From NCBI GenBank assembly GCA_964016885.1, contig OZ024742.1, positions 315,890,001 through 315,954,000 on the forward strand: a stretch of 64,000 nucleotides of DNA, read 5' to 3'. Made by a program: the position numbers and the translations under genes. This stretch comes from Eledone cirrhosa (lineage: Eukaryota). This document shows positions 1 to 64,000 of the stretch, piece by piece. Each line of letters opens with the position of its first letter. Position 1 is the stretch's first letter. The notes below the pieces were generated by a model, which did no database searches, was not told the origin of the DNA, and was given only the letters and a program-made list of their open reading frames with translations.

Positions 1-3000
1 AATCACCACCACTGGAAATATTACTATATACACTACCTGGCCACAATCACCACCACTGGAAACATTACTATATACACTACCTGGCCACAATCACCACCAC
101 TGGAAACATTACTATATACACTACCTGGCCACAATCACCACCACTGGAAACATTACTATATACAATACCTAGCCACAATCACCACCACTGGAAACATTAC
201 TATATACAATACCTGGCCACAATCACCACCACTGGAAACATTACTATATACAGTACCTGGCCACAATCACCACCACTGGAAGCATTACTATATACAATAC
301 CCGGCCACAATCACCACCACTGGAAACATTACTATATACACTACCTGGCCACAATCACCACCACTGGAAACATTACTATATACACTACCTGGCCACAATC
401 ACACCTCTGGAAACATTACTATATACACTACCTGGCCACAATCACCACCACTGGAAACATTACTATATACAGTAGCTGGCCACAATCACCACCACTGGAA
501 ACATTACTATATACACTACCTGGCCACAATCAACACCTCTGGAAACTTTACTATATACAGTACCTGTCCACAATCACCACCACTGGAAACATTACTATAT
601 ACACTACCTGGCCACAATCACCACCACTGGAAAGATTACTATATACACTACCTGGCCACAATCACCACCACTGGAAAGATTACTATATACACTACCTGGC
701 CACAATCACCACCTCTGGAAACATTACTATATGCAGTACCTGGCCACAATCACCACCACTGGAAACATTACTATATACAGTACCTGGCCACAATCACCAC
801 CACTGGAAACAATACTATGTACAGTACCTGGCCACAATCACGACCACTGGATACATTACTATATACACTACGTGGCCACAATCACCACCTCTGGAAACAT
901 TACTATATACAGTATCTGGCCACAATCACCACCACTGGAAACATTACTATGTACAGTACCTGGCCACAATCACGACCACTGGATATATTACTATATACAC
1001 TACCTGGCCACAATCACCACCACTGGAAACATTACTATTTACACTACCTGGCCACAATCACCACCACCGGAAACATTACTATATACACTACCTGGCCACA
1101 ATCACCACTACCGGAAACATTACTATATACACTACCTGGCCACAATCACCACCACTGGAAACATTACTATATACAGTACCTGGCCACAATCACCACCACT
1201 GGAAACATTACTATATACAGTACCTGGCCACAATCACCACCACTGGAAACATTACTATTTACACTACCTGGCCACAATCACCACCACCGGAAACATTACT
1301 ATATACACTACCTGGCCACAATCACCACCTCTGGAAACATTACTATATACAGTACCTGGCCACAATCACCACCACTGGAAACATTACTATATACACTACC
1401 TGGTCACAATCACCACCACTGGAAACATTACTATATACAGTACCTGGCCACAATCACCACCACTGGAAACATTACTATATACAGTACCTGGCCACAATCA
1501 CCACCACTGGAAACATTACTATATACAGTACCTGGCCACAATCACCACCACTGGAAACATTACTATATACAGTACATGGCCACAATCACCACCACCGGAA
1601 ACATTACTATATACACTACCTGGCCACAATCACCACCACTGGAAACATTACTATATACAGTAGCTGGCCACAATCACCACCTCTGGAAACATTACTATAT
1701 ACACTACCTGGCCACAATCACCCCCACTGGAAACATTACTATATACACTACCTGGACACAATCACCACCACTGGAAACATTACTATATACACTACCTGGC
1801 CACAATCACCACCACTGGAAACATTACTATATACACTACCTGGACACAATCACCCCCACTGGAAACATTACTATATACACTACCTGGCCACAATCACCAC
1901 CACTGGAAACATTACTATATACAGTAGCTGGCCACAATCACCACCTCTGGAAACATTACTATATACACTACCTGGCCACAATCACCACCACTGGAAACAT
2001 TACTATATACACTACCTGGACACAATCACCCCCACTGGATACATTACTATATACACTACCCGGCCACAATCACCACCTCTGGAAACATTACTATATACAC
2101 TACCTGGCAACAATCACCACCACTGGAAACATTACTATATACACTACCTGGCCACAATCACCACCACTGGAAACGTTACTCTATACACTATCTGGCCACA
2201 ATCACCACCACTGGAAACATTACTATATACACTACCTGGCTACAATCACCACCACTGGAAACATTACTATATACAGTATCTGGCCACAATCACCACCAAT
2301 GGACACATTACTATATACAGTACCTGGCCACAACCACCACCTCTGGAAAGATTACTATATACAGTCCCTGGCCACAATCACCAGCTCTGGAAACATTACT
2401 ATATACACTATCTGGCCACAATACCACTGGAAACATTACTATATACACTACCTGGCAACAATCACCACCTCTGGAAATATTACTATATACACTACCTGGC
2501 CACAATCACCACCACTGGAAACATTACTATATACACTACCTGGCCACAATCACCACCACTGGAAACATTACTATATACACTACCTGGCCACAATCACCAC
2601 CACTGGAAACATTACTATATACAGTACCTGGCCACAATCATCACCTCTGGAAACATTACTATATACACTACCTGGCCACAATCACCACCACTGGAAACAT
2701 TACTATATACACTACCTGGCCACAATCACCACCACCACTGGAAACATTACTATATACACTACCTGGCCACAATCACCACCACTGGAAACATTACTATATA
2801 CACTACCTGGCAACAATCACCACCTCTGGAAATATTACTATATACACTACCTGGCCACAATCACCACCACTGGAAACATTACTATATACACTACCTGGCC
2901 ACAATCACCACCACTGGAAACAATACTATGTACAGAACCTGGCCACAATCACCACCACTGGAAACATTACTATATACAGTATCTGGCCACAATCACCACC

Positions 3001-6000
3001 ACTGGAAATATTACTGTATACACTACCTGGCCACAATCACCACCACTGGAAACATGACTATATACACTACCTAGCCAGAATCATCACCACTGGAAACATT
3101 ACAATATACACTACCTGGCCACTATCACCACCACCGGAAACATTACTATATACACTACCTGGCCACTATCACCACCACTGGAAACATTACTATATACAGT
3201 ACCTGGCCACAATCACCACCACTGGAAACATTACTATATACAGTACCTGACCACAATCACCACCACTGGAAATATTACTATATACAGTACCTGGCCACAA
3301 TCACCACCTCTGGAAACATTACTATATACACTACCTGGCCACAATCACCACCACTGGAAACATTACTATATACACTACCTGGCCACAATCACCACCACCG
3401 GAAACATTACTATATACACTACCTGGCCACTATCACCACCACTGGAAACATTACTATATACACTACCTGGCCACAATCACCACCACTGGAAACATTACTA
3501 TATACACTACCTGGCCACAATCACCACCACTGGAAACATTACTATATACAGTACCTGGCCACAATCACCACCACTGGAAACATTACTATATACACTACCT
3601 GGCCACAATCACCACCACCGGAAACATTACTATATACACTACCTGGCCACAATCACCACCACTGGAAACATTACTATATACAGTACCTGGCCACAATCAC
3701 CACCACCGGAAACATTACTATATACACTACCTGGCCACAATCACCACCTCTGGAAACATTACTATATACACTACCTGGCCACAATCACCACCACCGGAAA
3801 CATTACTATATACACTACCTGGCCACAATCACCAGCACTGGAAACATTACTATATACACTACCTGGCCACAATCACCACCACTGGAAACATTACTATATA
3901 CACTACCTGGCCACAAACACCACCACTGGAAACATTACTATATACACTACCTGGCCACAATTACCACCACTGTAAACATTACTATATACACTACCTGGCC
4001 ACAATCACCACCTCTGGAAACATTACTATATACACTACCTGGCCACAATCACCACCACTGGAAACATTACTATATACAGTACCTGGCCACAATCACCACC
4101 ACTGGAAACATTACTATATACAGTACCTGGCCACAATCACCACCACTGGAAACAATACTATGTACAGTACCTGGCCACAATCACCACCTCTGGAAACATT
4201 ACTATATACAGTACCTGGCCACAATCACCACCACTGGATACATTACTATATACATTACCTGGCCACAATCACCACCACTGGAAACATTACTATATACAGT
4301 ACCTGGCCACAATCACCACCACTGGAAACATTACTATATACACTACCTGGCCACTATCACCACCACTGGAAACATTACTATATACACTACCTGGCCACAT
4401 TCACCACCACTGGAAACATTACTATGTACAGTACCTGGCCACAATCACCACCACTGGAAACAATACTATGTACAGTACCTGGCCACAATCACGACCACTG
4501 GATACATTACTATATACAGTATCTGGCCACAATCACCACCTCTGGAAACATTACTATATACAGTATCTGGCCACAATCACCACCACTGGAAACATTACTA
4601 TATACACTATCTGGCCACAATCACCACCACTGGAAACATTACTATATACAGTACCTGGCCACAATCACCACCACTGGATACATTACTATATACACTACCT
4701 GGCCACAATCACCACCACTGGAAACATTACTATATACAGTACCTGGCCACAATCACCACCACTGGAAACATTACTATATACAGTAGCTGGCCACAATCAC
4801 CACCTCTGGAAACATTACTATATACACTACCTGGCCACAATCACCACCACCGGAACCATTACTATATACACTACCTGCCCACAATCACCACCACTGGAAA
4901 CATTACTATATACACTACCTGCCCACAATCACCACCACTGGAAACATTACTATATACAGTACCTGGCCACAATCACCACCACTGGAAACATTACTATATA
5001 CACTACCTTGCCACAATCACCACCACTGTAAACATTACTATATACACTACCTGGCCACAATCACCACCTCTGGAAACATTACTATATACACTACCTGGCC
5101 ACAATCACCACCACTGGAAACATTACTATATACACTACCTGGCCATAATCACCACCACTGGAAACATTACTATATACAGTACCTGGCCACAATCACCACC
5201 ACTGGAAACATTACTATATACACTACCTGGCCACAATCACCACCACTGGAAACATTACTATATACACTACCTGGCCACAATCACCACCACTGAAAACATT
5301 ACTATATACAGTACCTGGCCACAATCACCAACTCTGGAAACATTACTATATACAGTACCTGGCCACAATTACCACCACTGGAAACATTTCTATATACACT
5401 ACTTGGCCACAATCACCACCACTGGAAACATTACTATATACACTACCTGGCCACAATCAACACCACTGGAAACATTACTATATACACTATCTGGCCACAA
5501 TCACCACCACTGGAAACATTACTATATACACTACCTGGCCACAATCACCACCTCTGGAAACATTACTATATACACTACCTGGCCACAATCATCACCACCG
5601 GAAACATTACTATATACACTACCTGGCCACAATCACCAGCACTGGAAACATTACTATATACACTATCTGGCCACAATCACCACGACTGGAAACGTTACTC
5701 TATACACTACCTGGCCACAATCACCACCTCTGGAAACATTACTATATACATTATCTGGCCACAATCACCACCACTGGAAATATTACTATATACACTACTT
5801 GGCCACAATCATCACCACTGGAAACATTACTATATACACTACCTGGCCACAATCACCACCACTGGAAACATTACTATATACACTACCTGGCCACAATCAC
5901 CACCTCTGGAAACATTACTATATACACTACCTGGCCACAATCACCAGCTCTGGAAACATTACTATATACACTACCTGGCCACAATCAACACCTCTGGAAA

Positions 6001-9000
6001 CATTACTATATACACTCCCTGGCCTCAATCACCAGCACTGGAAACATTACTATATACACTACCTGGCCACAATCACCACCTCTGGAAACATTACTATATA
6101 CACTACCTGGCCACAATCACCACCTCTGGAAACATTACTATATACACTACCTGGCCACAATCACCACCTCTGGAAACATTACTATATACACTACCTGGCC
6201 ACAATCACCACCACTGGAAACATTACTATATACACTACCTGGCCACAATCACCACCACTGGAAACATTACTATATACACTACCTGGCCACAATCACCACC
6301 ACTGGAAACATTACTATATACAGTACCTGGCCACAATCACCACCACTGGAAACATTAATATATACACTACCTGGCCACAATCACCACCACTGGAAACATT
6401 ACTATACACACTACCTGGCCACAATCACCACCACTGGAAACATTACTATATACAGTACCTGGCCACAATCACCACCACTGGAAACATTACTATATACACT
6501 ACCTGGCCACAATCACCACCTCTGGAAACATTACTATATACAGTACCTGGCCACAATCACCACCACTGGAAACATTACTATATACACTACCTGGCCACAA
6601 TCAACACCACTGGAAACATTACTATATACACTATCTGGCCACAATCACCACCACTGGAAACATTACTATATACAGTACCTGGCCACAATCACCACCACTG
6701 GAAACATTACTATATACACTACCTGGCCACAATCACACCTCTGGAAACATTACTATATACACTACCTGGCCACAATCACACCTCTGGAAACATTACTATA
6801 TACACTACCTGGCCACAATCACACCTCTGGAAACATTACTATATACAGTACCTGGCCACAATCACCACCACTGGAAACATTACTATACACTCTACCTGGC
6901 CACAATCACCACCTCTGGAAACATTACTATATACACTACCTGGCCACAATCAAGACCACTGGAAACATTACTATATACACTACCTGGCCACAATCACCAC
7001 CTCTGGAAACATTACTACATACACTACCTGGCCACAACCAGCACCACTGGAACATTACTATATACACTATCTGGCTACAATCACCAGCACTGGAAACATT
7101 ACTATATACACTACCTGGCCTCAATCACCACCACTGGAAAAATTACTATATACACTACCTGGCCACAATCACCACCACTGGAAACATTACTATATACACT
7201 ACCTGGCCACAATCACCACCTCTGGAAACATTACTATATACAGTACCTGGCCACAATCACCACCACTGGAAATATTACTATATACAGTACCTGGCCACAA
7301 TCACCACCACTGGAAACATTACTATATACACTACCTGGCCACAATCACCACCACTGGAAACATTACTATATACAGTACCTGGCCACAATCACCACCACTG
7401 GAAACATTACTATATACACTACCTGGCCACAATCACCACCACTGGAAACATTACTATATACAATACCTGGCCACAATCACCACCACTGGAAACATTACTA
7501 TATACACTACCTGGCCACAATCACCACCACTGGAAACATTACTATATACACTACCTGGCCACAATCACCACCACTGGAAACATTACTATATACACTACCT
7601 GGCCACCATCACCACCACTGGAAACATTACTATATACACTACCTGGCCACAATCACCACCACTGGAAACATTACTATATACAGTACCTGGCCACAATCAC
7701 CACCACTGGAAACATTAATATATACACTACCTGGCCACAATCACCACCACTGGAAACATTACTATATACAGTACCTGGCCACAATCACCACCTCTGGAAA
7801 CATTACTATATACAGTACCTGGCCACAATCACCACCACTGGAAACATTACTATATACACTACCTGGCCACAATCAACACCACTGGAAACATTACTATATA
7901 CACTATCTGGCCACAATCACCACCACTGGAAACATTACTATATACAGTACCTGGCCACAATCACCACCACTGGAAACATTACTATATACACTACCTGGCC
8001 ACAATCACACCTCTGGAAACATTACTATATACACTACCTGGCCACAATCACACCTCTGGAAACATTACTATATACACTACCTGGCCACAATCACACCTCT
8101 GGAAACATTACTATATACAGTACCTGGCCACAATCACCACCACTGGAAACATTACTATACACTCTACCTGGCCACAATCACCACCTCTGGAAACATTACT
8201 ATATACACTACCTGGCCACAATCAAGACCACTGGAAACATTACTATATACACTACCTGGCCACAATCACCACCTCTGGAAACATTACTACATACAGTACC
8301 TGGCCACAACCAGCACCACTGGAACATTACTATATACACTATCTGGCCACAATCACCAGCACTGGAAACATTACTATATACACTACCTGGCCTCAATCAC
8401 CACCTCTGGAAACATTACTATATACAGTACCTGGCCACAATCACCACCACTGGAAATATTACTATATACAGTACCTGGCCACAATCACCACCACTGGAAA
8501 CATTACTATATACACTACCTGGCCACAATCACCAGCACTGGAAACATTACTATATACAGTACCTGGTCACAATCACCACCACTGGAAACATTACTATATA
8601 CACTACCTGGCCACAATCACCACCACTGGAAACATTACTATACACACTACCTGGCCACAATCACCACCACTGGAAACATTACTATATACAGTACCTGGCC
8701 ACAATCACCACCACTGGAAACATTACTATATACACTACCTGGCCACAATCACCACCTCTGGAAACATTACTATATACAGTACCTGGCCACAATCACCACC
8801 ACTGGAAACATTACTATATACACTACCTGGCCACAATCAACACCACTGGAAACATTACTATATACACTATCTGGCCACAATCACCACCACTGGAAACATT
8901 ACTATATACAGTACCTGGCCACAATCACCACCACTGGAAACATTACTATATACACTACCTGGCCACAATCACACCTCTGGAAACATTACTATATACACTA

Positions 9001-12000
9001 CCTGGCCACAATCACACCTCTGGAAACATTACTATATACACTACCTGGCCACAATCACACCTCTGGAAACATTACTATATACAGTACCTGGCCACAATCA
9101 CCACCACTGGAAACATTACTATACACTCTACCTGGCCACAATCACCACCTCTGGAAACATTACTATATACACTACCTGGCCACAATCAAGACCACTGGAA
9201 ACATTACTATATACACTACCTGGCCACAATCACCACCTCTGGAAACATTACTACATACAGTACCTGGCCACAACCAGCACCACTGGAACATTACTATATA
9301 CACTATCTGGCCACAATCACCAGCACTGGAAACATTACTATATACACTACCTGGCCTCAATCACCACCACTGGAAAAATTACTATATACACTACCTGGCC
9401 ACAATCACCACCACTGGAAACATTACTATATACACTACCTGGCCACAATCACCACCTCTGGAAACATTACTATATACAGTACCTGGCCACAATCACCACC
9501 ACTGGAAATATTACTATATACAGTACCTGGCCACAATCACCACCACTGGAAACATTACTATATACACTACCTGGCCACAATCACCACCACTGGAAACATT
9601 ACTATATACAGTACCTGGCCACAATCACCACCACTGGAAACATTACTATATACACTACCTGGCCACAATCACCACCACTGGAAACATTACTATATACAAT
9701 ACCTGGCCACAATCACCACCACTGGAAACATTACTATATACACTACCTGGCCACAATCACCACCACTGGAAACATTACTATATACACTACCTGGCCACAA
9801 TCACCACCACTGGAAACATTACTATATACACTACCTGGCCACCATCACCACCACTGGAAACATTACTCTATACACTACCTGGCCACAATCACCACCTCTG
9901 GAAACATTACTATATACACTACCTGGCCACAATCACCACCTCTGGAAACATTACTATATACACTACCTGGCCACAATCACCACCTCTGGAAACATTACTA
10001 CATACAGTACCTGGCCACAATCACCACCACTGGAAACATTACTATATACACTACCTGGCCACAATCACCAGCACTGGAAACATTACTATATACAGTACCT
10101 GGTCACAATCACCACCACTGGAAACATTACTATATACACTACCTGGCCACAATCACCACCACTGGAAACTTACTATATACACTACCTGGCCACAATCACC
10201 ACCACTGGAAACATTACTATATACAGTACCTGGCCACAATCACCACCACTGGAAACATTACTATATACACTACCTGGCCACAATCACCACCACTGGAAAC
10301 ATTACTATATACAGTACCTGGCCACAATCACCACCACTGGAAACATTACTATATACACTACCTGGCCACAATCACCACCATTGGAAACATTACTATATAC
10401 AGTACCTGGCCACAATCACCACCACTGGAAATATTACTATATACAATACCTGGCCACAATCACCACCACTGGAAACATTACTTTATACACTACCTGGCCA
10501 CAATCACCACCACTGGAAACATTACTATATACACTACCTGGCCACAATCACCACCACTGGAAACATTACTATATACACTACCTGGCCACAATCACCACCA
10601 CTGGAAACATTACTATATACAATACCTAGCCACAATCACCACCACTGGAAACATTACTATATACAATACCTGGCCACAATCACCACCACTGGAAACATTA
10701 CTATATACACTACCTGGCCACAATCACCACCACTGGAAACATTACTATATACACTACCTGGCCACAATCACCACCACTGGAAACATTACTATATACACTA
10801 CCTGGCCACAATCACCACCACTGGAAACATTACTATATACAATACCTGGCCACAATCACCACCACTGGAAACATTACTATATACACTACCTGGCCACCAT
10901 CACCACCACTGGAAACATTACTCTATACACTACCTGGCCACAATCACCACCTCTGGAAACATTACTATATACACTACCTGGCCACAATCACCACCTCTGG
11001 AAACATTACTATATACACTACCTGGCCACCATCACCACCACTGGAAACATTACTCTATACACTACCTGGTCACAATCACCACCACTAGAAACATTACTAT
11101 ATACACTACCTGGCCACAATCACCACCACTGGAAACATTACTATATACACTACCTGGCCACAATCACCACCACTGGAAACATTACTATATACAGTACCTG
11201 GCCACAATCACCACCACTGGAAACATTACTATATACAGTACCTGGACACAATCACCACCACTGGAAACATTACTATATACAGTACCTGGCCACAATCATC
11301 ACCACTGGAAACATTACTATATACACTACCTGGCCACAATCACCACCTCTGGAAACATTACTATATACACTACCTGGCCACAATCACCACCTCTGGAAAC
11401 ATTACTACATACAGTACCTGGCCACAATCACCACCACTGGAAACATTACTATATACACTACCTGGCCACAATCACCAGCACTGGAAACATTACTATATAC
11501 AGTACCTGGTCACAATCACCACCACTGGAAACATTACTATATACACTACCTGGCCACAATCACCACCACTGGAAACTTACTATATACACTACCTGGCCAC
11601 AATCACCACCACTGGAAACATTACTATATACAGTACCTGGCCACAATCACCACCACTGGAAACATTACTATATACACTACCTGGCCACAATCACCACCAC
11701 TGGAAACATTACTATATACAGTACCTGGCCACAATCACCACCACTGGAAACATTACTATATACACTACCTGGCCACAATCACCACCACTGGAAACATTAC
11801 TATATACAGTACCTGGCCACAATCACCACCACTGGAAATATTACTATATACAATACCTGGCCACAATCACCACCACTGGAAACATTACTTTATACACTAC
11901 CTGGCCACAATCACCACCACTGGAAACATTACTATATACACTACCTGGCCACAATCACCACCACTGGAAACATTACTATATACACTACCTGGCCACAATC

Positions 12001-15000
12001 ACCACCACTGGAAACATTACTATATACAATACCTAGCCACAATCACCACCACTGGAAACATTACTATATACAATACCTGGCCACAATCACCACCACTGGA
12101 AACATTACTATATACAGTACCTGGCCACAATCACCACCACTGGAAGCATTACTATATACAATACCCGGCCACAATCACCACCACTGGAAACATTACTATA
12201 TACACTACCTGGCCACAATCACCACCACTGGAAACATTACTATATACACTACCTGGCCACAATCACCACCACTGGAAGCATTACTATATACACTACCTGG
12301 CCACAATCACCACCACTGGAAACATTACTATATACACTACCTGGCCACAATCACCACCACTGGAAACATTACTATATACAGTAGCTGGCCACAATCACCA
12401 CCACTGGAAACATTACTATATACACTACCTGGCCACAATCAACACATCTGGAAACTTTACTATATACAGTACCTGTCCACAATCACCACCACTGGAAACA
12501 TTACTATATACACTACCTGGCCACAATCACCACCACTGGAAACATTACTATATACACTACCTGGCCACAATCACACCTCTGGAAACATTACTATATACAC
12601 TACCTGGCCACAATCACCACCACTGGAAACATTACTATATACAGTAGCTGGCCACAATCACCACCACTGGAAACATTACTATATACACTACCTGGCCACA
12701 ATCAACACCTCTGGAAACTTTACTATATACAGTACCTGTCCACAATCACCACCTCTGGAAACATTACTATATACACTAGCTGGCCACAATCACCACCACT
12801 GGAAACATTACTCTATACACTACCTGGTCACATTCACCACCACTAGAAACATTACTATATACACTACCTGGCCACAATCACCACCACTGGAAACATTACT
12901 ATATACACTACCTGGCCACAATCACCACCACTGGAAACATTACTATATACAGTACCTGGCCACAATCACCACCACTGGAAACATTACTATATACAGTACC
13001 TGGCCACAATCACCACCACTGGAAACATTACTATATACAGTACCTGGCCACAATCATCACCACTGGAAACATTACTATATACACTACCTGGCCACAATCA
13101 CCACCTCTGGAAACATTACTATATACACTACCTGGCCACAATCACCACCTCTGGAAACATTACTACATACAGTACCTGGCCACAATCACCACCACTGGAA
13201 ACATTACTATATACACTACCTGGCCACAATCACCAGCACTGGAAACATTACTATATACAGTACCTGGTCACAATCACCACCACTGGAAACATTACTATAT
13301 ACACTACCTGGCCACAATCACCACCACTGGAAACTTACTATATACACTACCTGGCCACAATCACCACCACTGGAAACATTACTATATACAGTACCTGGCC
13401 ACAATCACCACCACTGGAAACATTACTATATACACTACCTGGCCACAATCACCACCACTGGAAACATTACTATATACAGTACCTGGCCACAATCACCACC
13501 ACTGGAAACATTACTATATACACTACCTGGCCACAATCACCACCACTGGAAACATTACTATATACAGTACCTGGCCACAATCACCACCACTGAAAATATT
13601 ACTATATACAATACCTGGCCACAATCACCACCACTGGAAACATTACTTTATACACTACCTGGCCACAATCACCACCACTGGAAACATTACTATATACACT
13701 ACCTGGCCACAATCACCACCACTGGAAATATTACTATATACACTACCTGGCCACAATCACCACCACTGGAAACATTACTATATACAATACCTAGCCACAA
13801 TCACCACCACTGGAAACATTACTATATACAATACCTGGCCACAATCACCACCACTGGAAACATTACTATATACAGTACCTGGCCACAATCACCACCACTG
13901 GAAGCATTACTATATACAATACCCGGCCACAATCACCACCACTGGAAACATTACTATATACACTACCTGGCCACAATCACCACCACTGGAAACATTACTA
14001 TATACACTACCTGGCCACAATCACACCTCTGGAAACATTACTATATACACTACCTGGCCACAATCACCACCACTGGAAACATTACTATATACAGTAGCTG
14101 GCCACAATCACCACCACTGGAAACATTACTATATACACTACCTGGCCACAATCAACACCTCTGGAAACTTTACTATATACAGTACCTGTCCACAATCACC
14201 ACCACTGGAAACATTACTATATACACTACCTGGCCACAATCACCACCACTGGAAAGATTACTATATACACTACCTGGCCACAATCACCACCACTGGAAAG
14301 ATTACTATATACACTACCTGGCCACAATCACCACCTCTGGAAACATTACTATATGCAGTACCTGGCCACAATCTCCACCACTGGAAACATTACTATATAC
14401 AGTACCTGGCCACAATCACCACCACTGGAAACAATACTATGTACAGTACCTGGCCACAATCACGACCACTGGATACATTACTATATACACTACGTGGCCA
14501 CAATCACCACCTCTGGAAACATTACTATATACAGTATCTGGCCACAATCACCACCACTGGAAACATTACTATGTACACTACCTGGCCACAATCACGACCA
14601 CTGGATACATTACTATATACACTACCTGGCCACAATCACCACCACTGGAAACATTACTATATACAGTACCTAGCCACAATTACCACCACTGGAAACATTA
14701 CTATATACACTACCTGGCCACAATCACCACCACTGGAAACATTACTATATACACTACCTGGACACAATCACCCCCACTGGAAACATTACTATATACACTA
14801 CCCGGCCACAATCACCACCTCTGGAAACATTACTATATACACTACCTGGCCACAATCACCACCTCTGGAAACATTACTATATACACTACCTGGCCACAAT
14901 CACCACCTCTGGAAACATTACTATATACACTATCTGGCCACAATCACCACCACTGGAAACATTACTATATACACTACCTGGCCACAATCACCACCACTGG

Positions 15001-18000
15001 AAACGTTACTCTATACACTATCTGGCCACAATCACCACCACTGGAAACATTACTATATACACTACCTGGCTACAATCACCACCACTGGAAACATTACTAT
15101 ATACAGTATCTGGCCACAATCACCACCAATGGACACATTACTATATACAGTACCTGGCCACAACCACCACCTCTGGAAACATTACTATATACAGTCCCTG
15201 GCGACAATCACCAGCTCTGGAAACATTACTATATACACTATCTGGCCACAATACCACTGGAAACATTACTATATACACTACCTGGCAACAATCACCACCT
15301 CTGGAAATATTACTATATACACTACCTGGCCACAATCACCACCACTGGAAACATTACTATATACACTACCTGGCCACAATCACCACCACTGGAAACATTA
15401 CTATATACACTACCTGGCCACAATCACCACCACTGGAAACATTACTATATACAGTACCTGGCCACAATCATCACCTCTGGAAACATTACTATATACACTA
15501 CCTGGCCACAATCACCACCACTGGAAACATTACTATATACACTACCTGGCCACAATCACCACCACCACTGGAAACATTACTATATACACTACCTGGCCAC
15601 AATCACCACCACTGGAAACATTACTATATACACTACCTGGCAACAATCACCACCTCTGGAAATATTACTATATACACTACCTGGCCACAATCACCACCAC
15701 TGGAAACATTACTATATACACTACCTGGCCACAATCACCACCACTGGAAACATTACTATATACACTACCTGGCCACAATCACCACCACTGGAAACATTAC
15801 TATATACACTACCTGGCCACAATCACCACCACTGGAAACATTACTATATACAGTACCTGGCCACAATCACCACCACTGGAAACATTACTATATACACTAC
15901 CTGGCCACAATCACCACCACTGGAAACATTACTATATACAGTACCTGGCCACAATCACCACCACTGGAAATATTACTATATACAATACCTGGCCACAATC
16001 ACCACCACTGGAAACATTACTTTATACACTACCTGGCCACAATCACCACCACTGGAAACATTACTATATACACTACCTGGCCACAATCACCACCACTGGA
16101 AACATTACTATATACACTACCTGGCCACAATCACCACCACTGGAAACATTACTATATACAATACCTAGCCACAATCACCACCACTGGAAACATTACTATA
16201 TACAATACCTGGCCACAATCACCACCACTGGAAACATTACTATATACAGTACCTAGCCACAATCACCACCACTGGAAACATTACTATATACAGTAGCTGG
16301 CCACAATCACCACCACTGGAAGCATTACTATATACAATACCCGGCCACAATCACCACCACTGGAAACATTACTATATACACTACCTGGCCACAATCACCA
16401 CCACTGGAAGCATTACTATATACAATACCCGGCCACAATCACCACCACTGGAAACATTACTATATACACTACCTGGCCACAATCACCACCACTGGAAACA
16501 TTACTATATACACTACCTGGCCACAATCACCACCACTGGAAGCATTACTATATACACTACCTGGCCACAATCACCACCACTGGAAACATTACTATATACA
16601 CTACCTGGCCACAATCACCACCACTGGAAACATTACTATATACAGTAGCTGGCCACAATCACCACCACTGGAAACATTACTATATACACTACCTGGCCAC
16701 AATCAACACATCTGGAAACTTTACTATATACAGTACCTGTCCACAATCACCACCACTGGAAACATTACTATATACACTACCTGGCCACAATCACCACCAC
16801 TGGAAACATTACTATATACACTACCTGGCCACAATCACACCTCTGGAAACATTACTATATACAGTAGCTGGCCACAATCACCACCACTGGAAACATTACT
16901 ATATACACTACCTGGCCACAATCAACACCTCTGGAAACTTTACTATATACAGTACCTGTCCACAATCACCACCACTGGAAACATTACTATATACACTACC
17001 TGGCCACAATCACCACCACTGGAAAGATTACTATATACACTACCTGGCCACAATCACCACCACTGGAAAGATTACTATATACACTACCTGGCCACAATCA
17101 CCACCTCTGGAAACATTACTATATGCAGTACCTGGCCACAATCTCCACCACTGGAAACATTACTATATACAGTACCTGGCCACAATCACCACCACTGGAA
17201 ACAATACTATGTACAGTACCTGGCCACAATCACGACCACTGGATACATTACTATATACACTACGTGGCCACAATCACCACCTCTGGAAACATTACTATAT
17301 ACAGTATCTGGCCACAATCACCACCACTGGAAACATTACTATGTACACTACCTGGCCACAATCACGACCACTGGATACATTACTATATACACTACCTGGC
17401 CACAATCACCACCACTGGAAACATTACTATATACAGTACCTAGCCACAATTACCACCACTGGAAACATTACTATATACACTACCTGGCCACAATCACCAC
17501 CACTGGAAACATTACTATATACACTACCTGGACACAATCACCCCCACTGGAAACATTACTATATACACTACCCGGCCACAATCACCACCTCTGGAAACAT
17601 TACTATATACACTACCTGGCCACAATCACCACCTCTGGAAACATTACTATATACACTACCTGGCCACAATCACCACCTCTGGAAACATTACTATATACAC
17701 TATCTGGCCACAATCACCACCACTGGAAACATTACTATATACACTACCTGGCCACAATCACCACCACTGGAAACGTTACTCTATACACTATCTGGCCACA
17801 ATCACCACCACTGGAAACATTACTATATACACTACCTGGCTACAATCACCACCACTGGAAACATTACTATATACAGTATCTGGCCACAATCACCACCAAT
17901 GGACACATTACTATATACAGTACCTGGCCACAACCACCACCTCTGGAAACATTACTATATACAGTCCCTGGCGACAATCACCAGCTCTGGAAACATTACT

Positions 18001-21000
18001 ATATACACTATCTGGCCACAATACCACTGGAAACATTACTATATACACTACCTGGCAACAATCACCACCTCTGGAAATATTACTATATACACTACCTGGC
18101 CACAATCACCACCACTGGAAACATTACTATATACACTACCTGGCCACAATCACCACCACTGGAAACATTACTATATACACTACCTGGCCACAATCACCAC
18201 CACTGGAAACATTACTATATACAGTACCTGGCCACAATCATCACCTCTGGAAACATTACTATATACACTACCTGGCCACAATCACCACCACTGGAAACAT
18301 TACTATATACACTACCTGGCCACAATCACCACCACCACTGGAAACATTACTATATACACTACCTGGCCACAATCACCACCACTGGAAACATTACTATATA
18401 CACTACCTGGCAACAATCACCACCTCTGGAAATATTACTATATACACTACCTGGCCACAATCACCACCACTGGAAACATTACTATATACACTACCTGGCC
18501 ACAATCACCACCACTGGAAACATTACTATATACACTACCTGGCCACAATCACCACCACTGGAAACATTACTATATACACTACCTGGCCACAATCACCAAC
18601 ACTGGAAACATTACTATATACAGTACCTGGCCACAATCACCACCACTGGAAACATTACTATATACACTACCTGGCCACAATCACCACCACTGGAAACATT
18701 ACTATATACAGTACCTGGCCACAATCACCACCACTGGAAATATTACTATATACAATACCTGGCCACAATCACCACCACTGGAAACATTACTTCATACACT
18801 ACCTGGCCACAATCACCACCACTGGAAACATTACTATATACACTACCTGGCCACAATCACCACCACTGGAAACATTACTATATACACTACCTGGCCACAA
18901 TCACCACCACTGGAAACATTACTATATACAATACCTAGCCACAATCACCACCACTGGAAACATTACTATATACAATACCTGGCCACAATCACCACCACTG
19001 GAAACATTACTATATACAGTACCTAGCCACAATCACCACCACTGGAAACATTACTATATACAGTAGCTGGCCACAATCACCACCACTGGAAGCATTACTA
19101 TATACAATACCCGGCCACAATCACCACCACTGGAAACATTACTATATACACTACCTGGCCACAATCACCACCACTGGAAGCATTACTATATACAATACCC
19201 GGCCACAATCACCACCACTGGAAACATTACTATATACACTACCTGGCCACAATCACCACCACTGGAAACATTACTATATACACTACCTGGCCACAATCAC
19301 CACCACTGGAAGCATTACTATATACACTACCTGGCCACAATCACCACCACTGGAAACATTACTATATACACTACCTGGCCACAATCACCACCACTGGAAA
19401 CATTACTATATACAGTAGCTGGCCACAATCACCACCACTGGAAACATTACTATATACACTACCTGGCCACAATCAACACATCTGGAAACTTTACTATATA
19501 CAGTACCTGTCCACAATCACCACCACTGGAAACATTACTATATACACTACCTGGCCACAATCACCACCACTGGAAACATTACTATATACACTACCTGGCC
19601 ACAATCACACCTCTGGAAACATTACTATATACACTACCTGGCCACAATCACCACCACTGGAAACATTACTATATACAGTAGCTGGCCACAATCACCACCA
19701 CTGGAAACATTACTATATACACTACCTGGCCACAATCAACACCTCTGGAAACTTTACTATATACAGTACCTGTCCACAATCACCACCTCTGGAAACATTA
19801 CTATATACACTAGCTGGCCACAATCACCACCACTGGAAACATTACTATATACACTACCTGGCCACAATCACACCTCTGGAAACATTACTATATACAGTAG
19901 CTGGCCACAATCACCACCACTGGAAACATTACTATATACACTACCTGGCCACAATCACCACCACTGGAAACATTACTATATACACTACCTGGCCACAATC
20001 ACACCTCTGGAAACATTACTATATACAGTAGCTGGCCACAATCACCACCACTGGATACATTACTATATACACTACCTGGCCACAATCAACACCTCTGGAA
20101 ACTTTACTATATACAGTACCTGTCCACAATCACCACCACTGGAAACATTACTATATACACTACCTGGCCACAATCACCACCACTGGAAAGATTACTATAT
20201 ACACTACCTGGCCACAATCACCACCACTGGAAAGATTACTATATACACTACCTGGCCACAATCACCACCTCTGGAAACATTACTATATGCAGTACCTGGC
20301 CACAATCTCCACCACTGGAAACATTACTATATACAGTACCTGGCCACAATCACCACCACTGGAAACAATACTATGTACAGTACCTGGCCACAATCACGAC
20401 CACTGGATACATTACTATATACACTACGTGGCCACAATCACCACCTCTGGAAACATTACTATATACAGTATCTGGCCACAATCACCACCACTGGAAACAT
20501 TACTATGTACACTACCTGGCCACAATCACGACCACTGGATACATTACTATATACACTACCTGGCCACAATCACCACCACTGGAAACATTACTATATACAG
20601 TACCTAGCCACAATTACCACCACTGGAAACATTACTATATACACTACCTGGCCACAATCACCACCACTGGAAACATTACTATATACACTACCTGGACACA
20701 ATCACCCCCACTGGAAACATTACTATATACACTACCCGGCCACAATCACCACCTCTGGAAACATTACTATATACACTACCTGGCCACAATCACCACCTCT
20801 GGAAACATTACTATATACACTACCTGGCCACAATCACCACCTCTGGAAACATTACTATATACACTATCTGGCCACAATCACCACCACTGGAAACATTACT
20901 ATATACACTACCTGGCCACAATCACCACCACTGGAAACGTTACTCTATACACTATCTGGCCACAATCACCACCACTGGAAACATTACTATATACACTACC

Positions 21001-24000
21001 TGGCTACAATCACCACCACTGGAAACATTACTATATACAGTATCTGGCCACAATCACCACCAATGGACACATTACTATATACAGTACCTGGCCACAACCA
21101 CCACCTCTGGAAACATTACTATATACAGTCCCTGGCGACAATCACCAGCTCTGGAAACATTACTATATACACTATCTGGCCACAATACCACTGGAAACAT
21201 TACTATATACACTACCTGGCAACAATCACCACCTCTGGAAATATTACTATATACACTACCTGGCCACAATCACCACCACTGGAAACATTACTATATACAC
21301 TACCTGGCCACAATCACCACCACTGGAAACATTACTATATACACTACCTGGCCACAATCACCACCACTGGAAACATTACTATATACAGTACCTGGCCACA
21401 ATCATCACCTCTGGAAACATTACTATATACACTACCTGGCCACAATCACCACCACTGGAAACATTACTATATACACTACCTGGCCACAATCACCACCACC
21501 ACTGGAAACATTACTATATACACTACCTGGCCACAATCACCACCACTGGAAACATTACTATATACACTACCTGGCAACAATCACCACCTCTGGAAATATT
21601 ACTATATACACTACCTGGCCACAATCACCACCACTGGAAACATTACTATATACACTACCTGGCCACAATCACCACCACTGGAAACATTACTATATACACT
21701 ACCTGGCCACAATCACCACCACTGGAAACATTACTATATACACTACCTGGCCACAATCACCACCACTGGAAACATTACTATATACAGTACCTGGCCACAA
21801 TCACCACCACTGGAAACATTACTATATACACTACCTGGCCACAATCACCACCACTGGAAACATTACTATATACAGTACCTGGCCACAATCACCACCACTG
21901 GAAATATTACTATATACAATACCTGGCCACAATCACCACCACTGGAAACATTACTTCATACACTACCTGGCCACAATCACCACCACTGGAAACATTACTA
22001 TATACACTACCTGGCCACAATCACCACCACTGGAAACATTACTATATACACTACCTGGCCACAATCACCACCACTGGAAACATTACTATATACAATACCT
22101 AGCCACAATCACCACCACTGGAAACATTACTATATACAATACCTGGCCACAATCACCACCACTGGAAACATTACTATATACAGTACCTAGCCACAATCAC
22201 CACCACTGGAAACATTACTATATACAGTAGCTGGCCACAATCACCACCACTGGAAGCATTACTATATACAATACCCGGCCACAATCACCACCACTGGAAA
22301 CATTACTATATACACTACCTGGCCACAATCACCACCACTGGAAGCATTACTATATACAATACCCGGCCACAATCACCACCACTGGAAACATTACTATATA
22401 CACTACCTGGCCACAATCACCACCACTGGAAACATTACTATATACACTACCTGGCCACAATCACCACCACTGGAAGCATTACTATATACACTACCTGGCC
22501 ACAATCACCACCACTGGAAACATTACTATATACACTACCTGGCCACAATCACCACCACTGGAAACATTACTATATACAGTAGCTGGCCACAATCACCACC
22601 ACTGGAAACATTACTATATACACTACCTGGCCACAATCAACACATCTGGAAACTTTACTATATACAGTACCTGTCCACAATCACCACCACTGGAAACATT
22701 ACTATATACACTACCTGGCCACAATCACCACCACTGGAAACATTACTATATACACTACCTGGCCACAATCACACCTCTGGAAACATTACTATATACACTA
22801 CCTGGCCACAATCACCACCACTGGAAACATTACTATATACAGTAGCTGGCCACAATCACCACCACTGGAAACATTACTATATACACTACCTGGCCACAAT
22901 CAACACCTCTGGAAACTTTACTATATACAGTACCTGTCCACAATCACCACCTCTGGAAACATTACTATATACACTAGCTGGCCACAATCACCACCACTGG
23001 AAACATTACTCTATACACTACCTGGTCACAATCACCACCACTAGAAACATTACTATATACACTACCTGGCCACAATCACCACCACTGGAAACATTACTAT
23101 ATACACTACCTGGCCACAATCACCACCACTGGAAACATTACTATATACAGTACCTGGCCACAATCACCACCACTGGAAACATTACTATATACAGTACCTG
23201 GCCACAATCACCACCACTGGAAACATTACTATATACAGTACCTGGCCACAATCATCACCACTGGAAACATTACTATATACACTACCTGGCCACAATCACC
23301 ACCTCTGGAAACATTACTATATACACTACCTGGCCACAATCACCACCTCTGGAAACATTACTACATACAGTACCTGGCCACAATCACCACCACTGGAAAC
23401 ATTACTATATACACTACCTGGCCACAATCACCAGCACTGGAAACATTACTATATACAGTACCTGGTCACAATCACCACCACTGGAAACATTACTATATAC
23501 ACTACCTGGCCACAATCACCACCACTGGAAACTTACTATATACACTACCTGGCCACAATCACCACCACTGGAAACATTACTATATACAGTACCTGGCCAC
23601 AATCACCACCACTGGAAACATTACTATATACACTACCTGGCCACAATCACCACCACTGGAAACATTACTATATACAGTACCTGGCCACAATCACCACCAC
23701 TGGAAACATTACTATATACACTACCTGGCCACAATCACCACCACTGGAAACATTACTATATACAGTACCTGGCCACAATCACCACCACTGAAAATATTAC
23801 TATATACAATACCTGGCCACAATCACCACCACTGGAAACATTACTTTATACACTACCTGGCCACAATCACCACCACTGGAAACATTACTATATACACTAC
23901 CTGGCCACAATCACCACCACTGGAAATATTACTATATACACTACCTGGCCACAATCACCACCACTGGAAACATTACTATATACAATACCTAGCCACAATC

Positions 24001-27000
24001 ACCACCACTGGAAACATTACTATATACAATACCTGGCCACAATCACCACCACTGGAAACATTACTATATACAGTACCTGGCCACAATCACCACCACTGGA
24101 AGCATTACTATATACAATACCCGGCCACAATCACCACCACTGGAAACATTACTATATACACTACCTGGCCACAATCACCACCACTGGAAACATTACTATA
24201 TACACTACCTGGCCACAATCACACCTCTGGAAACATTACTATATACACTACCTGGCCACAATCACCACCACTGGAAACATTACTATATACAGTAGCTGGC
24301 CACAATCACCACCACTGGAAACATTACTATATACACTACCTGGCCACAATCAACACCTCTGGAAACTTTACTATATACAGTACCTGTCCACAATCACCAC
24401 CACTGGAAACATTACTATATACACTACCTGGCCACAATCACCACCACTGGAAAGATTACTATATACACTACCTGGCCACAATCACCACCACTGGAAAGAT
24501 TACTATATACACTACCTGGCCACAATCACCACCTCTGGAAACATTACTATATGCAGTACCTGGCCACAATCTCCACCACTGGAAACATTACTATATACAG
24601 TACCTGGCCACAATCACCACCACTGGAAACAATACTATGTACAGTACCTGGCCACAATCACGACCACTGGATACATTACTATATACACTACGTGGCCACA
24701 ATCACCACCTCTGGAAACATTACTATATACAGTATCTGGCCACAATCACCACCACTGGAAACATTACTATGTACACTACCTGGCCACAATCACGACCACT
24801 GGATACATTACTATATACACTACCTGGCCACAATCACCACCACTGGAAACATTACTATATACAGTACCTAGCCACAATTACCACTACTGGAAACATTACT
24901 ATATACACTACCTGGCCACAATCACCACCACTGGAAACATTACTATATACACTACCTGGACACAATCACCCCCACTGGAAACATTACTATATACACTACC
25001 CGGCCACAATCACCACCTCTGGAAACATTACTATATACACTACCTGGCCACAATCACCACCTCTGGAAACATTACTATATACACTACCTGGCCACAATCA
25101 CCACCTCTGGAAACATTACTATATACACTATCTGGCCACAATCACCACCACTGGAAACATTACTATATACACTACCTGGCCACAATCACCACCACTGGAA
25201 ACGTTACTCTATACACTATCTGGCCACAATCACCACCACTGGAAACATTACTATATACACTACCTGGCTACAATCACCACCACTGGAAACATTACTATAT
25301 ACAGTATCTGGCCACAATCACCACCAATGGACACATTACTATATACAGTACCTGGCCACAACCACCACCTCTGGAAACATTACTATATACAGTCCCTGGC
25401 GACAATCACCAGCTCTGGAAACATTACTATATACACTATCTGGCCACAATACCACTGGAAACATTACTATATACACTACCTGGCAACAATCACCACCTCT
25501 GGAAATATTACTATATACACTACCTGGCCACAATCACCACCACTGGAAACATTACTATATACACTACCTGGCCACAATCACCACCACTGGAAACATTACT
25601 ATATACACTACCTGGCCACAATCACCACCACTGGAAACATTACTATATACAGTACCTGGCCACAATCATCACCTCTGGAAACATTACTATATACACTACC
25701 TGGCCACAATCACCACCACTGGAAACATTACTATATACACTACCTGGCCACAATCACCACCACCACTGGAAACATTACTATATACACTACCTGGCCACAA
25801 TCACCACCACTGGAAACATTACTATATACACTACCTGGCAACAATCACCACCTCTGGAAATATTACTATATACACTACCTGGCCACAATCACCACCACTG
25901 GAAACATTACTATATACACTACCTGGCCACAATCACCACCACTGGAAACATTACTATATACACTACCTGGCCACAATCACCACCACTGGAAACATTACTA
26001 TATACAGTACCTGGCCACAATCATCACCTCTGGAAACATTACTATATACACTACCTGGCCACAATCACCACCACTGGAAACATTACTATATACACTACCT
26101 GGCCACAATCACCACCACTGGAAACATTACTATATACACTACCTGGCCACAATCACCACCACTGGAAACATTACTATATACAGTACCTGGCCACAATCAC
26201 CACCACTGGAAACATTACTATATACAGTACCTGGCGACAATCACCACCACTGGAAACATTACTATATACACTACCTGGCCACAATCACCACCACTGGAAA
26301 CATTACTATATACACTACCTAGCCACAATCACCACCACTGGAAACATTACTATATACACTACCTGGCCACAATCACCACCACTGGAAACATTACAATATA
26401 CACTACCTGGCCACAATCACCACCACTGGAAACATTACTATATACAGTACCTGGCGATAATCACCACCACTGGAAACATTACTATTTACACTACCTGGCC
26501 ACAATCACCACCACTGGATACATTAATATATACAATACCTGGCCACAATCACCACCACTGGAAACATTACTATATACAGTACATGGCCACAATCACCACC
26601 ACCGGAAACATTACTATATACACTACCTGGCCACAATCACCACCACTGGAAACATTACTATATACAGTAGCTGGCCACAATCACCACCACTGGAAACATT
26701 ACTATATACAGTACCTGGCCACAATCACCACCTCTGGAAACATTACTATACACACTACCTGGCCACAATCACCCCCACTGGAAACATTACTATATACACT
26801 ACCTGGCCACAATCACCACCACTGGAAACATTACTATATACAGTACCTGGCCACAATCACCACCACTGGAAACATTACTATATACACTACCTGGCCACAA
26901 TCACCACCTCTGGAAACATTACTATATACACTACCTGGCCACAATCACCACCTCTGGAAACATTACTATATACACTACCTGGCCACAATCACCACCACTG

Positions 27001-30000
27001 GAAACATTACTATACACACTACCTGGCCACAATCACCCCCACTGGAACCATTACTATATACACTACCTGGCCACAATCACCACCTCTGGAAACATTACTA
27101 TATACACTACCTGGCCACAATCACCACCTCTGGAAACATTACTATATACACTACCTGGCCACAATCACCACCTCTGGAAACATTACTATATACACTACCT
27201 GGCCACAATCACCACCACTGGAAACATTACTATATACACTACCTGGCCACAATCACCACCACTGGAAACATTACTATATACAGTACCTGGCCACAATCAC
27301 CACCTCTGGAAACATTACTATATACACTACCTGGCCACAATCACCACCACTGGAAACATTACTATATACAGTACCTGGCCACAATCACCACCTCTGGAAA
27401 CATTACTATATACACTACCTGGCCACAATCACCACCACTGGAAACATTACTATATACACTACCTGGCCACAATCACCACCTCTGGAAATATTACTATATA
27501 CACTACCTGGCCACAATCACCACATCTGGAAACATTACTATATACACTACCTGGCCACAATCACCACCACTGGAAACATTACTATATACAGTACCTGGCC
27601 ACAATCACCACCTCTGGAAACATTACTATATACACTACCTGGCCACAATCACCACCACTGGAAACATTACTATATACACTACCTGGCCACAATCACCCCC
27701 ACTGGAAACATTACTATATACACTACCTGGCCACAATCACCCCCACTGGAAACATTACTATATACACTACCTGGCCACAATCACCACCTCTGGAAACATT
27801 ACTATATACACTACCTGGCCACAATCACCACCACTGGAAACATTACTATATACACTACCTGGCCACAATCAACACCACTGGAAACATTACTATATACACT
27901 ACCTGGCCACTATCACCACCACTGGAAACATTACTATATACACTGCCTGGACACAATCACCCCCACTGGAAACATTACTATATACACTACCTGGCCACAA
28001 TCACCACCACTGGAAACATTACTATATACAGTACCTGGCCACAATCACCACCACTGGAAACATTACTATATACAGTACCTGGCCACAATCACCACCACAG
28101 GAAACATTACTATATACACTACCTGGCCACAATCACCACCTCTGGAAACATTACTATATACACTACCTGGCCACAATCACCACCTCTGGAAACATTACTA
28201 TATACACTACCTGGCCACAATCACCATCACTGGAAACATTACTATACACACTACCTGGCCACAATCACCCCCACTGGAAACATTACTATATACACTACCC
28301 GGCCACAATCACCACCTCTGGAAACTTTACTATATACACTACCCGGCCACAATCACCACCTCTGGAAACATTACTATATAGACTACCTGGCCACAATCAC
28401 CACCACTGGAAACATTACTATATACAGTACCTGGCCACAATCACCACCTCTGGAAACATTACTATATACACTACCTGGCCACAATCACCACCACTAGAAA
28501 CATTTCTATATACAGTACCTGGCCACAATCACCACCTCTGGAAACATTACTATATACACTACCTGGCCACAATTAACCACGACTGGAAACATTACTATAT
28601 ACACTACCTGGCCACAATCACCACCTCTGGAAATATTACTATATACACTACCTGACCACAATCACCACCTCTGGAAACATTACTATATACACTACCTGGC
28701 CACAATCACCACCACTGGAAACATTACTATATACAGTACCTGGCCACAATCACCACCTCTGGAAACATTACTATATACAGTACCTGGCCACAATCACCAC
28801 CACTGGAAACATTACTATATAAAGTACCTGGCCACAATCACCACCTCTGGAAACATTACTATATACAGTACCTGGCCACAATCACCACCACTGGAAACAT
28901 TACTATATACAGTACCTGGCCACAATCACCACCTCTGGAAACATTACTATATACAGTACCTGGCCACAATCACCACCTCTGGAAACATTACTATATACAG
29001 TACCTGGCCACAATCACCACCACTGGAAACATTACTATATACAGTACCTGGCCACAATCACCACCACTGGAAACATTACTATATACACTACCTGGCCACA
29101 ATCACCACCTCTGGAAACATTACTATATACACTACCTGGCCACAATCACCACCTCTGGAAACATTACTATATACACTACCTGGCCACAATCACCACCACT
29201 GGAAACATTACTATACACACTACCTGGCCACAATCACCCCCACTGGAAACATTACTATATACACTACCTGGCCACAATCACCACCTCTGGAAACATTACT
29301 ATATACACTACCTGGCCACAATCACCACCTCTGGAAACATTACTATATACACTACCTGGCCACAATCACCACCTCTGGAAACATTATTATATACACTACC
29401 TGGCCACAATCACCACCACTGGAAACATTACTATATACACTACCTGGCCACAATCACCACCACTGGAAACATTACTATATACAGTACCTGGCCACAATCA
29501 CCACCTCTGGAAACATTACTATATACACTACCTGGCCACAATCACCACCACTGGAAACATTACTATATACAGTACCTGGCCACAATCACCACCTCTGGAA
29601 ACATTACTATATACACTACCTGGCCACAATCACCACCACTGGAAACATTACTATATACACTACCTGGCCACAATCACCACCTCTGGAAATATTACTATAT
29701 ACACTACCTGGCTACAATCACCACATCTGGAAACATTACTATATACACTACCTGGCCACAATCACCACCACTGGAAACATTACTATATACAGTACCTGGC
29801 CACAATCACCACCTCTGGAAACATTACTATATACACTACCTGGCCACAATCACCACCACTGGAAACATTACTATATACAGTACCTGGCCACAATCACCAC
29901 CTCTGGAAACATTACTATATACACTACCTGGCCACAATCACCACCACTGGAAACATTACTATATACACTACCTGGCCACAATCGCCCCCACTGGAAACAT

Positions 30001-33000
30001 TACTATATACACTACCTGGCCACAATCACCCCCACTGGAAACATTATTATATACACTACCTGGCCACAATCACCACCTCTGGAAACATTACTATATACAC
30101 TACCTGGCCACAATCACCACCACTGGAAACATTACTATATACACTACCTGGCCACAATCAACACCACTGGAAACATTACTATATACACTACCTGGCCACA
30201 ATCACCACCACTGGAAACATTACTATATACACTACCTGGACACAATCACCCCCACTGGAAACATTACTATATACACTACCTGGCCACAATCACCACCACT
30301 GGAAACATTACTATATACAGTACCTGGCCACAATCACCACCACTGGAAACATTACTATATACAGTACCTGGCCACAATCACCACCACTGGAAACATTACT
30401 ATATACACTACCTGGCCACAATCACCACCTCTGGAAACATTACTATATACACTACCTGGCCACAATCACCACCTCTGGAAACATTACTATATACACTACC
30501 TGGCCACAATCACCACCACTGGAAACATTACTATACACACTACCTGGCCACAATCACCCCCACTGGAAACATTACTATATACACTACCCGGCCACAATCA
30601 CCACCTCTGGAAACATTACTATATACACTACCCGGCCACAATCACCACCTCTGGAAACATTACTATATAGACTACCTGGCCACAATCACTACCACTGGAA
30701 ACATTACTATATACAGTACCTGGCCACAATCACCACCTCTGGAAACATTACTATATACACTACCTGGCCACAATCACCACCACTAGAAACATTACTATAT
30801 ACAGTACCTGGCCACAATCACCACCTCTGGAAACATTACTATATACAGTACCTGGCCACAATCACCACCTCTGGAAACATTACTATATACAGTACTTGGC
30901 CACAATCACCACCTCTGGAAACATTACTATATACAGTACCTGGCCACAATCACCACCACTGGAAACATTACTATATACAGTACCTGGCCACAATCACCAC
31001 CACTGGAAACATTACTATATACACTACCTGGCCACAATCACCACCTCTGGAAACATTACTATATACACTACCTGGCCACAATCAACACCTCTGGAAACAT
31101 TACTATATACACTACCTGGCCACAATCACCACCTCTGGAAACATTACTATATACACTACCTGGCCACAATCACCACCACTGGAAACATTACTATACACAC
31201 TACCTGGCCACAATCACCCCCACTGGAAACATTACTATATACACTACCCGGCCACAATCACCACCTCTGGAAACATTACTATATACACTACCCGGCCACA
31301 ATCACCACCTCTGGAAACATTACTATATAGACTACCTGGCCACAATCACCACCACTGGAAACATTACTATATACAGTACCTGGCCACAATCACCACCTCT
31401 GGAAACATTACTATATACACTACCTGGCCACAATCACCACCACTAGAAACATTACTATATACAGTACCTGGCCTCAATCACCACCTCTGGAAACATTACT
31501 ATATACAGTACCTGGCCACAATCACCACCTCTGGAAACATTACTATATACAGTACCTGGCCACAATCACCACCTCTGGAAACATTACTATATACAGTACC
31601 TGGCCACAATCACCACCACTGGAAACATTACTATATACAGTACCTGGCCACAATCACCACCACTGGAAACATTACTATATACACTACCTGGCCACAATCA
31701 CCACCTCTGGAAACATTACTATATACACTACCTGGCCACAATCACCACCTCTGGAAACATTACTATATACACTACCTGGCCACAATCACCACCACTGAAA
31801 ACATTACTATACACACTACCTGGCCACAATCACCCCCACTGGAAACATTACTATATACACTACCTGGCCACAATCACCACCTCTGGAAACATTACTATAT
31901 ACACTACCTGGCCACAATCACCACCACTGGAAACATTACTATATACAGTACCTGGCCACAATCACCACCTCTGGAAACATTACTATATACACTACCTGGC
32001 CACAATCACCACCACTGGAAACATTACTATATACAGTACCTGGCCACAATCACCACCTCTGGAAACATTACTATATACACTACCTGGCCACAATCACCAC
32101 CACTGGAAACATTACTATATACACTACCTGGCCACAATCACCACCTCTGGAAATATTACTATATACACTACCTGGCCACAATCACCACATCTGGAAACAT
32201 TACTATATACACTACCTGGCCACAATCACCACCACTGGAAACATTACTATATACAGTATCTGGCCACAATCACCACCTCTGGAAACATTACTATATACAC
32301 TACCTGGCCACAATCACCACCACTGGAAACATTACTATATACAGTACCTGGCCACAATCACCACCTCTGGAAACATTACTATATACACTACCTGGCCACA
32401 ATCACCACCACTGGAAACATTACTATATACACTACCTGGCCACAATCGCCCCCACTGGAAACATTACTATATACACTACCTGGCCACAATCACCCCCACT
32501 GGAAACATTATTATATACACTACCTGGCCACAATCACCACCTCTGGAAACATTACTATATACACTACCTGGCCACAATCACCACCACTGGAAACATTACT
32601 ATATACACTACCTGGCCACAATCAACACCACTGGAAACATTACTATATACACTACCTGGCCACTATCACCACCACTGGAAACATTACTATATACACTACC
32701 TGGACACAATCACCCCCACTGGAAACATTACTATATACACTACCTGGCCACAATCACCACCACTGGAAACATTACTATATACAGTACCTGGCCACAATCA
32801 CCACCACTGGAAACATTACTATATACAGTACCTGGCCACAATCACCACCACTGGAAACATTACTATATACACTACCTGGCCACAATCACCACCTCTGGAA
32901 ACATTACTATATACACTACCTGGCCACAATCACCACCTCTGGAAACATTACTATATACACTACCTGGCCACAATCACCACCACTGGAAACATTACTATAC

Positions 33001-36000
33001 ACACTACCTGGCCACAATCACCCCCACTGGAAACATTACTATATACACTACCCGGCCACAATCACCACCTCTGGAAACATTACTATATACACTACCCGGC
33101 CACAATCACCACCTCTGGAAACATTACTATATAGACTACCTGGCCACAATCACCACCACTGGAAACATTACTATATACAGTACCTGGCCACAATCACCAC
33201 CTCTGGAAACATTACTATATACACTACCTGGCCACAATCACCACCACTAGAAACATTACTATATACAGTACCTGGCCACAATCACAACCTCTGGAAACAT
33301 TACTATATACAGTACCTGGCCACAATCACCACCACTGGAAACATTACTATATACACTACCTGGCCACAATCACCACCTCTGGAAATATTACTATATACAC
33401 TACCTGGCCACAATCACCACCTCTGGAAACATTACTATATACACTACCTGGCCACAATCACCACCACTGGAAACATTACTATATACAGTACCTGGCCACA
33501 ATCACCACCTCTGGAAACATTACTATATACACTACCTGGCCACAATCACCACCACTAGAAACATTACTATATACAGTACCTGGCCACAATCACAACCTCT
33601 GGAAACATTACTATATACACTACCTGGCCACAATCACCACCACTGGAAACATTACTATATACACTACCTGGCCACAATCACCACCTCTGGAAATATTACT
33701 ATATACACTACCTGGCCACAATCACCACCTCTGGAAACATTACTATATACACTACCTGGCCACAATCACCACCACTGGAAACATTACTATATACAGTACC
33801 TGGCCACAATCACCACCTCTGGAAACATTACTATATACAGTACCTGGCCACAATCACCACCACTGGAAACATTATTATATAAAATACCTGGCCACAATCA
33901 CCACCACTGGAAACATTACTATATACAGTACCTGGCCACAATCACCACCTCTGGAAACATTACTATATACAGTACCTGGCCACAATCACCACCTCTGGAA
34001 ACATTACTATATACAGTACCTGGCCACAATCACCACCACTGGAAACATTACTATATACAGTACCTGGCCACAATCACCACCACTGGAAACATTACTATAT
34101 ACACTACCTGGCCACAATCACCACCTCTGGAAACATTACTATATACACTACCTGGCCACAATCACCACCTCTGGAAACATTAATATATACAGTACCTGGC
34201 CACAATCACCACCACTGGAAACATTACTATATACAGTACCTGGCCACAATCACCACCTCTGGAAACATTACTATATACAGTACCTGGCCACAATCACCAC
34301 CTCTGGAAACATTACTATATACAGTACCTGGCCACAATCACCACCACTGGAAACATTACTATATACAGTACCTGGCCACAATCACCACCACTGGAAACAT
34401 TACTATATACACTACCTGGCCACAATCACCACCTCTGGAAACATTACTATATACACTACCTGGCCACAATCACCCCCACTGGAAACATTACTATATACAC
34501 TACCTGGCCACAATCACCACCTCTGGAAACATTACTATATACACTACCTGGCCACAATCACCACCACTGGAAACATTACTATATACACTACCTGGCCACA
34601 ATCACCACCACCGGAAACATTACTATATACAGTACCTGGCCACAATCACCACCTCTGGAAACATTACTATATACACTACCTGGCCACAATCACCACCACT
34701 GGAAACATTACTATATACAGTACCTGGCCAAAATCACCACCTCTGGAAATATTACTATATACACTACCTGGCCACAATCACCACATCTGGAAACATTACT
34801 ATATACACTACCTGGCCACAATCACCACCACTGGAAACATTACTATATACAGTACCTGGTCACAATCACCACCTCTGGAAACATTACTATATACACTACC
34901 TGGCCACAATCACCACCACTGGAAACATTACTATATACAGTACCTGGCCACAATCACCACTTCTGGAAACATTACTATATACACTACCTGGCCACAATCA
35001 CCACCACTGGAAACATTACTATATACACTACCTGGCCACAATCGCCCCCACTGGAAACATTACTATATACACTACCTGGCCACAATCACCCCCACTGGAA
35101 ACATTACTATATACACTACCTGGCCACAATCACCACCTCTGGAAACATTACTATATACACTACCTGGCCACAATCACCACCACTGGAAACATTACTATAT
35201 ACACTACCTGGCCACGATCACCACCACTGGAAACATTACTATATACACTACCTGGACACAATCACCCCCACTGGAAACATTACTATATACACTACCTGGC
35301 CACAATCACCACCACTGGAAACATTACTATATACAATACCTGGCCACAATCACCACCACTGGAAACATTACTATATACAGTACCTGGCCACAATCACCAC
35401 CACTGGAAACATTACTATATACACTACCTGGCCACAATCACCACCTCTGGAAACATTACTATATACACTACCTGGCCACAATCACCACCTCTGGAAACAT
35501 TACTATATACACTACCTGGCCACAATCACCACCACTGGAAACATTACTATACACACTACCTGGCCACAATCACCCCCACTGGAAACATTACTATATACAC
35601 TACCCGGCCACAATCACCACCTCTGGAAACATTACTATATACACTACCCGGCCACAATCACCACCTCTGGAAACATTACTATATAGACTACCTGGCCACA
35701 ATCACCACCACTGGAAACATTACTATATACAGTACCTGGCCACAATCACCACCACTAGAAACATTACTATATACAGTACCTGGCCACAATCACCACCTCT
35801 GGAAACATTACTATATACACTACCTGGCCACAATCACCACCACTGGAAACATTACTATATACACTACCTGGCCACAATCACCACCTCTGGAAATATTACT
35901 ATATACACTACCTGGCCACAATCACCACCTCTGGAAACATTACTATATACACTACCTGGCCACAATCACCACCACTGGAAACATTACTATATACAGTACC

Positions 36001-39000
36001 TGGCCACAATCACCACCTCTGGAAACATTACTATATACAGTACCTGGCCACAATCACCACCACTGGAAACATTACTATATAAAGTACCTGGCCACAATCA
36101 CCACCACTGGAAACATTACTATATACAGTACCTGGCCACAATCACCACCTCTGGAAACATTACAATATACAGTACCTGGCCACAATCACCACCTCTGGAA
36201 ACATTACTATATACAGTACCTGGCCACAATCACCACCACTGGAAACATTACTATATACAGTACCTGGCCACAATCACCAACACTGGAAACATTACTATAT
36301 ACACTACCTGGCCACAATCACCACCACTGGAAACATTACTATATACAGTACCTGGCCACAATCACCACCACCGGAAACATTACTATATACAGTACCTGCC
36401 CACAATCACCACCACTGGAAACATTACTATATACACTACCTGGCCACAATCACGACCACTGGAAACATTACTATATACACTACCTGGCCACAATCACCAC
36501 CACTGGAAACATTACTATATACACTACCTGGCCACTATCACCACCTCTGGAAACATTACTATATACACTACCTGGCCACAATCACCACCTCTCGAAACAT
36601 TACTATATACACTATCTGGCCACAATCACGACCACTGGAAACATTACTATATACAGTACCTGGCCACAATCACCACCACTGGAAACATTACTATATACAC
36701 TACCTGGCCACAATCACGACCACTGGAAACATTACTATATACAGTACCTGGCCACAATCACCACCTCTGGAAACATTACTATATACACTACCTGGCCACA
36801 ATCACCACCTCTGGAAACATTACTATATACACTACCTGGCCACAATCACCACCTCTGGAAACATTACTATATACACTACCTGGCCACAATCACCACCACT
36901 GGAAACATTACTATATACACTACCTGGCCACTATCACCACCACTGGAAACATTACTATATACAGTAGCTGGCCACAATCACGACCACTGGAAACATTACT
37001 ATATACACTACCTGGCCGCAATCACCACCACTGGAAACATTACTATATACACTACCTGGCCACAATCACACCTCTGGAAACATTACTATATACACTACCT
37101 GGCCACAATCACCACCACTGGAAACATGACTATATACACTACCTGGCCACAATCAGCACCTCTGGAAACATTACTATATACAGTACCTGCCCACAATCAC
37201 CACCACTGGAAACATTACTATATACACTACCTGGCCACAATCACCACCCCTGGAAACATTACTATATACACTACCTGGCCACAATCACCACCCCTGGAAA
37301 CATTACTATATACAGTACCTGGCCACAATCACCACCTCTGGAAACATTACTATATACACTACCTGGCCACAATCACCACCACTAGAAACATTACTATATA
37401 CACTACCTGGCCACAATCACCACCACTGGAAACATTACTATATACACTACCTGGCCACAATCACCACCTCTGGAAATATTACTATATACACTACCTGGCC
37501 ACAATCACCACCTCTGGAAACATTACTATATACACTACCTGGCCACAATCACCACCACTGGAAACATTACTATATACAGTACCTGGCCACAATCACCACC
37601 TCTGGAAACATTACTATATACAGTACCTGGCCACAATCACCACCACTGGAAACATTACTATATAAAGTACCTGGCCACAATCACCACCTCTGGAAACATT
37701 ACTATATACAGTACCTGGCCACAATCACCACCACTGGAAACATTACTATATACAGTACCTGGCCACAATCACCACCTCTGGAAACATTACTATATACAGT
37801 ACCTGGCCACAATCACCACCTCTGGAAACATTACTATATACAGTACCTGGCCACAATCACCACCACTGGAAACATTACTATATACAGTACCTGGCCACAA
37901 TCACCACCACTGGAAACATTACTATATACACTACCTGGCCTCAATCACCACCTCTGGAAACATTACTATATACACTACCTGGCCACAATCACCACCTCTG
38001 GAAACATTACTATATACAGTACCTGGCCACAATCACCACCACTGGAAACATTACTATATACACTACCTGGCCACAATCACCACCTCTGGAAACATTACTA
38101 TATACACTACCTGGCCACAATCACCACCTCTGGAAACATTACTATATACACTACCTGGCCACAATCACCAACACTGGAAACATTACTATATACACTACCT
38201 GGCCACAATCACCACCACTGGAAACATTACTATATACAGTACCTGGCCACAATCACCACCACCGGAAACATTACTATATACGGTACCTGCCCACAATCAC
38301 CACCACTGGAAACATTACTATATACACTACCTGGCCACAATCACCACCACTGGAAACATTACTATATACAGTACCTGGCCACAATTACCACCTCTGGAAA
38401 CATTACTATATACACTACCTGGCCACAATCACCACCTCTGGAAACATTACTATATACACTACCTGGCCACAATCACCACCACTGGAAACATTACTATATA
38501 CACTACCTGGCCACAATCACCACCACTGGAAACATTACTATATACACTACCTGGCCACAATCACCACCACTGGAAACATTACTATATACACTACCTGGCC
38601 ACTATCACCACCACTGGAAACATTACTATATACAGTAGCTGGCCACAATCACGACCACTGGAAACATTACTATATACACTACCTGGCCGCAATCACCACC
38701 ACTGGAAACATTACTATATACACTACCTGGCCACAATCACACCTCTGGAAACATTACTATATACACTACCTGGTCACAATCACCACCACTGGAAACATGA
38801 CTATATACACTACCTGGCCACAATCAGCACCTCTGGAAACATTACTATATACAGTACCTGCCCACAATCACCACCACTGGAAACATTACTATATACACTA
38901 CCTGGCCACAATCACCACCCCTGGAAACATTACTATATACACTACCTGTCCACAATCACGACCACTGGAAACATTACTATATACACTAACTGGCCACAAT

Positions 39001-42000
39001 CACCACCCCTGGAAACATTACTATATACACTACCTGGCCACAATCACCACCTCTGGAAACATTACTATATACACTACCTGGCCACAATCACCACCACTAG
39101 AAACATTACTATATACAGTACCTGGCCACAATCACCACCACTGGAAACATTACTATATACACTACCTGGCCACAATCACCACCTCTGGAAATATTACTAT
39201 ATACACTACCTGGCCACAATCACCACCTCTGGAAACATTACTATATACACTACCTGGCCACTATCACCACCACTGGAAACATTACTATATACAGTACCTG
39301 GCCACAATCACCACCTCTGGAAACATTACTATATACACTACCTGGCCACAATCACCACCACTGGAAACATTACTATATACAGTACCTGGCCACAATCACC
39401 ACCACTGGAAACATTACTATATAAAGTACCTGGCCACAATCACCACCTCTGGAAACATTACTATATACAGTACCTGGCCACAATCACCACCACTGGAAAC
39501 ATTACTATATACAGTACCTGGCCACAATCACCACCTCTGGAAACATTACTATATACAGTACCCTGCCACAATCACCACCTCTGGAAACATTACTATATAC
39601 AGTACCTGGCCACAATCACCACCACTGGAAACATTACTATATACAGTACCTGGCCACAATCACCACCACTGGAAACATTACTATATACACTACCTGGCCA
39701 CAATCACCACCTCTGGAAACATTACTATATACACTACCTGGCCACAATCACCACCTCTGGAAACATTACTATATACAGTACCTGGCCACAATCACCACCA
39801 CTGGAAACATTACTATATACAGTACCTGGCCACAATCACCACCTCTGGAAACATTACTATATACACTACCTGGCCACAATCACCACCACTAGAAACATTA
39901 CTATATACAGTACCTGGCCACAATCACCACCACTGGAAACATTACTATATACACTACCTGGCCACAATCACCACCTCTGGAAATATTACTATATACACTA
40001 CCTGGCCACAATCACCACCTCTGGAAACATTACTATATACACTACCTGGCCACAATCACCACCACTGGAAACATTACTATATACAGTACCTGGCCACAAT
40101 CACCACCTCTGGAAACATTACTATATACACTACCTGGCCACAATCACCACCACTGGAAACATTACTATATACAGTACCTGGCCACAATCACCACCACTGG
40201 AAACATTACTATATAACTACCTGGCCACAATCACCACCTCTGGAAACATTACTATATACAGTACCTGGCCACAATCACCACCACTGGAAACATTACTATA
40301 TACAGTACCTGGCCACAATCACCACCTCTGGAAACATTACTATATACAGTACCCTGCCACAATCACCACCTCTGGAAACATTACTATATACAGTACCTGG
40401 CCACAATCACCACCACTGGAAACATTACTATATACACTACCTGGCCACAATCACCACCACTGGAAACATTACTATATACACTACCTGGCCACAATCACCA
40501 CCTCTGGAAACATTACTATATACACTACCTGACCACAATCACCACCTCTGGAAACATTACTATATACAGTACCTGGCCACAATCACCACCACTGGAAACA
40601 TTACTATATACACTACCTGGCCACAATCACCACCTCTGGAAACATTACTATATACACTACCTGGCCACAATCACCACCTCTGGAAACATTACTATATACA
40701 CTACCTGGCCACAATCACCAACACTGGAAACATTACTATATACACTACCTGGCCACAATCACCACCACTGGAAACATTACTATATACAGTACCTGGCCAC
40801 AATCACCACCACCGGAAACATTACTATATACGGTACCTGCCCACAATCACCACCACTGGAAACATTACTATATACACTACCTGGCCACAATCACGACCAC
40901 TGGAAACATTACTATATACAGTACCTGGCCACAATCACCACCTCTGGAAACATTACTATATACACTACCTGGCCACAATCACCACCTCTGGAAACATTAC
41001 TATATACACTACCTGGCCACAATCACCACCACTGGAAACATTACTATATACACTACCTGGCCACAATCACCACCACTGGAAACATTACTATATACACTAC
41101 CTGGCCACTATCACCACCACTGGAAACATTACTATATACAGTAGCTGGCCACAATCACGACCACTGGAAACATTACTATATACACTACCTGGCCGCAATC
41201 ACCACCACTGGAAACATTACTATATACACTACCTGGCCACAATCACACCTCTGGAAACATTACTATATACACTACCTGGCCACAATCACCACCACTGGAA
41301 ACATGACTATATACACTACCTGGCCACAATCAGCACCTCTGGAAACATTACTATATACAGTACCTGCCCACAATCACCACCACTGGAAACATTACTATAT
41401 ACACTACCTGGCCACAATCACCACCCCTGGAAACATTACTATATACACTACCTGGCCACAATCACGACCACTGGAAACATTACTATACACACTACCTGGC
41501 CACAATCACCACCCCTGGAAACATTACTATATACAGTACCTGGCCACAATCACCACCTCTGGAAACATTACTATATACAGTACCTGGCCACAATCACCAC
41601 CACTGGAAACATTACTATATACAGTACCTGGCCACAATCACCACCTCTGGAAACATTACTATATACAGTACCTGGCCACAATCACCACCACTGGAAACAT
41701 TACTATATACACTACCTGGCCACAATCACCACCACTGGAAACATTACTATATACAGTACCTGGCCACAATCACCACCACTGGAAACATTACTATATACGC
41801 TACCTGGCCACAATCACGACCACTGGAAACATTACTATATACAGTACCTGGCCACAATCACCACCTCTGGAAACATTACTATATACACTACCTGGCCACA
41901 ATCACCACCTCTGGAAACATTACTATATACACTACCTGGCCACAATCACCACCACTGGAAACATTACTATATACACTACCTGGCCACAATCACCACCACT

Positions 42001-42861
42001 GGAAACATTACTATATACACTACCTGGCCACTATCACCACCACTGGAAACATTACTATATACAGTAGCTGGCCACAATCACGACCACTGGAAACATTACT
42101 ATATACACTACCTGGCCGCAATCACCACCACTGGAAACATTACTATATACACTACCTGGCCACAATCACACCTCTGGAAACATTACTATATACACTACCT
42201 GGCCACAATCACCACCACTGGAAACATGACTATATACACTACCTGGCCACAATCAGCACCTCTGGAAACATTACTATATACAGTACCTGCCCACAATCAC
42301 CACCACTGGAAACATTACTATATACACTACCTGGCCACAATCACCACCCCTGGAAACATTACTATATACACTACCTGGCCACAATCACGACCACTGGAAA
42401 CATTACTATACACACTACCTGGCCACAATCACCACCCCTGGAAACATTACTATATACAGTACCTGGCCACAATCACCACCTCTGGAAACATTACTATATA
42501 CACTACCTGGCCACAATCACCACCTCTGGAAACATTACTATATACACTACCTGGCCACAATCACCACCACTGGAAACATTACTATATACACTACCTGGCC
42601 ACAATCACCACCACTGAAAACATTACTATATACACTACCTGGCCACTATCACCACCACTGGAAACATTACTATATACAGTAGCTGGCCACAATCACGACC
42701 ACTGGAAACATTACTATATACACTACCTGGCCGCAATCACCACCACTGGAAACATTACTATATACACTACCTGGCCACAATCACACCTCTGGAAACATTA
42801 CTATATACACTACCTGACCACAATCACCACCACTGGAAACATTACTATATACACTACCTGG
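1..42861. repeat. 44-bp tandem satellite array, consensus ACTACCTGGCCACAATCACCACCACTGGAAACATTACTATATAC, about 970 copies, open at the left edge
   Basis: The monomer repeats head-to-tail without spacers from base 1 to ...ACACTACCTGG at 42861. Common variants are CACTAC/CAGTAC and CCACTGG/CCTCTGG, with rare 38-47 bp indel monomers. Confidence 0.99.
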
Positions 42862-43101
42862 ATTTACAAAATAAATAAATATGAAATTTGGATTAGAAAA
42901 TTGCACCATGGCAAAACCGAAGAGGGAAAACTAGTTAAAAATATTAATATCACGCTAGATATAGAAACAGTTGTAACAGAATTAGATCATACATATACTT
43001 ACACATACTTTGAAATCAATGAAATAGACATTGTACAAAACACACAAATGAAAGAAAGCTTAAAATGGAATACTATAGATGCATTAGATTACTACTACTA
43101 A

Positions 43102-43387
43102 AAGAAATTTTAAACTCTGTCTTAAGCCAGAAGGCTCATTTGGCCGGTGCTTATCCCGGTTTCATGGCGTGAAGCCACTAAGAGTACCAGACTCCCCCTG
43201 GAAAAGACGCCAGTCCATCGCATGGTTAAACCCTCATATATTGCTGGTACTCATTTTCAGCTGAGTATATTGGAGCAACGTGAAATGAAGTGTTTTGCTC
43301 AAGAACACAAGACGTAACCCAGGAATCGAACCCATGGCATTTTGATCGTAAGTCGAACACCCTTACCACTAGACCACGTGTCTCCAC
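43102..43387 (-). mobile_element. tRNA-derived SINE inserted into the R4-like remnant
   Basis: The minus strand has box A TGGTCTAGTGG and box B GGTTCGATTCC, then a GTGTTCTTGAGCAAAACACTT core. It is flanked by the direct repeat TAGATTACTACTA (43085-43097 and 43388-43400), a likely target-site duplication, and the R4-like frame resumes after it. Confidence 0.85.
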
Positions 43388-43850
43388 TAGATTACTACTA
43401 AAGACATAACTAAATAAGGTAAAAGGCATTAATATTTTAGCTGTCCCTGTAACAATCAACAGTTTTAATATTCTTAAGAGGAAAATAAACAATCTTGTTG
43501 AGGCAAAAGCAAAACAAACAAACAAAAACATAATGACTGCATCTAGAACACAGTACCCAGAATCAGATATAGAGAGATTATTCTTACCACAAACACAGTT
43601 GGGGTAGGGACCTTATGCAACTAGTAAACTATTACAAAATATCCACGCATAGAGCCGGAACACTACAGCCGAATACTACAAAAGTATACACGCTGAAGAA
43701 TAATGCAGATCTAACACAAATAGCTTCAAAACATGAACAAAGCAAACAATTGATTTCTGTCCCCAAGGAAGCCAGCATGTACAAAATAAAAGAAACTGAA
43801 TTGAGAGATAGCTATGACGAAAATGTTGACAAATATATATATATATATAT

Positions 43851-43983
43851 ATAGGAAAAAGTATGACCCCGACGGCAGAGCTCAAGCCGTTTCGACGGCT
43901 ATACTTTTTCCTATTACCCACTCTACTACCCTAAGTATTGAGTACTCTGGTGCGTTATGGTACATCTTACCACAATTCCTTCG

Positions 43984-43984
<1 letters not shown>
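43851..43984 (+). mobile_element. 134-bp miniature insertion of a PLE subfamily related to the 54821-59181 element: inverted end + direct end + tail in (TA)n
   Basis: 43851-43900 closely matches 54821-54870, 43901-43914 is the reverse complement of 43851-43864, and 43915-43984 closely matches the tail 59105-59181. (TA)n lies on both sides. Confidence 0.9.
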
Positions 43985-44035
<51 letters not shown>

Positions 44036-44570
44036 AACAAAAACGGTGAGAAAGCTAAATTTTAAATTGAAAACAGTTATCCATAACGCCACGCTAAAAC
44101 AATGGCAAAAAAAACAAAAAAACAGAAAGACAAAGCAACCTTACTCTGGGATATGCCAATACACACAGACTGAGTATCTTTCGACTACAATCGACTAGAT
44201 ATTGTAGTCAAAGACCACAAAGGAACTAAATGCTGTTTAATTGACGTATCAGGCCCGAACAGATGACAATATAGCCCTTAAAAAAATAGAGAAATTATCC
44301 AAATATAAAGATTTAGGGACAGAATAAACCCAAATGTGGATGATGAAGCCAGAAACAATCTTTATAAGAGAGGCTCTGGGAATAATAAAAAGTGACAGAC
44401 AGACGGATACACAACTCAAAGCACAAAACAGAAATACACACTACTAGGTACTCTATACGTATTACGAAGAGTAACAACAACAATAAATACAATGACGCAC
44501 ACCTCTATGGCGCACAGAGTTGTGCCCGATAATGCTGTGACAACACCCAATGAAATTAAGACTAATGGTA

Positions 44571-44812
44571 ATAATTGTTTCTACTTTTGGCACAAGGCCA
44601 GCAATTATCCCAGTGCATTACTGGTACTATATTTTATCGACCCCGTAAGGATGAAAGGCAAAGTTATCCTCATCGGGATTTGAACTCAGTCTGTAAAGGG
44701 ACGTAACTATGCTAGAAAGCATGGCGTCCGACTCTCTACCGATACTGCCGGAAGAAATAATACAAAGCATTTTGCCCGACGCTTTAACCATTCTGCTAAT
44801 TCAACGCCTTTA
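44571..44812 (-). mobile_element. Nin-domain-type tRNA SINE (composite, degenerate)
   Basis: The minus strand reads GAGTTCAAATCCC..ACTTTGCCTTTCATCCTTACGGGGTCGATAAAAT..GTACCAGT..GGCCTTGTGCC. The same core recurs near 49075, 50279 and 63781, and a further fragment lies at about 44865-44940. Confidence 0.8.
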
Positions 44813-45129
44813 ATAGTGCTTTCTTTATTTTTATTTATTTATTATTTATCTATTTATTTTTTGGGCTCAAGGCCAGCCATTTACTGTTGAGGTCGTTGAC
44901 CTCAATATTTTATCGATCTCTGTCAAGATGAAAGGTAAATAACAGTAACATTAATAGTAATAGCAAGAAAGTAATATATTTAGTGGTTGAAAATAGAAGA
45001 AATATGATCCTTAATAAAGCAAAGATAAACATACGTGAGGGAAAATACATGAAATATCTTTTTTATTCGTTTGACTTGGAGGAAAAGGATTGTAAACGTG
45101 ACTTTTAGAGCCCCTCCGAGACCGGTAAG

Positions 45130-45400
45130 ACCTTTTAAACAGTTGCAAATCTACCACTACAGGAAAGATATATTTTGGAAAGGAATTCGATGGGTAAAGA
45201 AAGGATTGGATGTAATGGCCTGTGGAATAGAAGAGATGAATGATCTAAATGTGCTTCATTAAGACGGGGATGAGATCAGCTAGATCTGAGAAGCAGATCT
45301 TTGAGATTTAGTCTTTGTTTTGTGAATTCACTGGAACAATTGTTCAGTGATTGCGTGACCTAGCATTTGTAGTTATCGTGGTAACCTCTAATGAATAGAA
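45130..45400 (-). mobile_element. Highly decayed 3' end of a LINE (CR1/L2-group-like)
   Basis: The minus-strand translation STGHYIQSFLYP..NSFPKYIFPVVVDLQLFK resembles the SFFPR..WNxLP..FP...LxxFK C-terminal motif of these LINEs. Confidence 0.45.
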
Positions 45401-46014
45401 CAAAATAGGGGTTTGCAAAAATATGAGTATACAATAGAAATATTTAAAAATAACTCCCTTTTTTTTCATTCAAGGGTAATTAGGTGGATGTTTAAATATT
45501 CTGAATCTTTTCGGGGAAGTCTATAAAATAAATAGCAGTCCAAGGCGGTGGATTGCTAGAATTGCTAAAGCATCAAACGATATGTTTTGCAATGTTTGTT
45601 CAGGAAAAAAAAAACCCAAAACATCTTCAAAATATATGGTAACAGGATCTAGAGGATGGGGTCTTAGTACAAGACGTGATTGTTTCTAGCTATTAAGTCT
45701 TAGCCTGGAAACTGACAAGGCTGATTCGAGACCTTCAGGCAGTGGCTTAACTTAAATAGATGTGCATACACTAGAACATGCTTTGATACATCAACAAGGA
45801 GTTAAAGGGAAAATCGTGGATGTTATCTCCAATCAGCATTATCATCAACTAAAAATATCTGCTGATAGATAATTTAATAGATCAGACGAATGCAGATTCT
45901 CCAAAAAATGGGTGACTGAATACGCATGTGATTTTTCTCTAAAACATTTTTTCCTTTCCTTCCACTTCTTTCTCCCCCTCTATCTTTCTAATTCATCTTT
46001 TATTTCTCATTCTA

Positions 46015-46050
46015 TCTTCTGGTGAAAGACTAGTGTCCAAAACGTAAAGA
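46015..46050 (+). ncRNA. Degenerate minimal type I hammerhead ribozyme (PLE pLTR remnant)
   Basis: TCTT-CTGGTGA-AAGAC TAGT GTCC-AAAA-CG-TA-AAGA. Stems I (TCTT/AAGA) and II (GAC/GTC) are kept but both core boxes are mutated. A short tail and (TA)n follow. Confidence 0.5.
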
Positions 46051-46105
46051 CACTTTTCCTACTATATCAAGCGTTGTTGTTTATGTTTGCTTTTTGCACC
46101 CCCTC

Positions 46106-46145
<40 letters not shown>

Positions 46146-46147
<2 letters not shown>

Positions 46148-46500
46148 TAGGGTTATTATTGCCGGACTCGGAGTAGGCTTGAGAATCTCTTCTCTAGTAA
46201 ACGACCCAACATGATTTGTGTCTCATATAGCATCTGACAACAGAAGCCAAGATACAGAGATGTTTGTAACTGACAAGGAGAAGAGGAAACGGTGGGTTAC
46301 TGGCATCTTAAAACCAGCTTTTCCGGGTAGGCAGAACTCATAATCTTGGATAACATCTGCCTAGGAGAAAAGTCACTCTGAATTAAAAACCGGGGTAGAT
46401 GGGACACTTTAGTCATGATTATGACAATCCATCTGTACGAGGGAACTCAGAAAATCAGCCTATTTTGTGTCAGGCTGCACATTATATCCACCGCGAGTGA
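46146..46500 (+). mobile_element. Decayed RTE-like 5' UTR fragment
   Basis: Contains CTAGGAGAAAAGTCACTCTGAATTAAAAACC, similar to CTAGGAGAAGGAAAACTCTGATATAACACC in the RTE-derived element at 53321. Boundaries are uncertain. Confidence 0.4.
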
Positions 46501-46904
46501 AGGACTCTGAGTTACTGTTACTGAATTCTTCTAAGAGAAGAAAACTTTGAAGTGAGGTCTGTGGTTTACATGATAACTGACCATCTTGCTTATGCATGCC
46601 ATCGGATAATAATTACTGAGGCTTACAGAGGGGTACTCGTGTTGACAAGCGTTTGTCACTATAATCCATTACGTATAGATGTCTCTTTTGCAATCTTCTC
46701 ATCTGTCCTATTTTTAGAGCCGATGCTAGCCAGAACTCTGAATTCTTGGCACCATAAAGACATTGGGTTCATAGCTGCAGCTATTGAGGTGTTACGCGAA
46801 TTTGCGCCAATGAAATACCATTACGTCCGTAGATTTGTCCTCTCAGGTGATGTTGTATAGGTGGGAGCAGTCCCGGCTTCCTAGTCACCTGTGCTGATGT
46901 GTAC

Positions 46905-47273
<369 letters not shown>

Positions 47274-47286
47274 ACACCCCCCCCCC

Positions 47287-47331
<45 letters not shown>

Positions 47332-47446
47332 GAATATTCAGTTAATCTGAGAGACAATAGAAAAATTTGAAATTTGAAATGCAGTCGTCCCAACTTAAAA
47401 ACTATAACAATAATCGATCACCCAAAATACCTCTGGGGACGGAAAA

Positions 47447-47515
47447 AAGTGGGGAATCGAACTTCGTATCTTTCGGATGCTTGACGACTGCATGAACCCT
47501 TTTACTAAGAGGTCC
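47447..47515 (-). mobile_element. Degenerate tRNA-like / SINE head
   Basis: Minus strand ..TAGTAAAAGGGTTCATGCAGTCGTCAAGCATCCGAAAGATACGAAGTTCGATTCCCC has a box B at tRNA-like spacing but no clean cloverleaf. Confidence 0.35.
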
Positions 47516-47739
47516 CTGGCTACCAAATACTGTATTTTAGTTTCTAAGCCTGTAGCTAGATGTGTGAACATCCAGTTGATTTAACAAACATTGAGAAAAT
47601 TTGAAATATGAAGTAGCCCTTCACTTTTTCCGTCTCCAGGGTAGTTTCACCCCATTTTCTAAACTCCTTATATAAATCGATCTGTGTTCTTTTCATAAGG
47701 ACGACGATAATTCAAATGCACACAATGTTTCTTAAGACA

Positions 47740-48220
47740 ACTGGATTAGGAGGATCAATGAACAGTCTTGGCCACAGCCTGTGTTATCATAAATCTTTCT
47801 AATGATTACGTCAAGAATACACGTGTCTGTTGAATATTCAGTTATTAGCACGTTAATTTAGCGAGTAGGCCTATCTGCCGACGAAACAAATGAAAATACA
47901 ATTGTCAAAACCGACGGAAGACCATTTATTTGACTATTTTATGTAGACCACTATAATGAATAAAAGGCAAAGTTATTTTTGTTGGTGTTGTTTAACCTAG
48001 ATTATTTCAAATCGAACCGTTCTATGGAACAATCTCGGAGCATAATCTATAGAGCAATGTCCTAATATGACACATAAATCAATCTTCCCAGTTATACCAC
48101 GTCTCTACCTAGCTGAGACTCACACTAAATTCTCTTACATGCAATGATGCAATGACAAGTAGGCATTTCCGTTGACCGAACAATTAGAACACCCATCGTC
48201 GAAACCAACGGATGCCCACT
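47740..48220 (+). repeat. Two decayed copies of a short interspersed repeat (about 47740-47925 and 48080-48220)
   Basis: Both end in related sequence, TAGGC..C(T)G(C/T)(C/T)GAC..GTC(A/G)AAACC(G/A)ACGGA..CCA, and both contain ACACGTGTCT/CCACGTCTCT upstream. Confidence 0.45.
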
Positions 48221-49074
48221 TACGCACTCCCACGTACAAACTCTAACCATTTACCACATACCCAACTAGTTACACACAGACATATCCATTCAACTAGACA
48301 CAAACAAATTGGCCAAACTTGGAATTAATTTAAAGTGAGCGTGAACATTGTCTTTGAAATCTTTAGAATATTCTCGTATTTACCTTTGAAACGTGTCTAG
48401 ACTTCAAGGCTGAAGCTATTAATCAATTAAGTTTCGGTGAAGATAATATTGTGAGTTAACACGAGGGGAATAGAGGGAGTAGTGCTAAACGGGGTAGTCG
48501 TGCATGGTGACAGGAACGATGTATATGCTGGTGGTTGTCGTGGTAGTAGTGATATGGTGATAATTGTTGTGCTATTTCTGCTGTTGCTTGTTGTTGCTCT
48601 TAATGTTGTTGATGTTTTAGCGTCAGATCACTTGTGATCAAATAGACTTGACCAACAGACATTCCAGACTCATGTGTCTTTCCTTAGTAAGGGTGTGGTG
48701 GAAATTATGCACTTTCTGGTGTCACTTGTTGGTGGCTTCGTTGTTGTTGGTGTCTACCCCTGTGAACTGTCCTGATCAAACAGAACTATGATAAAAATGT
48801 ATTCCAGTCGTGACCATTCTGTTTTTTTTTTTCGTATTGCAGCAAATCCAGGACATCAAGAACCAACATATAATTATTTAAGATGTTAGGGTGAAAGTTG
48901 AGGTAAATTTGGCTGCTATTTCTCACAGATCAAGTGAGCACATAGAGGCCTCTGCTGTTTACCATCTAAACTACATTTATTATATCTTCTACAAAGACAC
49001 TTATTGAAGAATTTGTTAAAATAATCACTGACTTACTGGAAAGTTTTTACTACTAATATAGAAGAATAATGATT

Positions 49075-49272
49075 TCTAGTATAGGCACAAGGCCTGTAAT
49101 TTGGGGGTAGGGAGTAGTCGATTAAATCGACCCCAGTGCATGACTGATACTTTATTTTATCGACCCCGTAAGGATGAAAGCAAAGTTAACCTCAGTGGGA
49201 TTTGAACTCAAATCATAAAAGGCCGTAATGACGCCCGACCCTCTACCGATACTGCCAATCCACCGCCCTTTG
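49075..49272 (-). mobile_element. Nin-domain-type tRNA SINE with 16-bp target-site duplication
   Basis: Box B GAGTTCAAATCCC and core CTTTCATCCTTACGGGGTCGATAAAAT on the minus strand. TAGAAGAATAATGATT is duplicated at 49059-49074 and 49273-49288. Confidence 0.9.
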
Positions 49273-49522
49273 TAGAAGAATAATGATTGGTGTACAAATA
49301 TCAAATCATTTTTTAAACACCTCTGACAATTATTAAATTATTATCAGTAGCACCAAAGTTTCTGTTACTATGTTTCTCCAACTGTTCATATTATTTGTCA
49401 GTGATGAAAGCAGCTTGTATACAATGTATACAGATTATAAACCTATTTTTCATTTTCTTATATTCAGTATCTTTGTTAATAGAATAATTAGTTATCCTTT
49501 GTAAAGTTTGTATGTGATACAT

Positions 49523-49723
49523 ACAAACATGTCAACTCTCCCCGTTCGGCGGGAAGATCTCCCATTCACTTTGGGATGGGTGAAAGATGACTTCTCTTGT
49601 GAAAATGGGTATAGCTTTCATTATGTAAAATCTCCCCATTTTGCCTTATTTCTCACCGTTTTGGGTGGGGCACCTTTTTTCATAGTACTCCCTGTTTGAG
49701 TTTTTAGAGGTTGGCGGGTCTGT
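49523..49723. mobile_element. Possible old MITE of about 200 bp
   Basis: The left end ACAAACATGTCAACTCT resembles the reverse complement of the right end, ACAGACCCGCCAACCTCT (imperfect terminal inverted repeat). No clear TSD. Confidence 0.3.
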
Positions 49724-50037
49724 ACATATGTTCAATTGATGGATCCTCTGTTGATTTTGAGCCCAGATTCCCTAAATCCACATATGTAATTGCTTTTATG
49801 ACGGTTCATCATATTAATCCCGTAATTTTGAGCTAAGGAAACATTAGAATTTGTTAACACCTGTTTCTCAGTAACTTCAGTTTTCTTCGCTCTGACTCTG
49901 TAACCTTTAAAGGAGATCAACGGTAGGTCACACCCAGCCAAATATCTTCAAAGTCCCCCGTTTTAGGCGTCACACGTGTTTCTCCATCTTACTAATTACA
50001 TTTGATCAATCGGCTCAATCAGAGCGGACGTGAACTA

Positions 50038-50098
50038 AACAACAGCAACAACAATAACATCAACCACCACCATACTACTCCTCCTCCTCCTCCTCCTC

Positions 50099-50146
<48 letters not shown>

Positions 50147-50180
50147 CTACTACTGCTACTGCTACTTCTACTACTAATAA
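50038..50180. repeat. Compound trinucleotide microsatellite (AAC/CCT/ACT/GCT)n
   Basis: Directly visible. It explains the poly-P/T/A and poly-S ORFs. Confidence 0.95.
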
Positions 50181-50392
50181 TGGTTTCTACTTTAGGCACA
50201 AGGCCAGCAATTTGAAGCGGGAGGGGGAAGTCTATTAAATCCACCCCAGTAAGGATGAAAGGCAAATATTAGCATATTACAAATCCCACTGAGGTTAACT
50301 TTGCCTTTCATCCTTACGAGGTCGATAAAATAAGATACCAGTAATACACTGGGATAATTGCTGGCCTTGTACCAAATGTAGAAACAATTATT
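50176..50392. mobile_element. Two truncated Nin-type SINE fragments in opposite orientation (50176-50265 minus, 50279-50392 plus)
   Basis: GGCACAAGGCCAGCAATT..GTAAGGATGAAAGGCAAA is followed by TTTGCCTTTCATCCTTAC..AATTGCTGGCCTTGTACC. Confidence 0.8.
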
Positions 50393-50754
50393 AAATTGAT
50401 CCAGGAAAAGAAATGAAACCATATATAGTAAGTGGATCTTCTAGTCTATGGCGCTTCCCAAATTCATATAGAGTCGTGAGCGAAGAAGTGAATCTTTACA
50501 CAGTCTTCCAATCTGCGAGAAATAACAGCTAAGTATCCATCAAATCATACACTACTTAAAAGAGAAAAAATACTCACTGGACAATCTAGTCATTGATATA
50601 TGAACAGACGGCATGGTCATGTTTGGATACCTTTGAATAGTAGGTCTGTTCGATTAGGGCTAACTTGGAGTTAAACAACATGCATTAGGGTGTGTTTTCA
50701 CGTATTTATGAACTCGTGTGTATGCGTATGTATGTATGCACTTATTTGTATGCA

Positions 50755-50786
<32 letters not shown>

Positions 50787-51298
50787 AGTATGAGCATTTA
50801 TATTTTGTGTGTGCATGTATGATACAAAAAAATGGTGTTCAGTGGATAGGAAAGATTTGTTCATCGTGAACTGACAGTGTACCGGAGGAAGTGAACAGGA
50901 AACTATTCCAGCGCAACCACCCTTTTAATACAAGACACTGCAATGTATTGTGATTGCAATCACATACGGGTGGGCGAGTTTAAGCACAGATATAAAAATA
51001 CACCGGAAATGATAGCATGAATTTATAGGCAGAAGATAAAAAGAATGTTAAAACTTTGTGTGATAGTGTTTGTAATACTATACTGTACATCACAGCAGTA
51101 GATATCTTTTGATTTTTCCTCTCCTAAATCTGTTTGATCTTCTCTCGATAACAGAGATATGAATTGCGAAGTCAAAATGTCTTCTTTTCTATAATATTTT
51201 AAAATATACTTTCTAAAGCATTTCCTCTCGGAACACTAAATGATACAAGCGTCATTGACTGGGAAGTAATTTAGGGAATTAAATACACTATGTGAGAG

Positions 51299-51430
51299 GT
51301 GGAAGTATGGTTATGCGGTTAAGGAGTTTCTTATGCAACCACGTGGTGTTGAGTTCACTCTCACTGCGTAAAACATCGAGCAAGTGCTTTCTGCAATAGC
51401 TTAAATAAACCCGTAGAGTAAATATTTATT
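51299..51430 (+). mobile_element. Degenerate tRNA-derived SINE head
   Basis: Box A-like TGGTTATGCGGTTAAG, box B-like GAGTTCACTCTC, then GAGCAAGTGCTTTCT. Confidence 0.5.
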
Positions 51431-51438
51431 ATTAGAAA

Positions 51439-51604
<166 letters not shown>

Positions 51605-51707
51605 CATATATATACACACACACACTCGATGCGGGAAGGAGCAACTTAACAGACACGATTTTTAACTGTAGTAAGAAATGTTTTTCTTATATCAAAGTTT
51701 AATGGGC

Positions 51708-51832
51708 TTCCACTGATGATTTATAAACGCCCACCTAAATATATTCTTACATGAATGTATATTAGGCTTCTACATAAACTGGAAATATTCTCCGAATTTG
51801 TAGAAAACTTATAATGAAACAATTGTTTGGAA
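51708..51832 (+). ncRNA. Type I hammerhead ribozyme with long branched stem II and palindromic stem III
   Basis: Stem I TTCCA (51708) / TGGAA (51828), CTGATGA 51713-51719, stem II base TTATAA/TTATAA, GAAA 51816-51819, stem III CAATTG. Predicted cleavage triplet GUU ending at 51827. Confidence 0.75.
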
Positions 51833-52017
51833 TGAGAGATATATTTTAACTTTAATTATATCTTATAAAATAATACAACTGGCTTTTCCACATAATACAT
51901 ATTGTTAGCACCCCAAACACTTAAATTGGATTTATATTAAAATATAACCTAATGTTTGTTGAGTGAGATGGTTACCAGTCAGAGATTAGCTTTAAACTAT
52001 CTCTGTTATTGTATTAA

Positions 52018-52021
<4 letters not shown>

Positions 52022-52079
<58 letters not shown>
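52022..52079. repeat. (TA)n microsatellite
   Basis: Directly visible. Confidence 0.98.
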
Positions 52080-52081
<2 letters not shown>

Positions 52082-52185
52082 AAAATGAGCTTTTTTTGAA
52101 TAACAAAAAAACAGATATCCTACACGGGTGAAAGTATAAGGAAAAGAAATCGAAAATGCAGCTGGAGTCTTTATATATATATATA

Positions 52186-52660
52186 TATCAAGGCCATAGT
52201 ATCTCAGATAGGACTTCCAATTTATCTGCCAGCCAAGAGATCTTCAACGATAATGCGGAGTGCTACAATGTAGCTTTAGCTAAGGCGGTCTATGGCCATA
52301 GTATTAGTTATAACCCCATGGGTTACGATAGTGGTGCCTTCTATGTACATTCGAAAACCAGTCTCGGAGAAAGAGGAAACCCATTAAATGCTGGAGGGGT
52401 GGGGGACACTGCACCAAAAACCTCAGGACCCAGTATTGACTTAGCATTAGAGTCTAGCACCATTACGCTTGCGAGAAACGCACATGCCTTCCTCCCAACA
52501 TCCGAATAAACGTAATGTAAACGACTGGTCTAATGCCGCTGCAAACCTCCCAGGCCCATGCGTCGTGGACTACAGGACACGAACTAGGGTAGACAGTGAA
52601 ATACTCCATCGTGGGAACTCTGGTGCTGGCCAATATCTCTCTCTACCTTCCTATCTATAT
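52186..52660 (+). pseudogene. Penelope-like element fragment (RT thumb region and following linker)
   Basis: SNLSASQEIFNDNAECYNVALAKAVYGHSISY aligns with SRLSANERIFDEHAPYYNQALKRSGFREEISY of the 55819-57891 protein. The right boundary is uncertain. Confidence 0.7.
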
Positions 52661-53008
52661 AGTTAAGATTTATGAAAGAGTATTTCCAGTGAAATACACA
52701 ATATATAGTGAAATAAACTATATAAAGAAAATAATCCATACCTTGAATTATTTGTAAGCCCCCCCCCCCCCCAATTACATATTGTTGTAACTGGCAATTT
52801 CCTATGGTATAACATTAGTTCTTTGTCCTGCACTCACGACCGTACACTGACACACCACACGGAAGCATGCTTGTTCATTCCTTTACCATCTTACTGTTTG
52901 CCGCCAGTTTGCTACGACTATTCATGAGCTCCACAACATATATCTCTGTGTCTGGATGTGTGCTTACAAGCGCTAGTAACCCTTAATATACAACTTAATT
53001 CGTGCATA

Positions 53009-53084
53009 CATGTATGTATGTATGTATGTATGTATGTATGTATGTATGTATGTATGTATGTATGTATGTATGTATGTATGTATG
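53009..53084. repeat. (TATG)n microsatellite
   Basis: Directly visible. Confidence 0.98.
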
Positions 53085-53690
53085 TCAGGTCACCAGTTGG
53101 TGCTACTGGTAACATGTATCCCAGTACAACCTGTCCCATGGTCGGGTCGTTGGCGACTAAACTGGCAACCCCACCAAGGTTTCTTGGTAAGGAGGGTGAC
53201 TTTGGACATCCTGCAGGACTAAAAACAAAACCTGTCAAAGGGCAAAGGAGCTCTTAAGAGTCAATGGCCATCCCAAATCACTGGGAGAGATGACCCCTTA
53301 GCCTTTGTCAAGGCAGAATTCTAGGAGAAGGAAAACTCTGATATAACACCTGCAACCCTGATGGTACCCAATGATGTTGACTTGTTCTTCTTTTTGGTAA
53401 ATATCATCTTGGTTAAGAGAGTGGGACTGGCTTTGTGCAGTGCCTTTGCTCACTATAAAAGCTTCACGGCACAGGCATTGCTTTATATCTGGAGATCTCT
53501 CTGCACTTGTTGTCACATGGTACCATGGGCCCAGCACTGTGTCAATAATTTTCACAAGTGTAGTGTTTGTACCAGAGTTTTCAAGTCGCTGGCTGGACTA
53601 AAAAGTCACACTCGTTCAGCGCATCGGTAGGGGTTCTCCTACATGGATATAAAGTAGTGGCCGTACTCGAAAACGAGTTGGCAGCCACCA
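53085..53690 (+). mobile_element. Non-autonomous, internally deleted RTE-type retroelement (5' UTR joined to 3' end)
   Basis: RTE 5'UTR-like CTAGGAGAAGGAAAACTCTGA is joined within 600 bp to a terminal C2H2 motif HKCSVCTRVFKSLAGLKSHTRSAH-stop and a short 3' UTR. (TATG)n flanks it, and a near-identical 5'-truncated copy starts at 59261. Confidence 0.7.
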
Positions 53691-53966
53691 TGTATGTATG
53701 TATGTGTGTATGTATGTTCTGGTTTTATAATTTCACAAATTTTATTAATAGAGAGAGAGAGTCGGTTTCTAACATAGTTACAAGACTCTCTCATTGGAAT
53801 GTACACAACATCAACTAGGTAGATATGTAAGCATGTCTGCATGCTTGCATGTGTGTGCAGGTATGGATGTTATTGTATGTGTGGATGTGGATGTTTTGAA
53901 TTGTATGTGTGTATGTGCATACGCTTTGTATCTGTACATGTGCAGTTATTAGTATCTCTGCAGTTA

Positions 53967-54620
53967 TTAGATGCAGAATATTTGGAATGTTTTACATATT
54001 TTTACTGTTCCATTAATGGATTGTACTTGTAATTTCCTAACTAGTTGAGTTATTTCTGTTACTGTGAAGCCCAGCTTCTCAAGATTTGTACTGAGGCAGT
54101 TACTAACATATTCCAGTGACCCAATAATCACAGGCATAAATCTGAAGGTATAGTCAGGGTGGAGTATCTGTAGATTTCTCATTAGTTCTGCATAGATATT
54201 CTCCTTTTTGCTAATCTTTAATATTATATTGGCATCTGCTGGGCAGCTAATTTCCACTACTGTGAATACCTTCTTTTGCCTGTCTCACATCATTATATTT
54301 GGTCTGTTATGCCTGCATTTTAGAGGGGTTTTGACTGAAACATTCCACCAGTACTCTTTCATATGTCTTCCACATTGCTGTAGCTTTTAATGTGTTTATT
54401 GTTGGGGCTATCTTTTCTACAGATTGCATTGTACAGTGTTTTGGCCACTACATCATGCCTCATAGGCAGATAATACCGTGATGACATCTTTGGACAGCTG
54501 CTTATGACATGGGTGACATCTTCGATGTTAATTCTGAAGTCTGCACTTGGTGTCAAATCTAGGTGTTTTGCCTGCGTCCCTATCTCTTTTGTGAATCAGT
54601 TATTTTGTATTAATTTCCTG
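53967..54620 (-). pseudogene. 3' fragment of an RLE-type non-LTR retrotransposon (zinc knuckle + restriction-like endonuclease)
   Basis: Minus-strand frames KCRL..IEDVTHVISSCPKMSSRYYLPMRHDVVAK (CCHC knuckle + RHD) and HNRPN..VVEISCPAD..KENIYAEL..FMPVIIGSL, broken by frameshifts and stops. Confidence 0.85.
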
Positions 54621-54820
54621 TATGTATGTATGTACTAGGAAGCATTGGAAAACCTGATATATGAAAATCTGGTTACCAAATTGCAGATAACTATAATAGT
54701 AGTTGAGAAATATAGATGGTAATTGATTAAATTGCTAAAGTACAATTGGAGACAGTAAGAAGAGGCCAGAGACGGCATATATATTCATATATATGTAAGT
54801 ATGCCTATATATATATATAT

Positions 54821-55876
54821 ATAGGAACCAGTAAGACCCCGACAGCTGAGCTCAAGCCGTTTCGACGGCTAATTCTGGACTAAATGAAAATTTATCCTGG
54901 TATTTAAATAGCCGATCTTCTCAAGGGGTAATTCCATATATGGTCAAAGTGATTGTCAAAAATCAGTAGTAATTCTGTGGTTGCAAATTAGTAGGGGAGA
55001 TGGTGGCTAAACCTGCCAGTAGGAGAAAGAGGGGAGGGGGTGGAGTAGACCCAATCAAGCGTTGGTAGTGCCAGCTACAGCTGGGCATGAGGTCAAAGAA
55101 GATACAGGGGAGGGGGAGGGGGAGGAAGTCGGAACGGTAGGTAGAACAATGGGGGGTAGAAATAGGAAAGAAAAAATACTAAGAGTGAAGAAAAGCAAAT
55201 AAGTGTAAAGAAAAAAGTAAAGTAAATTAAATTCTACGACCTAGGTGTCAGGCTATTGTTAGGCGAGAATAAAATAAAGAAAGAAAGAAAGAAGTAAATA
55301 AATAAATAAATAAATAAATAAGGAAATAAGTAAGAGAACTAGGTGGGACGGATAAGGCAAGGACCCTTTTAAGAGGTATAAGTACGTAAATGATACGGTG
55401 ACGGGTCAACAAAAGGGGCCAAAATACTAAAGAGACTACCACGAAATAAACAATAAAGGTTTCCATCCCGGGCCAGCAACGACCCAGTGCAGCAAAGTGA
55501 ACTTGTACGAGATAATAATTCTGAGTCCCGAGAAAAATAAATACTAATGCTAACTCTAAAAGATCTAAAACAAGCTACATGAAAGTTCGTACGAAATAAA
55601 GGTAGAATACGGAGAAATAAATTCAGAATCCACCCCGCCCAGAAGAAAAGCGAAGCAAGAAATACTGAAACGAAAAAATAAGGCATGTGCCACTAAGAAA
55701 TATAGAGGGCACAGAGAATAGTGGGAGCGGTCGGAAAAAGGGGGAAAATATCCGGGGTCTAAGCCAACTGCTATAAAGGGCGGAGTCCGCCAAATCTATC
55801 AAAGACTAGGGGAGGGGGGTGGGGGTACTAAGGCTACATGGGGCCAAAGGGCAGCCTCGGGTGGGCGAGAAAAGAC
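54821..55876 (-). repeat. Inverted partial pLTR copy (reverse complement of 58049-59104)
   Basis: Paired positions sum to 113925 at both ends. Identical mirror ORFs 55248-55466/58459-58677 and 55369-55686/58239-58556. One mismatch noticed (55181 A versus 58744 C). Confidence 0.97.
54836..54929 (-). ncRNA. Type I hammerhead ribozyme (U3-A8 variant), inverted copy
   Basis: Exact reverse complement of 58996-59089. Confidence 0.8.
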
Positions 55877-57891
55877 TTCGGCACCAAGACTTCGGCACCA
55901 AGGAGAGATTCGGATTTATTACCTACAAATCTCCGCCCCTGAACCCCTTGCTCGCACCCTTCGAGAATGACCTCTTCCAACTGGTCAAGAACATTAAATT
56001 TAAACCCAGACACAACCGATTCCTACAAAAACTCCGTAGCAACTTAACAGACTATGATAACACAAATGACATCATGGTGCATTCGGATAAAACTGGGAAC
56101 CTATACTTTGTCAACCCTGACAGATACCACACACTGATCAGGAGCAGCCTAAACTCCACCTATAAAAAGGCCAACCACTCTTGTATCGAGGACATAAATC
56201 GAGATGGACAACAAATCACCTCCAGCCTCGGGGTCGCCGACCGCACGGAACCTCTAGACCCACGTACACCATACTTCACACTGAAGGACCATAAATCCGA
56301 TTTTGACTGTAAACCCTCCACCAGGCTTATTAACCCAACCAAGTCCGACATAGGGAGAATCAGCAAAAAAATCCTAGACCGCGTGATACCAAAAGTCAAG
56401 CAACACACCCGACTTAGCCTATGGATCAACACCCAGGAAGTAATCTCCTGGTTCAGCAATATGGAGGATAAACGAGAAACTAAATTCATACAGTTCGACA
56501 TAGAGAGCTACTATGCTTCAATCACCTTACCGCTACTTACTGCCGCCTTGGACTTCGCCGAAACACTCGTGCCCATCACCGACCAGGAAAGAAAAATCAT
56601 CCTCCACGCCAGGAAGACAGTCTTACTCTTTGACGACTCTAAATGGATAAAAAGAGCTCCCGACTCACCCTTCGACGTCAGCATGGGCGCCACGGATTCG
56701 GCGGAGGTCACTGATCTTATAGGATTATTCCTAATAGCCAAACTCACTGATATGTTTCCTGCATTCGGTGGTGGATTGTACCGTGATGATGGGCTCCTTA
56801 CCCTTAAAGGGTACAACCCCAGTAGTACAGATCGGGTCCGGAAACAATTAATCAGATTCTTCCGCGACTGGGGATTTAAAATAACCCTACAAACGTCCCT
56901 GACCCGAGTAAACTTCCTGGACGTAACCCTCGACCTCGAAAACGACCTGTACTACCCATACAGGAAACCTAATGACAATCTGCACTACATCCACCGCCGA
57001 TCAAACCATCCTAGGAACATCACAAACAACCTGGTCAAAAACATCTCCCTCCGCATATCCCGTTTGTCAGCTAATGAGCGGATATTCGATGAACATGCGC
57101 CTTATTACAACCAGGCCCTCAAGCGGAGTGGTTTCCGGGAGGAAATATCCTACTGTCCAGCTCCCATTAGCGGAACCAGCAGGAGACACCGCCGCTCACG
57201 CAATGTAACATGGTTCAATCCTCCCCACAACGCAGAGGTGACTACTCCCATCGGGAAACTATTCTTTAGGCTCATTGAAAAACACTTTCCATTACAACAC
57301 CGCTACCACAACATAATTAACAAAAATACCATCAAACTCTCTTACAGCACTACACCAAACTTCGCACAAAACATCGTCTCCTCTAACAACAAAAAACTCA
57401 ACCCCGATGGCAGAAATAACCTAATTAGCAGTGGAGAACCGACCAGGAGGTGTAACTGCCCGGATAGATCTATTTGCCCACTCGACAATAGATGCAGAGA
57501 CCGTAATGTGATCTACCAGTGCAACGTGAGGACGGATACCTCCAACAAAGCCTATATAGGACTTACCGCATGTGACTTCAAGACCCGGCTATACCAACAT
57601 AGACATACCTTCCGAAACCCGGCCCGGCGTCACGCCACTACACTTTCGGGCCACATATGGGACCTCAAGGACAACAACATCACCTATGATCTCACTTGGA
57701 GATTACTGTCCAGAGCCAATTCTTACACGGGAGGACGCCGTCCGTGCAATTTATGCTCGGAGGAAACTTTACAAATGCTGTTTTCGACGGACCAACTCCT
57801 AAACAAGAAAGATGAACTGGTTACTGCATGTAAACATGGATTGCGTAGGACTTACCTCGCCCTCAAACCCCACAATGACCCGGGGGGGTAG
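55819..57891 (+). CDS. PLE reverse transcriptase + GIY-YIG endonuclease, N-terminally truncated (element-derived frame starts about 55877; first in-frame ATG 56074)
   Basis: SDKTGN, FIQFDIESYYASI, SMGATDSAEV, GLYRDDGL, VNFLDVTLDL and YRKP (RT). CNCPDRSICPLDNRC, NVIYQC..KAYIGLT..FKTRLYQH, CNLCSEE and CKH (GIY-YIG with Cys motifs). No internal stops. Confidence 0.93.
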   Translation: MGVLRLHGAKGQPRVGEKRLRHQDFGTKERFGFITYKSPPLNPLLAPFENDLFQLVKNIKFKPRHNRFLQKLRSNLTDYDNTNDIMVHSDKTGNLYFVNPDRYHTLIRSSLNSTYKKANHSCIEDINRDGQQITSSLGVADRTEPLDPRTPYFTLKDHKSDFDCKPSTRLINPTKSDIGRISKKILDRVIPKVKQHTRLSLWINTQEVISWFSNMEDKRETKFIQFDIESYYASITLPLLTAALDFAETLVPITDQERKIILHARKTVLLFDDSKWIKRAPDSPFDVSMGATDSAEVTDLIGLFLIAKLTDMFPAFGGGLYRDDGLLTLKGYNPSSTDRVRKQLIRFFRDWGFKITLQTSLTRVNFLDVTLDLENDLYYPYRKPNDNLHYIHRRSNHPRNITNNLVKNISLRISRLSANERIFDEHAPYYNQALKRSGFREEISYCPAPISGTSRRHRRSRNVTWFNPPHNAEVTTPIGKLFFRLIEKHFPLQHRYHNIINKNTIKLSYSTTPNFAQNIVSSNNKKLNPDGRNNLISSGEPTRRCNCPDRSICPLDNRCRDRNVIYQCNVRTDTSNKAYIGLTACDFKTRLYQHRHTFRNPARRHATTLSGHIWDLKDNNITYDLTWRLLSRANSYTGGRRPCNLCSEETLQMLFSTDQLLNKKDELVTACKHGLRRTYLALKPHNDPGG

Positions 57892-59180
57892 ACTAGGGCT
57901 ATAACACCCCAGTTGCCGATTTTGCAATGGGTAACCCCTGCTTGCCAAGGAAGACGTAAGATCTTCTTTGTATTCTTTTATCGCTTCCTTTATTTCCTTC
58001 CCCCCTCTCTCCTTTGTCCTTCTACCCCAGCTCCTCTCCTTTGTCGGCGTCTTTTCTCGCCCACCCGAGGCTGCCCTTTGGCCCCATGTAGCCTTAGTAC
58101 CCCCACCCCCCTCCCCTAGTCTTTGATAGATTTGGCGGACTCCGCCCTTTATAGCAGTTGGCTTAGACCCCGGATATTTTCCCCCTTTTTCCGACCGCTC
58201 CCACTATTCTCTGTGCCCTCTATATTTCTTAGTGGCACATGCCTTATTTTTTCGTTTCAGTATTTCTTGCTTCGCTTTTCTTCTGGGCGGGGTGGATTCT
58301 GAATTTATTTCTCCGTATTCTACCTTTATTTCGTACGAACTTTCATGTAGCTTGTTTTAGATCTTTTAGAGTTAGCATTAGTATTTATTTTTCTCGGGAC
58401 TCAGAATTATTATCTCGTACAAGTTCACTTTGCTGCACTGGGTCGTTGCTGGCCCGGGATGGAAACCTTTATTGTTTATTTCGTGGTAGTCTCTTTAGTA
58501 TTTTGGCCCCTTTTGTTGACCCGTCACCGTATCATTTACGTACTTATACCTCTTAAAAGGGTCCTTGCCTTATCCGTCCCACCTAGTTCTCTTACTTATT
58601 TCCTTATTTATTTATTTATTTATTTATTTACTTCTTTCTTTCTTTCTTTATTTTATTCTCGCCTAACAATAGCCTGACACCTAGGTCGTAGAATTTAATT
58701 TACTTTACTTTTTTCTTTACACTTATTTGCTTTTCTTCACTCTCAGTATTTTTTCTTTCCTATTTCTACCCCCCATTGTTCTACCTACCGTTCCGACTTC
58801 CTCCCCCTCCCCCTCCCCTGTATCTTCTTTGACCTCATGCCCAGCTGTAGCTGGCACTACCAACGCTTGATTGGGTCTACTCCACCCCCTCCCCTCTTTC
58901 TCCTACTGGCAGGTTTAGCCACCATCTCCCCTACTAATTTGCAACCACAGAATTACTACTGATTTTTGACAATCACTTTGACCATATATGGAATTACCCC
59001 TTGAGAAGATCGGCTATTTAAATACCAGGATAAATTTTCATTTAGTCCAGAATTAGCCGTCGAAACGGCTTGAGCTCAGCTGTCGGGGTCTTACTGGTTC
59101 CTATTACCCACTCTACTACCTCAAGTATTGAGTACTTTGGTGCGTTATGGTCCACCTGGTTCCTTACCACATTTCCTTCG

Positions 59181-59181
<1 letters not shown>
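57892..59181 (+). repeat. 3' pLTR/UTR of the PLE including the 77-nt tail (59105-59181)
   Basis: Pyrimidine-rich sequence after the stop codon. It contains the hammerhead and ends at ..TTCCTTCGT before (TA)n. Confidence 0.88.
58996..59089 (+). ncRNA. Type I hammerhead ribozyme with U3-A8 core (UUGAGAA), predicted cleavage after GUC at 59084
   Basis: Stem I ACCCC/GGGGT, core TTGAGAA 59001-59007, stem II GA(T)CGGCTA/TAGCCGTC, GAAA 59062-59065, stem III CGGCT/AGCTG around palindromic TGAGCTCA, then TC. Confidence 0.82.
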
Positions 59182-59232
<51 letters not shown>

Positions 59233-59260
59233 ATGTATTTATGCATGTATATGTATATAT

Positions 59261-59640
59261 TCAAGGCAGAATTCTAGGAGAAGGAAAACTATGATATAAC
59301 ACCTGCAACCCTGATGGTATCCAATGATGTTGACTTGTTCTTATTTTTGGTAAATATCATCTTGGTTAAGAGAGTGGGACTGGCTTTGTGCAGTGCCTTT
59401 GCTCACTATAAAAGCTTCACGGCACAGGCATTGCTTTATATCTGGAGATCTCTCTGCACTTGTTGTCACATGGTACCATGGGCCCAGCACTGTGTCAATA
59501 ATTTTCACAAGTGTAGTGTTTGTACCAGAGTTTTCAAGTCGCTGGCTGGACTAAAAAGTCACACTTGTTCAGCGCATCGGTAGGGGTTCTCCTACATGGA
59601 TATAAAGTAGTAGTCGTACTCGAAAACGAGTTGGCAGCCA

Positions 59641-59643
<3 letters not shown>
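59261..59643 (+). mobile_element. 5'-truncated second copy of the RTE-derived non-autonomous element
   Basis: Near-identical to 53308-53690 (ORF 59314-59583 versus 53361-53630). It ends in (TA)n. Confidence 0.85.
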
Positions 59644-59690
<47 letters not shown>

Positions 59691-59862
59691 TATTTTCCGT
59701 TGTGTTGTAATATAAATATTACCCACAGTATTCCCTTAGAATCTCGAGTCTATCTTCTAACATACAAGTATTTAAGGAACACGCCGAGTACTACGATAGG
59801 GGTAGGGGTTCTCCTACATGGATATAAAGTAGTAGTCGTACTCGAAAACGAGTTGGCAGCCA

Positions 59863-59902
<40 letters not shown>

Positions 59903-60010
59903 TATTTTCCGTTGTGTTGTAATATAAATATTACCCACAATATTCCCTTAGAATCTCGAGTCTATCTTCTAACATACAAGTATTTAAGGAACACGCCGAG
60001 TACTACGATA
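59579..60010 (+). repeat. Local tandem duplication of about 215 bp (59579-59798 / 59801-60010)
   Basis: GGTAGGGGTTCTCC..GCAGCCACCA(TA)nCAGTATTTTCC..GAGTACTACGATA occurs twice, differing in (TA)n length and one noticed substitution. Confidence 0.93.
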
Positions 60011-60946
60011 ACGCCCTTAGTAAAGCAGGCTACCTCAACAAAATAGAGTACATAGATGGGAACAATCAAAACACCCAAAATAAATCCCACATAGGTAGAT
60101 ATAATAACACAACACCAAACCACACTTACTACCATAGTATGCACACCAGTAAACCAACAAACAAAACTAATAGAAAGCGATGCAAAGAGTACTTATGGTA
60201 TAACCCCGAATACAATAGCTCCATTAGTACAAATTTACCAGTACTCTTCTTTAAAATAATTAAAAGACATTTTCCCACATCACACAAATACCACAAAATC
60301 CTAAACCCTACCACTATAAGACTGTCATACTCTACAGCGTTAAACCTTGAACAACACATAAAAAAGATCAATACTAGAAGGTTAAACGAAAACACTAAGA
60401 ACTTAAGTACAAAGAACACAAAAAAAAACAGTAGACAATACACTACAGAACATAAATAAACCACACCTAAGTTCGTCCGCAATACTACTCCAGAGAAAAC
60501 CCAACGTACACAACTGTAACTGCACCTATCCTGACAACTGCCCCCTCGGCAATAACTGCCTGGAAAAAAATATTATTTATAAGTGTACCATTAAATCCGG
60601 AGGCAACGAGTGGTATTACGTGGGATCAACGGCAACATCGTTTAAATCTCGATTGTATAGGCATTCTTACTCAATAAAACACCAGAGCCAAAGAAATGTA
60701 ACAACTTTAGCAGAAAAAGCTTGGACGCTCAGGGATAGCGACCAAAAGTTTACCCTAAAATGGGAAAAATTAGCTAAAACCCAAAGCTTTTCCAGGAGCC
60801 AAAATTTCTGCAAATTGTATAATCTTGAGATTTATTACATAATCACACACAAGAAGAAACTGCTGAATAACAGAATTGAACGAACATTATTCTGCCGTCA
60901 CAGAACTAAAACCCTTTTTTCCCACTACAAGCCGAATATTACATAA
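59900..60946 (+). pseudogene. Second PLE family: 5'-truncated, frameshifted thumb + GIY-YIG
   Basis: LRISSLSSNIQVFKEHAEYYDNALSKAGY, WYNPEYNSSISTN..HFPTSHKYHKILN..RLSYST and CNCTYPDNCPLGNNCLEKNIIYKC..YYVGST..FKSRLYRH..CRH are collinear with the 55819-57891 protein. Confidence 0.88.
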
Positions 60947-61058
60947 AAGAGGGACATCCCCCAACTATATAAACCTTAATCTAGTTAGAAAAATATAAAA
61001 ACAATCTCTTCTCAACATATATTAATAACCTTAAATTACCATACTAATAATGAAAAGA

Positions 61059-61116
61059 TATGCTGATGAGAATAGGTACAAATATGCGATAATGAATGTG
61101 TCTAAAAACGTCCATA
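61059..61116 (+). ncRNA. Degenerate type I hammerhead in the 3' region of the second PLE
   Basis: TATG-CTGATGA-GAA-TAGGTACA..TGTGTCTA-AAAA-CG-TC-CATA. Stems I and II pair but the GAAA box lacks its G. Confidence 0.6.
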
Positions 61117-61117
61117 A

Positions 61118-61267
61118 GTATGTATATATATGTGAAAATGTATATAAATAAGTAAATATATATATATGTTTGATGTGTATAGTTAGATGTAAGTGTATTC
61201 ATGTATTAAAGTGCTTATATATATATATGTATGTATATGTATGTATATGTATGTGTATGTATATATG

Positions 61268-61348
<81 letters not shown>

Positions 61349-61620
61349 ATGTATGTATATATGTGTATATGGATGTGTAAGTATGTGTATGTGTGTACAC
61401 ATGGACTAGAGTATGTATGTATATATGAGTGTGTCTATACGTGTGTATATAAAGATAAGTTGAGTATGAAAATGTATACACATGAGCGCGTATGTATGTA
61501 TATGAATACATGTGTGTATATATATGTGTATGCATGTGTATATATATGTAAGTATGAATATGTGAATTGTGAGTATATGTATTTTGTAGAGGTGTGCAAA
61601 TATATTTGTGTGTGAATGCG
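61118..61620. repeat. Degenerate (TA)/(TG)/(TATG) microsatellite field
   Basis: Directly visible. Confidence 0.92.
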
Positions 61621-61914
61621 TGGGTGAAAGGATACGTACACTTGAAAGAAAAATTTAAGTCTGAATGTTAATTAAGTGCAAACACAAAACCAACCACGCA
61701 TATCTTTACTATCTCTAATCCTTCTATAGATTTAGAAAAATAACCAATAATATATTCTATAAAAAATGTCAAAACAACAGATGGGAATCTAATTACTCAC
61801 TGCCACCAAGAATTCTCACTGCTATCGAAAAACCACTCCTTCAACTATTCTTCTAACAACTTCACCCCTCCCTCCTAATATTCTCTATAAAAACTAAATA
61901 GGTCCTCAGTAATA

Positions 61915-62031
61915 TTATTCTGATGAAATGACAGTAAATAATAACATTGAAATATTGAATGTCTGCATAACTAAAAGTTTGTAGATAGCTGTTTTAGGTT
62001 ATGTAACTGTTATAGAAACACGTGTCAATAA
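61915..62031 (+). ncRNA. Type I hammerhead ribozyme with long stem II and palindromic stem III
   Basis: Stem I TTATT/AATAA, CTGATGA 61920-61926, stem II ATGACAGT/ACTGTTAT, GAAA 62015-62018, stem III CACGTG, predicted GUC cleavage at 62026. A tail of about 37 nt and (TA)n follow. Confidence 0.78.
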
Positions 62032-62068
62032 ATTCCTTTCAACTAAACTGTATCCATTCAAATCTTTC

Positions 62069-62100
<32 letters not shown>

Positions 62101-62619
62101 TATTCGTTCACTTTGTATACATACGAACTTCAAACATTCACAGAAATACACTAGCCGTTAGGGAGCCTGGCAATGTCTGATCGAATAACTGGCAATATTT
62201 GATTACTGAATAATAAAATAGAACAGCTTTTGACTGCTCATTGTGGTACAAGTATTTGATACACGAGAAAACCATATGTCGGTGTTGGCTGCTTGTCTGG
62301 AATTGTTCGGAGGGGATTTGTGAAGACGTTGTACAATTGTATTCAGATTTGTTAGATGTTTGGTAGAGTGGAAATATAAATACACAGCGTATATTAGAGA
62401 AATATACTGACACACAGGCACCCAGACACAGGCATACGTGGACGTAATACTAATGCAAACATACAAAAGAAGATGTATATTGAATGTGTATATATACGTA
62501 TGCAAATGCATGTATATGAACGAATGGTAGATACGTGTATGTTTGTGTTAGTATTTTATATATCTATTTATTTATAGATACGCTCGCAGTCTTACGCACC
62601 ATCTATTACATTTAAACAT

Positions 62620-62772
62620 TCACACACACATATATATATGTGAGTGTGTGAATGTGTGTGAACATATTTTTATGTGTGTGAATGTATGTATGTATGTATG
62701 TATTATATATATATATATATATATTTATATATACATACACATTTATATATACATGTATATATATATATATCT

Positions 62773-62820
<48 letters not shown>

Positions 62821-63051
62821 TTTATATATATATATATATTTATATATATGTATATATATATATTTATATATTTATATATGTATATATATATTACGCACAT
62901 TTAATGTATATATAAATATATATATATATATTTTTATGTGTGTGAATGTATGTATGTATTATATATATATATATACACACATTTTTATATATATATATAT
63001 GTATACATATATATATATATATACACACATTTATATATATATATATTTATA

Positions 63052-63082
<31 letters not shown>

Positions 63083-63167
63083 ATTTATATATGTATATAT
63101 ATATATACGCACATTTATATATATATATATAAATATATACATATATATATACATATATATATATATG
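62620..63167. repeat. Degenerate (TA)n-rich low-complexity field with internal duplications
   Basis: Directly visible. It is the source of the YIYI ORFs. Confidence 0.95.
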
Positions 63168-63780
63168 TGAAAAAATGGGGAGAAGAATACTGCAGGTTGC
63201 ACATGGATAACATGTTATAAAATGAGTCCCTCATCAGTGATTTGCCAACGATCATAGATATTTCATTGCATTAAAAATCATATACCTCACGTTGGTGCAA
63301 TAATAACTAAATTAAGTTATTAGGACAATTAAAACGCGTAAAGCGAGTGAGACAAGTAAAGAACAAAGAGGAAAGCTAACCGTAGATAGGAAGAGGCACA
63401 AGCTACATAGTTATTCTATCAGCATAAGCTGGGTGAATATATGAGCGCGTAGAAAATAGACCTTTCGAGATGAATCCAATGTAAGAAAGAAGGGAATTAT
63501 TTTCGTCGCGAACGGGGTGAAGTGAGAAGGGGAGAAACAATGAGTATATATATATACATATATGCGTCTGTGTTTGTGAGGGGGGTGTCTATGCATAAAC
63601 ACACATGCTACGACATTTAACTCTTCGACATTTATTTCTTGGTCAGAAACCTTTGCTTTCTTTATGGAAAGATTTCAAAGAACTAAAGTAGAACGATATC
63701 ATACACACATACACGGACGCACACTTACATACACACGCAAATATTCACACAGACTCACATACATGCGCACGCATATATAA

Positions 63781-63985
63781 TTAATGGTTTCTAATTTAGA
63801 CACAACGCCAACAATGTTTAGGGAGTAGAGGTGGAAGTCGATTAAATCGACCCCAGTACTTGACTGGTACTTTAATCATGGAACTCCAGATGGATGAAAG
63901 GCAAAGTTGACTTCAGCGGGATTTGAACTGTATGTACAGAGCATTTTATCCCCGTTTTAACGATTCTGGTAGTCAATTACGCTTA
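63781..63985 (-). mobile_element. Nin-domain-type tRNA SINE
   Basis: Minus strand CAGTTCAAATCCCGCTGAAGTCAACTTTGCCTTTCATCC..GTACCAGTCAAGTACTGGGGTCGATTTAATCGAC, the same family as 49075-49272. Confidence 0.85.
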
Positions 63986-64000
63986 AAATATAATTAATTC

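Follow-up and report, generated by a model that had tools for sequence, protein, structure and literature searches.

A head-to-head mini insertion of a Penelope-like element in Eledone cirrhosa suggests that both ends of a cut (TA)n target prime reverse transcription

The stretch of Eledone cirrhosa DNA analysed here (64,000 nt, called the window) contains a 134-bp insertion, the mini, which is made up of two short arms in opposite orientation and belongs to a very large Penelope-like element (PLE) family. Throughout this family, nearly all two-armed copies use one each of two fixed sites 80 bases apart. The reading that we prefer, with fair confidence, is that a (TA)n target was cut and that each of its two 3' ends primed a cDNA at a different site, probably from a single RNA, to give the mini. 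Taken by itself, the priming of both target ends is highly probable, and the use of one RNA for both arms is rather more probable than the use of two.

The mini (43851-43984) is flanked by (TA)n runs on both sides. Its inverted arm (51 nt aligned) has 90% identity to the reverse complement of 59054-59104, and its direct arm matches 59092-59181 at 83% over 90 columns, with one 7-nt gap. A second copy at 54821-59181, referred to as the 4.4-kb element, is 4,361 bp long and has an inverted arm of 1,056 nt that is 99.9% identical to 58049-59104. Positions in the element are numbered such that 0 is the last T of TTCCTAT (site 2, window 59104), and the end of the tail, TTCGTTAT, is at +80 (site 1, window 59184). 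The features are as follows.

43833..43850, no strand: left (TA)n target of the mini, read from the sequence
43851..43902, minus strand: site-2 arm of the mini, 0 to -51, with the 3' half of the hammerhead; its last 1-2 nt (AT) are common with the direct arm
43901..43987, plus strand: site-1 arm of the mini, -13 to +80, with the tail; a rare 7-nt deletion is near 43964/43965, and the terminal TAT is common with the target
43985..44031, no strand: right (TA)n target of the mini
54821..55876, minus strand: site-2 arm of the 4.4-kb element, 1,056 nt with 1 mismatch to 58049-59104
55869..55900, no strand: junction of the 4.4-kb element, with AAGAC microhomology and a 14-nt local duplication
55877..57891, plus strand: 5'-truncated ORF for reverse transcriptase and a GIY-YIG-type endonuclease (open frame 55810-57891; 718 aa in full-length relatives)
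58996..59089, plus strand: predicted type I hammerhead, with a U3-A8 core at 59001-59007 and a palindromic loop 3; predicted cut after 59084 (-20/-19)
59015..59022, plus strand: TATA-like TATTTAAA, 29 nt upstream of the putative transcription start; function putative
59042..59047, plus strand: initiator-like TTAGTC (TCAGTC in other subfamilies); the A at 59044 is -60, the candidate capped RNA start
59102..59104, plus strand: site 2, TAT, position 0
59105..59181, plus strand: tail between site 2 and site 1
59182..59184, plus strand: site 1, TAT, position +80, internal to the unit

An earlier note on this DNA had claimed that the mini and the 4.4-kb element share both endpoints, and this is indeed so, since each starts with (TA)n-ATAGGAA and ends with TTCCTTCGT-(TA)n. 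The note was also correct in placing the inverted start 20 nt past the hammerhead cut (predicted after 59084, with the site at 59104), and in stating that the inverted arm of the mini holds ribozyme sequence, namely -14 to -51, that is missing from its direct arm. It had further assigned the two copies to different subfamilies, which is only partly borne out. The substitutions in the mini are common to other copies (L045, L083, L087), but an exact 22-mer across its 7-nt deletion occurs at only 2 places in the whole 3.0 Gb genome, so the deletion is rare and does not mark a subfamily.

Two thirds of the window (1-42861) is occupied by a 44-bp satellite, which has about 975 copies with 94% matches. 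A 212-bp tandem pair enclosing a (TA)n run is found at 59579-60010, and a second, different Penelope-like element, with two broken reading frames and the same CxCx5C linker, at 59923-60946. The mini lies directly upstream of a decayed frame at 44150-44400 reading DIVVKDHK..CCLIDVS, which we take to resemble the restriction-like endonuclease of R2/R4-type elements.

The mini and the 4.4-kb element are copies of a Penelope-like retrotransposon whose ORF has motifs of Hydra-clade type. The full-length ORF, a single frame of 718 aa with YRDD and VIY..YIG motifs, encodes a predicted reverse transcriptase plus, at its C terminus, an endonuclease of GIY-YIG type. Its nearest protein clusters (Atlas) carry the HTH_animal, GIY-YIG and RVT_1 families, and a Pfam scan of the ORF itself returned 0 families. 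The motifs DKT, CxCx5C, CxxC and CxH are present, CCHH is absent, and RWR replaces RWK (read by eye); the (TA)n targeting also matches the published description of the Hydra clade, and the assignment is by motifs and description rather than by a tree. An initial assignment to the Neptune clade was dropped against the Hydra clade description in PMC8557442. The unit, taken from a natural tandem array, is 3,531 bp long with the ORF starting at +171. Its pLTRs occur in tandem or inverted arrangement, and it has a one-sided tail, as in EN+ Penelope-like elements. The hammerhead was predicted by folding, with 0 Rfam matches at the gathering threshold; the U3-A8 variant is already known in PLEs (PMC4209133). 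A tblastn search against phages gave no match.

Copy numbers were obtained as exact pattern matches over the genome. A 22-mer from the tail has 36,447 matches, compared to 0 for the reversed control, and the matches are therefore not due to chance. The young form of the site-2 end has 7,429 matches. The head-to-head mini form is the commonest form of the family, with tens of thousands of copies. In the arrays L126-L131 there are 3-4.4 tandem units, which are up to 99.97-100% identical, with the 718-aa ORF intact in array A1. The near identity of the units and the intact ORF suggest recent activity and possibly a circular template.

Two samples were used to define the outer ends. Both consist of the first matches on contig C1 and are biased to young copies. 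For sample A we took the first 100 matches to the tail, every one of them on this contig; 1 is internal to a tandem, leaving 99 insertions. On the tail side, 94/99 end at site 1 followed by TA, judged by eye with point changes allowed. Classified by hand, the other side begins at site 2 in 89 and at site 1 in 1; the inverted arm is missing from 8 and partial in 1. One of each site is thus found in 89 of the 90 two-armed insertions, a near-invariance of the inverted start that the earlier note had predicted. Among these 89 starts, 7 have lost their first 2-9 bases to an adjacent (GA)n or a point change, and 3 begin at +1 or +2. Sample B contains 90 of the first 100 young site-2 ends, and here 78 have a partner arm, which ends at site 1 in every case (78/78); a further 11 (10 independent) have no partner, and 1 is a broken duplicate.

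The same rule holds for long copies. Of the 184 matches to the ORF, 20 loci were analysed. Fourteen of them are two-armed, all with one arm per site (14/14), although in one the site-2 end is at +3/+4; 8 carry the ORF on the site-1 arm and 6 on the site-2 arm. The six single-armed long insertions bearing the ORF (L335, L336, L343, L345, L346, L347) all end at site 2 and have no tail. Of three tandem arrays, two have a long arm ending at site 2 and one has it ending at site 1; arrays A1 and A2 have arms of 16 kb and 10 kb at site 2, compared to arms of 287 and 129 nt at site 1. The exceptions to the rule are L019, with both arms at site 1, L247, with both at site 2, and the starts at +1 to +4.

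TAT occurs at 0, +24, +44 and +80 of the unit, and at both sites only UAU is able to pair with a (TA)n end. The decoy at +44, with the same CGTTAT as site 1, gives only 56 ends, which implies that pairing with the target is not what fixes the sites. Selection of the internal site by a CCUAU microhomology, as suggested by the earlier note, does not hold, since only UAU pairs and the decoy is barely used; its other detail, a start at the RNA 3' end, is unsupported. No poly(A) is present at site 1, which is internal: in tandem copies the tail end runs on via CTAGCTCC into the ORF, placing site 1 within the 3,531-bp unit, so it is not necessarily an RNA end. The core of that proposal, in which both (TA)n ends prime and the two cDNAs are joined, keeps the support of the one-of-each census and of the variable junctions described below, but not these two parts of it. 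Any target-site duplication would be hidden inside (TA)n, and no unoccupied target was encountered.

Some further features of the targets were seen. In 7/156 short elements (for example L003, L011, L027) the site-2 arm starts with ATATGAA rather than ATAGGAA, which exceeds the expectation from point mutation; the primer may end in T, with a terminal mismatch being tolerated. Insertions also form clusters in which each later copy has used the (TA)n flank of the one before as its target (L028/L029, L321, L322, L331, L341). A different repeat ending in (GAT)n often adjoins the (TA)n target, as in the flanks of L001, L002, L005 and L024.

The inner ends of the arms are variable, but not evenly so. 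In sample B, the site-2 arm stops at -53 to -65 in 66 of 90, at -19 to -22 in 8, nowhere between -23 and -38, and beyond -65 in 9. Minis start at or below -65, which is downstream of the hammerhead core at -103. Arms stop at -60 even beside a short or absent partner. In contigs of the public runs X2 and X5, depth goes up at -60 and down at +80, and both 0 and +80 show loose (TA)n ends. The same steps in these contigs indicate that the pattern is not peculiar to the assembly, with the proviso that the runs may include the assembled sample. Runs X6 and X7 were left out, having 3 and 4 contigs and low depth.

The position at -60 is the A of T(T/C)AGTC, 29 nt below TATTTAAA. We take these two motifs to resemble the initiator and TATA box consensus. 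When a capped RNA is reverse transcribed, the cap can be copied as an extra base. By hand count, a G precedes the start of the arm in 45 of the first 100 arms at -60 vs 16 of the first 100 at -59; with the commonest partner-derived G excluded, the counts are 599/6,163 and 214/4,367 respectively. If an arm carries this G and its partner also reaches -60, the partner has the matching extra base in 8/9 unselected cases. Bases following -60 were also pooled (C 28, A 22, G 9, T 1), but this count was discarded, because the loci had been chosen for that base. It is likely, from these footprints in DNA, that -60 is a capped RNA start. Ordinary untemplated addition could also produce the extra G, the genome-wide enrichment being only two-fold, and our literature search for a cap-derived extra G found no paper. 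Initiator- and TATA-like motifs have been reported in pLTRs (PMC3846280). Stalling at a stable hairpin was considered as a cause of the -60 stop, and is unsupported because the folding z-scores are not significant (0.11 for the hammerhead region, -0.75 for the 5' leader).

The second preferred stop coincides with the predicted hammerhead cut. Young arms diverge at -20 in 298 cases vs 67 at -27. The -20 position is a CpG, and of 30 divergences inspected there, 20 (19 independent) were true ends at -19, with 9 being point changes or slips. We infer, reading from the DNA, that the -19 stops are a footprint of hammerhead cleavage. In a single case, L313 (around 1500-1560), AC followed by 28 A is found exactly at the predicted cut, as if a tailed 5' product had been joined to the 3' product, or had been jumped to from it.

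The following sequence of events would account for these results. The element's endonuclease would cut both strands of (TA)n, and the protein-RNA complex, rather than base pairing, would set both sites, such that each target 3' end primes reverse transcription at a different fixed site, site 2 or site 1. The cDNA from site 1 would displace or re-copy the stretch already read by the site-2 cDNA. Minis would result when a cDNA is primed on the copy of the site near the RNA 5' end and runs off, either at the capped start (-60, with the extra G) or at the hammerhead cut (-19). Long and tandem arms would come from priming on the 3' copy or on a ligated circle, or from a template jump; read-through, jumps or a circle may lie behind L095, L104, L172 and the arrays. 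The centre would then be sealed by host end-joining, which would leave an overlap of 0-2 nt, trimmed ends or short inserts copied from a template. The 134-bp copy would have arisen by such run-off, its two cDNA ends having been cut back to -51 and -13. The site-1 arm of L172 (L348:270-927) consists of 257-nt head-to-tail repeats (-63 to +193), like the product of repeated jumps from the RNA 5' end to the 3' end of a short RNA, or of a small circle.

Several observations do not fit easily. A single unchanged RNA does not account for copies with mixed -19 and -60 ends, and there are exceptions: the 8/99 tail-anchored copies without an inverted arm and the 11/90 site-2 matches without a partner, where one site occurs alone, the starts at +1 to +4, and L019 and L247. 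In addition, the two strands showed no difference in start site for the anole element described in PMC11167929.

The closest competitor retains dual priming but uses two RNAs, held by a protein dimer in which each subunit presents a different site. We consider it unlikely, although it has attractions. Both arms copy the same stretch, for which one RNA would need strand displacement; the anole protein is predicted to be a dimer (PMC11167929); the palindromic loop of these hammerheads is thought to pair RNAs (PMC4209133); and dual priming has been proposed for L1 (PMC2837659). Copies with one arm at -19 and the other at -42 to -62 do occur (L303, L316, L220, L062, L070, L085). On the other side, the two arms share their class of template too often for independent RNAs. 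If the first arm ends at -19, the partner is at -19/-18 in 11/16, vs 1/67 if it ends at -39 to -65, and long arms pair with long arms in 5/6 vs 0/67. At subfamily-specific sites the arms disagree in 2/109 and 4/148, which is at the level of background (104/6,669). The shared stop class and the background-level discordance favour one RNA. Concordance would also be expected if subfamilies were active at different times, however, and this, with the mixed -19/-60 copies, may leave the two-RNA route some room.

Other explanations must be set against the junctions, which were tabulated for the 78 two-armed copies by an automatic junction walk corrected by hand. There are 61 distinct end pairs among them. 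Three junctions recur, in 3 copies each, and the same junction recurs across different subfamilies. The site-2 arm reaches further than the site-1 arm in 37/78 (by at least 10 nt in 19), equally far in 11, and less far in 30; the norm is an overlap of about 55-60 nt. In 4 copies the direct arm starts at +29 to +70 and has no overlap at all with the inverted arm. Loops of 0-1 nt are frequent at the centre, as are an extra base carried by both arms and short templated inserts. This agrees with the earlier note, which had expected variable arm lengths and inverted arms that extend beyond the direct arm, and had named scattered inverted starts or one identical mini junction as the contrary result; neither was seen.

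Self-priming or fold-back of a cDNA or antisense RNA could make a palindrome, which the endonuclease would resolve at TAT (site 2), leaving the tail on one side. These steps have been proposed (PMC3846280, PMC8557442), many minis are near-perfect palindromes, site 2 resembles the TA target, and a full original overlap could have been hidden by later deletion. Fold-back does not, however, explain the 37/78 longer inverted arms, the 4 copies without arm overlap, the kilobase site-2 arms opposite short site-1 arms or the near-full-length insertions with site 2 only, and fold-back priming yields neither loops of 0-1 nt nor an additional base in each arm. This explanation is largely refuted and very improbable.

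A marginally weaker candidate has the RNA primed at site 1 only; the second target end then anneals to TAT in the new sense DNA and copies this strand as far as it extends, and trimming and ligation of the two ends complete the insertion. Identical arms, shared end points and a shared extra base are all accounted for in this way. It would nevertheless require up to 16 kb to be removed for A1 and A2 and the whole site-1 arm to be lost in site-2-only copies, and it does not explain the neglect of TAT at +24 and +44, all of which makes it hardly credible. Least probable of all is a MITE-like or deletion-derived origin of the minis from a few masters, or the collapse of long palindromes once inserted: minis do dominate the family and a few junctions do recur, but for most copies this is refuted by the 61 distinct end pairs (a family of this kind having one junction and length in common), the same junction is found in different subfamilies, the youngest copies are short already, at 100% identity to the intact unit, and the -60 stop is kept with a short or absent partner. 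Long site-2 arms, site-2-only copies or junction diversity are thus enough for fold-back, the DNA-templated second arm and the master copy each to fail, and priming of both target ends is the reading retained.

A broader proposal, to which we give an even chance, is that such programmed twin priming is the normal insertion route of PLEs. An asymmetric complex of reverse transcriptase and endonuclease would give each break end a different fixed site near the RNA 5' end, as a telomerase-style internal templating that does without the RNA 3' end, and the cap and the hammerhead cut would be recorded in thousands of junctions. If true, this would replace self-priming and endonuclease resolution as the origin of inverted pLTRs and one-sided tails across the class. 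The family provides thousands of simple young copies that follow the one-of-each rule and separate the proposed models, and the census ties an in vitro two-site result to a genomic shape. The arm ends at -19 would be a trace in DNA of cleavage by the hammerhead in cells; for the anole element this had not been seen in RNA reads, according to the main text of PMC11167929. A retroelement that inserts from both break ends without an RNA 3' end would also be relevant to the ancestry of telomerase and to RNA-templated gene insertion.

PLE insertions comprising an inverted 5'-truncated copy and a one-sided tail of 30-40 bp have been described (PMC8557442, PMC3846280). For this shape self-priming was preferred in PMC3846280, while in PMC8557442 endonuclease resolution was suggested and the making of such insertions was called undefined; the census here favours priming from both target ends over these published routes. 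The present family is like those PLEs in its head-to-head inverted arm, tail at one end, partial and full tandems, (TA)n targets and TATA/initiator-like pLTR motifs, but its tail is 77-80 nt. It shares with the Hydra clade (C-terminal EN+; PMC8557442) DKT, RWR for RWK, the CxCx5C linker, CxxC/CxH around E and N, the hammerhead and (TA)n, although units in that clade are generally under 3 kb and here they are 3.5 kb. Like non-LTR retrozymes (bioRxiv 10.64898/2026.07.22.740005), minis are short non-coding copies derived from pLTRs, and the 257-nt tandem L172 resembles them; retrozymes, however, are repeated head to tail with a complete hammerhead in every repeat, whereas a mini is one head-to-head unit in which the 5' half of the hammerhead is missing, and the minis have no common junction.

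In L1 twin or dual priming, each of two target ends primes a cDNA, and the joining of these cDNAs leads to a 5' inversion with correlated arm lengths (PMC2837659, bioRxiv 10.1101/2024.08.27.596794). The likeness is in having two opposite cDNA arms, each attached to one target end and joined centrally. In L1 this is a side route, and here it is the main one. One L1 primer is on the poly(A) tail and the internal site is spurious and variable, whereas here both sites are internal and fixed: there is no first primer on a 3' poly(A), and a site varying with chance complementarity is not what is seen (89/90 at one site, 56 ends at the decoy). Internal duplication is found in 17% of L1 cases, with a median of 22 bp, compared to the usual overlap of about 55-60 nt here.

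The nearest parallel is Poseidon of Anolis carolinensis, for which two fixed internal start sites of reverse transcription bracket the tail downstream of the hammerhead in vitro, with both DNA strands cut and extended at AT-rich targets (PMC11167929). Two fixed sites around the tail and AT-rich targets are common to both systems. The earlier note knew of no description of a fixed two-site rule; the two sites are in fact already known in vitro from that work, but its main text up to Methods does not discuss inverted arms, and neither the rule of one site per target end nor run-off at cap and ribozyme cut was found for these elements in the literature searched, older subscription papers being outside its scope. 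As described there, the Poseidon RNA site is not homologous to the cut DNA, whereas both sites here end in TAT; its strands have no site preference, whereas each insertion here has one of each site; and no reads are reported at the ribozyme cut, where arm ends pile up here. What is likely to be new in the present family is the one-of-each rule, together with short arms that stop at two likely RNA 5' ends (-60 and -19), usually both arms together.
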